Below, piece by piece: positions 1 to 64,000 of a DNA stretch of 64,000 nucleotides. The DNA is taken from the NCBI GenBank assembly GCA_045561295.1, contig JBJKYD010000010.1, positions 64,001-128,000 of the forward strand. The letters are read 5' to 3'. Made by a program: the position numbers and the translations under genes. How positions within the stretch are numbered: the first letter of the stretch is position 1; the number at the start of each line of letters is the position of its first letter. The DNA is from Gammaproteobacteria bacterium (GTDB lineage: Bacteria; Pseudomonadota; Gammaproteobacteria; GCA-002705445; GCA-002716945). Below the pieces are notes generated by a model. It did not search any database, had not been told where the DNA came from, and worked only from the letters and a program-made list of their open reading frames with translations.

Positions 1-1668
1 AAAGCAACTTTAATTAGTAAAGATGATATTAACTATGCGCCGTCTTTTATCAAAAAATCTCAAGTAAAAACTGAAACTAAAAGATTTCTAAAATCGCTAG
101 CTAGTATCAAGGAAGAGTATAAGAAATCTAGAGAAAAAATTAAAGATAATTTACCGATGGCTAAACTTATAGAAACACAATTGTTCTTTATCGAAGATCA
201 AGATTTCCAAATGCATATTATTGAAATGATTGAAAATAATTTGTATACAGCAAATTGGGCAATTGCAATTGAATATAAGAGTATTAAAAAATCTTTCGAT
301 GATATTAAAGATAAATATATAAAAGAAAGATTAATAGATATAAAGCAAATGGTAATGAGCTTACTAGATCTTCTACAGTCGAATAAAAAAGAGAATATAT
401 ATAGTAAGATTAGCTTAGAAAGTAAGGTTGTTATTACTGATGAAATAACACCAAAAGATGTTATTGATATCTACCAAAAGCAAGGTTCGGGCGTAATAAC
501 ATCCCATGGTAGTAAATCGTCTCATAGTGCAATATTAAGTAAGAGTCTTTCTTTGCCTATGATAGTTAAAGCAGAATCCTCAAAAGAAGTTATTCGGGAT
601 AATGATGACATTATTATGGATTTGGATAATGAAATTATTATTGTTAATCCCGACCAATTTGAACTTGAATACTTTAAAGGTATTCAATCACACAGATATT
701 CATTGCAAAAAAGTTTAAGGAGAGTTTTAAAGAAAAAGTCACTTACTGATGATGGAATAAAAATAAATATTATGTCTAATTTAGAATTATCAGACGAAGT
801 AAAGTTTTTAAATAATAATTGTGATGGAATAGGATTATATCGAACTGAATATTTATATATGAATAGAAATGATCTTCCTTCAGAAAAAGAACAAATGTCT
901 GTTTATGCGAAAGTTTTCAAAGCTATGAAAAATAAGCCAGTCACACTGAGAACACTAGACATTGGTTCAGACAAAGAAGTATCTGAAAATATAAAAGTTG
1001 GAGACATTGCCAAAAACCCTGCTCTTGGACTCAGAGGAATAAGATATAGTCTTGCCGAAAAAAATATATTTCAGACCCAAATCAAAGCTATGTTGAGAGC
1101 TGGATATAATAATTCATTAAGGATATTGATACCAATGATTACATCCCTTAATGAAATCATCAAAACAAAAGAATTAATAAATAATGCAAAATTAGAATTG
1201 AAAAAAGAAAGAAAGAAATTTACAAATAAATATGACCTCGGAATTATGATTGAAGTTCCTGCATGTGCATTACAAGCTGATGAACTGGCTAAACATGTAG
1301 ATTTCATGTCTATTGGTACAAATGATTTGATTCAATATACTCTTGCAATAGATCGAATTGATGATGAAGTATCGAGTCTATATGATCCTACTAATCCAGC
1401 AGTGTTGTCTTTAATAAAAAAAGTTATCGAATCATGTAACAAATCTAGTATTGATGTAACTGTTTGTGGTGAAATGGCAGGAGAAAAATCATATACAAAG
1501 CTACTACTAGGTCTTGGATTAGAATCATTTAGTATGCATCCTCAAGCAATACCTGAGGTAAAAGATATTATCCTGAATAGTAATATTAATAAAATTAAGA
1601 GAAAAGTTAATGCGATTTTAAAATCTAATGATAGATTCCTAAGAGAAAAGTTAATAAGCAATCTCTAG
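1..1668 (+). CDS. ptsI: PTS enzyme I (PEP-protein phosphotransferase), 5'-truncated by the window
   Basis: Frame 1 is open from base 1. Motifs: phospho-His SHSAILSKSL, GIGLYRTE, NPALGLRGIR, MIEVP, SIGTNDLIQY, CGEMAG. Confidence 0.92.
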   Translation, partial: KATLISKDDINYAPSFIKKSQVKTETKRFLKSLASIKEEYKKSREKIKDNLPMAKLIETQLFFIEDQDFQMHIIEMIENNLYTANWAIAIEYKSIKKSFDDIKDKYIKERLIDIKQMVMSLLDLLQSNKKENIYSKISLESKVVITDEITPKDVIDIYQKQGSGVITSHGSKSSHSAILSKSLSLPMIVKAESSKEVIRDNDDIIMDLDNEIIIVNPDQFELEYFKGIQSHRYSLQKSLRRVLKKKSLTDDGIKINIMSNLELSDEVKFLNNNCDGIGLYRTEYLYMNRNDLPSEKEQMSVYAKVFKAMKNKPVTLRTLDIGSDKEVSENIKVGDIAKNPALGLRGIRYSLAEKNIFQTQIKAMLRAGYNNSLRILIPMITSLNEIIKTKELINNAKLELKKERKKFTNKYDLGIMIEVPACALQADELAKHVDFMSIGTNDLIQYTLAIDRIDDEVSSLYDPTNPAVLSLIKKVIESCNKSSIDVTVCGEMAGEKSYTKLLLGLGLESFSMHPQAIPEVKDIILNSNINKIKRKVNAILKSNDRFLREKLISNL

Positions 1669-2579
1669 TCTTGGTAAGATAACAAAAATTCTATCAAAGC
1701 CATGCTACTATAAAGTCTATTATGAGCTTGTTGCCAAACAACACTAAAATCTGAATCAAGAATGATATCGTCAATCTCCTCCCCTCTATGTGCAGGTAAA
1801 CAATGTAAAAATATTGCATCTTTTTTAGCTTTCGACATTAAATTCATATTTACTTGGTAACTTTTGAATATTTTTTTTCTTTCTTCATTTTCTTGTTCAT
1901 CACCCATACTTGTCCATACATCGGTAGTTACTATGTCAGCATTATTAGCAGCAGTTCCAGGGATATCACATAATTCGACATTATCACCAAATTTTTCAAG
2001 AGTATACGTATCAGGTTCATAACCATTTGGTGTTGATATATTGAGTTTGAAGCTTAATAACTTTGATGCATTAATATAAGAGTTACACATGTTGTTGCCA
2101 TCTCCAATCCATGCAATTGTCATTTTGGAAAAATCATTTCCTTTTGTCTCTGCTACTGTTTGCATATCAGCTAATAACTGACAGGGATGAAAAAGGTTAC
2201 ATAAACCATTAATTACAGGAACTGAGGAAAATTTTGCAAGTTTCTTAATTTCATCATGAGTATTCGTTCTCATCATAATTAAATCGACCATACCTGAAAG
2301 CACTTGGGCAGTGTCAGAGATATCCTCACCTCTTTTTAACTGTGAAGAATCTTCGGATAAAAATATTGCATGTCCACCCAATTTATACATTGCAGTTTCA
2401 AATGATACTCTCGTCCTAGTAGAATTTTTCTTGAATATCATTGCTAATGTTCTATTCAAGAATGGTCTAGGTATTTTATTTAGTTTATCCAGTTCTTTAA
2501 AATCAATTGCTCTTTGAATAATCTTCAAGAGTTCTTGAGTATTTATATCTATTAAAGATTTGAAATCTCTTTTATTCAT
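1665..2579 (-). CDS. argF: Ornithine carbamoyltransferase
   Basis: STRTR, HPCQ, WTSMG and HCLP motifs; directly downstream of argD. Confidence 0.96.
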   Translation of the reverse strand: MNKRDFKSLIDINTQELLKIIQRAIDFKELDKLNKIPRPFLNRTLAMIFKKNSTRTRVSFETAMYKLGGHAIFLSEDSSQLKRGEDISDTAQVLSGMVDLIMMRTNTHDEIKKLAKFSSVPVINGLCNLFHPCQLLADMQTVAETKGNDFSKMTIAWIGDGNNMCNSYINASKLLSFKLNISTPNGYEPDTYTLEKFGDNVELCDIPGTAANNADIVTTDVWTSMGDEQENEERKKIFKSYQVNMNLMSKAKKDAIFLHCLPAHRGEEIDDIILDSDFSVVWQQAHNRLYSSMALIEFLLSYQD

Positions 2580-3753
2580 AATTTTCTTTGATTAGCTGTT
2601 CAATAATATCAACAATATTCAAAATATGTTTGTCTTCACATATTAGAGGCGGTAGTAATCTAATTATTCTATCTTTGGTTACATTCAATACTAAACCTTT
2701 TTCTAGTGCTTTCACAACTAGTTCCGTGCAGTTGCAATCTAGTTCTATACCAATCATCATTCCATGAATCCTAATATCTGATACAACTTTAAGATCTTTT
2801 ATTTTTGAATGCATAGCATTTTTCATCGTTGAACTTATAGCTCTTACATGATTGCATATGTGTTCATCTCTCATGATATCTAGAATACATAAACCGACAG
2901 ATGTAGATAAATAATTTCCACCAAATGTTGAGCCATGCATACCTGCGCTTAATACTTTGGCTGCATCTCCTTTAGCAAGACAAGCTCCTATCGGAACACC
3001 GTTTCCAAGTGCTTTTGCTACCATGACAACATCAGGTGATACATTAAAATGTTGATAACTAAACCATTTCCCTGTTCTACAAAAACCAGATTGAACTTCG
3101 TCAGCCATAAGGAGTATTTTGTTAGCTGTGCACATATCACTGAGTTCTCTCATGTAATCGTCACTACAAGAAATAATACCCCCTTCACCTTGAACAGGCT
3201 CCAATAGAATTGCAGCAATATCTTTATGTGCTTTTAGGACCTCTTTGATCTCATTAATATCATTAAATTTTACTCTTACGAGCCCTTCTAAAATAGGTCC
3301 AAATGCTAGATGAGAAGCTTCGTTAGATGTTACGCTCATTGCTCCCATTGTCCTACCATGGAAACTATTTGACATTACAACTATCTTTGGATTTTCATAA
3401 CCTCTATCATGGCCATATTTTCTTGCTATTTTTATTGCTGCTTCAACTGCCTCAGCACCTGAGTTACAAAAAAAGGAATTTTCCATTCCTGTAAGTTGGC
3501 ATAGTCTTTTTGCTAACTTCTCTTGGCTATCAATTTGAAATGCATTTGATGTGTGTATTAATTCTTGAGATTGTTTTTTTATAGCTTCAGTAATTTTTGG
3601 ATTAGAGTGCCCCAGACTTGTAACCGCTAATCCACACAAAGCATCTAGATATTTTTTCCCTTTATTATCGTAAAGATAAACTCCCTCTCCTTTTAAAAAG
3701 GAAACAGGTTTTCTGTTATAGGTTGGCATTATATTACTTTTCATATTCATCAT
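2572..3753 (-). CDS. argD: Acetylornithine aminotransferase
   Basis: Class III PLP aminotransferase motifs FFCNSGAEA, FHGRT, EPVQGEGG, DEVQSG, AKALGNG, HGSTFGGN. Confidence 0.93.
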   Translation of the reverse strand: MMNMKSNIMPTYNRKPVSFLKGEGVYLYDNKGKKYLDALCGLAVTSLGHSNPKITEAIKKQSQELIHTSNAFQIDSQEKLAKRLCQLTGMENSFFCNSGAEAVEAAIKIARKYGHDRGYENPKIVVMSNSFHGRTMGAMSVTSNEASHLAFGPILEGLVRVKFNDINEIKEVLKAHKDIAAILLEPVQGEGGIISCSDDYMRELSDMCTANKILLMADEVQSGFCRTGKWFSYQHFNVSPDVVMVAKALGNGVPIGACLAKGDAAKVLSAGMHGSTFGGNYLSTSVGLCILDIMRDEHICNHVRAISSTMKNAMHSKIKDLKVVSDIRIHGMMIGIELDCNCTELVVKALEKGLVLNVTKDRIIRLLPPLICEDKHILNIVDIIEQLIKENYE

Positions 3754-3896
3754 TTTCGCATGAAAAAGGTATTCTATATTAAATTATCAAGAATACTAGA
3801 TATAGCTGATAATTCACTTAAGGTGCATATTAATGTGTATTTTTGGTGCAATTTCCCTTATTATAGTCATGTTAACGTTAAACATTAGGGGAAAAC

Positions 3897-4964
3897 ATGA
3901 AAAAACTATTAAGTTTAGTACTACTTATGGGCCTTTCATCTTTATCTTATGCTGGCGGTCAAGCAATGAGTGGTAGTGAACATAACCATGCTTCTTCAGC
4001 TAAGGCATCTTCCGGAGTTCATTTCTATGGAAGATTGTACATAGGATATGATAAAACATCTGGATCAGTTCAAAGATTAGATGATGGTGGTAATAAAAGT
4101 AGATTGGGTCTTAAAATTAAATCTGGAAATATCATCGGAAACTTAGAATATAAATTCGATATTGGTGATGGTACAAGTGGCGCAGGTAATAACTGTGGTA
4201 CTAATAATGCAAATGGTTGTCAAACATTTGATATGCATGTAGGTAATCTTGGCTTTATGACACCTTTAGGTTATATAGGTGCTGGTACATTTGAAGCGCC
4301 ATATAAAACAATGGGGCAATTTGATACCAATATGGATACTGCTATCGCATTAAACTCTCATGGTGGATTTAGTCAAGGACAAGGTGGTATAGCTGGCAAC
4401 TTCGAAGGTGCTATGGCTTATCATGCAATGATGGGTCCGATAGAACTTGGGTTTATGTATGCAGCGACAGACAATACAGCTAATGACAATACAAATACAG
4501 ACAGAGGAGACTATTCTCTTGGTATTACATTTAAAGACATGGTCATGAGCGGTTTGACATTTGGATATGCAACGTATAATGATAATGAAGTTTCTGGGGG
4601 CGATAGTGAGAGTAATGACAAATTCTTTGCTTCTTACAAAGTAATGCCAAATATGGGCGTATTTGCATCTCTTGAAGATCTTGAAGTGGCAAATACTTTC
4701 ATAGCATCTAGTAATCTAGACGGTGAAATAAAAACCTTTGGTATTCACTACTCTATGGGCACAGCTGATTTACAACTAGTCACTGCAGAAGGTGAGGTAA
4801 GTTCAAGTGGAGCAGCTAATCAAGACTATAACACACGTAGTATCTCTGCGAAAATTAATCTAAGTAAACATTCAGATATTACAATTGGTTATACTAAGCA
4901 AGACTTTGATCAAGATGGAGCTGATGTCAGTACCTCTGGATTTGGACTAACACATAAATTTTAG
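3897..4964 (+). CDS. Outer-membrane porin, Gram-negative porin family (porin 1, acidic)
   Basis: Signal peptide, FYGRLY first strand, SRLGLK, amphipathic beta strands, C-terminal GLTHKF; SD AGGGGA upstream and a terminator downstream. Confidence 0.85.
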   Translation: MKKLLSLVLLMGLSSLSYAGGQAMSGSEHNHASSAKASSGVHFYGRLYIGYDKTSGSVQRLDDGGNKSRLGLKIKSGNIIGNLEYKFDIGDGTSGAGNNCGTNNANGCQTFDMHVGNLGFMTPLGYIGAGTFEAPYKTMGQFDTNMDTAIALNSHGGFSQGQGGIAGNFEGAMAYHAMMGPIELGFMYAATDNTANDNTNTDRGDYSLGITFKDMVMSGLTFGYATYNDNEVSGGDSESNDKFFASYKVMPNMGVFASLEDLEVANTFIASSNLDGEIKTFGIHYSMGTADLQLVTAEGEVSSSGAANQDYNTRSISAKINLSKHSDITIGYTKQDFDQDGADVSTSGFGLTHKF

Positions 4965-4988
4965 TTTAGTTCAGTATCATGAGAAATT

Positions 4989-5021
4989 AACCTAACCTGT
5001 TTAACAGGTTAGGTTTTTTTT
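4989..5021 (+). terminator. Rho-independent terminator of porin 1
   Basis: AACCTAACCTGTT/AACAGGTTAGGTT inverted repeat followed by a T run. Confidence 0.88.
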
Positions 5022-5023
5022 GA

Positions 5024-5641
5024 TTAAGCAATAAATGTTATTAAAGATGCTAATGATACTAGACCTGGATGATGTGCTCCTCCCATGAACAAGAGCATTG
5101 GTATGCTTAGTGCAGTATTAGTCCTCGAAGCAAGTAAAGCTGTTTTCTTTGCTTTTGCAATTTCATCTGCTGTTGCATCCACTAAACCAAGTACTTTTTG
5201 TTGATTTGGCCAAATAAGTACCCACACATTAAATAACATGATTGTTCCAAGCCATGCGCCAGCACCGATTACTGAGCTGTAGCCGCCTGCAAATGTGAAT
5301 GCATCTACGAATTGACCATGGTGCCCTAGGTAAGCTGCTCCTGTCACCCATGTAACTACCGCGCCCCATCTGAACCATAACAAAGCTAAAGGTGCTACGT
5401 ATTTTCCTATTGCTGCAGGTCCGGGCTCCTTATCTGCAGTTGCCTTAGCCATTGCTGGAACTTGTACAAAATTAAAATAGTACAAAAGACCTATCCATGT
5501 TACCCCTGATAGATAATGTAACCATCTAATATAGCCCTCTGCTTCGATAGGAATAGCACCGTCGGTCAATATCATTATAAATACTACCGCTAGTAGAAAA
5601 CCTGAAATTATAGTACCTTTTATTGATAATAAAGGATTCAT
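5024..5641 (-). CDS. PuuD-like (urate oxidase N-terminal domain) membrane protein, lacking the cytochrome c domain
   Basis: RWLHYLSGVTWIGLLYYFNFVQ, WFRWGA, IMLFNVWVLIWPNQ and SRTNT motifs; no CxxCH. Confidence 0.7.
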   Translation of the reverse strand: MNPLLSIKGTIISGFLLAVVFIMILTDGAIPIEAEGYIRWLHYLSGVTWIGLLYYFNFVQVPAMAKATADKEPGPAAIGKYVAPLALLWFRWGAVVTWVTGAAYLGHHGQFVDAFTFAGGYSSVIGAGAWLGTIMLFNVWVLIWPNQQKVLGLVDATADEIAKAKKTALLASRTNTALSIPMLLFMGGAHHPGLVSLASLITFIA

Positions 5642-5724
5642 ATATATGCCTCATTTGTTGATTGAAATTATGTCTAATAATAAATGAAGTAGTATATTTA
5701 ATCTACAGGAGATGCAACTCAATT

Positions 5725-7491
5725 ATGTGTGGAATTTGTGGTGAATTCAAATTTAATGGAAAATCCTTTAATGATGTAAAGTTGACTAATCTAATGAGCT
5801 CAATCTCAAATAGAGGAAGAGACTCAAAAGGAACATTCAAAAACACAGATATATTTCTTGGTCATCATAGATTATCGATTATTGATACTTCAGATAAGTC
5901 TAATCAGCCTATGGTCATAGAAAATTATGTGATCGTGTTCAATGGCATTATCTATAACTACAAGGAAATCAGGCAGAAACTAATTGCTGAGGGGCATGTC
6001 TTTAAATCAACAGGTGATACTGAAGTTGTAATTAGATCATATATTGAGTATGGGGATAAATGTGTAGAGCATTTTGATGGTGTTTTTTCCTTTTGCATAT
6101 ACAACTTAACTAAGAAGAATGTTTTTTTAGCAAGGGATCGAATAGGCATAAAGCCTCTCTATTATTCTATAGATAATAGTCAGCTAGTATTCTCGTCATC
6201 TATGAAAGGCATTTTAAGTAGTAAAGGTAAGATTGAAATAAATCCAATCGCCCTGAACTATCAGTTTACGATTCACTCTATGGTACCTGCTCCGCACACG
6301 ATCATTGATGGCATAAAAAAATTGGAACCAGGACATACTCTAAATGTAACTAAATCAGGTGAGACTCGCCTTCATAAATATTTTGATGTCAATAATGTCG
6401 AATTAAAAAAATATAGTGATGATGAAATTATAAATAATATTGATGCTCTTCTGAATAATGCTGTAGAAAAAAGATTAAATATTGCAGATGTTCCAGTTGG
6501 AATATTGTTATCTGGAGGACTAGATTCAAGTCTAATTACTGCAATTTCAAAAAAATATAAGGAAGAATTAAATACTTACTCAATTGGGTTTAATACGATA
6601 AATAATGAGATTGGTAATGAATTTTATTATTCAGATTTAGTAGCGGATGATTTTAAAACATCACATTATAAATATAATATATCTAATGATGATTTATATC
6701 ATAATCTAGACACAGTTATATCTAATATGAGTGAGCCTATGGTCAGCCAGGATTCATCAGCTTTTTTCTTGTTAGCAAAAAATGTTTCATTGTCAAACAA
6801 GGTTGTATTAAGCGGTCAAGGAGCAGATGAGGTATTCGGAGGTTATTTTTGGTACGAACAAATAATGAAAGATCAAGGTAGAAATGATACAGAGATATTA
6901 TCTAAGTATTATTTCGATAGGACATTTGATAATTATTGTAATGCAATAAATAAAAAATATATAAGTACTAATAATGTATTTAATGAGATCAATAATAAAT
7001 TTAAAGAAATGGACCAAGACTTACCTGTGCTTGATAAAGTATTAAGATTAGAGCTGTCTACACTTATAATAGATGATCCTGTTAAAAGGGTTGATAATAT
7101 GACTATGTCTCATGCATTAGAGGCAAGGGTGCCTTTCCTAGATATAGATTTAATTGAATTTATGTTATCAGTAAAAAGCGAAAACAAAATAAATAAAACA
7201 AATAAATACTATTTAAAAAAGCTATCAGAGAAGTACCTTAAAAATGAAGTAATTTATCGAGATAAGTTTTATTTTCCAGTACCTCCACTAAAGATAATTA
7301 AAAACAGATTTTATGATTATTGTAAGAATATTCTGTGTAGTGATGTTGCCATAGAAAGAAATATCTATAATAGAAAATATATTGATAAATTAATCGCTAG
7401 TCCTAATGATAATTTTACAAACTTAAATGGTAATGAGCTCTGGCACTTTACCCTACTAGAAAGGTGGTTACAACTTAACGTTGATGTATGA
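5725..7491 (+). CDS. Glutamine-dependent amidotransferase, asparagine synthetase B family (AsnO / N-acetylglutaminylglutamine amidotransferase-like)
   Basis: Start reassigned to ATG 5725 (MCGICGE, Ntn Cys). Motifs HRLSIID, SGGLDSS, EPMVSQD, SGQGADE, DDPVKRVDNMTM. Confidence 0.85.
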   Translation: MCGICGEFKFNGKSFNDVKLTNLMSSISNRGRDSKGTFKNTDIFLGHHRLSIIDTSDKSNQPMVIENYVIVFNGIIYNYKEIRQKLIAEGHVFKSTGDTEVVIRSYIEYGDKCVEHFDGVFSFCIYNLTKKNVFLARDRIGIKPLYYSIDNSQLVFSSSMKGILSSKGKIEINPIALNYQFTIHSMVPAPHTIIDGIKKLEPGHTLNVTKSGETRLHKYFDVNNVELKKYSDDEIINNIDALLNNAVEKRLNIADVPVGILLSGGLDSSLITAISKKYKEELNTYSIGFNTINNEIGNEFYYSDLVADDFKTSHYKYNISNDDLYHNLDTVISNMSEPMVSQDSSAFFLLAKNVSLSNKVVLSGQGADEVFGGYFWYEQIMKDQGRNDTEILSKYYFDRTFDNYCNAINKKYISTNNVFNEINNKFKEMDQDLPVLDKVLRLELSTLIIDDPVKRVDNMTMSHALEARVPFLDIDLIEFMLSVKSENKINKTNKYYLKKLSEKYLKNEVIYRDKFYFPVPPLKIIKNRFYDYCKNILCSDVAIERNIYNRKYIDKLIASPNDNFTNLNGNELWHFTLLERWLQLNVDV

Positions 7492-7527
7492 TCATTCTAG
7501 TTATATAATTTAAAAAAAGGAGATAGT

Positions 7528-7842
7528 ATGTCAGCATTAGAAAGAATTAAAAAACAAGTAGAAGAAAGTCCAGTAATAATCTATATGAAAGGTACACCTC
7601 AAATGCCAATGTGTGGATTTTCATCAAGGACAGTTGAAGCCCTGAAAAGTTGTGGTAAAGAATTTTCGTATGTTAATGTAATTTTGGATTCAGAAATCAT
7701 GCAAGAACTTCCAAACTTTGCTGACTGGCCAACTTTCCCTCAGCTTTATATTAAAGGTGAACTGATAGGTGGTTGTGATATAACTTTAGATTTACATAAA
7801 TCAGGTGAACTACAAAAGATGATTGACGAGGCTGTGGCCTAG
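7528..7842 (+). CDS. grxD: Monothiol glutaredoxin Grx4
   Basis: KGTP..PMCGFS, WPTFPQLY, GGCDI; SD AGGAG. Confidence 0.95.
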   Translation: MSALERIKKQVEESPVIIYMKGTPQMPMCGFSSRTVEALKSCGKEFSYVNVILDSEIMQELPNFADWPTFPQLYIKGELIGGCDITLDLHKSGELQKMIDEAVA

Positions 7843-8468
7843 TCAACTGGACTGTTTATTGCGTGTATAATACCCCAATAGTCAAAAAGATTTATCTTAG
7901 AGATTGATTGTACGTTTAATTTTGCGTAAGCATTAAATTCTGAGAATGGAAAATACGGCCTCCAACCTAAGTACTTACTTATTGGCATTAAACCTTTTTC
8001 TAGGACTTTTATTAATGCATTATCAGTATCAAAACTAAAATGGTTTACTAGGTAAATATCTCCCTTGGGTTTGCATACTCTTTTCATTTCTTTGATTAAT
8101 AAATCAGGATTTTGCGTAACTGATACGACATACATTCCTACAACTTTATCAAATGAATTATCTTCAAATTTAAGTTGCTCACCGTTCATCATAACTACAC
8201 TTTTATTTTTAAGGCGATTTGATTCAATGTGATTTCTAGCTTTATCTAACATATCAGGTGATATATCTATGCCTGTTACAGCTGTTTCATCTGGATAGTA
8301 GCTATACGATGTTCCTGTTCCAATTCCTATCTCAAGCACTTTATCTGTTGGTGTGCATTCCATCATGCTAACAAGTTTTTTCTGCCCAGGTTTGAAAACT
8401 TTACCGAATGTATAGTCATAAAAACTAGACACTCTTTTATATGATTTAATTATAGACTTGTCGTCCAA
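7839..8468 (-). CDS. pmtA: Class I SAM methyltransferase, probable phosphatidylethanolamine N-methyltransferase (Rhodobacter-type PmtA)
   Basis: YD.TFG, VLEIGIGTG, MYVVSV, EMKRVCKP.G.I..VNHF, LGWRP. Confidence 0.7.
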   Translation of the reverse strand: MDDKSIIKSYKRVSSFYDYTFGKVFKPGQKKLVSMMECTPTDKVLEIGIGTGTSYSYYPDETAVTGIDISPDMLDKARNHIESNRLKNKSVVMMNGEQLKFEDNSFDKVVGMYVVSVTQNPDLLIKEMKRVCKPKGDIYLVNHFSFDTDNALIKVLEKGLMPISKYLGWRPYFPFSEFNAYAKLNVQSISKINLFDYWGIIHAINSPVD

Positions 8469-8500
8469 TATGCTATCCTTTAATAAATATTAAACGTCAA

Positions 8501-9028
8501 TTGTACCACTTTATGAATGGATTATTCAAAACTTTCACAGATATAATGCTTTTTAAAAAAGGGCCTCAAGACCTACCTTCTAGTCAAAGCCTCCTAAATT
8601 TATTTATAATAGCGAATATTCTTATTAGCTTTATACCCAATGATGTTAACTACAATATGGGCATAGCAGTTATCACATCCCTTATTTATATAGGAGCTAG
8701 CCTCTTTTTTATCCAAACAATATTAAGCATTAAAGAAAACATGACTTCCAGCACTGGTTACAGGGTGCGCTATATTCAATCAGCTACATCTATACTGGGA
8801 ATTCATGCAATTATTGGTTTTATAACGAGCATAATTTTCTACTTAAGCAGTAATTCTGACTCTGTAATTTTTATTATACTTTTAGCAACGATCTATTCGT
8901 GGCTGATCTATGGTTATATATTTAAGAATGCCCTTGATTGCACGACATTCATGGGCCTATCAATATCATTTCTCTATAGCATGATAATAGGGTTCATGCT
9001 TATTATCGTTCTTTCCTTTTTTATATGA
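8501..9028 (+). CDS. Hypothetical integral membrane protein
   Basis: About 5 hydrophobic segments and a GPQDLP motif; stop overlaps the mpl start. True start may be ATG 8513. Confidence 0.7.
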   Translation: MYHFMNGLFKTFTDIMLFKKGPQDLPSSQSLLNLFIIANILISFIPNDVNYNMGIAVITSLIYIGASLFFIQTILSIKENMTSSTGYRVRYIQSATSILGIHAIIGFITSIIFYLSSNSDSVIFIILLATIYSWLIYGYIFKNALDCTTFMGLSISFLYSMIIGFMLIIVLSFFI

Positions 9029-10344
9029 AAATACATATTCTAGGTATCGCTGGAACATTCATGTCAGGTATAGCTATTTTGGCAAAACAAAAAGGTCATG
9101 ATGTTACAGGATCTGATCTTGCTAATTATGATCCAATAAAATCAGTTTTAGAAAAAAATAATATAAATGTGATTATTGGCCATAGAATCAAAGATGTAAA
9201 AAATAAGGATTTAATAATCATAGGTAATGTAATGTCGAGAGGCAATCCTGTTGTTGAATACATTTTAAAAAATCAAATTAGTTTTACATCTGGACCTAAA
9301 TGGCTTTATGAAAATATTTTAAAAGATAAAAAAGTCATCGCAGTGAGTGGCACACACGGTAAAACGACGACTACATCTATGATTGTACATATAATGAATA
9401 AAAATAAGTTAAATCCAAGTTATCTAATAGGCGGTGATCCTATAGGTGATACTCCTTCAGTTAAACTTACCAAATCAGAATACTTTGTGATTGAAGCTGA
9501 TGAATATGATACGGCATTTTTTGATAAGCAGTCTAAATTCATGCATTATAGTCCTCATATTTTATTAATTAATAATATTGAATTTGATCATGCTGATATT
9601 TTTCGAGATATTGGAGATATCATTAAAACATTTCATAATCTAATTAGGCTTATACCGCCTGACGGAAAAGTTATTATAAATAAAAATAATCCCAACATAA
9701 AAAATCTTATAAAAATTGGTTGTTGGTCTAAAATCATAACAATAGACGAGAAAAAGACGAATGGAGATTTAAATCTTATTAAAGGTAAAAATTATACTCT
9801 TTCAGTAAAGAATAATAGATACAAATTGCCTGATCATATGATTGGACAACATAATTACTTAAATGCTACAGCGGCGATAGCAGTAGGTTGTCAATTAAAA
9901 ATTAATATTAATAAACAAATTAATAGTTTAGAAACATTTCGAGGTGTTCAAAAAAGAATGGAATATATCGGACAAGTCAATGGAACAAAAATATACGATG
10001 ACTTTGCACATCATCCTACAGCGATAAAATCATCCATAGAAGGAATAATGAGTAAGCATAGAAATCAAAAATTATTGACGATATTTTTACCGAACTCTAA
10101 TTCGATGAATCTAGGCACTCATGATAGTAAGCTGTTGTCTTCGTTGAATAAATCTAGAGATGTGTTAATTGTGACTAAATCTAAGAGGTTAAAAAAGCTT
10201 CTAGAAAATAACATTAAAATAAGTGTTATTGAATCTCAGTCACAAATAGGCCACTATCTTCAAAACAATAATGAATACGATACTATATTAATACTATCTA
10301 ATAAAAGTACAAAAGATATAATCAGATCCATAAGAAATGAATAA
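9025..10344 (+). CDS. mpl: Murein peptide ligase
   Basis: [49 protein letters not shown]. Confidence 0.93.
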
Positions 10345-10723
10345 AACAAATAAAAATGAGCTTTCAAAAAAGTTGACTAGTGATCAATTTAATATCACTC
10401 AAAACAAAGGTACAGAGCCACCTTTTACAGGCAAATATTTAAATAACAAGCAAGCTGGAAGGTATAAATGTATTTGTTGTGGAACTGAACTTTTTTCATC
10501 AGAACATAAATATGATTCACATTCAGGCTGGCCTAGTTTTTTTGACGTAAGTAATAATAAAAACGTATTGTTAGTAACCGATAAATCTCATGGAATGATA
10601 AGAACCGAAGTTGTATGCAGTAATTGCCATGCTCACTTAGGGCATGTTTTTGATGATGGACCAGCTCCTACAAATAAAAGATACTGTATAAACTCAGCTG
10701 CTTTGAAATTTATCAATGAGTAA
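10337..10723 (+). CDS. msrB: Peptide methionine (R)-sulfoxide reductase
   Basis: [29 protein letters not shown]. Confidence 0.96.
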
Positions 10724-11318
10724 TCTAAAAAATATTCCTATTTTCCCTCTAAAAAGCATAATACTTCCGGGTGGTCAATTCCCGTTGAGAATATTTGAAA
10801 GAAGATACTTAGACATGATAAAAAACTCCCTAAAAAATGATTCTGGATTTGTAATTGCATTAACAAAAAAAGATGCGGACTATATATCATCAGTTCATGA
10901 TTATGCATGTTATGTAGAAATAGTTGATTGGTCACAATTAGATGGAGGATTGCTTGGTATAACTGTTGAAGGGAAAAAAATAGTAATGTTAAGTAATTGC
11001 GAACTTAATGAGGGAAACCTATTAACGGGTCATGCAAAGGTAATTGAATCTAGTATTGACCATTTAATACCCGCTAAATATCAAATTTTATCTAAGTTCT
11101 ATAGAAAGATATATCCTGAAATTAAAGCTTATATATTCCATAATCAATCAAAATATAATGATGCTAATTGGGTGGGTTTCAGGTTGATAGAGTGTCTTCC
11201 TATACAAATATGTGATAAGGCAGATTTAATTGCAACTAATGAGCCACTTGATAGGCTAGAAAAAATATTACATATTGTTAAAAGAATTTATCCTAAGGAG
11301 CTTAATCTTCTAGATTAA
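10716..11318 (+). CDS. Lon N-terminal (substrate-binding) domain protein
   Basis: [23 protein letters not shown]; no AAA+ or protease domain. Confidence 0.85.
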
Positions 11319-12979
11319 GTTGTAGTAGCACCTGTATTAGCTTGACTTACAAGTCGAGCATACTTTGTAAGCGCACCATTAGTACGTTTAACATTTTTGT
11401 TTTTTAACTTTTTAAGCCTTAGTGAAATTTCTTTTTTAGATGTCAATAGATTGATTTCTTTTTTTATAGCACAAATCTCAATTTCGTCACCATTTTTTAT
11501 TAAAGCTAATGGTCCTCCTATAGCAGCTTCCGGGGCAATATGCCCGACCACAAAACCATGGCTACCACCAGAAAACCTTCCATCAGTGATTAATGCCACA
11601 TGATCACCAAGCCCTTGACCCATTATAGCTGATGTAGGTGATAGCATTTCTCTCATTCCAGGGCCTCCAACTGGTCCCTCATTTCTAATAACAATTACTG
11701 TACCTTTGGATATTTTTCCATTTAGAATTGTTTTTAAACACTGCTCTTCAGACTCGAATACTTTCGCCTTACCTTTGAAATATGTGCCCTCTTTACCTGA
11801 TATTTTTGCTACGGCACCATCAGGAGCAATATTTCCTCTCAAAACTATTAAATGTCCATCTTTTTTAACTGGAGAGGTCAAAGGCATAATTATCTTTTGG
11901 TTGGACGGATATGGTTTAATATTTTTTAGATTCTGAGCAAGAGTTTTTCCAGAAACAGTTAAACAGTCTCCATGCATCAGTTTTTTATTCACTAGAGTTT
12001 TCATTAGTGGAGCCACGCCTCCTATGCTAACTAATTCTGCCATAGAATATTTTCCACTTGGTTTTAGATCAGCAAGAACAGGTGTTTTTTTACCAATTCT
12101 TTCAAAGTCTTTTAGAGAGAGATTTAATTTAGCTTCTTTTGCAATAGCAAGAAGGTGTAATACAGCATTGGTAGAACCGCCAAGTGCCATAACAATCGTG
12201 ATTGCATTCTCTAATGATTTCTTTGTAACTATGTCTCTTGGTTTTAGATCTTTTTTAATACAGCTCATAAGAGCTATGGAAGCATTCTTAGTATCTGTAG
12301 ATTTTGATTTTGAAATTGCTGTTTGTGCAGAACTATTAGTTAATGAGAGGCCCATAGCTTCTATAGCACATGCCATAGTGTTTGCAGTATACATACCTCC
12401 GCAAGATCCTGGGCCTGGAATAGCTTTTTTTTCTATTTGCATTAGTTCTTTATCATCCATATCACCATTTGCATTTTTACCGACAGCTTCGAACACAGAA
12501 ACGATATCAATTTTTTTATTTCGATATATACCTGGAAGTATTGTGCCGCCATAGACGAATACTGATGGTCGATTTAATCTAAGCATGGCCATGACACAAG
12601 CCGGCATGTTTTTGTCGCAGCCTCCAAAACTAATGAAGCCATCAAGGCCTTCACCTGCCACAACAGCCTCGATAGAGTCTGATATGATTTCCCTAGAAAC
12701 AAGCGAATATCTCATCCCATCTGAACCCATTGAGATACCATCTGAAATTGTTATTGTATTAAAGTTTACAGCTTTTCCGCCATTAGAATCGATCGCTTTG
12801 GTTGCAACCTTAGCTAGATCATTTATATGCATGTTACATGGAGTAACCATGCTCCAAGTAGAGGCAATACCGACTTGCGGTTTTAAAAAATCTTTGTCAT
12901 TAAAACCGACCGCCCTAAGCATTGATCTACTCGGAGCTCTGTCTTTCCCATCAACAAGTTTTGAAGAGTATTTTCTCAT
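11315..12979 (-). CDS. ilvD: Dihydroxy-acid dehydratase
   Basis: [42 protein letters not shown]. Confidence 0.97.
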
Positions 12980-12982
12980 ATT

Positions 12983-14035
12983 TTATTGTACCAGTTTACC
13001 GAATATTTGATATCTCCAACCCTTCATAAATCTAGCCTCACTATTAGTGTTAGTGAAAATTTCTAAATCCCTTTTAGTCGCTATTATAGTAGAATCAATG
13101 TTAAATTCATCTGATACATAACCTAATAATTCATTACATTTCTTCTCGATATCTTTTTTTGGAGATAAGTTTTTATTTTTTATTACTTTTTTCAAGGATA
13201 AAATTTTCATGAGCTTACTCATTTCACTATCTGTAAGTTGTTGCTTAATATTATTTACGACATCCATCGTTTTTTTATCATTTTTTAACATAAGCTTAGT
13301 TGCTGAGGAATCACTAAAAATCCATCTTTTTGGGACATCATACTTTATCGCTAGCTCCTCTCTCCAGCATGCAATATTTTTTAACAATGCAAGCTCTTGA
13401 GTAGAGAAGTGAAGCGGGTAATTTATTTTTTTCCATGCTTCATTGGGCTCAATAATAATATTAGATTTTTTAAGTTCATTTAATTGCTCCTCTTTAAACC
13501 ATGAAAATCTGTCTAATGATTTCAATCTTTTTATAAGCAAACTTTTCATTTCAATTAAGTATCTTACATCATCAGCTGCGTACTCTACTTTTTTAGTACT
13601 CAATGGTCTTTCTAGCCAATTAGTTCTCCAAGAACCTTCTTTAATATCACATTCACATAACTTTTTAACTAGTGTTGAATAACCAACATTAGAATTTTCA
13701 GATATAAAATTTGAGGCTATCTGTGTGTCAAAAATATTAACTGGATAAGTGTTGGTATAACTATATAAGGCCTCTATATCTTGTTTTGAGGAATGAATTA
13801 TTTTAATTAGGCTAGGGTTACTAATAATATTACTGATCAAATCTCTTCGATTGATGACAATTGGATCTATTAAATAAATCTCTCCATTCGGTAATGATAC
13901 TTGTATCAAAGCCAATATTGGGCGATAAGTAGATTCTCTTATGAATTCGGTATCGAGACCAATTTCATTAACATCCTTCAATTTAGATGCAAGATTTAGT
14001 AGTTTTTTATCTGAATCGACTAGAAAGTTTGTCAT
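12983..14035 (-). CDS. rnd: Ribonuclease D
   Basis: GLDTEF, HS.KQD, FDTQIA, W..RPL, YAADDV (DEDD exonuclease) plus HRDC region. Start moved to ATG 14035 to avoid overlap with ampD. Confidence 0.88.
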   Translation of the reverse strand: MTNFLVDSDKKLLNLASKLKDVNEIGLDTEFIRESTYRPILALIQVSLPNGEIYLIDPIVINRRDLISNIISNPSLIKIIHSSKQDIEALYSYTNTYPVNIFDTQIASNFISENSNVGYSTLVKKLCECDIKEGSWRTNWLERPLSTKKVEYAADDVRYLIEMKSLLIKRLKSLDRFSWFKEEQLNELKKSNIIIEPNEAWKKINYPLHFSTQELALLKNIACWREELAIKYDVPKRWIFSDSSATKLMLKNDKKTMDVVNNIKQQLTDSEMSKLMKILSLKKVIKNKNLSPKKDIEKKCNELLGYVSDEFNIDSTIIATKRDLEIFTNTNSEARFMKGWRYQIFGKLVQ

Positions 14036-14084
14036 AATATTTAAGAGAACTTGATAATAACATATGTTCTGCAATGATACTCTA

Positions 14085-14612
14085 ATGATGAATAAATATA
14101 TTCTAAAAAAATCAACTTATATAGAATCAGAAAATTGTGATGATCGATCACCTGGTATTATTGTAGATACCATCATAATTCATTGCATAAGCCTTCCAGA
14201 AAAAGAATATGATAATGACTATGTAATTTCATTTTTTACAAATAAACTTAATTTTGATGCTCATGAAAGCTTCAAAGATTTAGAAGATCTGAAAGTATCA
14301 TCCCACTTATTTATCAGACGATCAGGTGAAGTAATTCAATTTGTTCCATTTAATAAAAAGGCATGGCATGCGGGTAAATCAAGATATAAAGAAAGAGAAA
14401 ACTTTAACGAGTTCTCAATAGGTATTGAGCTAGAGGGTTCTGTTGATGATATTTATACAGATAATCAATATGATAGACTGAAGATTGTGATTCAAGAATT
14501 AAAAGAATTATATCCATCAATACAAGATAGTAATATACTCAGACATAGTGATATTGCACCCGATCGAAAAAATGATCCTGGTGAGCATTTTTCTTTGGAT
14601 AGGATTAAATAA
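14085..14612 (+). CDS. ampD: 1,6-anhydro-N-acetylmuramyl-L-alanine amidase
   Basis: IIHCISLP, VSSH, AWHAG.S, SIGIELEG, HSDIAP.RK.DPG. Start uncertain (14064/14085/14088). Confidence 0.92.
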   Translation: MMNKYILKKSTYIESENCDDRSPGIIVDTIIIHCISLPEKEYDNDYVISFFTNKLNFDAHESFKDLEDLKVSSHLFIRRSGEVIQFVPFNKKAWHAGKSRYKERENFNEFSIGIELEGSVDDIYTDNQYDRLKIVIQELKELYPSIQDSNILRHSDIAPDRKNDPGEHFSLDRIK

Positions 14613-14613
14613 T

Positions 14614-15468
14614 ATGTCTACTATGTTAATAATAATAATCGTACTTATATTTGAATATTTCTATGATGATATTAAGAAATTCAGACAAAATGAAATAATT
14701 TTAAAATCTTATCATTCATTTCAAAAATCATTAGGTAAAAGTGATTATGTGATTAATAGAATACACCTTATATTTGTGATATCTGTCTTACTCATTGGCA
14801 TGATAATACTGACAATTTCGTCATATATTTCCTCATTACTTTATTTTGTAATATCTTTGATTATGCTTTCATATACTTTGAGAACAAATCAATATAACAA
14901 AGATATTGAAGAGCTTAAAATTAAACTAGAATTTAAAAAAGATAATATTGATAAGAATTTTTTATTTAATATATGTCCTAACCTAAAACAGACACGTGTA
15001 AAAACCAATTTAAATAGTCTTGTTATAAAAAACCTCTTTTTTAACTCAATTAGAAATACATTTAGTATATTATTTTTATTTATACTATTGGGAGCGCCTG
15101 CTGCAATAGCATATAAGGTTTTAGACTGCATGATATATTCAGATGAATTTAAAACAACAGCTAAGGTTAAACAAGAATTAAAGAAATATCTTTATTACTT
15201 AGACTACGTTCCTATAAGATTAACTTCTTATACTTTTTCAGTAGTAAGTAATTATGATCAAGTTATAAATAAAATAAATAACCTTAAACTATCTAATAAC
15301 CAATATCTGAGTAATATAGAGTTTATAAATCAAACTGGTGAAAGTGTTTACGATGAAACGGCAAAAGAGTCAGATCAAATAGTTCAGGTACAAAATATAT
15401 TATCAAGGACATTAATTGCTTGGCTTGGTATTATTGTCTTGTTAGCTGTTACTGGAATCTTTATCTGA
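14614..15468 (+). CDS. AmpE/CobD-like membrane protein
   Basis: Follows ampD; multi-TM with [18 protein letters not shown] and LDYVPIRLT segments typical of AmpE/CbiB. Divergent. Confidence 0.6.
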
Positions 15469-16104
15469 GAAAGAATAGTATTTAATACCTATTTCAATCT
15501 TAGGTTTGTTGTTTTTGTCTCGCCATATGTTTGTATCCCTAAGTGAATATATACAACCGCAGTACTCTTGCATGTAGAATCTCTCATTTTTTGATACCTT
15601 AATCATATCTTCAGATCCTCTGTTTTTTCTCCAGTTGAATGTCCAATAATCAATATCTGTAAAGTATGAGACAGCTTTTAATCCAGATTCATTTATCTGA
15701 TTCATGTCTTTCCATCTTGAAATACCAAGGGTACTAGATATCAATGAAAAATTATTATTTGATGCATATTGTGCAGTTTTATAAAATCTCATATCAAAAC
15801 AAGATGAACATCTTTTTCCTCTTTCGGGTTCCCATTCTTGTCCTTTTACTAGATCAAACCAGTTGCGTGTATCATAATCATCATCAATAAAAGGAATATT
15901 ATGTTTTCTTGCAAATTTTAAATTTTCTTCTTTTCTTATAAGATACTCTTTCCTTGGATGAATATTAGGATTATAAAAATAGATTGTATAGTCTATACCA
16001 GCTTCTTTGAGTCTTAACATTATATCTCCCGAACATGGTGCACAGCAGCTATGTAATAAGAGATTTTTATGGCCATTAGGCAATTCAAGTTTATTCATCA
16101 TCAA
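15442..16104 (-). CDS. queH: Epoxyqueuosine reductase QueH (DUF208)
   Basis: [29 protein letters not shown]. Confidence 0.9.
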
Positions 16105-16897
16105 GATTAAAAAATTTACATGTATTATTATACAATTCTTTAGATAAAAGGGATTTATCTTTTTTTAAAATATTTGATATAGCATCTATTACATATATCA
16201 AGTTACTTGGTTCATTATATTTTTTATTTTCAATCTCGTCATAGTAAGGCATTAAGTATGGTGAATCTGTTTCAATCATGAGTTTATCTGATGGAATGTA
16301 TTTAAGAATGTCATGTAAATGTAAACCTCTTTTAGGATCTGTTATCCATCCTGTAATTCCAATGTAACAATCAAGATCAAGATATTTTTTTAGTGATGCT
16401 TTATTTCCAGTAAAACAATGCACAACTACATCCTCTATTTTATGTATATATTCTCTAAGTAATCTAAGAAAATCTTTATGCGCTTCTCGTTCATGTAAAA
16501 ACATGGGCATGTTTATCTCGCAAGCAAGATCTAAGTGTCTTTTAAAACAAAACATCTGATCTATTTTATTTGAGTAGTTTCTTTTATAGTCTAGTCCACA
16601 TTCACCAATTGCTTTAACATAACTTTGATTGCATAGTTTTAGCATTTCGTTGTAATAATTATCATTATAATCTTTTGCATTATGAGGGTGAAATCCTACA
16701 GTTGTGCATAACAATTCAGGTTCTTTTTCTATTAACTCTCTAGCAGCATATGTGTCGTTTATATGTGATGAGGTAATAATTATTTTTTTAAGATTATTGG
16801 CTTTACTTTTTTGAATTATAGAGTCGAAATTTTTGTAGAGTTTTGAATCTAATAGGTTTGCGCCTATATCAATTAGTGGAGAAAGTGTATCAGCCAA
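16091..16897 (-). CDS. tatD: TatD family nuclease
   Basis: [36 protein letters not shown]. Confidence 0.92.
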
Positions 16898-17780
16898 GGT
16901 TTTTTAAGACAGACGCAACAGTTTCACCAATTACAGATGGATTCTTTGCTATTGTTATGCCGGCTTCTTTAAGAATTTCAACTTTCTCAGCAGCTGATTC
17001 TCCACCTGCACTTACTATGGCTCCAGCATGACCCATTCTTTTGCCTTTAGGTGCTGTTAGACCAGCTATATAAGCAATTATTGGTTTTGAGCAGTTAGAT
17101 TGAGCATACTCAGCCGCCTCAGCTTCTTGAGGTCCGCCTATTTCTCCAATCATCAGGATAACTTTAGTCTCATCGTCCTTCTCAAATTTAGCAAGATGAT
17201 CTTTAAATGCGCTTCCATTAATAGGATCGCCACCTATTCCAACGCTTGTAGAAATTCCAATATCTAAATCTTTCATTTGTTGTGCAGCTTCGTATCCTAA
17301 TGTCCCTGAACGACCTATCACGCCAACATTACCCTCTTTATATATATGTCCCGGCATAATTCCTAACATACACTTACCTGGACTTATCACACCAGCACAG
17401 TTTGGGCCAACCATAGTCATTCTATCTTCAGCTTTATACCTTCTCATGTATCTTTTAACTTTAATCATGTCGTGTGCAGGAATACCATCAGTAATTGCCA
17501 CTAATGTTTTAATACCGGCATCGGCTGCTTCCATAGCTGAATCCGCAGCAAAGGCAGGTGGTACAAAAAGAATACTTGCATCAGCACCAGTCTCCTCTAC
17601 AGCTTCTTTAACAGTGTTAAATACAGGCCTATCTAAATGTTTTTGGCCACCTTTTCCAGGAGTTACCCCGCCAACTACATTTGTGCCATATTCCATCATT
17701 TCTTCTGCATGAAATGAACCAATTTTTCCAGTAAAGCCTTGAACAATTATTTTAGATTCTTTGGTTATTAAGATTGCCAT
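16890..17780 (-). CDS. mtkB: Malate--CoA ligase (malate thiokinase) alpha subunit, SucD family
   Basis: SucD fold (GPNC.G, RMGHAGA); in an operon with mtkA and mcl. Confidence 0.8.
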   Translation of the reverse strand: MAILITKESKIIVQGFTGKIGSFHAEEMMEYGTNVVGGVTPGKGGQKHLDRPVFNTVKEAVEETGADASILFVPPAFAADSAMEAADAGIKTLVAITDGIPAHDMIKVKRYMRRYKAEDRMTMVGPNCAGVISPGKCMLGIMPGHIYKEGNVGVIGRSGTLGYEAAQQMKDLDIGISTSVGIGGDPINGSAFKDHLAKFEKDDETKVILMIGEIGGPQEAEAAEYAQSNCSKPIIAYIAGLTAPKGKRMGHAGAIVSAGGESAAEKVEILKEAGITIAKNPSVIGETVASVLKNLG

Positions 17781-17787
17781 GTAATTT

Positions 17788-18957
17788 TTATCCTAACTCT
17801 TTTAAAGCTTTTACTGCTTTATTAGCAGCATCTTCTAAAGTAAATGCTTCTATATAATCTATTTTACTATCCTTTAAAATTTTAATACCCTCATCTACAT
17901 TTGTACCTGCAAGTCTTATTACAAGAGGTTGTTCAATTTTTATTTGAGCAAGGGCATCAACTATCCCTTGAGCCACCCAGTCGCATCTATTTATACCTGC
18001 AAAAATATTAATCAATATAACTTTTACATTAGGGTCACCCGAAATTAATTTAAATGCTTTTACAAATTTTTCTGGCGTTGCGCCTCCGCCAACATCTAAA
18101 AAGTTTGCAGGTTGACCACCGGCAAGTTGTATCATATCCATTGATGCCATTGCTAATCCAGCACCATTAATAATATTGCCTATATCTCCATCTAATGGGA
18201 TATAATTCAAACCGCGATCTGCGGCATATGTTTCTTTAGGATCCTCTTGTGACTTATCTCTTAGCTCTGATAATTGCGGGTTTCTAAAAAGCGCATTATC
18301 ATCAAATGACATTTTGCAATCAAGCGCAAGGACATGATCATCACCTGTTAAAACTAATGGATTAATTTCTACCATTGTTGCATCTGAAGTGCTGAATGCT
18401 TTATAAGCTCCTAATATAGCTTGAGCACATCGATTTATAGCTTTAGCTTCTAACCCTAAAGCAAAGGCAATTTCTCTTGCTTGAAAGGACTGCATACCTA
18501 CTGCTGCTTCAATTCTAGTTTTAATGAGCGATTCTGGTTTCTCTTCTGCAATTTCCTCTACACTCATGCCTCCCTCAGATGAAGCCACAACCATAATACT
18601 TTCTGTGCTTCTATCAAATACGAGACCAAGATAAAATTCTTTTTTGATATCTGTTCCTTCTTCAACATAGACTCTTTGAACTGTCTTGCCTTCTGGACCT
18701 GTTTGATGAGTAACGAGAGTTTTACCAAGTAATTTGTTCGCAGCTTCTGATACTTCTTGTTCATTTTTGCAAACAATAATACCGCCTGCTTTACCTCGTG
18801 CCCCTGAATGTATTTGTGCTTTGACTACCCATAAATCACCACCTAGTTCAGTGGCTCTATCTTTTGCATTTTCTGGACTGTATGCTATGCCGCCTTTTGG
18901 AATTGATACTCCAAACTTAGCTAAAATCTCTTTTGCTTGATACTCGTGGATATTCAT
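17788..18957 (-). CDS. mtkA: Malate--CoA ligase beta subunit, SucC family
   Basis: [14 protein letters not shown] and [13 protein letters not shown] (MtkA-type rather than SucC NIFGGIVRCD); adjacent to mcl. Confidence 0.82.
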
Positions 18958-19898
18958 TATTTTTTAGATTGTATTAAATTATCAATGTTAACAATATTTT
19001 CAGCCATACGTTCCGATGCTGCATCAATCATTCTTCCATCAAGCTGTGCTGCTCCTCGTCCCTCAGCAGCTGCTTTAGCAAGTTCTTCAATAATTCTTTT
19101 AGCTTTATCAACCTCAGCTGCAGGTGGTGAATAGACATCATTAGCATGTTCAATTTGTGATGGATGGATTGCCCATTTGCCTTCCATTCCAATAGCAGCT
19201 CCACGTTTAGCAGCTTTAATATAACCATCTGGATCATTAAAGTCTCCAAAAGGTCCATCTATTGGTCTCAGACCATAAGCTCTGCATGTTGCTACTAACT
19301 TAGATAAGCCATGATGCCATTGATCACCAGGGTAGTCAGGATTTAGTCCTCCTATTACTACCGTTCTAGCTCTTAGGCTTGCAGCAAAATCAGCTACTCC
19401 AAAGTGAAGTGCTTCTAATCGATCAGATGATCTTGCAATCTCATCTATATTTACCATTCCTAATGCGCTTTCAATAAGACACTCAAGTCCAACTCTATTT
19501 TTTAATTCTCTTTCTTGTTCAATCTGAGTCACCATGCAATCAACCATGTAAACATCATCTCTAACTCCAACTTTTGGAATTAGCAGTGTGTCAATATGTT
19601 CACCGGCCTGCATCATTAATTCAACAACATCTCTATACATATAATGAGTATCTAAACCATTAATACGTACTGAAATAGTTTTACCATGTCCTTTCCAGTC
19701 AAGCTCTTTTAGAGCCTTGATTACATTTTCACGTGCTGATACTTTATCATTCGGTGATACAGCATCTTCAAGATCTAAAAATATGTAATCCGCACTTGAA
19801 TTGAGTGCTTTTTCGAACATTTTTGGAGATGAACCGGGTACGGCTAATTCACTTCTTTGTAATCTGGTTGTTGCGCTTTTGTATGATGTATGACTCAT
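18957..19898 (-). CDS. mcl: L-malyl-CoA/beta-methylmalyl-CoA lyase (CitE family)
   Basis: [59 protein letters not shown]. Confidence 0.88.
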
Positions 19899-20011
19899 AA
19901 ATCTATTTCAAATTTTGACTTGATATACCCCTGTATATTCGCTATAACTCGATAAGTTTTGAGAAGTATATATGATAATTTTAAAATATGCAAAATCAGT
20001 AGGGTTAATAA

Positions 20012-20923
20012 ATGACTAAATATGCACTAGAAATTAAGCATCTTAATAAAACATATAGAAATGGCGTAATTGCTTTAAAAGATATAAATCTTAATGTCGA
20101 AGATGGTGATATATTTGCGTTTCTCGGTCCTAATGGTGCGGGTAAATCTACTGTTATAGGTATTATAACTACCCTTGTGAACATCACATCTGGTGAAGTA
20201 AAAGTTTATGGTAAAGACATAATGCAACATCCAGAGATTACTAAACAAATGATTGGTGTTGTACCTCAGGAATATAACCTTAATCAATTCATTCCAATTA
20301 TAGAAACCATGGTTAATATAGGTGGCTACTTTGGGCTCTCAAAAAAACAAGCTTTAAGTAAAACACAGGAATTATTTGAAGATTTGGGAATATGGCATAA
20401 ACGAGAATCTACTCCCAGAGAATTATCTGGTGGAATGAAAAGAAGATTAATGATAGCTAGAGCTCTTATACATAATCCAAAGCTATTAATACTGGATGAA
20501 CCTACAGCTGGAGTAGATACAGAATTAAGATTAACTATGTGGGATTTTTTTAAAAAAATAAATAATGATGGCGTTACAATTATTCTTACCACGCATTATT
20601 TAGAAGAAGCAGAAAGGCTATGCAAGAATCTTTCAATTATTCATCATGGTGAAGTAGTTCAAAATTCTCCAATGGTAGATATTATGTCTTCCTCAAGAAA
20701 ACATACCTACATTGTAAGAACAGATTCTAAAATTACTGATAAAAATATATTTGAAGAAAATATAAATATTATTGATGATAAATCATGTGAATTGACTGTT
20801 GATAATAAGACCTCAATTACAGAAATCATCACAAAATTTAATCAATCTAATATAAATGTAATTGATATTCTAAGTAAACGAAACAAACTTGAAGAACTAT
20901 TTATAGAATTAACACAAAAATAA
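20012..20923 (+). CDS. yadG: ABC transporter ATP-binding protein (YadG-like)
   Basis: GPNGAGKST, LSGGMKRR, LDEPTAGVD, TTHYLEEAE. Confidence 0.85.
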   Translation: MTKYALEIKHLNKTYRNGVIALKDINLNVEDGDIFAFLGPNGAGKSTVIGIITTLVNITSGEVKVYGKDIMQHPEITKQMIGVVPQEYNLNQFIPIIETMVNIGGYFGLSKKQALSKTQELFEDLGIWHKRESTPRELSGGMKRRLMIARALIHNPKLLILDEPTAGVDTELRLTMWDFFKKINNDGVTIILTTHYLEEAERLCKNLSIIHHGEVVQNSPMVDIMSSSRKHTYIVRTDSKITDKNIFEENINIIDDKSCELTVDNKTSITEIITKFNQSNINVIDILSKRNKLEELFIELTQK

Positions 20924-21693
20924 TGAAAGATTTATATTTAATACAAATAACAACTATATTTAAAAAAGAGTTTGCTCGCTGGTCAAGAATTTGGATTCAA
21001 ACTATTCTGCCTTCAGTAATAACTATGTTTTTATACATCACTATTTTTGGAAATTTCATAGGTGAACGTATAGGCGAAATCAATGGTTTAGCCTATATAC
21101 ACTTCATAATACCAGGCCTGATAATTATGCCGATTATTTCAAATTCCTATATGAACGTAGTTGGATCTTTCTATAGTGGAAGGTTTCAAAAAAGCATAGA
21201 GGAATTATTTGTATCACCTCTCTCAAGTCATGTAATTTTAATTGGATATGTGATGGGTGGTGTCTCAAGAGCCTTTGTTGTAGGATTTGTTGTATACATA
21301 GTATCTCTTAGTTTTACAAGCATACCTGTTCATAATGTTTTTTTAGCTATATTTCTTACTCTATTAGTAAGTTTTTTATTTTCTATTCTGGGCTTTATCA
21401 ATGCTGTCTATGCAAAAAGTTTTGATGATATTAATATAATCCCTACATTTGTTCTGACACCACTTACCTATCTAGGCGGAACCTTCTATTCAATTTACAA
21501 CCTACCAGAAGCTTGGCAAACAGTTTCTATGTTCAATCCAATTGCATACATGGTAAGCGCATACAGATATGCATTCATTGGTGTAGAAGACTTAAACACA
21601 TACGGTGCAATATTATTGATGTTCATTTTAATATTTATGCTGTATTCTTTAGCTATATATTTACTCAATAAAGGTATTGGTGTAAAAAATTAA
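20923..21693 (+). CDS. yadH: ABC-2 type permease (YadH-like)
   Basis: RIWIQTILP, PTFVLTPLTYLGG.FYS, NPI.YMV; coupled to yadG. Confidence 0.85.
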   Translation: MKDLYLIQITTIFKKEFARWSRIWIQTILPSVITMFLYITIFGNFIGERIGEINGLAYIHFIIPGLIIMPIISNSYMNVVGSFYSGRFQKSIEELFVSPLSSHVILIGYVMGGVSRAFVVGFVVYIVSLSFTSIPVHNVFLAIFLTLLVSFLFSILGFINAVYAKSFDDINIIPTFVLTPLTYLGGTFYSIYNLPEAWQTVSMFNPIAYMVSAYRYAFIGVEDLNTYGAILLMFILIFMLYSLAIYLLNKGIGVKN

Positions 21694-21694
21694 C

Positions 21695-21805
21695 TCTCAC
21701 GAGGTTGGGAAAGTCAGTGAATACATAATCTGACACTGCCCCCGCAACGGTGAACAACAGTCCGAATGCCAACGAGGTGAGACCAACATTAGCGGTGGTG
21801 CTATG
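21695..21805 (+). ncRNA. Cobalamin riboswitch, compact class II type with kissing-loop expression platform
   Basis: TCTCAC/GTGAGA basal helix, GTTGG/CCAAC, GGGAA, GTCAG..CTGAC helix, ACTGCCCCCGCAACGGT, TCCGAATGCC, and a TAGC-GGTGGT-GCTA hairpin; lies upstream of a TonB-dependent receptor. Confidence 0.9.
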
Positions 21806-22036
21806 AAAAAAATATTAATCATATAGAAATATCAGCTATTACTTAACAGGTTACTGTAATGCAGTAAATGTATCATTGTGTCTTGTTTAATCTTAAATAA
21901 CATACTTAAGAATATGATATTCAGTGAATATTAATAACCTTTTCACTGTATATATTCAACATAGGTCTCACTTATGTCCTTTTGAGAGAGTAGTAGTTTT
22001 CATCAAAATTTTAATCTAACTAACAGAGAAAATATT

Positions 22037-23797
22037 ATGAATTTAAGAAAAATTTTATTACTAAATGCATTACTTACATTGTTCACTTATTCTTATGCAA
22101 GTGAAACATTGAATCCTATTGTAGTAAGTAATTCTATCTCACCTATTGATATTCATTCATCGCCCGCATCCATGGAGGTTTTCGCCGCATCAGACATCAA
22201 AGAAAGAGGATTTACAGATCTCCCTGATTTATTAAATTCTATTAGTTCTATCAACGTGAGTGCTGTCGGTGGAAGCGGACAATTAACCTCTGTATTTACA
22301 AGAGGCACGGAAAGCAATCATACAAAAATCATACTAGATGGAGTTGAGCTTAATCCAGGAACACTTGGTCTTGCACCTATACATAATATTTCAATCCATT
22401 CTATTGATAAAGTAGAAATTATAAAAGGATCTTCGTCAGCCCTGCACGGTGCAAATACTATTGGAGGAATTATTAATATTAAAACAAAAGAGAATTCGAA
22501 TTCCATCTCAATTTCCTCTGGTTCATGGTCAAGTAATTCAACATCTTTTACACAAGGATTTAATGCAAATGGTCTTAATATAAATATTAATGCAAATAGA
22601 TATGAGTCAAAATCCATACCAGCAAAAATTGCCTCAATGAAAAGGCATTCTCATAACACAAATAACATAGCTTTAGGCATAAGTAAGGAAATTAATGATT
22701 ATGTTTTTACATCTAGACTTTATAGCTCTACGGGAAACGCTCAATATGATAACTTCAACAGTTCAGCTGTTCTTAATCAAGATCATGATGACTACTTCTA
22801 TACATTTGGTATTAAAAAGTTTATCGATGATGATATTTTAGAGATGGTTTATAAAAGCTCTCAAAATAGAATTATTCAAAGTGCAACAGGTGCCACTGAC
22901 TTTACAGATACTCTTAGAGACATATATGATTTCTCTTACACAAATGTAGGTAATAATATGATACAAAAAGTAGGAGTTATTTATACAAAAGAACATATGA
23001 GTGAACTATCATATGGAACTCGTTTTATTGCATTCACAAACTACAAAGAATACTTTTACCAAAGTGAATTATCTTATCCATCTTATCTTGTTAACTATGG
23101 AGCAAGGCATATTGATCACTCACAATACGGTCACTTCACAACCGGCAACTTTGGACTTTCTATTTTGTCAGCTAATGACGTCTATTCTTTTAATATTACC
23201 AGGTCATTAAGACCAGCAGATGCTACGGATCTTTATGGTTATGGCGGTATCCCAACACTTGAGCCTGAAGAATCATTTTCTTATGAGTTTGGAATCAAAA
23301 GATATGTAAATGAAGATACTTTTCTTCGTGGTACTCTATTTAAAACAAAAATCAAAAACCTGATTGAAGCAAATGCAATGTCTCAATTATATATTGCAGA
23401 TTCTGAAATAACTGGAATGGAGTTAAGATTTCAGTCAATCTTTAAACCTATCAAATATGATATTGGCTATACATATATGGTTCCAGAAGATACAAAAAAT
23501 AATCAGCCATTGACAAAACGAAGTAAGCATAAATTTAATGCTGATTTGATATACACAATAGATCAAGAGAGTAGTTTACGAGTAAACGTTATGGCAGAAG
23601 GAAAGAGGAAAGGATCAGCTTATGCCGATATTGATTTAGGGTCTTACTATATTGCTAACCTTAATTATAAAACAAAGTACAACCAAAACTCGATCACTGT
23701 GAGCCTTAAAAATATATTTGATAGACCATATAGAGCAGCACATAATTTTAATAGTCCTGACCGATCCGTCTTTGTTACATATTCGTATGATTATTGA
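22037..23797 (+). CDS. btuB: TonB-dependent vitamin B12 receptor
   Basis: Signal peptide, plug motif VFTRGTESNHT..ILDGV, IDKVEIIKG..SALHG, barrel ending in YSYDY; downstream of the B12 riboswitch. Confidence 0.88.
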   Translation: MNLRKILLLNALLTLFTYSYASETLNPIVVSNSISPIDIHSSPASMEVFAASDIKERGFTDLPDLLNSISSINVSAVGGSGQLTSVFTRGTESNHTKIILDGVELNPGTLGLAPIHNISIHSIDKVEIIKGSSSALHGANTIGGIINIKTKENSNSISISSGSWSSNSTSFTQGFNANGLNININANRYESKSIPAKIASMKRHSHNTNNIALGISKEINDYVFTSRLYSSTGNAQYDNFNSSAVLNQDHDDYFYTFGIKKFIDDDILEMVYKSSQNRIIQSATGATDFTDTLRDIYDFSYTNVGNNMIQKVGVIYTKEHMSELSYGTRFIAFTNYKEYFYQSELSYPSYLVNYGARHIDHSQYGHFTTGNFGLSILSANDVYSFNITRSLRPADATDLYGYGGIPTLEPEESFSYEFGIKRYVNEDTFLRGTLFKTKIKNLIEANAMSQLYIADSEITGMELRFQSIFKPIKYDIGYTYMVPEDTKNNQPLTKRSKHKFNADLIYTIDQESSLRVNVMAEGKRKGSAYADIDLGSYYIANLNYKTKYNQNSITVSLKNIFDRPYRAAHNFNSPDRSVFVTYSYDY

Positions 23798-23811
23798 TAG
23801 TATGAAATAAT

Positions 23812-24318
23812 ATGAAGAATATTAATTATATGAATATATCAATTTTACTACTATTGCTTGTCTCTAAGCTCTCGAGTAGCTTCATAAATATATCACCTTT
23901 TATAGCAACTATTATTATTGGATCTTATTTTGTTAATAGTAAATATCATTTACTAATCATGGTATGGATAGCTCAATTTGTTTCTGATATAAGTTTTGGT
24001 ATACATGTATCAAGTATCTTTGTTTACTTGTCGTACTTTTGTATAGTTTTAATTTTATATTTATCTGAAAAGAATTTTAGCTTAGTGACTAGTCTTATTA
24101 ATGCTGTATATGCGAATATTATATTCTTTTTTGTAAGTAACTTTGGTCATTTTATTTCTTTCAGTGAATATTATTCATTACCTATATTTTTTGATAGCTA
24201 TGAAGCAGGAATACCATTTGGTATTAATTTATTGCTATCAACATTATTATTTATTTTTATTTATCATGCCTTACTAGCTATTAGTAATAAACAGCTAGTA
24301 AGTTCATGGTTAAAGTGA
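23812..24318 (+). CDS. DUF6580-like putative transporter membrane protein (possible inner-membrane B12 carrier)
   Basis: About 6 TM segments, NISP, FFFVSNFG and GIPF..NLL.ST motifs; follows btuB. Confidence 0.6.
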   Translation: MKNINYMNISILLLLLVSKLSSSFINISPFIATIIIGSYFVNSKYHLLIMVWIAQFVSDISFGIHVSSIFVYLSYFCIVLILYLSEKNFSLVTSLINAVYANIIFFFVSNFGHFISFSEYYSLPIFFDSYEAGIPFGINLLLSTLLFIFIYHALLAISNKQLVSSWLK

Positions 24319-24324
24319 GGATAT

Positions 24325-25524
24325 TTAAAACTTAAGTTGTCCACCTGTTTTATATTCAGTAACACGTGTCTCAAAGAAATTCTTCTCTTTGTTTAAGTCC
24401 ATCATCTCTGACATCCATTCAAATGGATTTGTTGCGCCAGGGTACTGATGAGGTAAGCCAATGCGTTGGAATCTTCTGTTCGCAATAAACTTTATATACT
24501 CTTCAAACTGATTAGCGTCCATACCTAGCATTGGTTTTGGCATAGTATCTCGTCCATATTGAATTTCTAGTTCGACTCCAGTTTTAATTAAATCAATCAT
24601 ATCTTGTTGAAATGATTCAGTCCAAAGTTCAGGATTTTCATTTTTTATTTGATTAATCACATCCATCCCAAAGTTCATATGCATAGATTCATCTCTTAAT
24701 ATGTATTGAAATTGTTGTGACACACCAGTAAGCAGATTTCTTCTTCCTAATGATAGAATCTGTGTAAACCCTACGTAGAAGAATATGCCCTCAAAGACAA
24801 CATAGAATGCTATCAAATCTCTAAGCAATCTTTGATTATCTTTATGTGTACCTGTTTGGAAAGTTGGATCACCAAGACTTTGTGTAAATGGTAGTGCCCA
24901 CTCTGCTTTTGTTGCAACAGCTGGTAATTCCCTATACATATTAAATATTCTTGCTTCATCCAGGCCAAGTGATTGTACACAATATTGATAAGCGTGAGTG
25001 TGAATTGCTTCTTCAAATGCTTGACGAAGAAGATACTGTCTACATTCAGGATTTGTTATGTGCTTATAAACTGCTAGAACTAAATTATTAGCAACAAGAG
25101 AATCTGCGGTTGAGAAGAAACCAAGGTTTCTCTCAACCATTTCTCTTTCCTCAGGTCTGAGCGCGCTAGGATCATTCCAACATTTTATATCATCATGCAT
25201 AGGAATTTCTTCCGGCATCCAATGGTTTGCAGAACCATCTAAATATTTTTGCCATGCCCATTCATATTTGAAAGGAACAAGCTGATTCAAGTCTGCTCTA
25301 CAGTTAATAATTGCTTTATCGTCAACTTGTATTCTTGCAGCTCCTTGCTCAATATCTTCCATTCCAGTAGAGCCCACTCCGCTATCTTCAGACGCAGGAA
25401 AATCCTGAATGTCTGCTGATGCTGAGTCAGTAAAGTTTTTATTTAGTTCTGATGACACTTTCTTCTCAGGTACTATATCTGGTTTACTCAGTGCATCATT
25501 AATAGGATCGTCCCAATTATACAT
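24325..25524 (-). CDS. nrdB: Class Ia ribonucleotide reductase beta subunit
   Basis: [18 protein letters not shown] (radical Tyr retained), EGIFFY, RDESMH, NFFETRV.EY. Confidence 0.96.
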
Positions 25525-25666
25525 TTTTATCTCCTTTTATTTGTCTATCAGCATCCATCGCTAATAACCTATCTTTTTCTAGTTTGTTTAGTTTTATGAT
25601 TACAAATACCATTGCAACAATAGCAATGACATAAATCATGAAATCGGGTATGTAAAAATTCATCAT
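25517..25666 (-). CDS. Small 49-aa single-pass membrane protein inside the nrdAB operon (not in the ORF track)
   Basis: Translated by hand: [49 protein letters not shown]. Start overlaps the nrdA stop (ATGA); stop overlaps the nrdB start. Confidence 0.7.
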
Positions 25667-28509
25667 TGGCAAGCCTCGCATTCTGGATCATCAATTAAGC
25701 ATTGTTTAACTTCTTCATCTGATTTAACCGCATTTAAATTAGAACCTGAATTATCTGATGTACTTTTCTCTACGTGAGTTGCACCTAGTGATCGTAAATA
25801 ATAAGTGGTTTTCAAGCCTCTTATCCATGCTAGTTTATAAGCGCTATCAAGTTTTTTACCATCAGAGTCAGGAATATATAAATTTAGTGATTGTGACTGG
25901 TCAATCCATTTTTGTCTTCTTGCCGCAGCTTCAACAAGCCACCTTGTATCAATTTCAAAACATGTTGAATAAATAGACTTCAAATCATCAGGTACTCTAT
26001 TAATAGGTTGTAATTGACCATCAAAATATTTTAAATCTTTAATCATTACTTCATCCCATAAGTCTCTTTCTTTTAAATCTTTTATTAGATAAGGATTTAT
26101 TACAGTAAATTCACCAGAAAGATTAGATTTAACATATAGATTTTGGTATGTGGGCTCTATTGATTGAGAAACTCCACATATATTAGATATGGTTGCAGTT
26201 GGTGCAATAGCAAGCGTATTTGAATTACGCATTCCATGTTTTTTGATTTTATCTCTTAAGTCATCCCACTTTAAGCTTTCATCGAGGTTTACATCTAAAT
26301 ATTTTCCACGTATCTCTTTTAGATTTCTTAAACTATCTATAGGAAGAATTCCTTGGCTCCATAATGAGCCTTCGAAGCTTTCATAAGCACCTCTTTCTTT
26401 TGCAAGTTCCATAGACGCTTCAATCGCAAAGTAGCTAACGTACTCCATACTCTTATCAGCGAAAGCAACAGCTTCTTCTGATTCATAAGGAACACGGATT
26501 TTATATAAAGCATCTTGAAAGCCCATAATCCCTAATCCAACAGGGCGATGTTTTAAGTTAGAGTTTTTTGCTTTATCTACACTGTAATAATTATATTCAA
26601 TAACATTATCAAGCATTCTCATAGCTGTCATAATTGTTTTTTTAAGTTTCTTTGTATCAATTTTTCCAGCTTCAGTAATATGAGCAGCCAGGTTGACAGA
26701 TCCAAGATTACATACTGCAATTTCATCTTTTGAAGTATTCAATGTGATCTCTGTACATAAGTTTGATGAGTGAACAACGCCTTTGTGTTGTTGTGGAGAT
26801 CTGACATTACATGGATCTTTAAATGTAATCCAAGGATGCCCAGTCTCAAAGAGCATGCTGAGAATTTTTCTCCAGATATCTACTGCATTTACAGTCTTAA
26901 AATTTTTAATCCCACCAGATTTTGCAAGATCTTCATATTCCATATACTTTTCTTCAAAATCTAAGCCGTATAAATCATGGAGATCAGGTGTATCTGAAGG
27001 GGAGAAAAGTGTCCACTCTTCATTGCCATGGACTCTTTTCATAAATAGATCAGGAATCCAATTAGCTGTATTCATATCATGTGTTCTTCTTCTCTCATCA
27101 CCTGTATTTTTTCTAAGCTCGAGAAATTGTTCAATATCTAAGTGCCAAGTTTCTAAATAAGCACACATTGCACCTTTTCTTTTACCACCTTGATTAACAG
27201 CTACTGCAGTATCGTTTGCTACTTTAAGAAAAGGAATGACTCCCTGACTTTTACCGTTAGTACCTTTGATGTATGAACCTAGAGCTCTTACTTGTGACCA
27301 ATCATTTCCTAAACCACCAGCAAATTTAGAGAGCATTGCATCATCGCTTATGCCTTCAAATATTCCCCTTAAATCATCTGGCAATGTTGATAAGTAGCAA
27401 GATGATAGTTGAGGTTTTAATGTTGCAGAATTAAATAGTGTTGGTGTACTGGACATAAAATCAAATGATGATAATAGTTTGTAAAACTCAATTGATTTAG
27501 CTTCTCTATCGTCTTCATTAATGGCAAGTCCCATTGCAACTCTCATAAAGAATGCTTGAGGCAATTCAAATCTTACTTCATTGTGGTGAATAAAATATCT
27601 GTCATACAAAGTTTGTAAACCTAAGTATGTAAATTGCATGTCTCTTGAAAGATCAATATTTTTTGTTAGAAATTCTAAATCATAGTTTAGTAATTCTGGA
27701 TCAAGGTGCTTTAGTTCAACACCTTTTTTAATATAACTTTTAAAATAGTTTGGATAAGATTTTTCCATAGCGCTTATGCTTAAATCTGATGCATCTATTT
27801 CAAGAAAGGAGTACGCCTCTTCTGACATACTATTTGATAACAATCTTGCTAATACAAAAGAGTAATTAGGGTCTTTCTCAATAAGTGGTCTTACAGATAT
27901 AAGTATCGAATCGGATAAATCTGATTTTTTTATACCATCATATATATTCTTATCAATAGTGTTAAATATTAAGTCACCTGATACATCATCAATGTCTAAG
28001 CAACTCTCAGCAATCATGTTTTTTAATTTTTTATAATCTATAGGAACTGTAGAGCCATCGTCTAAGACCATGTTTTTAGATATTGGCATATCTTCTGTTT
28101 GCTCAACGCCAAGTTTTCTTGCTTTTGATCGATCTTCTCTATAGATAACGTACGCTCTTGCTACGTCTTGATAACCCGCTCTCATTATTGCTAGCTCAAC
28201 TTGATCTTGAATATCCTCTATATGAATAACGCCACCATTAGGAAATCTTCTTTTAATAGTGTGATCTACTTTGTCAGTTAAATTTTCTACTTCGTTATGT
28301 ATTCTAGATGATGCAGCTGCGCTACTTCCCTCTATACTTAAAAATGCTTTCGTCATTGCAACAACAATCTTGTGTGAGTCATAAGCAGTCACCTTTCCAT
28401 TTCTTCTCATTACACGATAAAGACCAGGAATTGGCTCTAACTGCGGAGCTTCTGCAACAGGCTTATTGATAGGCGAATCTATACTTATTTTTTCTCTTTC
28501 TTCTGACAT
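25663..28509 (-). CDS. nrdA: Class Ia ribonucleotide reductase alpha subunit with two ATP-cone regions
   Basis: VMRRNG ATP cone, STPTLFN, LSSCY, SNLCTEI, APTATIS, KTTYYLR, C-terminal CEACQ. Confidence 0.97.
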   Translation of the reverse strand: MSEEREKISIDSPINKPVAEAPQLEPIPGLYRVMRRNGKVTAYDSHKIVVAMTKAFLSIEGSSAAASSRIHNEVENLTDKVDHTIKRRFPNGGVIHIEDIQDQVELAIMRAGYQDVARAYVIYREDRSKARKLGVEQTEDMPISKNMVLDDGSTVPIDYKKLKNMIAESCLDIDDVSGDLIFNTIDKNIYDGIKKSDLSDSILISVRPLIEKDPNYSFVLARLLSNSMSEEAYSFLEIDASDLSISAMEKSYPNYFKSYIKKGVELKHLDPELLNYDLEFLTKNIDLSRDMQFTYLGLQTLYDRYFIHHNEVRFELPQAFFMRVAMGLAINEDDREAKSIEFYKLLSSFDFMSSTPTLFNSATLKPQLSSCYLSTLPDDLRGIFEGISDDAMLSKFAGGLGNDWSQVRALGSYIKGTNGKSQGVIPFLKVANDTAVAVNQGGKRKGAMCAYLETWHLDIEQFLELRKNTGDERRRTHDMNTANWIPDLFMKRVHGNEEWTLFSPSDTPDLHDLYGLDFEEKYMEYEDLAKSGGIKNFKTVNAVDIWRKILSMLFETGHPWITFKDPCNVRSPQQHKGVVHSSNLCTEITLNTSKDEIAVCNLGSVNLAAHITEAGKIDTKKLKKTIMTAMRMLDNVIEYNYYSVDKAKNSNLKHRPVGLGIMGFQDALYKIRVPYESEEAVAFADKSMEYVSYFAIEASMELAKERGAYESFEGSLWSQGILPIDSLRNLKEIRGKYLDVNLDESLKWDDLRDKIKKHGMRNSNTLAIAPTATISNICGVSQSIEPTYQNLYVKSNLSGEFTVINPYLIKDLKERDLWDEVMIKDLKYFDGQLQPINRVPDDLKSIYSTCFEIDTRWLVEAAARRQKWIDQSQSLNLYIPDSDGKKLDSAYKLAWIRGLKTTYYLRSLGATHVEKSTSDNSGSNLNAVKSDEEVKQCLIDDPECEACQ

Positions 28510-28548
28510 ATTCTCTCTCTGGTTTGAGATGTTATGAGATTAATTGTA

Positions 28549-28596
28549 CCACTAAATATTGTGGTATGTAATTACTAAAAACACTATATATTGTGT
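28549..28596. promoter_or_regulatory. Tandem NrdR boxes upstream of nrdA
   Basis: CCACTAAATATTGTGG (28549-28564) and ACACTATATATTGTGT (28581-28596), 32 bp apart, matching the NrdR consensus and its usual spacing. Confidence 0.88.
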
Positions 28597-28614
28597 TTAA
28601 GTTTGTGATTTAGT

Positions 28615-28623
28615 TGTGGATAA
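28615..28623 (-). promoter_or_regulatory. DnaA box in the nrdAB promoter region
   Basis: Perfect TTATCCACA on the minus strand; DnaA boxes are known at the E. coli nrdAB promoter. Confidence 0.6.
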
Positions 28624-28677
28624 GTTGTGAAATCGTTGTATTTACTTGTATATAAGATAATCCCAATATACTGATTT

Positions 28678-30045
28678 TTACATCAGAAAAGTTGCGATTC
28701 CCAAAAGTGAGACGAAACCAACAACATCTGTGATAGTGGTCAAAATCACACCGCCTGCGAGAGCTGGATCGATATCAAGCTTCTCTAAAATAAGAGGTAA
28801 GCTCACGCCACTTATCGCACCTACAATTAAATTGATCATCAATGCTGCAGCAATCACTCCACCGAGGAACATGCTATCAAACCATAGATAAACAATTCCT
28901 GCTACAACGCCAGACCAAATGATTCCATTTAATAATCCAATAGCAGACTCTTTATAGATGAGAAGTTTTGAGTTTGAGGATCCAATTTGATCAAGTGCTT
29001 GTGCTCTAATGACTAGTGCTAGACTTTGACTGCCCGCAATGCCACCCATACTTGCAACAATTGGCATTAAAATAGCTAAAGCTACAACTTTTTCTATTGT
29101 CGCTTCAAATATTCCAATGGCAGCGGCAGCTAAAAGTGCAGTGAGGAAGTTTGCGCCAAGCCATAATGTTCTTCTTTTAGTACTTTGTATGACAGGTGCA
29201 AAGATATCATCGTCCTTTTTAAGACCCGCCATGTTTAATACACTTTCATCAACCTCTTCTCTAATGACATCGACTACATCATCGACTGTAATCCTACCTA
29301 ATAAAAATCCTTGATTGTCCACCACAGCAGCGGATACTAAATCTGCGTTTTCAAATCGTCTTGAGACTTCGTGTTCTCCTAAATCTGGATCAATAGGGTC
29401 TTCATCTTTTTTCATGATTTGGAAAACATATTTTGAGGGTTCTGCAACTAAGACATCTTTTAATGAGACGAACCCGTGATACATATTTATTCTGTCAGTT
29501 ACAAATATTTTATCTGTTTGATCAGGTAAACTTTTCATTCGTCTTAAATATTTTAAAAGCACATCAACAGTTACATTACTTCTTATAGTAATGGTATCCG
29601 TGTTCATGAGCCCACCTGCTGTACCGTCTTCAAACGACAAAACTTTTTCGAGTCTTTCCTGATTTTGTTTGGTAAGACTCTTAATCGCTTTTCTAGTTAA
29701 GCCTTTTGGAAGAGATTGGATAATATCTGCAAGGTCGTCAGAATCAAGCTTCTCTGCAATCTTTACTAGACCTTCAGTTCCGTCTTTATCAATAAGTTCA
29801 TCAATTAAATTTTCTCGAACTTCATCATGTAGCTCAGCGAGTGTCTCACCTTTATTTTCATCGGTAACTAATGTCCATAAAAGATCCCTTCTGTTACGAG
29901 GTGTACTTTCTATGACATCAGCAATCTCAGATGGATATAGAGAATTGAGTAGATTTTTTGCTTTGATAACTGCGCCGCTATCAAGAACTTCTGAGAGTTG
30001 GTCAAGAGTGACAGTATTATCTTTATTAATGCTTTCTGCAGGCAT
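28678..30045 (-). CDS. mgtE: Magnesium transporter MgtE
   Basis: N-domain, CBS pair (TAGGLM, GRITVDDVVD), MPIVASMGG, DPALAGG..LTTITDV. Confidence 0.95.
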   Translation of the reverse strand: MPAESINKDNTVTLDQLSEVLDSGAVIKAKNLLNSLYPSEIADVIESTPRNRRDLLWTLVTDENKGETLAELHDEVRENLIDELIDKDGTEGLVKIAEKLDSDDLADIIQSLPKGLTRKAIKSLTKQNQERLEKVLSFEDGTAGGLMNTDTITIRSNVTVDVLLKYLRRMKSLPDQTDKIFVTDRINMYHGFVSLKDVLVAEPSKYVFQIMKKDEDPIDPDLGEHEVSRRFENADLVSAAVVDNQGFLLGRITVDDVVDVIREEVDESVLNMAGLKKDDDIFAPVIQSTKRRTLWLGANFLTALLAAAAIGIFEATIEKVVALAILMPIVASMGGIAGSQSLALVIRAQALDQIGSSNSKLLIYKESAIGLLNGIIWSGVVAGIVYLWFDSMFLGGVIAAALMINLIVGAISGVSLPLILEKLDIDPALAGGVILTTITDVVGFVSLLGIATFLM

Positions 30046-30103
30046 TGGTCTGACCTCTCTTGATTTTGTTTATTTTTTACATATTCCTGAGACAAAGATA
30101 ACA

Positions 30104-30131
30104 CAAAGGGCCTACTTAAGTAAGTAGGCCC
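30104..30131 (-). terminator. Terminator closing the porin 2 transcript
   Basis: GGGCCTACTT/AAGTAGGCCC stem (30108-30131) followed on the minus strand by TTTG. Confidence 0.75.
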
Positions 30132-30163
30132 CGATATATATAAATGAAATCTTTATCTTAAGA

Positions 30164-30225
30164 AGGCTAGCTGTCTATGAAATTAGGTTGGTTGTTAACG
30201 TCAAACTAATGGGGGCAGCTAGCCT
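30164..30225 (-). ncRNA. Candidate 3'-UTR-derived sRNA hairpin, antisense to the porin 1 leader
   Basis: Perfect 10-bp AGGCTAGCTG/CAGCTAGCCT stem, unpaired CCCCC internal loop, upper ATTAG/CTAAT stem, apical ACGTTAACA; complementary to 3870-3891. Expression not shown. Confidence 0.5.
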
Positions 30226-30246
30226 CTCATCTAGATCCAAAGAGGA

Positions 30247-31379
30247 TTAGAAGTCATGTCTTAGACCAAAGATATAAGTTCTAAAGTCTGTTGTGTTATT
30301 ATTTGCATCACCATCGTGATCAGAATAACCTGCGTAGAATCTACTTGTCTTAGATAGCTTGTATTGCATACCTACGTTGTAAGCAGTTCCATCACCTTCT
30401 GTAGCAGATCCTGCATCAGATTCAGTATTAGCAATTGAATACTGAAGCTTCATTGGACCTGATGAGTAGTGAATACCATACCAATCTACTTCACCTTCTG
30501 AGCTGTCGAACATTTTGCTGTCAATCTCAACATCTTCATGCATATACCATACTTTGACCTTTCTTTTATCAGCAAGTTTCATATCATATGTAATAGTATA
30601 TTTTTTGTTTTCTTTGTCAGCACTGTGATCTGTGGTTCATTGCATACACAAGACTTAAGCCTTTAATACCTAAGTTTTTGTACTCAAGACCGTAACCATA
30701 GTCTTTCTTGTTGTTTGCAGAATATGCAGCTTCGTCATGGTTACTGAAACCTCTAATAGCAGCAAATCTGAAGTTACCAGCTTTAAGCTCGTAAAAACCA
30801 GCTGTTCTCCAATAACCTGAATGAGACATACTACCTTGTGAGATACCACGTGTGTCTCTCATTTGCGCTAATGTATCATGCAAGATATCGTGTTTAGCAA
30901 GAAATTTATAAGGTGATTCCATAGAACCAAACTTAAATTGACCATATGGAGTTAAAAGACCTAACCAAGATTGTTTGTTGGTAAATGCATTTGCTTTAAA
31001 CCCTGCTTCATTATCCCGAGTCATTTGCAACATCTTCACCGTCTGTTCCAGATGAGTCTCCATCACCAAGATCTATCGCCCACTCAACTTTATAGTTGAC
31101 TGAATAGCCATTGCCGATAGAGCTTTTACCTTTAAAGCCCATACGAGCCATACCTTCATCATCAAAGATTGTGGTGTTAGCTTCTCCACCGGCTTTTTTT
31201 GTATTACTGTATTGAGACCAAAGTCGACCATAAAGCTTCGCACTAGAGCCTTTTTTAAGAGCTGGAGATGCGACTGCTTCGTTTGGTTTGATGACAGAAT
31301 TTGTCATAGCACCACCCGTGAAACCGACTAAAGGAACTGCAAGTAAAGCAAGTACAAGATATTTTTGTAATTGTTTCAT
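30247..31379 (-). pseudogene. Porin 2, a paralogue of porin 1 under Pho boxes, split by two +1 frameshifts (real pseudogene or sequencing error)
   Basis: The three ORFs join into one ~376-aa porin (signal peptide, LYGRLW, DLGDG, TPYG, ESPYK, C-terminal GLRHDF) if one base is removed at 31015-31017 and one at 30634-30635. Confidence 0.8.
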
Positions 31380-31460
31380 ATTTCCTCTTTGTTTAATAAC
31401 GTTAAATTTTTCCCTAAATAAGGAATAGTCAAAGGATATAAAACTAAAGTGAAAAGTTTT

Positions 31461-31511
31461 AATAAATGTATATGAAAGATTTATATATGAAATATGACAG
31501 AATTATGAATC
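31461..31511 (-). promoter_or_regulatory. Pho box array upstream of porin 2
   Basis: Minus strand GATTCAT-AATT-CTGTCAT-ATTT-CATATAT-AAAT-CTTTCAT-ATAC-ATTTATT; 11-bp period with one perfect CTGTCAT. Confidence 0.82.
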
Positions 31512-31514
31512 ATG

Positions 31515-31955
31515 TTAGGTTTCATTTTTTTTTAATATAGCGTTTAACCTTGAGCCTATATCTTGATAAATTTCGAGTAATTTTTGTTTTCTCTCATTAA
31601 AGTCTACGATATCTGCAGGGTCTGAATAACTCCAGTGAAGATTGTTCAAACAGTTTGTATAGACAGGGCATGCATCTTTAGCGTTATCACAAACTGTAAT
31701 TGCATAATCAAATTTATTGTTATTGCTCTCACTAAAAATATTAATGCTTTTAGATTTAAGCTTATTTATTGGATACCCCAACTCTTTTGCAATTTCTAAA
31801 GCAGCAGGATTAATTATACCTGTAGGGTTGGAGCCTGCAGAAAAACCTATGAAATATTCATTGGTCAGAAGATTAGCAGCCATTTCTCCCATAATAGAGC
31901 GTGCAGAATTACCAGTGCAGATAAATAAAACACTATGTTGTTTGGGATAGCTCAT
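31515..31955 (-). CDS. arsC: Arsenate reductase, LMW-PTPase / thioredoxin type
   Basis: P-loop CTGNSARS, TVCDNAKDACP redox pair, HW...DP. Confidence 0.88.
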   Translation of the reverse strand: MSYPKQHSVLFICTGNSARSIMGEMAANLLTNEYFIGFSAGSNPTGIINPAALEIAKELGYPINKLKSKSINIFSESNNNKFDYAITVCDNAKDACPVYTNCLNNLHWSYSDPADIVDFNERKQKLLEIYQDIGSRLNAILKKNET

Positions 31956-32844
31956 CTATTACACCTTCTCTTATCCCACCATTAGATTTATAGATATCAG
32001 ATATATTGATTGTATTAATTATACAATTGAGAATAACTAGGCTAGCTGGTAGAACACTCAGTCGATAGGAATCAATATAATTTTTTAATTCACTATTTTT
32101 TGATTGTATTTTTTTTGGATTATTCATTAGATCTAGAAAGTTTTCTTTAATTACAGCGCCTTTTGGTTTTTGTAATATTTGACAAGCGCGATAGGCTGTT
32201 TTAAATGATCCTGATGTTCCATAGACCGCTTTATTATTTTTAAATGAAAGTTCAGAGACATTTTCTTTAGCCAAATGACTCTTAATGTAATCATTCGCTT
32301 CATTATATGGAAAAGTATTATAGCCTGAGTACATCTTTGTCAATGATGCACTTCCAATTTGGAGACTAATAATTTTAGATATTTTATTTTCACTAACTTT
32401 TATAATTTCTGTACTTGATCCTCCAATATCTAAAATAAAATATTTTTTTTCTTTCAAATCATTGGTGGATGAAACGCCCCTAAACGCAAGATACCCCTCT
32501 TCATCAGGACTGATGACATTAATTTGATGTCCTAAAATATTCTCAACATTTTTTACAAAAGATTGATCCTTTATGTTTCTAAAAGAATTAGTGGCAATAA
32601 TTCTAAAGTTATCAGGTTTCTGATTATCGATGATTTCCTTAAATTCACTGAAAAGTTGGAAGAATTTTTTTTCTTTGTATTTATTAATATGTCCTTTGAG
32701 GGTAGTTGAGGCGATAATATCTGTATATTCCTTATATTTGAATATACTTTTGACTTCATTTTTTTTAAATGTAACAAATTTAATATTAAATGTGTTTGAA
32801 CCTAAATCAAGCACGCCTACTTTCTTTTCTAATTCTTCAGTCAA
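31933..32844 (-). CDS. ppx: Exopolyphosphatase, short Ppx/GppA family
   Basis: LDLGSNT, ATNSFR, EEG, DIGGSSTE, GIREG; follows ppk1. Confidence 0.85.
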   Translation of the reverse strand: MTEELEKKVGVLDLGSNTFNIKFVTFKKNEVKSIFKYKEYTDIIASTTLKGHINKYKEKKFFQLFSEFKEIIDNQKPDNFRIIATNSFRNIKDQSFVKNVENILGHQINVISPDEEGYLAFRGVSSTNDLKEKKYFILDIGGSSTEIIKVSENKISKIISLQIGSASLTKMYSGYNTFPYNEANDYIKSHLAKENVSELSFKNNKAVYGTSGSFKTAYRACQILQKPKGAVIKENFLDLMNNPKKIQSKNSELKNYIDSYRLSVLPASLVILNCIINTINISDIYKSNGGIREGVIDELSQTT

Positions 32845-34924
32845 CTAACGCTCCATGTATTTTACATAGCATATGTTGTGAGTGTTTCTTTTTATTTCCT
32901 TTTGATGGCATTTTTTTAATGTATTTTCCAAATGAATCAAGCTTCCATAGCTTAACATTATCATTTCTTTGAAGTTCAAATGCTTCAAAAATGATACGGT
33001 CCATTTTTTCTTGTTCTAAAATTGGGAAAAATATCTCTACTCTATTGTGCATATTTCTAGTCATCCAATCTGCGCTTGATAAATAAAGTTTAGGTCTATT
33101 TTTATTACAAAAAATGAACACTCGTGAATGTTCCAAAAATCTTCCGATAGTTGAGTATACTTTAATATTTTCAGACAAACCAGAAATGCCAGGTTTTAAT
33201 ATACATTCTCCTCTTACGAAGAGTTCTATTTTTACACCTGCCTGTGATGCCTCATAGAGTTTATTAATAATTTTCCTTTCCGTGAGCTGATTCATCTTTA
33301 TTTTGATGTAAGCATCATGCTTATTTTTTTTATTTTCTATTTCATTTGATATCAATTTTATAACCTTCTTGCTACTGTCAATTGGGGATAAAAATAGATG
33401 ATTATATTTGATATCTTTGTTTGAACCCGTCAACTGAAGGAAAAATTTGTTTACATCAGCAGAAATTTCTTTATTGGCAGATATTAAACTGAAGTCGGTA
33501 TATAATTTAGCTGTGTTTTCATGATAATTGCCCGTTCCTAAATGAAAGTAATTAACAAGAGTCCCATTCTCCTTTCTAACTATTAATAGGGCTTTTGCAT
33601 GGGTTTTAAAATTTTTAAGTCCATAAGTTACTTGAACGCCTGCATCTTCAAGTTTTTTGGCTATTTTAATATTTGTTTCCTCATCAAATTTAGCTCTTAG
33701 CTCTATGACGACAGTGACAGCAATATCTTTTTTTGCAGCTTTCACAAGAGCATTAATAATCTTGGAATTAATAGCCGTTCTATATAATGTCTGCTTTATA
33801 GCGACGGTATTTTTATCTTTGACAGCTGCCTTGATAAAATCATTAATATGATCGAAGTCATTGTAAGGGTGATGTAATAAGATATCTTGATCCTTGATGT
33901 TATTAAAATAATCTTTACTATTTTTGAAACTAGACATGACAGGCTTTGGTTTATAAATCGGAAATTTAAGATTTTTTTTGTCAATATCCTCATAGATAGA
34001 ATAGAACCGACTTAAATTAACAGGTCCATTAATTTTATAGATATCTAAGTCGCTTAAGAAATATTGGTTTTTAAGAAATTTTAGAATATCTTTAGGACAA
34101 TCTTTAACTACCTCAAGTCTTACAGCTTCACTATACTTTCTATCAGGCAACAGTCTAGTAAGAGATTTCTTAATATCATTTAAATCTTCATCATCAAAAA
34201 CCAAGTTACTATTCATTGTTACCCTGAATTGATGGCAGCCTCTAACTTTTAAACCCGGGAAAAGTTTATCTATGTTTTCATGGATTATTGAAGAGAGAAA
34301 CATATAACAATCTTTATTATTTGATATCTTTTTTGGTAGCTGTATGTATCTTGATAAGATTCTTGGCGCTGGGACAACGGCAAGTTTAGGACTGTTGCCA
34401 AAATCATCCGTTCCTTTAAGTTTAATCATAAAATTTAAACTTTTATTTTGTATTTTTGGAAAAGGATGACTACCAACAATTTCTGGAGAATCTCCCTCAA
34501 GAATCATTGGATTAATTATAGGTAAAATATGTTCATCAAAATATTTATTTGCCCACTCTCTTTGATAAGAGTTGAGCTCTCTCCGTCTTAAAAAAATAAT
34601 ATTTTTTGTCCTTAGTGCTCTAAATACACTTTTTTGAAGAAGATCATATTGTAGTTTAATAATAGAATTTGCTTTACGCCTAACATCTTTAAAAAGCTTA
34701 AGGTCACTCTCATCTGAAGAAGTTAAAAGACCATCAGAATATTTCAATTTCTTTCTAATAAAAGCTACTTTTATTTCAAAAAATTCGTCTAAATTACTAT
34801 CTGCAATACACAAATATTTCAGTCTTTCGAGAATAGGCACTGATTTATCAGATGCTTGTAATACTACTCTCTTGTTGAACTCCAATAGACTGAGTTCTCT
34901 TATAAAGAAATTATTATCTGACAT
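32837..34924 (-). CDS. ppk1: Polyphosphate kinase 1
   Basis: RELS.LEFN.RV, NLDEFFE, HPFP, LHHPY, KTHAK, GTGNY, GRFLEHSR, SADWM.RN. Confidence 0.96.
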   Translation of the reverse strand: MSDNNFFIRELSLLEFNKRVVLQASDKSVPILERLKYLCIADSNLDEFFEIKVAFIRKKLKYSDGLLTSSDESDLKLFKDVRRKANSIIKLQYDLLQKSVFRALRTKNIIFLRRRELNSYQREWANKYFDEHILPIINPMILEGDSPEIVGSHPFPKIQNKSLNFMIKLKGTDDFGNSPKLAVVPAPRILSRYIQLPKKISNNKDCYMFLSSIIHENIDKLFPGLKVRGCHQFRVTMNSNLVFDDEDLNDIKKSLTRLLPDRKYSEAVRLEVVKDCPKDILKFLKNQYFLSDLDIYKINGPVNLSRFYSIYEDIDKKNLKFPIYKPKPVMSSFKNSKDYFNNIKDQDILLHHPYNDFDHINDFIKAAVKDKNTVAIKQTLYRTAINSKIINALVKAAKKDIAVTVVIELRAKFDEETNIKIAKKLEDAGVQVTYGLKNFKTHAKALLIVRKENGTLVNYFHLGTGNYHENTAKLYTDFSLISANKEISADVNKFFLQLTGSNKDIKYNHLFLSPIDSSKKVIKLISNEIENKKNKHDAYIKIKMNQLTERKIINKLYEASQAGVKIELFVRGECILKPGISGLSENIKVYSTIGRFLEHSRVFIFCNKNRPKLYLSSADWMTRNMHNRVEIFFPILEQEKMDRIIFEAFELQRNDNVKLWKLDSFGKYIKKMPSKGNKKKHSQHMLCKIHGALVD

Positions 34925-34936
34925 AGTGAAGATTGA

Positions 34937-35623
34937 TTATGATTGAGAATCTAAACTGTAGCCAGATGAGCGTATTGTCCTTATTACTTTGCATTCTTCG
35001 GTATTACTAAGTGCCTTTCTGAGACGCCTTATATGAACATCAATAGTTCTATCCGTCACATAAACATTAGTTCCCCATACTGAATCTAAGATTTGCTGGC
35101 GAGAATAGACCCTTCCTGGGTGCCTCATCAAAAACTCTAATATACGATACTCTCTCGGTCCTAATTTTGCCTCTTCATCGCAACAGTAAACTCGATGAGT
35201 TCCGGTATCCATTTTTATGTTGCCATATGATAGAACTGCATCTTGAGAATTGTCTGTACTTCTTCTCAGAAGCGCTTTTATTCTAGCTATTAACTCTGCA
35301 GGACTAAATGGTTTGGTTATATAGTCATCACAACCCATATCAAAACCAGATAACAGATCTTGCTCTTCTCCTTTGGCTGTAAGCATTATTATAGGTGTAC
35401 TTTTTAAATCTTTATGACTCCTAACAAACTTACATACTTCTGTGCCAGATATATCTGGTAGCATCCAATCAAGTAGTATTAAGTCTGGTTTTGATTTTTG
35501 AAGTTTCATCATCCCATCATATCCATTTGGAGAATGTTGAAATTTATAACCTGCCGATTGAATATTGTATTCTAAAAGTGATACTAGCGCTTCTTCATCT
35601 TCAATAGAAAATATAGTTGTCAT
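34937..35623 (-). CDS. phoB: Phosphate regulon response regulator
   Basis: LLDWMLP, DDYITKPFS, RTIDVHIRRLRKAL; within the pst cluster. Confidence 0.93.
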   Translation of the reverse strand: MTTIFSIEDEEALVSLLEYNIQSAGYKFQHSPNGYDGMMKLQKSKPDLILLDWMLPDISGTEVCKFVRSHKDLKSTPIIMLTAKGEEQDLLSGFDMGCDDYITKPFSPAELIARIKALLRRSTDNSQDAVLSYGNIKMDTGTHRVYCCDEEAKLGPREYRILEFLMRHPGRVYSRQQILDSVWGTNVYVTDRTIDVHIRRLRKALSNTEECKVIRTIRSSGYSLDSQS

Positions 35624-36348
35624 TTATTAGAATCCTCGAGTGCATCTTCTAGATTATTCTCTTTACTCTCAGGTTTAAGGTCTATATGTTCACCAGTGAC
35701 TATGAAATGGATTTCCTCAGCAATATTACCAATGTGATCTCCCGCTCTTTCCAGTGTTTTTATTGCAAACAATAACTTTGTATAAGTAAGCAATCTAAGT
35801 TTAGTGACTTTACCTTTTATAAGGTCAACAATCTTCTCATAGATTACATTGTAGTTTTTATCTATCTCAAGATCATTTTTCAAAACTTCTTCTGCTTTTT
35901 TAATGTCTTTCGAGACATAAGCGTCTATTACTTTTTTGAGTTGGACTTGAACCAGATTGAGAAGTCTTAAAATATCATTTTTTATATGAGTCTCTGGAAT
36001 TTCTTCAAGTGTCGCAACCCTCATGGCTATGTTTTTTGCATAATCACCAAGTCTTTCTAAATCAGTAGAGATTCTCAAAGAGGTCAGGATATCTCGCAGA
36101 TCAACAGCAACAGGCGACCTTAGAGTAATTAGTGTGATAACAGCATCTCTAATCTCTGCATCATAATTATCAAGCTTAGGCTCATTTTCTAGTATATCCT
36201 CAGTAGTTGATGGAGAACCCGTATCGACAACGTGATAGAGCAATTTATATTGCTCTTCAACCAATGTCGCCATCTGTGTAGTTAGATGGATAACGTTAGC
36301 TATCTCTTCGTCAAATGATTTAACTATGTGTTCTCTATAATCAGTCAT
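35620..36348 (-). CDS. phoU: Phosphate signalling protein PhoU
   Basis: P.A.DLR, DLERLGD..KNIA, LERAGDH..NIAE. Confidence 0.94.
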   Translation of the reverse strand: MTDYREHIVKSFDEEIANVIHLTTQMATLVEEQYKLLYHVVDTGSPSTTEDILENEPKLDNYDAEIRDAVITLITLRSPVAVDLRDILTSLRISTDLERLGDYAKNIAMRVATLEEIPETHIKNDILRLLNLVQVQLKKVIDAYVSKDIKKAEEVLKNDLEIDKNYNVIYEKIVDLIKGKVTKLRLLTYTKLLFAIKTLERAGDHIGNIAEEIHFIVTGEHIDLKPESKENNLEDALEDSNK

Positions 36349-36368
36349 AATATTGATTATATATTATA

Positions 36369-37133
36369 TTACCCAATTCTACCTGTAATATAATCCTGAG
36401 TTTTTTCGTGCTGAGGATTTGAAAAAATAGTTTTAGTAAGTCCTGTTTCTACTAATTCGCCCATATGCATATAAGCAGTCCTGTCTGAAACTCTTGCTGC
36501 TTGTTGCATAGAGTGGGTAACAATCACTATTGTATATTGCTGTTTTAGCTCTGCTATTAGGTCTTCTATTTTAGCAGTAGCAATTGGATCCAATGCAGAA
36601 CAAGGCTCATCCATCAAAAGTATCTGTGGATTAACCGCTAATGCACGAGCAATACATAATCTTTGTTGCTGGCCACCCGACAGTCCTGTCCCGGGCTCAA
36701 ATAATCTATCCTTAACTTCCTCATATAGTCCTGATTTAGATAAACTTTGAATGACAATATGATCCAATTCTTCTTTTGATTTTGCCATACCATGTAGTTT
36801 AGGGCCGAACGCAACATTGTCATATATTGATTTAGGAAATGGATTTGGCTTTTGAAAAACCATACCTATTTTCATTCTTAAGAGCACAGGATCTTGAGAA
36901 GCTTCATTTATATCTTGAGAGTCTAATAAAATCTGTCCGCGTATTTTACAAATCTCAACAAGATCATTCATCCTATTGATACATTTTAATAATGTAGACT
37001 TCCCGCAACCTGATGGTCCAATGAGTGAAGTAACCTCTTTTTCCATTATATTTAGATTAACATTAAATAAAGCCTGCTTATCACCATAATGAACGTCTAA
37101 ATTTTTAATTGATACTTTTAAATTTTCAGCCAT
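36369..37133 (-). CDS. pstB: Phosphate ABC transporter ATPase
   Basis: [46 protein letters not shown]. Confidence 0.97.
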
Positions 37134-37139
37134 ATATTT

Positions 37140-38357
37140 TCACCATTTTTTCTCGAGTTTTTTACGCAAATAAATTGCGGTAAGATTAAGTAGAATTAAA
37201 AAAGTAAGCAACACCATAATGGCAGCAGAGGTTCGCTCAGTGAACGCACGCTCAGGACTATCAGCCCATAAATAAATTTGAACAGGTAATGCAGTTGATG
37301 CATCCATAGGACCACCTGGGACATCTACTACAAAGGCAACCATGCCTATCATTAATAAAGGAGCAGTCTCGCCTATCGCTTGTGCTATACCTATAATCGT
37401 CCCTGTCAAAATACCAGGCATCGCTAAGGGAAGTGTAAAGCCAAATATTGTTTGTACTTTGCTAGCCCCCATTCCTATAGCTGCTTCTTCAATAGAAGGA
37501 GGAACAGATTTAATAGCGGCTCTTGCTGCAATAACTATTGTTGGCAATGTCATTAATGCAAGAGTTAATCCTCCAACTAAAGGAGCAGATCTGGGTAATT
37601 CAAAAAAATTTAAAAAGATTGCGAGCCCGAGCAAACCAAATACTATAGATGGAACCGCGGCTAAATTATTTATATTTGTTTCTATCAAATCAGAAAATCT
37701 ATTTTTTGATGCAATTTTTTCCAGATATACTGCAGCCATAACTGCCAGAGGAAATGAAACCAGGAATGCAATTAATATAGAATACAAAGAGCCTATGATA
37801 GCACCTCTGATACCTGCCATTTCGGGCTCTCGACTATCAGCTGATGATAGTAGATACTTGTTGGACTGGAGTTCTATCAAATTTTTAGATTCGAGCTGAT
37901 CAACAAATTTCATTTGATTTTCATCAATTCTTCCTGCGGTATCTCCTTGTCTTTTGACGGTACCTTTTATGTACATATCTAAATCTGCAGAAGCTAAAAA
38001 CCAATGGTATCCTTCTATACTTTTACCCTCATTTTCATCTAGAAGTTCTTCAAATTCATACCTTGCGCCCTTACTAAGAAGTGATAATGCAGCTCTTCTC
38101 TCAGTACGAGATTGTATTTCAGGAAACATTTTTAAAAAACTTTTATTTAATTCAGCTCTTGGGTTAATTTCACTTTTGTTTATATCAAGAGGGATATTTA
38201 AATTGACTGCTACATAAGTTTGTTTGAAAGCAGAAATTCCCGTTGAAAATATATTGAAAAGAAGAATACCTAAAAAACTTATCGCAACAATAACGGCAGT
38301 CATTCCATACATTTGGAATCTTTTTTCTTTTTTATTTCTTAAAGAGACACTATTCAT
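37140..38357 (-). CDS. pstA: Phosphate ABC permease PstA, long form
   Basis: NINNLAAVPSIVFGLLG, GETAPL, ALPVQI. Confidence 0.95.
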   Translation of the reverse strand: MNSVSLRNKKEKRFQMYGMTAVIVAISFLGILLFNIFSTGISAFKQTYVAVNLNIPLDINKSEINPRAELNKSFLKMFPEIQSRTERRAALSLLSKGARYEFEELLDENEGKSIEGYHWFLASADLDMYIKGTVKRQGDTAGRIDENQMKFVDQLESKNLIELQSNKYLLSSADSREPEMAGIRGAIIGSLYSILIAFLVSFPLAVMAAVYLEKIASKNRFSDLIETNINNLAAVPSIVFGLLGLAIFLNFFELPRSAPLVGGLTLALMTLPTIVIAARAAIKSVPPSIEEAAIGMGASKVQTIFGFTLPLAMPGILTGTIIGIAQAIGETAPLLMIGMVAFVVDVPGGPMDASTALPVQIYLWADSPERAFTERTSAAIMVLLTFLILLNLTAIYLRKKLEKKW

Positions 38358-39717
38358 ATTGTTCTCTGTATCTTTTAACTATTGTTAGTGATATTACATT
38401 CAAGACTAAAGTGATGAAAAATAGCACGAAGGCTAACGCAAAAGCAGATAATGTTTTTGGGCTGTCAAACTCTTGGTCACCTGTAAGTAATCCAACTATT
38501 TGCACTGTAACAGTACTTACGCTATCAAAGGGATTGAAGGTGAGATTTGCAGCAAAACCTGCAGCCATCACAACTATCATAGTCTCACCTATTGCACGAG
38601 AAAAAGCTAACAAGAAGCTTCCTACAATGCCGTGGAATGAAGCTGGTATAATTACTTGTTTTGTGGTCTCTGATAGTGTTGCTCCCATTGCAAGCGAACC
38701 CTCTTTAAGTGAACGAGGCACGGCTGTTAATGCATCATCGGTTAATGATGCCACAAAAGGTATAATCATAATTCCAAGAACAGAACCAGCGATCAATGCG
38801 CTTTCTGAACTCATATTCGTAAAAGATAAAAATGCTCCCATGTCTCTAAAAAATGGGGCGACAGTTATCACGGCAAAGAACCCGTAGACTACTGTTGGAA
38901 TACCAGCAAGTATCTCAATAATTGGTTTTGCATAGTTTCTTACTTTGTCAGAGGCATATTGAGAAAGATAAATTGCAGAAAACATGCCTATGGGGGCAGC
39001 CACTGCCATTGCAATAAATGCAATAAGGAGCGTTCCTGTAAAAACTGGAACGGCACCAAAGCTACCTGAAGATCCGACTTGGTCAGCTCTTATTGCCATC
39101 TGAGGGCTCCAATGTAATCCAAATAAAAAATCAAAGACATTAACAGAATCAAAAAATCTAAGAGTTTCAAATAACAATGACATAACAATACCAATGGTTA
39201 CAAATATTGCAAAAATTGCAGAGGCTCGCATAACAAAAACGACTACTTTTTCTATATAATCTCTAGCTTTAAATTGAACCTCAACAAATTTCAATGAGTA
39301 TCTAAAAAACATTAGGGTTAGCGTCAAGACAACAATGAACTGCAGGATCTTATTGTTGTATTGCAATGATTGATAATGTTCTACCGCTGGCAAAAAGCCT
39401 ACATGATCAATTATTCTATCTGATGATCCTTCTACATAAGCTATAACCCCATCTGTATAAAATCTTACTAACCCACTGTCAGTTACATCTGAAAAAAATT
39501 CTTTGAGAGTAATATTGGTTATTATATTTACAATAAATGACCAGGAGATTAATAATATAATTGCAGGGACTAGAGTCATGAAAGCTGAATATAGACCATG
39601 ATAATGTGGTTGGGAATGCATTATGTTAACCTCAGATAATGCATTGGCCTTGCTCTTATTGAGTACAAAGCCATATACAGCAAGAGCAATAATTAAGATG
39701 AGTAGGAATTCAGTCAT
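38350..39717 (-). CDS. pstC: Phosphate ABC permease PstC, long form
   Basis: EILAGIPTVVYGFF, SRAIGETMIV, N-terminal HS.P.YHG extension. Confidence 0.95.
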   Translation of the reverse strand: MTEFLLILIIALAVYGFVLNKSKANALSEVNIMHSQPHYHGLYSAFMTLVPAIILLISWSFIVNIITNITLKEFFSDVTDSGLVRFYTDGVIAYVEGSSDRIIDHVGFLPAVEHYQSLQYNNKILQFIVVLTLTLMFFRYSLKFVEVQFKARDYIEKVVVFVMRASAIFAIFVTIGIVMSLLFETLRFFDSVNVFDFLFGLHWSPQMAIRADQVGSSGSFGAVPVFTGTLLIAFIAMAVAAPIGMFSAIYLSQYASDKVRNYAKPIIEILAGIPTVVYGFFAVITVAPFFRDMGAFLSFTNMSSESALIAGSVLGIMIIPFVASLTDDALTAVPRSLKEGSLAMGATLSETTKQVIIPASFHGIVGSFLLAFSRAIGETMIVVMAAGFAANLTFNPFDSVSTVTVQIVGLLTGDQEFDSPKTLSAFALAFVLFFITLVLNVISLTIVKRYREQYE

Positions 39718-39747
39718 ATCTTTTAGTTAACTGATGTTAAGTCTTCA

Positions 39748-39766
39748 ATGTTACAGTTGTGTTAAA
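39748..39766 (-). promoter_or_regulatory. Probable internal Pho box upstream of pstC
   Basis: Minus strand TTTAACAC-AAC-TGTAACAT, an 11-bp-period direct repeat. Confidence 0.45.
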
Positions 39767-39772
39767 TATGCC

Positions 39773-40414
39773 TTAACTTCTGATGTAATTATATGTCTTG
39801 GTTGCTAAATAAGCTCCAATGAGCTGAGCGAAGATGAATCCAATTATATTGGTAGGATCTATCCCTGTATAGGTGTCAGTAAACGAACGCGCAATTGTAA
39901 TTGCTGGATTAGCAAATGAGGTTGAGGAAGTGAAAAAGTATCCCGCCCCTATATAAACACCTACAATAACACCAACTGATAAATCATTTCTTTTCTGGGA
40001 CATGCAAATGATAAAAACCAATAAAAATGAAGCAATGATCTCTGAAAAGATAATATTTCCTCCACTCCTGTCTTTCGTACTAAAATCAAGAATACTCATA
40101 TCAAACATGATATGAACAAAAACTACACCTACTATAGCCCCCAACACATGACTAAGAACATATCTAAAAAAATCTATTTTTTCTAACTTGCCTTGCATAT
40201 AAAAACTCAAGGATACTGCAGGATTAAAATGTGCTCCGGATATTTCTCTAAAAGTCATGATAATCACAATAAGAATAGCTGCTGTTGAAACTGAGTTTAT
40301 TAATAAAGTGATGCCCTCAATACCTTCGCTTATGTTTTGAGCCATAATGCCACTTCCTACAACACCCATAGTAAGGATCATCATGCCAAGAAACTCTGAT
40401 ATTATTTTTTTCAT
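39773..40414 (-). CDS. aqpS: MIP channel, AqpS-type arsenite-conducting aquaglyceroporin
   Basis: VVGSGIMA, SGAHFNPAVS and TSSTSFANPA motifs of the ars-associated MIP subfamily. Confidence 0.8.
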   Translation of the reverse strand: MKKIISEFLGMMILTMGVVGSGIMAQNISEGIEGITLLINSVSTAAILIVIIMTFREISGAHFNPAVSLSFYMQGKLEKIDFFRYVLSHVLGAIVGVVFVHIMFDMSILDFSTKDRSGGNIIFSEIIASFLLVFIICMSQKRNDLSVGVIVGVYIGAGYFFTSSTSFANPAITIARSFTDTYTGIDPTNIIGFIFAQLIGAYLATKTYNYIRS

Positions 40415-40424
40415 AAATATAATG

Positions 40425-40455
40425 AAGTATCGCCTGATTTAATCAGGCGATACTT
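40425..40455 (-). terminator. Strong hairpin after pstS (partial terminator or mRNA stabiliser)
   Basis: 15-bp perfect inverted repeat AAGTATCGCCTGATT/AATCAGGCGATACTT. Confidence 0.75.
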
Positions 40456-40474
40456 TTAAGTTATATGGAGTTAA

Positions 40475-41512
40475 TTAACGAACCAGTTTTGCAAGTGATT
40501 TTGCATCACTTTGAAACTTAGCTCGTGTACTAGCTGGTAAAGGTATTAAACCTTTATCAACTAAGTAGCCATCATTTCCTACAGCATCGTCTTTCATGAA
40601 AAATTCCATGTATTCTTGAACGCCAGGAATAACACCCACGTGATCTTTTTTCACATAAAAGAACAGTGAACGTGATACTTTATAATCACCAGATGCAATA
40701 GCATCAAATGTTGGAGCTACTCCATCGATAACCGCTCCTTTTACTTTGTCTTTATTCTGGTCTAAGAAACTGAATCCAAATACACCGAATGAGTCTTTAT
40801 TTGAAGTAAGTTTTTGGATAATTAAGTTATCATTCTCACCTGCTTCAACGTATGGTCCATCTTCACGAACTGTACGGCAAAGTTTTTTCCATGCTTTTTT
40901 ATTCTTTTTCTTTAATTTCTTGATCCAAGCAATCTTACTGCATCCACCGCTTAGAGCAATTTCAGCAAACGCATCTCTTGTACCAGATGTAGGCGGAGGT
41001 CCATAAACCACTATAGGTATATTAGGAAGTCCAGCTCTAACTTGATTCCATGTTTTGTATGGATTTGGGCCAGTGACTCCGTCCATGATACCAATGGGCA
41101 CTTCTTTAGCTAGTGCTAAATATAAATCCTTTCTAGTAAGCTGCACTGTTGGACCGCTTTTTGCATTCGCTACAACGATGCCATCAAAACCAATTTTCAT
41201 CTCAGTAATATCTGTAATGCCATTTTTTGCACACAGCTTTACTTCTTTCATCTTAATTCTTCTTGATGCATTAGTAATGTCAGGTGTTGATGGACCTTTA
41301 CCTGCACAGAATAATTTAAGACCACCACCAGAACCTGTAGATTCAATGATAGGCGCTTTAAAACCATTGTCAGCTCTTCCGAATTCTTCAGCTACAACAG
41401 TCGCAAAAGGATAAACGGTAGAGGATCCAACGATCTTGATTGTATCTCTTGCTTCGACACTTGATACACCTAGTGCAACCAAAAATGTCAATGCTATTGA
41501 TAAATTTTTCAT
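40475..41512 (-). CDS. pstS: Phosphate-binding periplasmic protein
   Basis: Signal peptide, IVGSSTVYPF, STGSGGG, NASR, GPPPTSGTRDAF. Confidence 0.95.
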   Translation of the reverse strand: MKNLSIALTFLVALGVSSVEARDTIKIVGSSTVYPFATVVAEEFGRADNGFKAPIIESTGSGGGLKLFCAGKGPSTPDITNASRRIKMKEVKLCAKNGITDITEMKIGFDGIVVANAKSGPTVQLTRKDLYLALAKEVPIGIMDGVTGPNPYKTWNQVRAGLPNIPIVVYGPPPTSGTRDAFAEIALSGGCSKIAWIKKLKKKNKKAWKKLCRTVREDGPYVEAGENDNLIIQKLTSNKDSFGVFGFSFLDQNKDKVKGAVIDGVAPTFDAIASGDYKVSRSLFFYVKKDHVGVIPGVQEYMEFFMKDDAVGNDGYLVDKGLIPLPASTRAKFQSDAKSLAKLVR

Positions 41513-41569
41513 GTTGTCTCCATATATAAATTAAGTAGTCTGATTACACAAGATGCGCATGAAGTAGAA

Positions 41570-41598
41570 ATTAAATATTTATTACAGATTTATGAATC
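41570..41598 (-). promoter_or_regulatory. Pho box array upstream of pstS
   Basis: Minus strand GATTCAT-AAAT-CTGTAAT-AAAT-ATTTAAT, 11-bp period, overlapping the phoR stop. Confidence 0.82.
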
Positions 41599-42813
41599 TG
41601 AGCTAAACTTAGGTAAATCTACTGTGAAAGTAGAGCCAACACCTTCTTCGCTTGAGATAGATAAATCACCAGCATGTCTGTTTACTATATGTTTTACTAT
41701 TGATAATCCAAGGCCTGAACTATTTTTTTTATATTTATTTGCTGTTTTGGATCTGAAGAATCTCTCAGAAACTCTCAATATGTCATCTTTGGGTATTCCA
41801 TGTCCTTGATCGGTAATTTTAAATTCTATGTTCTTATCTTTATCGGATAGCGATATCTTAATCTCAGTACCAGAATCACTATAGGTGATAGCATTATCTA
41901 ATAAATTTTCAAAAATTTCTGTAATTTGATCTTGATTGCCCTTTACATAAAAATTTTCTTGATTGTAGTCTCTATCAAATGAAATACTGATCTTTTTCTT
42001 ATCTGCCATTGATTGAACAGAATCGCATGCTGAGCTGCAGCATAGCCACAAGTCAACTTTTTCATTTGGTATTTGATACTCTGACTCTTCTACACGGGAC
42101 AGTGAAAGCGTATCATTTACCAGTCTCTGCATTCTCTCTGCTTCTGTCTGAATAATATTCAAGAATTTTTCTTTTTTTGATTCATCATTTTTAGCAGGTC
42201 CATTGATAGTTTCAATGAATCCTATTATGGCAGTCAGGGGTGTTTTAAGCTCATGGCTCACATTTGAGACAAAATCAGATTTAACTTTTTCTGCCATCTT
42301 TTGAGACGTTTTATCTATCATCAGTACTAGAGCATATTTATCTTTTTTAATTGTCAGAGGAAATACTTGAGCTTGCATATATTTATGTACTTGATCATAA
42401 ATTATGAAATCAATATCACCCTTTTTGTTATTAACGAGAGCATCGCTAAGTGCAGTATTAAGTTCATTTGATCTCAAACATAACGATAAATTCATGCCAT
42501 TAGCATCTTTACCAATGTATGAGTTAAATGCAACATTTGATTGAGTTATAGTATATGAACTGTCAATAATTATCATTGGAAATGTATTTTGATTAAATAC
42601 GCTTTTATCTTTTTCTGATAAAAAGAAATCCTTCTTTATATTTTTATTATCGACTCTTACAACAAATTTTTTATTTTTGTCTTCTTTTTTTAATGCTAGG
42701 GAATATATTAAGATATAAAAAAATGATACAACAAAAACAAAGGCTAAAGAGACATCATTAAGTAAAGCAAGTGACAAGGTAATAAGTATTATCGATATAA
42801 TGCCTGCAATCAT
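41590..42813 (-). CDS. phoR: Phosphate regulon sensor kinase
   Basis: N-terminal TM, PAS-like region, DFVSNVSHELKTPLT, NLLDNA, DQGHGI, GLGLSIVKHI. Confidence 0.92.
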   Translation of the reverse strand: MIAGIISIILITLSLALLNDVSLAFVFVVSFFYILIYSLALKKEDKNKKFVVRVDNKNIKKDFFLSEKDKSVFNQNTFPMIIIDSSYTITQSNVAFNSYIGKDANGMNLSLCLRSNELNTALSDALVNNKKGDIDFIIYDQVHKYMQAQVFPLTIKKDKYALVLMIDKTSQKMAEKVKSDFVSNVSHELKTPLTAIIGFIETINGPAKNDESKKEKFLNIIQTEAERMQRLVNDTLSLSRVEESEYQIPNEKVDLWLCCSSACDSVQSMADKKKISISFDRDYNQENFYVKGNQDQITEIFENLLDNAITYSDSGTEIKISLSDKDKNIEFKITDQGHGIPKDDILRVSERFFRSKTANKYKKNSSGLGLSIVKHIVNRHAGDLSISSEEGVGSTFTVDLPKFSSDS

Positions 42814-42884
42814 AATAGCTAGCTGATTTTTACTATTGAATATAACGAGTTCATGATAATATTTAAAACCATAATATCAGATAT

Positions 42885-44000
42885 ATGACAGATATAATAT
42901 TCCACAAATCAAGTAAATACATCGAAGATGACATAGACTATTATGCATCAGACACTCGCGATAAACACGGTGCTGTAAAACCAAGTAAGAATATCAAAAG
43001 CTATACATTGGATTCAGATAGTTTTGATAATGACGCTGAGCTACCATCTTTATACTATCCGTTTCAAAAACATTCTATAGATAGAGTTTATCTAGGAATT
43101 AGTTTTCCGCTTTATGCCAATAATTGGGGTGCAGAATTTTTAAGATATCTTATGTATGTAATTAAAAAAGATGGAGCGGTAATATTTCCAGTTTACGCTG
43201 AAAGACAAGGTGTTGAGAAAAACTATTGGTCGAGAAGTATTCTAGAAGTTGCTTTCCAAAGCAGGCAGAAATGGTGGGGTATGAGTAATATATGGGCGGA
43301 GAATGATGGCGTAATGTCAATGCGTATCGGTAAGAAAGAGCCTAAGGTTCGTAATAGTACTTTTACTTATTTTATTGATAAGGCATTGCCTAAACTTTAT
43401 CAAGAAAATAAATTAAATGAATTACAAAATGAAATAGATAATCAAAATGAAAATTTACGTCTCAGTGCAGTCGTTGAGAAAATAATTCTTGATAACCACG
43501 GAAGAAATAAAAAAATCAACCTTGGAGTTCTCAGTAATAGTAACTTACTTGGCATGGAATTAGCATGCAGTGATTATATGAATATCAAAAAAACAAAAGT
43601 CTATTCCTCTAATGAAGATAATATTGATGCTTATTCTGAGTACCTTCCTAAAGATACGGCATCAAGTTTCAATCGTTTGATTGGCAATTTAAATGAGTGT
43701 GACTTTGATAGTGAACATAATGTATTTTTAATAGATGAAAAATTTTGTAATGAAGATTTAAGTAAACATATAATAGGTAAAGCTCTTGATAGTCTTCAAA
43801 ATGATGGATTCATTATTATAGTGAATAGACATATACAAAATAATTATAAATCATCGGATTATTCTCATACCGTAGGTACAAAACTTAAAACTGGCTATGA
43901 TATACCACACTACTCTGATCTTATTTTTGATGAGCTTAAAGCTGAAAATGAAAATAGAGAGTCAGCAGTTCAAGTAATACATAAAAAAGACAATGTATGA
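42885..44000 (+). CDS. Hypothetical protein, possibly two degenerate methyltransferase-like folds
   Basis: 371-aa ORF overlapping the next gene; the fold assignment rests on weak motif resemblance only. Confidence 0.7.
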   Translation: MTDIIFHKSSKYIEDDIDYYASDTRDKHGAVKPSKNIKSYTLDSDSFDNDAELPSLYYPFQKHSIDRVYLGISFPLYANNWGAEFLRYLMYVIKKDGAVIFPVYAERQGVEKNYWSRSILEVAFQSRQKWWGMSNIWAENDGVMSMRIGKKEPKVRNSTFTYFIDKALPKLYQENKLNELQNEIDNQNENLRLSAVVEKIILDNHGRNKKINLGVLSNSNLLGMELACSDYMNIKKTKVYSSNEDNIDAYSEYLPKDTASSFNRLIGNLNECDFDSEHNVFLIDEKFCNEDLSKHIIGKALDSLQNDGFIIIVNRHIQNNYKSSDYSHTVGTKLKTGYDIPHYSDLIFDELKAENENRESAVQVIHKKDNV

Positions 44001-45324
44001 TTTTCTAAATACTTTAAGTGGTTTGATATGGGGCCCTATTACACTTATATTGATTTTAGGTACAGGAATCTTTCTAAGTCTTGGGCTTAAAGGATTTACT
44101 TTTACGTATATCCTCGTAGCTTTCAAACAAATCTTCAAAAAAGATGAAAAAGCCACTGATGGAGAAATCACATCTTTCCAATCCTTAACAACTGCTTTGT
44201 CTGCAACAGTTGGAACAGGAAATATTGCTGGAGTTGCTACGGCAATTTATATTGGAGGACCAGGTGCAGTATTTTGGATGTGGGTGTCTGCTTTATTTGG
44301 TATGGCGACAAAATATGCTGAAGCATTCCTTGCTATTAAGTACAGAGAGAAAAATGCAAATGGTGAAACTGTTGGTGGGCCAATGTATTATATTAAAAAT
44401 GGATTATCAAAAAACTATATAATTTTTGCCTATCTATTTGCTCTTGCAGGTATGATTGCAGCTTTAGGAATTGGTAATGGAGTACAAGTCAATTCTGTAT
44501 CACAAGTTATTGAAAGTGAATTTGGTATCTCAGCTTTTACCGTTGGAATTTTTATAGCTTTATTGGTTGCACTTGTAATTCTTGGAGGTATCAAATCCAT
44601 TGGCAAAATCACATCCAAATTAGTACCTCTTATGTCAGCCATATACATACTCGGCGGTCTATGGATTATCGTTCTTAACTATACCGAAGTTACATATATA
44701 TTTAATCTAATTACTACATCTGCATTTACATCCACTGCAGCAACCGGTGGTTTTGCAGGTGCAACAGTTTGGATGGCATTGCGTTATGGAGTTGCAAGAG
44801 GTGTATTTTCAAATGAGGCCGGTTTAGGAAGCTCGCCAATTGCTCATGCTGCAGCCAATACCAATAATCCTGCTAAACAAGGGATGATTTCAATGCTTGA
44901 ACCACTTATTGATACTCTAATAGTTTGTACGATCACAGCTTTTGTTATTTTAATGAGTAATTTATGGATAGGAGAAATTAATGGAGCTGTCTTAACGGTT
45001 GCATCTTTTGAACAATTATTAAGTAATGGTAAATACATTGTTATTTTTGGATTAATTTTATTTTCATTTAGTACCATTATCGGATGGAGTTATTATGGTG
45101 AAAAATGTGCTGAATTTTTATTCGGATCACAAATAATAATCTACTACAGAATATTATGGGTAATAATTATACCTGTAGCAGCTATTATAGAATTGAATCT
45201 AATGTGGCTGATTGCAGATATTATGAACGGGCTAATGGCATTACCTAATTTAATTGCATTAATTTTATTGGGTCCAATGATATTTATAAAAACAAAAGAG
45301 TTAAAAGATACTTTCAAAGCCTGA
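43993..45324 (+). CDS. agcS: Sodium:alanine/glycine symporter (AGCS family)
   Basis: ATVGTGNIAGVA, GGPGAVFWMW, GGPMYYI, RGVFSNEAGLGS, LMALPNL. Confidence 0.93.
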   Translation: MYDFLNTLSGLIWGPITLILILGTGIFLSLGLKGFTFTYILVAFKQIFKKDEKATDGEITSFQSLTTALSATVGTGNIAGVATAIYIGGPGAVFWMWVSALFGMATKYAEAFLAIKYREKNANGETVGGPMYYIKNGLSKNYIIFAYLFALAGMIAALGIGNGVQVNSVSQVIESEFGISAFTVGIFIALLVALVILGGIKSIGKITSKLVPLMSAIYILGGLWIIVLNYTEVTYIFNLITTSAFTSTAATGGFAGATVWMALRYGVARGVFSNEAGLGSSPIAHAAANTNNPAKQGMISMLEPLIDTLIVCTITAFVILMSNLWIGEINGAVLTVASFEQLLSNGKYIVIFGLILFSFSTIIGWSYYGEKCAEFLFGSQIIIYYRILWVIIIPVAAIIELNLMWLIADIMNGLMALPNLIALILLGPMIFIKTKELKDTFKA

Positions 45325-45328
45325 CCTG

Positions 45329-46135
45329 ATGAATAGAGATAAGCACATTAAACTAGCACTGGATGAGGATTGTTGCAGACAAGATGTAACAACAAAACTT
45401 CTCCCCATACATAGGAAGTGCAAAGCCATAATTAAAATTAAAGAAACATCTCATGTCTATGGAATAAGATGGCTTGAACAAGTATTCAAAAAAATTGATA
45501 AAAAAATAAAAATTAAGTTTTATATTAAAGACGGTCAGTATACTAAGAAAAATACAATCATAGCTGAAATTATTGGTTCAAATCACTCTCTTCTTAAAGC
45601 AGAACGTGTAGCTCTAAATTACCTTCAGGCTATGTCCGGAACTTACGATCTTTGTAAGAGATTTCAAAAAAAAATTAAGCATACAAAAATTAAATTACTT
45701 CACACAAGAAAAACTCTTCCATTATTTAGGTCTCCATTGAAAGAAGCATGTATTGCAGCTGGGTGTATGCCTCATAGAGAAGACTTATCCACAGCTGTTC
45801 TTATTAAGGAAAATCATTTGAAGTTTACAACTACCCCAATTGAGTTAATTAAGAAAGCTATTGCAAATAATAAAAAAGTAGTTGTTGAGGCAAAAACACT
45901 CAAGTTTGCTAAAAGTTTAGACCAATTAAAGATAGATAGAGTGTTACTGGATAATTTCACACCATTGATGTTGAAAAAGTTTATTCAATGTAACTTAAAC
46001 TTAAAAATAGAAGTATCTGGTTCGATCAATCTAAAGAATATACAAAAATTTGCTATCAAGGGTGTCCACTATATCTCTATAGGTGCGCTAACAAAAAATA
46101 TAGAATCGAAAGATTTCTCTATGTTGATAGTGTAA
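45329..46135 (+). CDS. nadC: Quinolinate phosphoribosyltransferase
   Basis: ERVALN, TRKTLP, HR..LS...LIKENH, LLDNF, EVSG, ISIGALT. Confidence 0.92.
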   Translation: MNRDKHIKLALDEDCCRQDVTTKLLPIHRKCKAIIKIKETSHVYGIRWLEQVFKKIDKKIKIKFYIKDGQYTKKNTIIAEIIGSNHSLLKAERVALNYLQAMSGTYDLCKRFQKKIKHTKIKLLHTRKTLPLFRSPLKEACIAAGCMPHREDLSTAVLIKENHLKFTTTPIELIKKAIANNKKVVVEAKTLKFAKSLDQLKIDRVLLDNFTPLMLKKFIQCNLNLKIEVSGSINLKNIQKFAIKGVHYISIGALTKNIESKDFSMLIV

Positions 46136-46174
46136 GTATACGCTAGTCTTACAAGCTGATATAATAAATTGCGA

Positions 46175-47353
46175 ATGAATAATACCTTTGATATCACACA
46201 AGCTATAAAAAATTTCTTCTCAAGAGAAGAAAAATCAGGAATATTATTATTAATCTTTGCAACTCTTGCACTAATTGTAGTTAACAGCCCACTTCAAACT
46301 ATTTATTTTGATATTAAGTATGCTTCGATTCCTATAAACATAGGAGATTTTAGTTTTACAAAAAGTGTTTCCCACTGGGTTAATGATGGATTGATGGCAA
46401 TATTTTTCTTTGTTATAGGATTAGAACTTAAAAGAGAAATATTAGAAGGTGAACTATCAAGTTTTGATAGAATGGTACTCCCCGCAATTGCAGCAGTCGG
46501 AGGAATGGTAGCGCCAGCATTAATCTATGTATTAATAAATTATTCAAGTCCTGAAAATATGTCAGGCTGGGCAATTCCTACAGCAACCGATATTGCTTTT
46601 TCACTAGCTGTACTCCTCATTATAGGAAAAAGCGTTCCTTTAAGTTTAAAAGTTTTTCTTTTATCGTTAGCGATCATTGATGATTTAGGAGCTGTATTAA
46701 TTATCGCTTTCTTTTATACATCTGAAATCAGCACACATTATTTATTATATTCAGCCGTTATATTTTCACTTTTAATATTATTGAACATGTCAGGATCTCA
46801 GAAGATGTACATCTTTATTTTGTTAGGCATATTCTTATGGTATTTTGTTTTGAAATCAGGAATTCATGCAACAATTGCTGGTGTTCTTTTAGCAACAACG
46901 ATTCCAAATAATGAGAATAATAATTTAGAACATTCGATGCTCAAACAACTTGAACATAAGCTGCATAATTTTGTAGGCATACTTGTTTTGCCTATTTTTG
47001 CATTCTTTAATAGTGATATTAATTTTAGTGATGTAACTTTAAGCAGTGTTTACAGCCCTCTATCTTTAGGTATCATCCTTGGATTGTTAGTCGGCAAACC
47101 TATAGGCATTACACTGTTTACTTATATTGGAATGAAAACAAACATGTTTAAACTTCCTGATAATGTGTCTTTAAAAGATATATTTGGATTGTCACTGCTA
47201 TGTGGTATTGGCTTTACTATGAGCTTATTTATTAATGGTTTAGCATTTACTGATCAAATACTCGTTGATAGTAGTAAACTAGGTATATTTATAGGATCAA
47301 TTGTATCAGCGGTAGCCGGTTATTTAATTTTAAAATCTAGATACAAAGCTTAA
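46175..47353 (+). CDS. nhaA: Na+/H+ antiporter
   Basis: WVNDGLMA.FFF..GLELKRE, GWAIPTATDIAF, LAIIDDLGA, GIGFTMS. Confidence 0.96.
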   Translation: MNNTFDITQAIKNFFSREEKSGILLLIFATLALIVVNSPLQTIYFDIKYASIPINIGDFSFTKSVSHWVNDGLMAIFFFVIGLELKREILEGELSSFDRMVLPAIAAVGGMVAPALIYVLINYSSPENMSGWAIPTATDIAFSLAVLLIIGKSVPLSLKVFLLSLAIIDDLGAVLIIAFFYTSEISTHYLLYSAVIFSLLILLNMSGSQKMYIFILLGIFLWYFVLKSGIHATIAGVLLATTIPNNENNNLEHSMLKQLEHKLHNFVGILVLPIFAFFNSDINFSDVTLSSVYSPLSLGIILGLLVGKPIGITLFTYIGMKTNMFKLPDNVSLKDIFGLSLLCGIGFTMSLFINGLAFTDQILVDSSKLGIFIGSIVSAVAGYLILKSRYKA

Positions 47354-47355
47354 GA

Positions 47356-47673
47356 CTAATATGGTGTGCATTCCATACTAAGAGCTTCGGACGCTTTGGA
47401 AGGTACTACATCTAATACAAAATTAATAGAATCAAATTTTACAAGTAAATCTGGTGCAGTAAGTTCTATAGAATCTTCTGTTCTTTTTACTACAGCTAAG
47501 CTCATTCTATTTAATTTTTCATTATCTTTTTTTAGATCAAGAATAAATACAATACGTTCCTCGTAATTATAGCAAGTAAGCTTATCGGTCATAGTTCGAC
47601 CATCTGCTGCATGTGCAGCTATAGAAGGTATTATAATTATGAGTGAGAGTAATATTTCCCTTAGGTGAAGCAT
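47356..47673 (-). CDS. Small hypothetical exported protein
   Basis: 105 aa, signal peptide ending AHA, two Cys; fills the gap between nhaA and pmbA. Confidence 0.6.
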   Translation of the reverse strand: MLHLREILLSLIIIIPSIAAHAADGRTMTDKLTCYNYEERIVFILDLKKDNEKLNRMSLAVVKRTEDSIELTAPDLLVKFDSINFVLDVVPSKASEALSMECTPY

Positions 47674-47715
47674 TATTAACTATTACATGTATTATCTGAG
47701 TAGACAATACTTTAA

Positions 47716-49032
47716 TTAATTACCACCTATGGTCATATCTTTAATCATTACAGAGCCACATTTTATCTTGGAGTTCATATAGTAATCATTACCAATTTCC
47801 TCGATATTTTTGAACATATCAATCATGTTAGAGGCAATCGTAAAATTTGTTACCGGGTATGATATCTTACCTTTTTCAATTAGGTATCCAAATGCGCCTC
47901 TTGAGTAATCACCAGTCAACATGTTTGCGCCAGAACCCATCATTTCAGTAACTAGTATTCCCTCATCTACAGATTCAATCAGATCATTCAGCATTTTTTT
48001 TGAAGATTCTATTAATATATTTGTATACCCAGAATTACCTGTAGATCTTGACTTGAGCTGACTTGCAGAGTAGGTATCTAATAAAAAGGTATTTAGAACA
48101 CCTCCTTCGATTATATTCTTTTCAGAAGTTTTAACTCCCTCACTGTCAAAAGGTTTCGTGCCGAGTCCTTCTTTAATATCTGGTTTTTCTGTAATATTGA
48201 TATGACTTGCAAAAACCTGCTTATTTAAATATTCAGATAAGAAACTATTTTTTTTATATATATTGTTTCCATTAATAGCAGATAAAAATGATGAAAATAA
48301 ACCAACGGATAGTTCAGGAGTTAAAATGACAGGACATTTTCTAGTAGATATGGATTTCGCACCTAGTCTCGAGATTACTTTTTTTGCACTGAGCTTACCT
48401 ATTGCTTGAGCGCTTTCCGTCTGCTCAAAGTTTCTTCGAGTTGTGTACGCATAATCTCTTTCTTTTAAACCATTCTCTTCTGCTATGACAACACAAGAAA
48501 GGGTATAGCTAGTTGAAGAATAAGACCCTACTGCTCCATGAGAATTTAAAATTAAATTGTTCGATTGTGAGTATCCGTACTCTGAGCCTTCACTATTATT
48601 AATTCTCTTATCATAATCAAGCGCAGCTTTTTCACACTCAACGGTCATGTCTATTAATTGATTTGAACTAAATGTCTTTGGGAAATTTATATCACAATCT
48701 ATATTTAATTGATTAATTAAATTATCCTTCGCTAAGCCTTGATGCTCGTCTGTCTCGAGAAATGAAGCTATCGTTTTGCTTTTTTCAATTGTTAGTTTTA
48801 TGCTCTCATCAGATAGGTTATTTGTACTCGCAACACCTTTTCTTTTACCATCGATGCATGTAACTGTAAGTGACTCATCGTTATGATATTGAATATTTTC
48901 AACATCACCAAACCTTGAAGTGACATCTGCACCATCTGTAGAGTTAAAGTGGAACTCATATTCTCTTTTGTTATCTAAACCGTCAATTATATTTTTTAGT
49001 TTGTCAGTAGTTTCATGAAAAGTAGCAGACAT
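47716..49032 (-). CDS. pmbA: Metalloprotease subunit PmbA/TldE
   Basis: PFDSEG, LTGDYSRGA.G, TIASN; follows tldD. Confidence 0.9.
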   Translation of the reverse strand: MSATFHETTDKLKNIIDGLDNKREYEFHFNSTDGADVTSRFGDVENIQYHNDESLTVTCIDGKRKGVASTNNLSDESIKLTIEKSKTIASFLETDEHQGLAKDNLINQLNIDCDINFPKTFSSNQLIDMTVECEKAALDYDKRINNSEGSEYGYSQSNNLILNSHGAVGSYSSTSYTLSCVVIAEENGLKERDYAYTTRRNFEQTESAQAIGKLSAKKVISRLGAKSISTRKCPVILTPELSVGLFSSFLSAINGNNIYKKNSFLSEYLNKQVFASHINITEKPDIKEGLGTKPFDSEGVKTSEKNIIEGGVLNTFLLDTYSASQLKSRSTGNSGYTNILIESSKKMLNDLIESVDEGILVTEMMGSGANMLTGDYSRGAFGYLIEKGKISYPVTNFTIASNMIDMFKNIEEIGNDYYMNSKIKCGSVMIKDMTIGGN

Positions 49033-49034
49033 AT

Positions 49035-50465
49035 TTATACTTCCGTTCCGCCAACAGTAATATCATCAATTTTAAGTGTCGGCTGACCAACACCAACAGG
49101 AACACTCTGTCCTTCTTTACCACATGTACCAACACCGTCATCTAATTTCATATCATTAGCAACCATAGAAACTTTTTTTAAGACATCGGGGCCATTTCCA
49201 ATCAAAGTCATCCCTTTAATCGCATTTGTAACTTTTCCAGATTCAATCTTATACGCCTCAGATGCGGTAAATACAAATTGACCACTAGTAATATCTACTT
49301 GCCCACCAGAAAAGTTTACTGCATAGATACCATCCTTAACACTTTCAATGATTTCATCAGCTTCTGATGTTCCGCCAAGCATATATGTGTTTGTCATACG
49401 AGGCATTGGGAGATGTGCATAGCTTTCTCTTCTGCCATTTCCAGTAGGTTTCACATCCATTAATTTTGCATTCATTAAATCTTGCATATATCCTTTTAAG
49501 ATACCATTTTCAATCAAGGTATTTTTTGCGGTCGGTGTACCTTCATCATCTATAGACAAAGATCCTCGTCTATCTTTAATCGTTCCATCATCAATAACCG
49601 TACACAGATCTGATGCGACCTTTTGTCCAATCAAATCAGAAAAGTTTGATGTTTTTTTTCTATTAAAATCACCTTCTAGCCCATGTCCAACAGCTTCATG
49701 TAACAGTACACCTGGCCATCCTGAACCTAAAACCACCGTAGTATTTCCTGCCTTACATGGCTCAGAAGTTAGATTCACATCAGCAATTCTTATGGCTTCA
49801 TCAGCCAGCTCATAGGGTCTTTTTGTATCTAGTAACATTGGATAAGTGTATCTTCCACCACCACCTGCACTTCCACGCTCAACTCTATCTCCAGATTTCA
49901 ATATGACCATTACATTAAACCTAACTAGTGGTCTATCATCAAAACTATATGTCCCAAGAGAATTTGCAACAAAAATTGAATCAAAGCTGGAGCTAAGGTT
50001 AATTATTACCTGCTCAACTCTCTTGTCTTTATTTTTAATATAGTTATTAATTTCTCTAAGAAAGTTTACCTTCTGATCATCGGTTACAGATGCAAGTGGG
50101 GATTCTGAAATATATAGTTTTTCAAAATCTGAATATTCTTTTAAATTTAATGATTGTGATGAATTTGATTTGATAATTGATTTCGATAATTTAGCCGCTT
50201 TCATAATTTCATTAAAGTTGAAATTATTTCCGTATGAAAAACCTGTTTTTTCATTACTTATTGATCTTATACCGTATCCACTATCTATATGTTGAGAACC
50301 ACTTTTGACTATACCGTCTTCACATGTCCAGCTTTCAACCGTTGTGTACTGCATATATAAATCAGATAAATCAATTGATGGGCCTGAAGATTCTGCGATT
50401 ATATCTTCAATCTTATTGAAGTTAAGTTTATTTTCTTCAAATATGTAGTCTTTAATTATGTTCAT
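49035..50465 (-). CDS. tldD: Metalloprotease TldD
   Basis: GVLLHEAVGHGLEGDFNRK, PRMTNTYM, CGKEGQSVPVGVGQP. Confidence 0.97.
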   Translation of the reverse strand: MNIIKDYIFEENKLNFNKIEDIIAESSGPSIDLSDLYMQYTTVESWTCEDGIVKSGSQHIDSGYGIRSISNEKTGFSYGNNFNFNEIMKAAKLSKSIIKSNSSQSLNLKEYSDFEKLYISESPLASVTDDQKVNFLREINNYIKNKDKRVEQVIINLSSSFDSIFVANSLGTYSFDDRPLVRFNVMVILKSGDRVERGSAGGGGRYTYPMLLDTKRPYELADEAIRIADVNLTSEPCKAGNTTVVLGSGWPGVLLHEAVGHGLEGDFNRKKTSNFSDLIGQKVASDLCTVIDDGTIKDRRGSLSIDDEGTPTAKNTLIENGILKGYMQDLMNAKLMDVKPTGNGRRESYAHLPMPRMTNTYMLGGTSEADEIIESVKDGIYAVNFSGGQVDITSGQFVFTASEAYKIESGKVTNAIKGMTLIGNGPDVLKKVSMVANDMKLDDGVGTCGKEGQSVPVGVGQPTLKIDDITVGGTEV

Positions 50466-51283
50466 TTTTTATTAATCAGTTTCATGTGTTCTAAAACTGG
50501 AAAATTTTCTCTTATTGATTTTAGTTGTGATAAATCTATATCGCTACTTATAAAACCTTTTCCCTTTTCAAGTATATCTAAAGTTTGACCCCATGGATTA
50601 ACTATCATGGTGTGACCAAACGTTTTCTTGCCGTTTATATGGTAACCGCCTTGGCATGAAGATACAACAAAAGAGAGGTTCTCTATAGCCCTAGCTTTAA
50701 TAAGTGTTTCCCAGTGTACCTTCCCAGTTTGTTCGGTAAATGATGCAGGCAAAATAATAACATCAACTTTTTGTTCTTGTTGTAATCTAAATAGTTCTGG
50801 AAATCTTAAATCATAACAACAGGCTATGCCTGCTCGACCGATTGGAGTATCAATAACTTCAATCATATCTCCTGGCATAAAATATTTAGACTCATTATAA
50901 GATTCTTTTGATTTTGGAAGAGTTACATCAAAGAGATGAATTTTATTGTACAAGGATACTTGTTTTCCTTTTTCATTATAGGTAATAGTACTAGCCATGA
51001 CTCGATCTTTATCTTTGGATTTTATAGGTATTGTTCCGCCAACAATCCAAATTTTATAAGTACTTGCAAGGTCAGATAAATAATTTTGTATCTGCCCGTC
51101 ACCTAGATCTTCAGCATGTTTAATATAATCGGCATCATTTTCAGGCATTAGAGCAAAATTCTCTGGAAGGACAACCATCTTTGATCCAAGATCAGCTATC
51201 TGTTCTATAAATGTTTTCACATCGTACAAATTGACCTTCACATTAGGTCCAGAATTAAGCTGTATTGCAGATACCTTAGACAT
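50462..51283 (-). CDS. Carbon-nitrogen hydrolase (Nit1 / deaminated glutathione amidase-like)
   Basis: Catalytic E-K-C triad: LPENF, YNKIHLFD, CYDLRFPE; RAIEN. Confidence 0.88.
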   Translation of the reverse strand: MSKVSAIQLNSGPNVKVNLYDVKTFIEQIADLGSKMVVLPENFALMPENDADYIKHAEDLGDGQIQNYLSDLASTYKIWIVGGTIPIKSKDKDRVMASTITYNEKGKQVSLYNKIHLFDVTLPKSKESYNESKYFMPGDMIEVIDTPIGRAGIACCYDLRFPELFRLQQEQKVDVIILPASFTEQTGKVHWETLIKARAIENLSFVVSSCQGGYHINGKKTFGHTMIVNPWGQTLDILEKGKGFISSDIDLSQLKSIRENFPVLEHMKLINKK

Positions 51284-51297
51284 CTGTCTAGGATATA

Positions 51298-54282
51298 TTA
51301 ATTGATGATAGGTTTAAACGATTGGGTTACTTTAATTTCAGGGTCGCTCCAAGGACCTTTTATAGAGTATTCAATTCCTGCAAGTTTATTTGTATCAACT
51401 CCAAATTCCTTGAGGAGTTTGTCATAAAATATTGAAGCGGCGGCACCTATTGGCCCACCTATAACTGCTCCTGTAACAAGACTTGTAGAAGATAGATCAG
51501 GTATAAAGATAAGGACTTGGTTATGTGTTTGATTGATAAGGTCTGATTTGCCAGATAATCTCATTTCACCGAAACTCCCAGTTATCGTCATTTTTTTTGT
51601 ATCTGCTATTCCTGAATTTAGATCAATCTCTGTATTAAGATTATCAAAACTAAGTCCTGTAGAAAAAAAATCTGAGAAATCTAAAGATAGTCTTTTTGGT
51701 ATTGATGATATGCTAAATAATCCTAAAACTTGACCGAGGGCTTGAGTCCCCTTGTCTAATTCATTTATTTGTCCCTTTTCAATATTGAATTTCAGAGTAC
51801 CTATTGTTTTTGAGAAACCAAAATCCTGAATAGAGCCTTCCCATGTCCCAGATAATTCAGCTTGTAATTTTCCACCTTTAATAGTGTCAGGATAGCCAAG
51901 TGTTTTTAGAGCAAGACCAAAATTATCACTTTTAATGTCTGCAAATAACTCTGTTCTGATTTTATCTTTAATGAACCATTTGCCAGATGATGTCATTTCT
52001 AAATGGTTATTTTTAAAATTAAGTTTAGTTATTTCTATATATTCATTCATCGGTATCATAATAAGATTAAAATTATCGAAAACTAAATTATTAGATTTTA
52101 AATATTTAGCTTTAATATTTATTTTTGGCAATGAAGCAAGAAAATTACCTCCAGCAAAAAAACTTGTATCAATATACTCAAATGATCCATTCAGAACTTC
52201 ATCTTTATCTAAGGCTTTAGGATATTTTATAAATCCTCTTGCTGCAGGTGATTTAATCTTAAGATAGAAATATTTCGATTCATTTTTAATTTCTAAATTA
52301 TGTTTATCTACTGATATTTTTATTGGATATGAAACTGAAGAGGAGTATTGATAATTTAAAATAGTACTAAGTTTTTCTTCAGGTTTTTTTATAGATGATT
52401 GGTAAATATCAATGGATACTCCCTCTAAATCACTGGAGGCATATAAATTTATCTCTCCATTTTTTTTATTATAGGATATTTTAGATTTAACCAAAGATTT
52501 TCCCTTGATTATATTATTATCAATCATAGATAGTTTAGTTAAAAGAGCAGTATCAATTTTTCCTAATGACGACATGATATATTCATAAGTCTTTGGTTTG
52601 ATATTAGTATCTATACTGGATGTTTGATTCTGATTATTTAAGCTTAACGTGAACTTATTTGATTTAATCATATTAGATGAATGAAATAAGTCTATTTTAT
52701 CTGAAGATAAATAAACGGAATCAAAATTATTTAGATAAAAGTTTCTTATTTTCGTTTTAGCGAAAATCTTATTATTATGATAGTAAATATTACTATTGAA
52801 GCTACCAGAGATTTCCAATTTATCTTTTTCTATACCAGAATAAATAGTTCGTTTAATTTCTTTAACACTACTTAAAAGTTCGATCTTTAATGATGGATAT
52901 TTTGATATTTTCTTGCCACTGATTGATATCCGATGGCCATTTTCATCCTCAAGATTATTGCTACTAAAGTATATTGATTTCCCTCTTATATTATAAGTAA
53001 TGGATCCATTCATTTTGTCTATTGAATTAGTCATATTATTACTCATAGAAACACTATTTATATTCATTCTTCCCTTCTTTAGATCTCCATGCATATCAAA
53101 AGATATGTCATTTAACTGATATTGTTCATTAAGTTCAAATAGCGGGCTATCAACTGTAAAAGAGAAATAATTCAAAATATCTTTGTTGGATGTATGTATT
53201 TGAAGATTTTTTATACTGGGATTTTTCAACTTAGACAGATAATCATAATTAAATAAGTTAGCCTTTTTTGATAGAACATCAATAATCTGATAGCTATCTT
53301 TCTTAATAAATACCTTTATCTGTTTAGATTTAGTCTTACTAACTACAATTTTGTTATCATTTATTTTTTTATCATTTAGAAGATAATTAAGTCTCATAAG
53401 ACTAAGTGTCTCTAATGTTTTATTTTTAACATAAAGAATATCACTGTTGACGTTTTTTATTTTAAGATTTCTGAGAGGGAGTTTTACATCCAGTTGGCTA
53501 GCAGTAATATTGCCAGCTAGTTTCTCTATTTTCATATTGTTTAAATCCATCCATACTCTAAAAGAAATACGGTCAGATTTTATTTGTTTTAAAGATGCAG
53601 GCAACATGTCATATGGTAATTTCACAGAGTTCCCGCTTAGATACACCTTACTTAGATTATTATCATCTTCTTTTTTTGCATGATATATGAACGTAATAGG
53701 ATCTAGACTTGATTTATGGAAAAAATTTGCATTGATAGTAAGCAAATTATTAAAACTACTGACTATTAAAGTATTAATTTTAAAATTTATAGTGTTATTT
53801 ATACTTTTATCATTCAGCTTGACTGTCGAGTTTTTAAGAATTATTTTAGGGATAACTGTATTACCAGTTTTATTAATCTCATCCATAAAACTTAAGTTGT
53901 TTATAGAGATCTTTGAATTATCCCGTGTAAGAATTATAGAAGTATCATTAACAATAATTTCACTGATATTCATCGACCTTTGAAATAAGCTTTGTAACAA
54001 ATCTATTCGAAATATACTAATAGGTGTATCTAGAATAATATTATTTTTTTTATCGTTGATTTTTAACTTTGATATATGAATATTTGGATTAATGCCTTCC
54101 CATTTAACTTTGACTGAATCAATTTTAGAAATAACATTATAATTATCAAGAAACTCTCTCTCTATAGTATTAGACAGTTTTTGATTAAAAGTAGATGTGT
54201 TTTCTGAGATGAATACTAAAGCAGAAAATGAGAAAAGTAAGATAATTATGATATTGAAGAATATTTTAATAATATTCTGCAT
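51298..54282 (-). CDS. yhdP: YhdP / AsmA-like lipid transport protein
   Basis: N-terminal TM, long beta-rich body, C-terminal KRLSLDFSD.F..GL.FD and Y.IKGPWSDP; usual position before nit-tldD. Confidence 0.8.
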   Translation of the reverse strand: MQNIIKIFFNIIIILLFSFSALVFISENTSTFNQKLSNTIEREFLDNYNVISKIDSVKVKWEGINPNIHISKLKINDKKNNIILDTPISIFRIDLLQSLFQRSMNISEIIVNDTSIILTRDNSKISINNLSFMDEINKTGNTVIPKIILKNSTVKLNDKSINNTINFKINTLIVSSFNNLLTINANFFHKSSLDPITFIYHAKKEDDNNLSKVYLSGNSVKLPYDMLPASLKQIKSDRISFRVWMDLNNMKIEKLAGNITASQLDVKLPLRNLKIKNVNSDILYVKNKTLETLSLMRLNYLLNDKKINDNKIVVSKTKSKQIKVFIKKDSYQIIDVLSKKANLFNYDYLSKLKNPSIKNLQIHTSNKDILNYFSFTVDSPLFELNEQYQLNDISFDMHGDLKKGRMNINSVSMSNNMTNSIDKMNGSITYNIRGKSIYFSSNNLEDENGHRISISGKKISKYPSLKIELLSSVKEIKRTIYSGIEKDKLEISGSFNSNIYYHNNKIFAKTKIRNFYLNNFDSVYLSSDKIDLFHSSNMIKSNKFTLSLNNQNQTSSIDTNIKPKTYEYIMSSLGKIDTALLTKLSMIDNNIIKGKSLVKSKISYNKKNGEINLYASSDLEGVSIDIYQSSIKKPEEKLSTILNYQYSSSVSYPIKISVDKHNLEIKNESKYFYLKIKSPAARGFIKYPKALDKDEVLNGSFEYIDTSFFAGGNFLASLPKINIKAKYLKSNNLVFDNFNLIMIPMNEYIEITKLNFKNNHLEMTSSGKWFIKDKIRTELFADIKSDNFGLALKTLGYPDTIKGGKLQAELSGTWEGSIQDFGFSKTIGTLKFNIEKGQINELDKGTQALGQVLGLFSISSIPKRLSLDFSDFFSTGLSFDNLNTEIDLNSGIADTKKMTITGSFGEMRLSGKSDLINQTHNQVLIFIPDLSSTSLVTGAVIGGPIGAAASIFYDKLLKEFGVDTNKLAGIEYSIKGPWSDPEIKVTQSFKPIIN

Positions 54283-54284
54283 AT

Positions 54285-54620
54285 TTAAATCATATTTTCA
54301 TTATTTAAGCTTTCATCCCAAAGCTTTTCAAGAGAATAAAATTCCCTTGTTTCCGGATGCATGACATGAACTAGTACGTCACCAAAATCAATCAGTATCC
54401 ATTCTGACTTTGAATACCCTTCTATACCTATAGGTTTAATCTTTGTTTTTTTTAGTTTCTTTATTATATTATCTGATATTGACTTAACGTGTCTTGTGGA
54501 TCTTCCTGATGCTATAATCATAGTATCAGTCACAGATGATTTATTTTTAACATTTAAAGATATAATATCTTCTGCTTTGAGTTCCTCTAATATTGAATTT
54601 ATCTCATCGTTTAAAATCAT
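54285..54620 (-). CDS. rsfS: Ribosome silencing factor
   Basis: KAEDI, IIASG.S.RHV, WILIDFGDV.VH, REFYSLEKLW. Confidence 0.95.
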   Translation of the reverse strand: MILNDEINSILEELKAEDIISLNVKNKSSVTDTMIIASGRSTRHVKSISDNIIKKLKKTKIKPIGIEGYSKSEWILIDFGDVLVHVMHPETREFYSLEKLWDESLNNENMI

Positions 54621-55273
54621 CTATATAATCCTTTATCAAGTATATATTTATTATTTTCGTTAGATACGTAATTCATAATAGATTCATTCCTACTGACATG
54701 CTCCCTGACCATTGTTGAAGATATAATTGATTTATGTTTTTGAGAAAAATATATCTTTCCACATTTAGTTTTATTAAATAAATTAATATTTTCTTCAAGT
54801 AAACTTTTTATATGTTCCATATTATCATATCTTAAAATATTATCCCTAACCAACACTACAATATTTACTATCTTCATAATTTCATGGTACTTATACCATT
54901 TAGTAAATGATATAAAATTATCTTCACCAATAATAAGTCGTAATTTGTTTTGTGGATATAATTCTTCGAAATATTTCAATGTATTAAACGAATATGAAAT
55001 ATCTGGTGATTTTAATTCATAATCATCAATACTTAAGGACTTATCTTGAGCTGTTGCATTTTCTAACATTTTTAGTCTGTCAGATTTATTAGCTTTAAAA
55101 ACTTTACCCACAGGTGATGTTCCGGTCGGAACGTAGATAATTTTATCTAGTTCGAAATGATTCTTAATTTTTAAGGGTATATCTATATGAGCATTATGCA
55201 CAGGATCAAATGATCCTAAATATAGACCTATGATAGACTGTTTAATTTCGTATGACTCCTCTACTATTAACAA
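54617..55273 (-). CDS. nadD: Nicotinate-nucleotide adenylyltransferase
   Basis: GSFDPVHNAH, IIGEDN, ISSTMVR; proA-nadD-rsfS order. Start uncertain. Confidence 0.9.
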   Translation of the reverse strand: MLIVEESYEIKQSIIGLYLGSFDPVHNAHIDIPLKIKNHFELDKIIYVPTGTSPVGKVFKANKSDRLKMLENATAQDKSLSIDDYELKSPDISYSFNTLKYFEELYPQNKLRLIIGEDNFISFTKWYKYHEIMKIVNIVVLVRDNILRYDNMEHIKSLLEENINLFNKTKCGKIYFSQKHKSIISSTMVREHVSRNESIMNYVSNENNKYILDKGLYR

Positions 55274-56507
55274 TATATTTTAGATTTGTTAATCCCTCTA
55301 GTCCAACTGGACCGCGAGCATGTATTTTATCTGTACTAATTCCAATTTCAGCACCTAATCCATATTCATATCCGTCTGCAAATCTAGTTGACGTATTAAC
55401 CATCACAGAACTAGAATCAACCTCTCTGAGAAACTTGTCTTGAGTATTTTTGTTTTTTGATATTATAGCCTCAGTATGTTTACTTCCATACTTTTCAATG
55501 TGTGATATCGCATCGTCAATACTAGGAACAATTTTTACAGATATTATTGGTTTCAAATATTCCTCATACCAATCAGACTCTTTTGCACTTTTTATCTTAG
55601 GATGTAATTTCTTTGTTTGACTACATCCTCTAATCTCAACTTTATGCCCTTCTAATATATGAAGAATTTCTTTGATATAAGATTTTGGAAAACTCTTATG
55701 AATTAATAATGACTCTGCAGCATTGCACACACCATACCTTTGAGTCTTAGAGTTTATTGTACATGACATTGCTGTTTTAAAGTCAGCGTCCTTATCAATA
55801 TATACGTGACAATTACCATCAAGATGCTTAATTACTGGAATCTTAGATTCTTCTGATACTTTTTTAATTAGGCCTTTCCCGCCACGAGGTATTATAACAT
55901 CGATAAAAGAGTCCATTTTCAAAAGCTCACTAACAGCAACCCTATCTATAGTCTTAACAATTTGAACCATATCTGCTGATACCTTACTCTCAAGAAGTGC
56001 TTTTTTGATAAGACTAGATAATATTAAATTACTATTTATCGCTTCACTGCCTCCTCTAAGGATAATACTATTACCCGATTTTAAAGATAACCCTGCAGCA
56101 TCAATTGTAACATTTGGTCTTGATTCGTAAATCATAGCAATAACACCCAGAGGAACTCTCATTTGCTCGACAGTTATTCCACTGGATTGTCTAGATTTAT
56201 TGATTTTTTTATAGAGTGTATCTGGTATTGTGTTTATTTCTTCGAGTCCATTTATCATAGTTTTAATTCTACTGCTATTAATAAGAAGTCTATCTATAAG
56301 TGCATCTGAAAGGTTATTTTGCTTTGCTAGTTTTATATCGATTGAGTTTTTCTTAATAATTGTTAGATTGTTATTCTTTAAATTCTTAATAACTTTTTTG
56401 ATTATCATTACTCGTTGAATACTAGAAAGTGATCTAGCTGCCATGGCCGCGCGCTGAGATGCCACACAAATACCTTTTATATATTTTTTTATGTCAGTTT
56501 TATTCAT
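55242..56507 (-). CDS. proA: Gamma-glutamyl phosphate reductase
   Basis: VPLGVI..IYESRPNVT, PRGG, CNAAE, NTSTRFADG, HARGPVGL. Confidence 0.97.
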   Translation of the reverse strand: MNKTDIKKYIKGICVASQRAAMAARSLSSIQRVMIIKKVIKNLKNNNLTIIKKNSIDIKLAKQNNLSDALIDRLLINSSRIKTMINGLEEINTIPDTLYKKINKSRQSSGITVEQMRVPLGVIAMIYESRPNVTIDAAGLSLKSGNSIILRGGSEAINSNLILSSLIKKALLESKVSADMVQIVKTIDRVAVSELLKMDSFIDVIIPRGGKGLIKKVSEESKIPVIKHLDGNCHVYIDKDADFKTAMSCTINSKTQRYGVCNAAESLLIHKSFPKSYIKEILHILEGHKVEIRGCSQTKKLHPKIKSAKESDWYEEYLKPIISVKIVPSIDDAISHIEKYGSKHTEAIISKNKNTQDKFLREVDSSSVMVNTSTRFADGYEYGLGAEIGISTDKIHARGPVGLEGLTNLKYIVNSRGVIRN

Positions 56508-57469
56508 ACTTGCGTATTATTATTCATTATAATTGAGAATAAATCATTAAAACTTGCCCATGAGTTGGAATTTTTTGAATTATATTTACTATTTATATCT
56601 AATTTTACAATATTTTTAAGTGCATTCAACAAACTGTCAGTTGTATACCGACTAGATGCTACGTTATATTTTGTTTGCAAGAATTGAGGAATAAATGGTT
56701 TATTATTTTTTGATTGTTGAATCAAATATAGTTTTTCTAATTCAGAATTTAACAAAAAAATAATATATGTCAGTGGAGAATTTATGCTTTGAAGATAATT
56801 ACTGATTTTAAGAAACTTTAGATAATCTTTATTTAGTAGGGTATCAACTAAATCATACTCTCCATACTTAGAATTTTCTGCAGTGTCTCTCTTATCAATA
56901 ACATCCATCAGGCTTTTTTGATAAATAGTTTGTGATATTGATAAACTATTATTAAAATTTAATTCAATCAAATTGCTTATAAATTGATCATCGTGACTAA
57001 TCTTATTTATTTTACATTTATTAATAACCCACTGCTCAAGAAGTTTACCTTTTAGTTCATATAGCTCAATCAAACATGAATTTGAGCTGATATGTTTATA
57101 AAACTTTGTGTTTTTGAACGATGATGGCTGTCTATCTAATTTAATAATAATTCTATTTTGATTTTTATTGGTAATAACAGTTTCAATAAATACCTTAAGG
57201 TTTTTTGGTATTGAATTGGACACGATATTCAGTGTTATTATTTTTTTATCGTCAAATAATGACTGTTCAAAATAACTATTATTTATAATATCTGTTTGAG
57301 AATCATCATCTATTACATAGGTCTGCTGCTTGTAGTCAAGTTTCTTATAAAAGTTTAAAATATCATGCTCTAATTCATTACTGATGTTCCTTGGATTGCC
57401 ATGTATAAAAAACAGTACCATCTCTGATGATAAAGGTAGTTTTTTAAATTTAATATAATCAACTATCAT
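56504..57469 (-). CDS. holA: DNA polymerase III delta subunit, divergent
   Basis: FFIHG, QSLFDDKKII and ..QWV pattern; size and position upstream of proA-nadD. Confidence 0.7.
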   Translation of the reverse strand: MIVDYIKFKKLPLSSEMVLFFIHGNPRNISNELEHDILNFYKKLDYKQQTYVIDDDSQTDIINNSYFEQSLFDDKKIITLNIVSNSIPKNLKVFIETVITNKNQNRIIIKLDRQPSSFKNTKFYKHISSNSCLIELYELKGKLLEQWVINKCKINKISHDDQFISNLIELNFNNSLSISQTIYQKSLMDVIDKRDTAENSKYGEYDLVDTLLNKDYLKFLKISNYLQSINSPLTYIIFLLNSELEKLYLIQQSKNNKPFIPQFLQTKYNVASSRYTTDSLLNALKNIVKLDINSKYNSKNSNSWASFNDLFSIIMNNNTQV

Positions 57470-57496
57470 GAGTTGAATTATACTATATTAGACACT

Positions 57497-58384
57497 ATGA
57501 AGAGAGCTAAAAAAAATAAGATTGGTTTTGTTGGTTTAGGTATTATGGGCAAGCCCATGGTTGTCAATCTAATCAAAGACGGATATAAAGTTAGCTTCTT
57601 TGCTCGAAAGAAAAAGATCATCAATGAAATTTGTAAGATTGGGGGGATATTTGTACCATTAATTAAAGACTTACCATTACACGCAGACACAATAATTACA
57701 AATTTACCTAATACAAAAGATGTAAAAGAAGTTGTAATTGGAAAAAATGGATTATTGCCTAATTTAAATAAAGATGCATGTATCATAGATATGAGCACTA
57801 TTTCACCAGAAGGAACAAAAAATATAAGCGCTACTTTGAAAAGAAAAGGGGTTTTTTTTATTGATGCTCCTGTATCTGGTGGTGAAGCAGGTGCCATCTC
57901 TGGTGAGCTATCCATAATGGCTGGAGGTGAAAAGAAAGCTTTCACTAAAGTTAAACCTATACTTTCCGTGCTTGGCAAAAAAATTACTTATATTGGCGCA
58001 AGTGGCTCAGGACAAATATGCAAGTTATGTAACCAAATATTAGTAGCTCAAACAATTAACTCAATAAGCCAAATTATAGGTATAGCAATGAAGGCTAAAA
58101 TTAAACCTGACATAATTAGGAGAGCTTTACTAGGCGGTTATGCAAATAGTAAGATATTAGAGATACACGGTGAAAGGATGATAAAGTCTGATTACAAGCC
58201 TGGGTTTAAACTGTCACTTCATAATAAAGACCTGAATATTGCTAAATCATTTACGAGATCTTTAGGGCTAAATTTTAAAGGTCTTAATGAGGTAAAAAAA
58301 ATAATGGATGAAGCAGAAAATACAGGGTATTCCGAATCAGATTCATCAGTCATACATCGTATATTAGAAAAAACTTATAAATAA
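57497..58384 (+). CDS. 2-hydroxy-3-oxopropionate reductase (GarR/GlxR, beta-hydroxyacid dehydrogenase family)
   Basis: GFVGLGIMGKPM, DMSTISP, DAPVSGG, KLCNQ, GG.A.SKILE.HG.RM, PGF...LH.KD. Confidence 0.85.
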   Translation: MKRAKKNKIGFVGLGIMGKPMVVNLIKDGYKVSFFARKKKIINEICKIGGIFVPLIKDLPLHADTIITNLPNTKDVKEVVIGKNGLLPNLNKDACIIDMSTISPEGTKNISATLKRKGVFFIDAPVSGGEAGAISGELSIMAGGEKKAFTKVKPILSVLGKKITYIGASGSGQICKLCNQILVAQTINSISQIIGIAMKAKIKPDIIRRALLGGYANSKILEIHGERMIKSDYKPGFKLSLHNKDLNIAKSFTRSLGLNFKGLNEVKKIMDEAENTGYSESDSSVIHRILEKTYK

Positions 58385-58422
58385 TTATTAAGCTTTTATA
58401 AATAATATATTATAATGCGAGT

Positions 58423-58821
58423 ATGGAAGCCAAATACGAGAAAATCTATAGAGATCTCAATGTAACCCCTACAAAACAGAGGGTCGATTTAGCTCATCTC
58501 ATTTTTGCTAAAAAGCAACACTTCACTGCAGCAGACTTAATAAGTTTAGCTGATAAAAATAAGTTGAATATCTCTATGGCTACAGTATACAATACATTAT
58601 CTCTATTGGAGGACAAAGGAATGCTAAAAACAATTAATATAGACAACGAACTTAAGTTTTATGACACGAATCTAGATGATCATCATCATCTCTACAATAC
58701 TACAATGAGCACACTTACTGATATAGCTCATAACAGAGTTACATTCGCTGAATTACCTGAATTACCAAAAACTTTAGAAATAGAGAGCACAGAGCTCTTG
58801 ATAAAAGTCAAAAATAAATAA
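58423..58821 (+). CDS. irr: Fur-family regulator, Irr type
   Basis: T.QR, HFTA, SMATVYNTL and FYDTN..DHHH (Irr HHH motif); no CxxC motifs. Confidence 0.75.
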   Translation: MEAKYEKIYRDLNVTPTKQRVDLAHLIFAKKQHFTAADLISLADKNKLNISMATVYNTLSLLEDKGMLKTINIDNELKFYDTNLDDHHHLYNTTMSTLTDIAHNRVTFAELPELPKTLEIESTELLIKVKNK

Positions 58822-58823
58822 CT

Positions 58824-59405
58824 TTAGTTATTATTTAAATCCTTAATTAAGCTTGCTCTAGTATCGGGCTCTAAATCGATTTCCTTATTGTATTCATTGT
58901 GGTTTACACCCATGCTGATTTTTTCGTTCGATAAAAATTCAGTTATATCGTCTTGGTCAAGCTGAAATCTTAAAAAGTGAACAGCAGATGTTTTGTTATC
59001 TGTGCTTCTTTCAAGATCTTCATCAGCAAATGCGGTAATCTTTCTAGAACCGCAAGACAACCAAATATTATTTTCGATGCCATGTAATTTAGATAGCATA
59101 ACTTTCCTCTCATCAACATCAGGGTACATAATAAGCAATGTTGCTTTTAAGTTATCTCCGTCAGGGATCAAAGGATTATATGCATCAATCTCTTCTTGCA
59201 TTTCTCTTTTATTAAATATTTTTTCTATTCTAAGCATCTCTTGAACTTGATATTTAATAGTTGAGTAGTCTTCAAATAATAAAATAACATGTTCCCCGAT
59301 AGAGACAGTTCTATTTTTTTTATGATTAATTAGATCTTTTTTAATTACTTCTCTTTGATCATCATAATCTTCCAAAGAAAGTAAATCTTCAATTTTTAGT
59401 TTCAT
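58824..59405 (-). CDS. DUF3501 family protein
   Basis: FE...T..YQVQEMLRIE, EI.AYNPL.P, KTSAVHFLRF; third gene of the rubrerythrin operon. Confidence 0.88.
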   Translation of the reverse strand: MKLKIEDLLSLEDYDDQREVIKKDLINHKKNRTVSIGEHVILLFEDYSTIKYQVQEMLRIEKIFNKREMQEEIDAYNPLIPDGDNLKATLLIMYPDVDERKVMLSKLHGIENNIWLSCGSRKITAFADEDLERSTDNKTSAVHFLRFQLDQDDITEFLSNEKISMGVNHNEYNKEIDLEPDTRASLIKDLNNN

Positions 59406-60733
59406 TTTTTTATTCCATAAGCTTTTTTAATTAAACTGATTGGGTGTTCTGGTGCTTGCATATTCCCGAGAGAGTTTTCAATATGATGTGCAGCTAAGGA
59501 ACAGTCGCTCGTGAAGCTATCAAACTTAGATTCCTTAAATGCCTTAGTTATTGGTCTAGCTATTTTAATTGCTATTTCATGAGTTTCAGCTTTAACCCCA
59601 TATGTACCATCATGTCCCGAGCATCTTTCAATTGCATTTACAGTGGTTCCAGGAACTAATTCTAAGATTTTTTTGGTCAGCATTCCAATATTTTGTACTC
59701 TCTGATGACAGGCAACTTGATACGATACATCACCCAATTCTGTGCCAAAATCTTTATTGAGGGTGCCTTCATTATTGAGAATATTTAAAAACTCAAAAGG
59801 GTCTCTGAAGGCTTTGGATACAAGCGATAATTCTTTATTTTCTGGAAAAAGTAGCGGTAGTTCTTGTTTATACATGAGAACGCATGAAGGAATCGGTGCA
59901 ACTAGAAGATATCCATCATCAACATATTTCTTAAATTTAGATAGATTTTTATTCATCATTTTTTCTACTAGTTCTATATCACCAAGTTCAAGTTTAGGCA
60001 TACCGCAGCAGTTATCATCTTTTATTATTTCAACAGTAATATTGTTATGTTTTAAAATATCATAAAAATCTTTGATAACACCGGGCTCATTATAATTATG
60101 ATAACAAGTCGTAAATATAGCTATCTTGTATTTAGAGTCGCTAACTTGATTTGATAACCCAAGTTGTTTTGCAGTCTTTGAGACAAACTGTGGTAGTTTA
60201 GCATTTTCATGAATACCAAATAATTTACTTAGAACTTTTCTAAATAATTTAACCTTGTTAAAAATATTTACTAAAGATGAGATAACTTTTCTCGAGAATA
60301 TTTGTCCTAATTTATCCGTTGAGGTGAGGACTTTATCTCTAAAAGATATTTTGTTTTTTGAGTTTTTGATTACTTTTCCCCTTAACATTAAATGTGGAAA
60401 ATCTATTTCCCATTCATGAGGAGGTACATAAGGGCATTTTGTCATGAAACATAAATCACACAAGTAACAATCATCTATTACTGATTCAAATTGATTATAT
60501 TGAACACCATCTACTTCAAAAGTTTCTGATTCATCTATAAGATCAAAAAGAGTTGGAAATGAGTTACATAGACTTACACATCTTCTACATCCATGACATG
60601 CATCTGCGACTCTTCTTAGTTCCTCTTCATACTTATCTTCATTTAGGAAATCTGGGTTCTTCCAATCTATAATATGCCTAGTTGGTTTCTCAAGACCGCC
60701 TTCTGACGAAGCTTTTGCAATACTATCTATCAT
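59402..60733 (-). CDS. Rubrerythrin-associated Fe-S oxidoreductase (GlpC/HdrD-like)
   Basis: CHGCRRCVSLC, CYLCDLC...KCPY, CCGMP, CH and RCSGHDG motifs. Confidence 0.9.
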   Translation of the reverse strand: MIDSIAKASSEGGLEKPTRHIIDWKNPDFLNEDKYEEELRRVADACHGCRRCVSLCNSFPTLFDLIDESETFEVDGVQYNQFESVIDDCYLCDLCFMTKCPYVPPHEWEIDFPHLMLRGKVIKNSKNKISFRDKVLTSTDKLGQIFSRKVISSLVNIFNKVKLFRKVLSKLFGIHENAKLPQFVSKTAKQLGLSNQVSDSKYKIAIFTTCYHNYNEPGVIKDFYDILKHNNITVEIIKDDNCCGMPKLELGDIELVEKMMNKNLSKFKKYVDDGYLLVAPIPSCVLMYKQELPLLFPENKELSLVSKAFRDPFEFLNILNNEGTLNKDFGTELGDVSYQVACHQRVQNIGMLTKKILELVPGTTVNAIERCSGHDGTYGVKAETHEIAIKIARPITKAFKESKFDSFTSDCSLAAHHIENSLGNMQAPEHPISLIKKAYGIKK

Positions 60734-60759
60734 TCATCTTCCCTGTATTATTAATTTAT

Positions 60760-60786
60760 ATGTGGGCGATGATACATCGCCCACAT
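60760..60786 (-). terminator. Hairpin after rubrerythrin (attenuator or stabiliser)
   Basis: 12-bp perfect stem ATGTGGGCGATG/CATCGCCCACAT. Confidence 0.7.
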
Positions 60787-60794
60787 TCACATGA

Positions 60795-61214
60795 TTAAGA
60801 TATTGATTCTAATGCTTTTGTAAAACGATTAGCATGTGATCTTTCTGCTTTAGCTAGTGTCTCAAACCAATCAGCAATTTCATCATGACCCTCGTCTCTT
60901 GCTGTTTTAGCCATACCAGGATACATGTCTGTGTATTCATGTGTTTCACCTGCTATTGCAGCTTTAAGATTAAGAACGCTATCTCCGATTGGTTCACCTG
61001 TAGCAGGGTCTCCACATTCTTTTTCTAAGTATTCTAAATGCCCATGAGCATGTCCTGTCTCACCTTCAGCTGTAGAACGAAAAACAGTAGCTATATCATT
61101 TTGACCTTCAACATCAGCTTTTGCAGCAAAATACAGATATCTTCTATTTGCTTGAGATTCCCCTGCAAATGCATCTTTTAAATTTTGTTCAGTTTTTGAA
61201 CCTTTTAAACTCAT
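60795..61214 (-). CDS. rbr: Rubrerythrin, short aerobic type without rubredoxin domain
   Basis: AFAGESQANRRY, EGETGHA, GET.EY..MYP, AE.SHA. Confidence 0.93.
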   Translation of the reverse strand: MSLKGSKTEQNLKDAFAGESQANRRYLYFAAKADVEGQNDIATVFRSTAEGETGHAHGHLEYLEKECGDPATGEPIGDSVLNLKAAIAGETHEYTDMYPGMAKTARDEGHDEIADWFETLAKAERSHANRFTKALESIS

Positions 61215-61234
61215 AATGTTCTCCTAGATTATTA

Positions 61235-61272
61235 TTTAGAATCATTCTAAATTTATACGATATATATGTCAA
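61235..61272 (-). promoter_or_regulatory. Sigma70 promoter of rbr with an Irr ICE operator over the -10
   Basis: TTGACA (61272-61267), 17-nt spacer, TAGAAT (61249-61244); ICE TTTAGAA-N3-TTCTAAA at 61235-61251. Confidence 0.85.
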
Positions 61273-61298
61273 TCAAATTCTGGTAAAATACAAAAGAT

Positions 61299-61317
61299 GA
61301 TAATGATTCTTGTTATC
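61299..61317. promoter_or_regulatory. Fur-box-like site
   Basis: GATAATGATTCTTGTTATC, a 15/19 match to GATAATGATAATCATTATC; the AT-rich background weakens it. Confidence 0.45.
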
Positions 61318-61332
61318 TTTTGAGAAAATATT

Positions 61333-62343
61333 TTGAACAATATATTATTTAAACTTTATCAAAAAATTGCTTTTCTTGGGGATGCAGAGAAAGTACACAA
61401 TATTTCTCTGCCCATTCTTGAATTTGTATATAAAAGTTATTTTGGAAAAGTTTTTCATAAGAAAATAATCAGTAAAAAAACAAAACAATTTGATATTTCA
61501 TTTGACAACCCTGTTGGTCTAGCCGCAGGATTTGATAAAAACGCTGATTATTTGAATTTTCTGTCCAATATAGGATTTGGATTTATAGAAGTTGGGACAT
61601 TAACGCCAAAACCACAGCCAGGTAATCCAAAGCCCAGAGTCTTTAGAGTAATAAATGAACAAGCTATCATCAATCATCTTGGCTTTAATAATAAAGGTAT
61701 AGATCATGGAATTAATCAAATTAAGAAGTTTAATAAAAATATTCCTATAGGCATCAATATTGGCAAAAATGCAACCACTGATATTAAAGATGCTTTTCGT
61801 GACTATGAATATTGCCTTAGAAAATCATATTCCGTAGCAGATTATATTACATTGAATATTTCATCCCCAAATACAAAAAATTTGAGGGATTTACAATCAG
61901 TAAGTAATATGGAAAGCTTTCTTGACTCAATAAAAATATTACATAATAATTTAAAAAAAGTTTATAAGAAACATACCCCTTTGGTTGTAAAAATAGCTCC
62001 AGATATTGAAGAAGAACCGCTTAAGGACTTGTTAAATCTTGTTAATAGTTATGATATTGATGGAATAATTTGTACCAATACAACTATAGATAAAACTAAC
62101 TTAGATCATAAATTCAAAAATATTCAGGGAGGATTAAGTGGCAAGCCTTTATATGAAAAATCAAACATTGTTCTTAAAAATGTAAAAAAACATTTGAATG
62201 ATGATATTACCATTATAGGTGTAGGTGGTATAGATTCTGCTTCATCCGCAAATGAAAAGTTTAAATTGGGGGCAAACCTCGTTCAGCTTTACACTGGTCT
62301 AGTGTACAAAGGACCAAATCTAATCAAAAACATTTTAAATTAA
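61333..62343 (+). CDS. pyrD: Dihydroorotate dehydrogenase (quinone, class 2)
   Basis: NPVGLAAGFDK, QPGNPKPR, NIGKN, NISSPNT, VKIAPD, GGLSG, VQLYTG; TTG start. Confidence 0.95.
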   Translation: MNNILFKLYQKIAFLGDAEKVHNISLPILEFVYKSYFGKVFHKKIISKKTKQFDISFDNPVGLAAGFDKNADYLNFLSNIGFGFIEVGTLTPKPQPGNPKPRVFRVINEQAIINHLGFNNKGIDHGINQIKKFNKNIPIGINIGKNATTDIKDAFRDYEYCLRKSYSVADYITLNISSPNTKNLRDLQSVSNMESFLDSIKILHNNLKKVYKKHTPLVVKIAPDIEEEPLKDLLNLVNSYDIDGIICTNTTIDKTNLDHKFKNIQGGLSGKPLYEKSNIVLKNVKKHLNDDITIIGVGGIDSASSANEKFKLGANLVQLYTGLVYKGPNLIKNILN

Positions 62344-62344
62344 G

Positions 62345-62638
62345 TTACTCTGGTTTCCATTTCCCATATGCATCTTCACCAGGTTGACTAGTCGACTGAG
62401 CATTGTCCTGTTGCGAAGCGTTTGACTGCTGGTCATAAACATATTGAGTAAATTCAATAAGTTGTTTTAGTATATCGTCTCTATCTTTTTTTGGAATATC
62501 TGCTGTTGCTACTATTGACCCAACAACTGCAGACAAATACTGGGATGCAAGAATAGGATCTTCATTTTTAGGCTCATACTCGACAAGTACCTTCTGTAAT
62601 CCCTTAAGTAATTCAGGTTTTAATATAATTTCGGTCAT
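62345..62638 (-). CDS. Small hypothetical protein
   Basis: 97-aa ORF filling the gap; helical, with a Q-rich linker and a C-terminal AYGKWKP motif. Confidence 0.7.
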   Translation of the reverse strand: MTEIILKPELLKGLQKVLVEYEPKNEDPILASQYLSAVVGSIVATADIPKKDRDDILKQLIEFTQYVYDQQSNASQQDNAQSTSQPGEDAYGKWKPE

Positions 62639-62671
62639 AATGTTAAGAAACTATATTATAATGATATTTAT

Positions 62672-63367
62672 ATGCAAGTTAATTCTACATTATCAGTTAA
62701 GACATTTGATGTTGGTCCAATGTTAAATATGATTTATCTTATCTGGGATAAGAAAACTAAAGAAGCTGCTTTAGTTGATCCTGCATGGGATCTTAGTCAG
62801 GTGCTTGATTTTATCAAAAAAAATAATATTAATCTTAAAAAAATACTTTTGACGCATAGTCATCATGATCATGTAAACTCGGTTGATAAATTACTAAGTC
62901 TTTATGATGTTCCTATTTATATAAATAAAATAGAGGCTAGTTTCTGGGGGAAGAAGTACGATAACTTGACAGGTTTAGATTCAGAAGAAAATATTTATTT
63001 AGGAAAATCTAAGTTAACATCAATTCATACTCCAGGACATACGCCAGGGTCATGTTGTTACTCTTTTGATAACAATCTTATAGCTGGTGATACGCTATTT
63101 GTATTTGGTTGCGGTCGATGCGACCTTCATGGAGGTAATCCTGAACAAATGTTTGAATCACTCAAGAACTTAAAAAATAATTTTCATAAAAATACGATTA
63201 TTATGCCTGGTCATAATTATTCTATAAGTAGACAATCGACTCTTGAAGAAGAAATTAGTGGTAATCCTTTTTTTAATTTTAATAACCTAAAAGAGTTTGT
63301 TAAGTATCGTATGCACGATCATGACAAAACCAGAGAGGAACCATATGCGCCAATCAGATCGTGTTAG
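62672..63367 (+). CDS. Metallo-beta-lactamase fold hydrolase (glyoxalase II-like)
   Basis: THSHHDH, HTPGHTPG, GDTLF..GCGR, PGHNY. Confidence 0.9.
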   Translation: MQVNSTLSVKTFDVGPMLNMIYLIWDKKTKEAALVDPAWDLSQVLDFIKKNNINLKKILLTHSHHDHVNSVDKLLSLYDVPIYINKIEASFWGKKYDNLTGLDSEENIYLGKSKLTSIHTPGHTPGSCCYSFDNNLIAGDTLFVFGCGRCDLHGGNPEQMFESLKNLKNNFHKNTIIMPGHNYSISRQSTLEEEISGNPFFNFNNLKEFVKYRMHDHDKTREEPYAPIRSC

Positions 63368-63846
63368 CTTTGGAAACCAGCTTTAAATTTTAATAACAGT
63401 TTTCTTACTAAATTTCGATTTATCGACTCAATTGCTGTATTTTCTCTTTCTCTTGTCCCTTGCATTTGAGATTCATTAAAGTCATATGATGCGCTTGCTT
63501 TCAATGTTCCAGAAATAATATTTTCTTTAGAATAAATAAATTGATATTTAATGATTTTATTGATTTCATATTCATCTACTCTTCCAGACGAATTGACTGA
63601 TAATTGTCTTTTTTTACTTTCAATGCTTAGTAGTTTAATGGCAGGGTACATAGATTCATTAAGAGAATCTTTTCTATATGCTAATAATTTCTGTTCTAAT
63701 ATTCTTGTTAAACTATTTTTGTTGTCAGCTATGATTTTTACGTTTTCTAGCCCTTCAATGTTCACAGACCCTCTTAATTGATAACCACATGACGAAATAG
63801 ATACAATTATAATAGTTGTTAATAATAATGATTTTAATTGTTTCAT
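63364..63846 (-). CDS. lptE: LPS assembly lipoprotein
   Basis: Lipobox ISSC followed by GYQLRG; directly downstream of leuS. Confidence 0.88.
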   Translation of the reverse strand: MKQLKSLLLTTIIIVSISSCGYQLRGSVNIEGLENVKIIADNKNSLTRILEQKLLAYRKDSLNESMYPAIKLLSIESKKRQLSVNSSGRVDEYEINKIIKYQFIYSKENIISGTLKASASYDFNESQMQGTRERENTAIESINRNLVRKLLLKFKAGFQS

Positions 63847-64000
63847 TTGATTACAAAATTAACTAATTTGTTTGATATATAAATTGTTTTAATAATATTC
63901 TTATCTTTAATCAACTCTAATACTTTTTTATCTTCCTCAGCAAGCTTTATAACTTCTTTTTCGTTTGAACCAGGGCTAACATTTATCTTGCTCCTAAGCT
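63843..64000 (-). CDS. leuS: Leucyl-tRNA synthetase C-terminus (partial)
   Basis: Translated by hand: LRSKINVSPGSNEKEVIKLAEEDKKVLELIKDKNIIKTIYISNKLVNFVIK*; stop overlaps the lptE start. Confidence 0.85.
   Translation of the reverse strand, partial: LRSKINVSPGSNEKEVIKLAEEDKKVLELIKDKNIIKTIYISNKLVNFVIK

Follow-up and report, generated by a model that had tools for sequence, protein, structure and literature searches.

Introduction

The closest described counterpart of the element reported here is s-SodF of Streptomyces coelicolor, which is presented as a small RNA that arises by processing from the sodF 3'UTR and represses sodN (PMC3919588), and which a review on small RNAs from mRNA 3' ends lists as Hfq-independent (PMC9438474). 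Among the regulators of porins, MicF and MicC of Escherichia coli are described as antisense RNAs that block translation initiation of porin mRNAs, each of them encoded beside a porin gene that is not its target, micF next to ompC and micC next to ompN (PMC1976385). MalH of E. coli, which arises from the malG 3' end of a nutrient-uptake operon, is reported to lower the general porins while a specialised porin is favoured (PMC8081044, PMC9438474).

The element that we describe lies in the 3'UTR of a porin gene, here called porin 2, at the end of the Pho cluster of a marine gammaproteobacterium. We consider that this 3'UTR acts as an antisense repressor of a second porin gene, porin 1, in analogy to s-SodF, and assign this predicted function a probability of roughly 55 %. 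MicF and MicC are separate, divergently transcribed genes, whereas the porin 2 element is a 3'UTR in a genus without hfq and has no match in Rfam. MalH, as far as the sources cited above describe it, originates from a transporter operon, belongs to an Hfq network and acts partly via MicA, while the porin 2 element belongs to the porin gene itself and is unrelated in sequence. In Staphylococcus aureus, small RNAs with C-rich (UCCC) loops such as the Rsa RNAs use unpaired pyrimidine-rich motifs to pair with Shine–Dalgarno sequences without Hfq; these RNAs come from another phylum and resemble the porin 2 element in principle only.

The likeness to s-SodF concerns the layout, as two isoforms are described there as inversely expressed under one nutrient regulator, an arrangement that we propose for the porins as well. 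In contrast to s-SodF, which involves superoxide dismutases, nickel and Nur in an actinobacterium, the present case concerns porins, phosphate and PhoB in a proteobacterium; there is no sequence relationship between the two, and the RNA species, its processing and its effect are predictions in the case of porin 2. The statement in the first-pass annotation of this DNA that no example of such a switch had been described was too strong, since s-SodF is reported to follow the same design (PMC3919588). In the literature on small or UTR-derived RNAs, porins and PhoB or phosphate limitation, covered by title and the beginning of the abstract, we found no description of an element of this type. Other bacteria are known to use this design, which is not known from plankton that is so streamlined and lacks Hfq.

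Results and Discussion

The window, by which we mean the complete 64,000-nucleotide stretch of DNA that was analysed, belongs to an assembly that comprises 1.03 Mb on 19 contigs, has a G+C content of 31.9 % and is 92 % complete and 6.8 % contaminated. The sequencing runs that contain the stretch are seawater or marine metatranscriptomes. Its minus strand carries a Pho cluster comprising, in this order, phoR, pstS, a gene for a MIP-family channel, pstC, pstA, pstB, phoU, phoB, ppk, ppx, a low-molecular-weight phosphatase gene, porin 2 (Porin_4) and mgtE, and the 3'UTR element of porin 2 sits at the end of this cluster on the same strand. The MIP-family channel between pstS and pstC (39773–40414, minus strand) and the phosphatase following ppx, a member of the ArsC-like fold family (31515–31955, minus strand), may represent an arsenate-handling pair within the Pho cluster.

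Porin 1 is encoded on the plus strand at 3897–4964 and comprises 355 aa. It is an acidic paralogue of porin 2, sharing 28 % identity with an intact porin 2 (E = 2e-30). The acidic nature ascribed to it beforehand was borne out by a pI of 4.73 and a net charge of −17 with 20 K+R, compared to a pI of 6.1 and 40 K+R for an intact porin 2 orthologue. Porin 1 is present in all 13 genomes of the genus; in two of the assemblies, G010 (L026) and G003 (L030), its frame is interrupted, leaving open frames of 239 and 194 aa, respectively, behind intact leaders.

Porin 2 occupies 30247–31379 on the minus strand and is split in this assembly into the frames 31379–31011, 31072–30617 and 30636–30247, all three of which give Pfam matches to the Porin_4 family; the first-pass annotation had overlooked this split. 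Its orthologues are intact and 365–374 aa long, and comparison with these relatives reveals about 19 surplus bases near 31027–30999 as well as a single one at 30631. Base 30631 is missing from the contigs of all four seawater RNA libraries, which stem from four studies, and near 31013–31021 the RNA-library contigs show length differences of −1, −1 or +2 from the assembly, so that the frame is restored. On the strength of these contigs, the likeliest source of the frame breaks is an assembly error or a rare variant. The stretch 30990–31050 of porin 2 is hypervariable.

Upstream of porin 2 we located Pho-box-like 11-bp repeats (31468–31511, minus strand) that have GATTCATAAWTCTGTMATA in common with the region upstream of pstS, and Pho-box-like motifs are likewise found upstream of pstS itself (41570–41598) and of phoR (42874–42891). 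A scan with a general Pho-box consensus returned five matches, with 3.39 expected. As the repeats are akin to those of pstS and phoR, porin 2 and with it the 3'UTR should rise under phosphate limitation, with PhoB as the putative regulator of porin 2. RNA-library contigs from three of the four studies reach from the coding part of porin 2 into the hairpin described below, which is compatible with its transcription; such contigs carry neither strand nor ends, do not reveal small RNA species, and RNA libraries can contain DNA. In the RNA-contig set X10 some bins of the 3'UTR are without cover. One RNA-library contig (X4) ends at 30078, 33 nt upstream of the mgtE start codon, with 14 T that are absent from the genome.

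The minus-strand hairpin that the first-pass annotation had placed between the porin 2 stop codon and its terminator was recovered as a two-helix fold. This hairpin 1 extends over 30160–30228 on the minus strand in the porin 2 3'UTR and consists of an outer stem of 10 bp (30216–30225 with 30164–30173), an unpaired 5' internal loop CCCCC (30211–30215), an inner stem of 5 bp (30206–30210 with 30182–30186) and an apical loop of 19 nt (30187–30205). A 156-nt minus-strand stretch folds with −48.9 kcal/mol (z = −4.82), and none of 200 shuffles gave an equal fold. Between hairpin 1 and the terminator lies an A/U-rich spacer (30133–30159, minus strand), in which the block TTCAT..ATATATA is found in eight of eight aligned elements. 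The terminator and its U-rich tail (30093–30132, minus strand, with the hairpin proper at 30107–30132) were located by terminator scan and fold; featuring 11 pairs, six of them G-C, a 4-nt loop and the tail TTGTGTTATC, the structure corresponds to an intrinsic (Rho-independent) terminator. The stop codon (30247–30249), hairpin 1 and the shared terminator are arranged on one strand in all eight genomes that were compared, and the position between stop codon and terminator is the one seen in 3'UTR-derived trans-acting sRNAs of the s-SodF, CpxQ and MalH type.

Scanning 29000–32000 against Rfam 15 with E values up to 1 gave no match at the element and three weak eukaryote-type matches elsewhere, and homology to the Rfam families of the enterobacterial porin sRNAs (MicF, MicC, MicA) was likewise not found at the element. 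Both strands of the element region were checked for small ORFs with a start codon, and none was present. A leader of the downstream mgtE gene, acting as riboswitch or attenuator, was considered as well and rejected: three genomes (G006, G008, G011) keep mgtE, the spacer and the terminator while lacking hairpin 1, an extra gene parts hairpin 1 from mgtE in three others (G001, G005, G012), and there is no Rfam match.

A covariance model was built on eight sequences of the genus and used to search 13 genomes of this genus and 24 genomes from five other genera of the family. It retrieved one copy of the hairpin in each of eight of the 13 genus genomes, and these are exactly the eight that carry a porin 2 orthologue. 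In none of the 24 sister-genus genomes was the hairpin found, although mgtE still comes after a porin gene there, the two being separated by short spacers. The loop pattern was also sought in 185,579 species genomes, where it occurs at 22 loci; the eight that have the full element are the sequences of the relatives already compared, the others being isolated chance matches in unrelated taxa. Among 44 loci from a metagenome scan, 13 have the element, in 12 cases complete and in one without spacer and terminator; they do not count towards loop invariance because the search pattern fixed the loop. In the metagenome variant without spacer and terminator (L091:2864-2978), hairpin 1 is joined straight to the mgtE leader. 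Judged by these genomes, the element occurs within a single genus only, which belongs to a marine lineage that is uncultured.

In a count over 13 stem pairs and eight sequences, 90.4 % of the cells are paired, compared to 10–63 % when the partners are slid, and the unpaired cells stem from two rows that MAFFT had set out of register. Three stem pairs are changed on both sides, and the covariation score was reached by none of 500 shuffles. Six G-U cells in the stems would become A-C mismatches if read on the opposite strand, and a U-G intermediate found in a metagenome variant fits the porin-2-sense strand only. When the distinct variants were folded singly, the same architecture was obtained in 14 of 14 cases. 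Since the compensatory changes and the G-U pairs fit that strand only, this comparison of sequences establishes the hairpin structure as real and as belonging to the porin-2-sense strand, and the covariation that the first-pass annotation had asked for is present.

A neighbouring gene for a small outer-membrane protein served as an internal control, as its 3'UTR contains a hairpin with a covarying stem and a variable loop. The gene, located before mgtE, encodes a protein of 122–141 aa whose N-terminus is signal-like and which ends in a C-terminal F; it comes after porin 2 in G001, G005 and G012 (L004, L005, L006; about 90–520 nt past the stop codon) and stands directly after phoB, upstream of mgtE, in G006, G008 and G011 (L011, L019, L020). 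After its 3'UTR hairpin, the TTCAT..ATATATA spacer recurs as a second copy, followed by the terminator and GTGTTATCTT.

On the side of the presumed target, the porin 1 leader (3870–3896, plus strand) contains a target block at 3870–3883 and the Shine–Dalgarno sequence GGGG at 3888–3891, which ends 5 nt upstream of the ATG at 3897. The 13-nt target block is intact in nine of the 11 readable porin 1 leaders of the genus, with GGGG at a nearly fixed distance. Situated 5 nt before the block is a conserved TAnnAT hexamer (3859–3864, plus strand), a possible −10 element, which occurs at the same distance in all 11 leaders. If the hexamer is a −10 element, the porin 1 mRNA would begin at the target block, and we place the putative transcription start there. 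A consensus promoter scan did not call TAnnAT, its sole sigma-70 consensus match being at 3784–3813. This match is a perfect mirror promoter-like site, TTATCA-18-GATAAT, that reads on both strands of the divergent region between a class-III aminotransferase gene and porin 1, and it is conserved in the closest relatives only. At 3840–3858, 5' of TAnnAT, the block TTTTTGGTGCAA and a C-rich stretch are nearly invariant in the 11 porin 1 leaders; no promoter type or regulator matching this block was identified.

All sequence statements made earlier about the two loci hold, as the plus strand reads TGTTAACGTCAAAC-TAAT-GGGG at 30193–30214 and TGTTAACGTTAAAC-ATTA-GGGG at 3870–3891. The pairing deduced from them, namely 14 contiguous pairs (13 Watson–Crick and one G-U) followed by a 4x4 loop and CCCC/GGGG, was reproduced by duplexfold with −25.8 kcal/mol. 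The proposed antisense segment (30193–30215, minus strand) is composed of the seed at 30193–30206, which includes the loop block and the last stem base, the inner-stem arm and the internal loop at 30211–30215. Its core TTAACGTTAA is palindromic, and ten of the 14 pairs are expected from any shared palindromic site. The cognate duplex comprises 18 bp in this genome (G000), 21 in G004, 24 in G001, 23 in G012, 22 in G010 and 23 in G009, these six being the genomes that have both partners. It spans the leader motif through GGGG(AA) and thus reaches beyond the 10-nt palindromic core, the pairing in the present genome being the weakest among the six. Seed and target, whose conservation had been named as a check, are both kept, with 21–24 bp of complementarity including the Shine–Dalgarno sequence in the relatives vs. 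18 here; a conserved seed near the ribosome binding site, as in 3'UTR-derived trans-acting sRNAs, is therefore found in six of six genomes. Two genomes, G009 and G010, have A for G as the last base of the inner stem, and T for C both at its intramolecular partner and at the target base. This compensatory exchange between element and target counts as one event in two sister genomes, and G012 shows a mismatch at the covarying position.

Within the element, the 13-nt loop block TTTGACGTTAACA is invariant in eight of eight genomes, a set that homology to porin 2 or the covariance model had yielded independently of the loop, while the flanks are about 70 % identical. The stems vary, as do the internal loop on the 3' side and the 3' portion of the apical loop; the invariant block coincides exactly with the pairing part. 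Opposite GGGG, all variants have pyrimidines at the four positions of the internal loop (CCCC, CCTT, TCCT, CCCT), and by these exchanges of C-G to U-G the pairing to GGGG is kept.

This pattern bears on the explanation that the hairpin serves the porin 2 mRNA purely in cis, be it by stabilising the 3' end, as a processing site or as a termination aid, with the complementarity being the relic of an inverted porin leader copy that has no effect in trans. The place between stop codon and terminator is a common site of protective stem–loops, the small outer-membrane-protein gene nearby has a similarly placed covarying hairpin, and the sequence AACGTTA..AAAC common to both porin leaders makes an origin from a leader plausible. 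A stabiliser, however, has no need of an invariant 13-nt loop, and the loop of the control hairpin does vary. A relic would be expected to decay, yet the relatives retain 21–24 bp of complementarity amid the diverged flanks, and their internal loop drifts by pyrimidine exchange only, which preserves the pairing with GGGG. We therefore regard a cis-only role as unlikely, though deserving to be kept in mind.

Genomes with neither porin 2 nor the hairpin retain the leader motif as well, with 14 of 14 positions in G003 (98 % complete) and three changes in G011 (96 % complete), which means that the conservation of the target has another cause. One such cause might be a protein that recognises TGTTAACGTYAAAC (site TGTTAACGT) at both loci, either a repressor that binds DNA just past the presumed −10 element of porin 1 or a protein that binds RNA. 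The palindromic core with its central CG agrees with this idea, such palindromes being a feature of many operator sites, as do the location 5 nt past the conserved hexamer in porin 1, the retention of the site in the two hairpin-less genomes and the fact that the 10-mer occurs at only three places of the genome, the porin 1 leader and two positions inside coding sequence. For a DNA site, on the other hand, there would be no need of stems on either side that show compensatory and G-U changes; the 14-mers of the two loci disagree at five of 14 positions when compared in the same RNA sense, vs. one of 14 as antisense, and the complementarity runs past the motif through the Shine–Dalgarno sequence. 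A LacI-type operator is further disfavoured by the helix–turn–helix domain PF00356 not being found in this genome (92 % complete), the survey covering the LacI family only. A shared protein site thus appears improbable to us as an account of both loci.

Taken alone, the 14-mer match is not beyond chance. The motif with up to two mismatches occurs twice in the window vs. 0.96 times expected, at least two occurrences being seen in 24 of 100 shuffles, and 368 of 427 random 143-nt stretches downstream of genes have a contiguous run of the same quality against one start region or another. In an A+T-rich genome, these control values are what a chance resemblance would have in its favour. What lifts the match above chance is the identity of the partner, a paralogous porin, together with the comparative data. 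When hybridisation was combined with accessibilities, the porin 1 start region ranked first among 3029 candidates derived from 1111 crude ORFs (−12.0 vs. −9.8 kcal/mol), as the first-pass annotation had predicted for an IntaRNA-like ranking; in this run, 1485 of 1921 regions were stopped early, being unable to reach −7 kcal/mol even before the target term. With the 27-nt exposed segment alone, porin 1 again took the first rank (−25.8 vs. −21.4, z = −5.9). Further predicted targets include a TonB-dependent receptor (−8.6 kcal/mol) and a 201-aa membrane protein with TTAACGTCAAA upstream, and no pattern was established among these two. A coincidence would have to hit the one paralogous porin among 1111 ORFs, would have to recur as 21–24 bp of complementarity in five further genomes and would have to let the pairing block coincide with the invariant block, which leaves it hardly credible.

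The hairpin loop might alternatively pair with the leader of porin 2 itself, as a contact between 5' and 3'UTR or as feedback, instead of with porin 1. Porin 2 does have a leader motif of its own, TTTAACGTTATTAAAC (31391–31406, minus strand), immediately 5' of its Shine–Dalgarno sequence, and the first 9 nt of its 3'UTR, TCCTCTTTG (30238–30246, minus strand), are complementary in this genome to the Shine–Dalgarno region CAAAGAGGA (31382–31390, minus strand). The predicted pairing of the hairpin with the porin 2 leader is weak, however, with a total energy of −4.6 vs. −12.0 kcal/mol for porin 1, and AACGTTA alone is conserved in the porin 2 leaders of the relatives. The complementarity of the 3'UTR start is lost in G010 and G009, where TCCTCTTTG becomes TCCTTAATG or TCCTTAACG without a matching change in the leader. 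Pairing of this kind is accordingly very unlikely to be the purpose of the loop.

Returning to the repression of porin 1, we searched for the RNA chaperones whose presence had been put forward as a check. This check gave a negative outcome: hfq (PF17209) was found in none of the 13 genus genomes, including six with a completeness of 90 % or more and a contamination of no more than 5 %, and ProQ (PF04352) was not found in the present genome (92 % complete). MicF and MicC are Hfq-dependent, and the Hfq that accompanies the enterobacterial porin sRNAs (MicF, MicC, MicA) has no counterpart in the genomes surveyed. Based on the long complementarity and the seed exposed in a loop, we propose an Hfq-independent mode for the porin 2 element.

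Under phosphate limitation, PhoB would switch on porin 2, and its 3'UTR could be active while still part of the entire mRNA or after processing to a fragment of about 120–140 nt that ends at the shared terminator. The apical loop would first touch the initial bases of the porin 1 leader, from where pairing would extend across the weak inner stem of 5 bp and reach the pyrimidine-rich internal loop. There the internal loop would mask the porin 1 Shine–Dalgarno sequence GGGG and block ribosome binding, perhaps with destabilisation of the mRNA as a further effect. In this way the hairpin probably shuts off porin 1 once porin 2 is on, and the cell would replace porin 1, the acidic general porin, with the more basic porin 2. 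That such an RNA exists, has these ends and acts as a repressor is what we infer from the letters of these genomes. Of the porin switch interpretation offered by the first-pass annotation, the structure, the strand, the conservation, the complementarity and the rank of the target stood up to the analysis, whereas the presence of a chaperone and the claim of novelty did not.

Conclusion

We describe a candidate riboregulator that would be specific to one genus, independent of chaperones and housed in the 3'UTR of an accessory Pho-regulon porin, and that would exchange porins when phosphate is scarce in a marine gammaproteobacterium with a genome of about 1 Mb and no Hfq. For this description as a whole, we see the odds as about even. 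How ocean bacteria with streamlined genomes exert post-transcriptional control has hardly been explored, and the genomes concerned here have few regulators and no Hfq. If the proposal is true, the logic of s-SodF, in which the 3'UTR of one isoform silences the other, would reach the envelope proteins of Gram-negative bacteria; as the principle is already known, this is a gain in breadth, not in kind. The hairpin and its pairing with the leader would moreover provide a sequence-defined marker that may be traced in metatranscriptomes along phosphate gradients. For the organism itself, a porin swap hard-wired in a 3'UTR would amount to compact regulation suited to a very small genome, with the porin 2 mRNA serving as message and regulator at once, and streamlined plankton would be able to gain base-pairing regulators through an inverted copy of the target leader placed behind an antagonistic gene.
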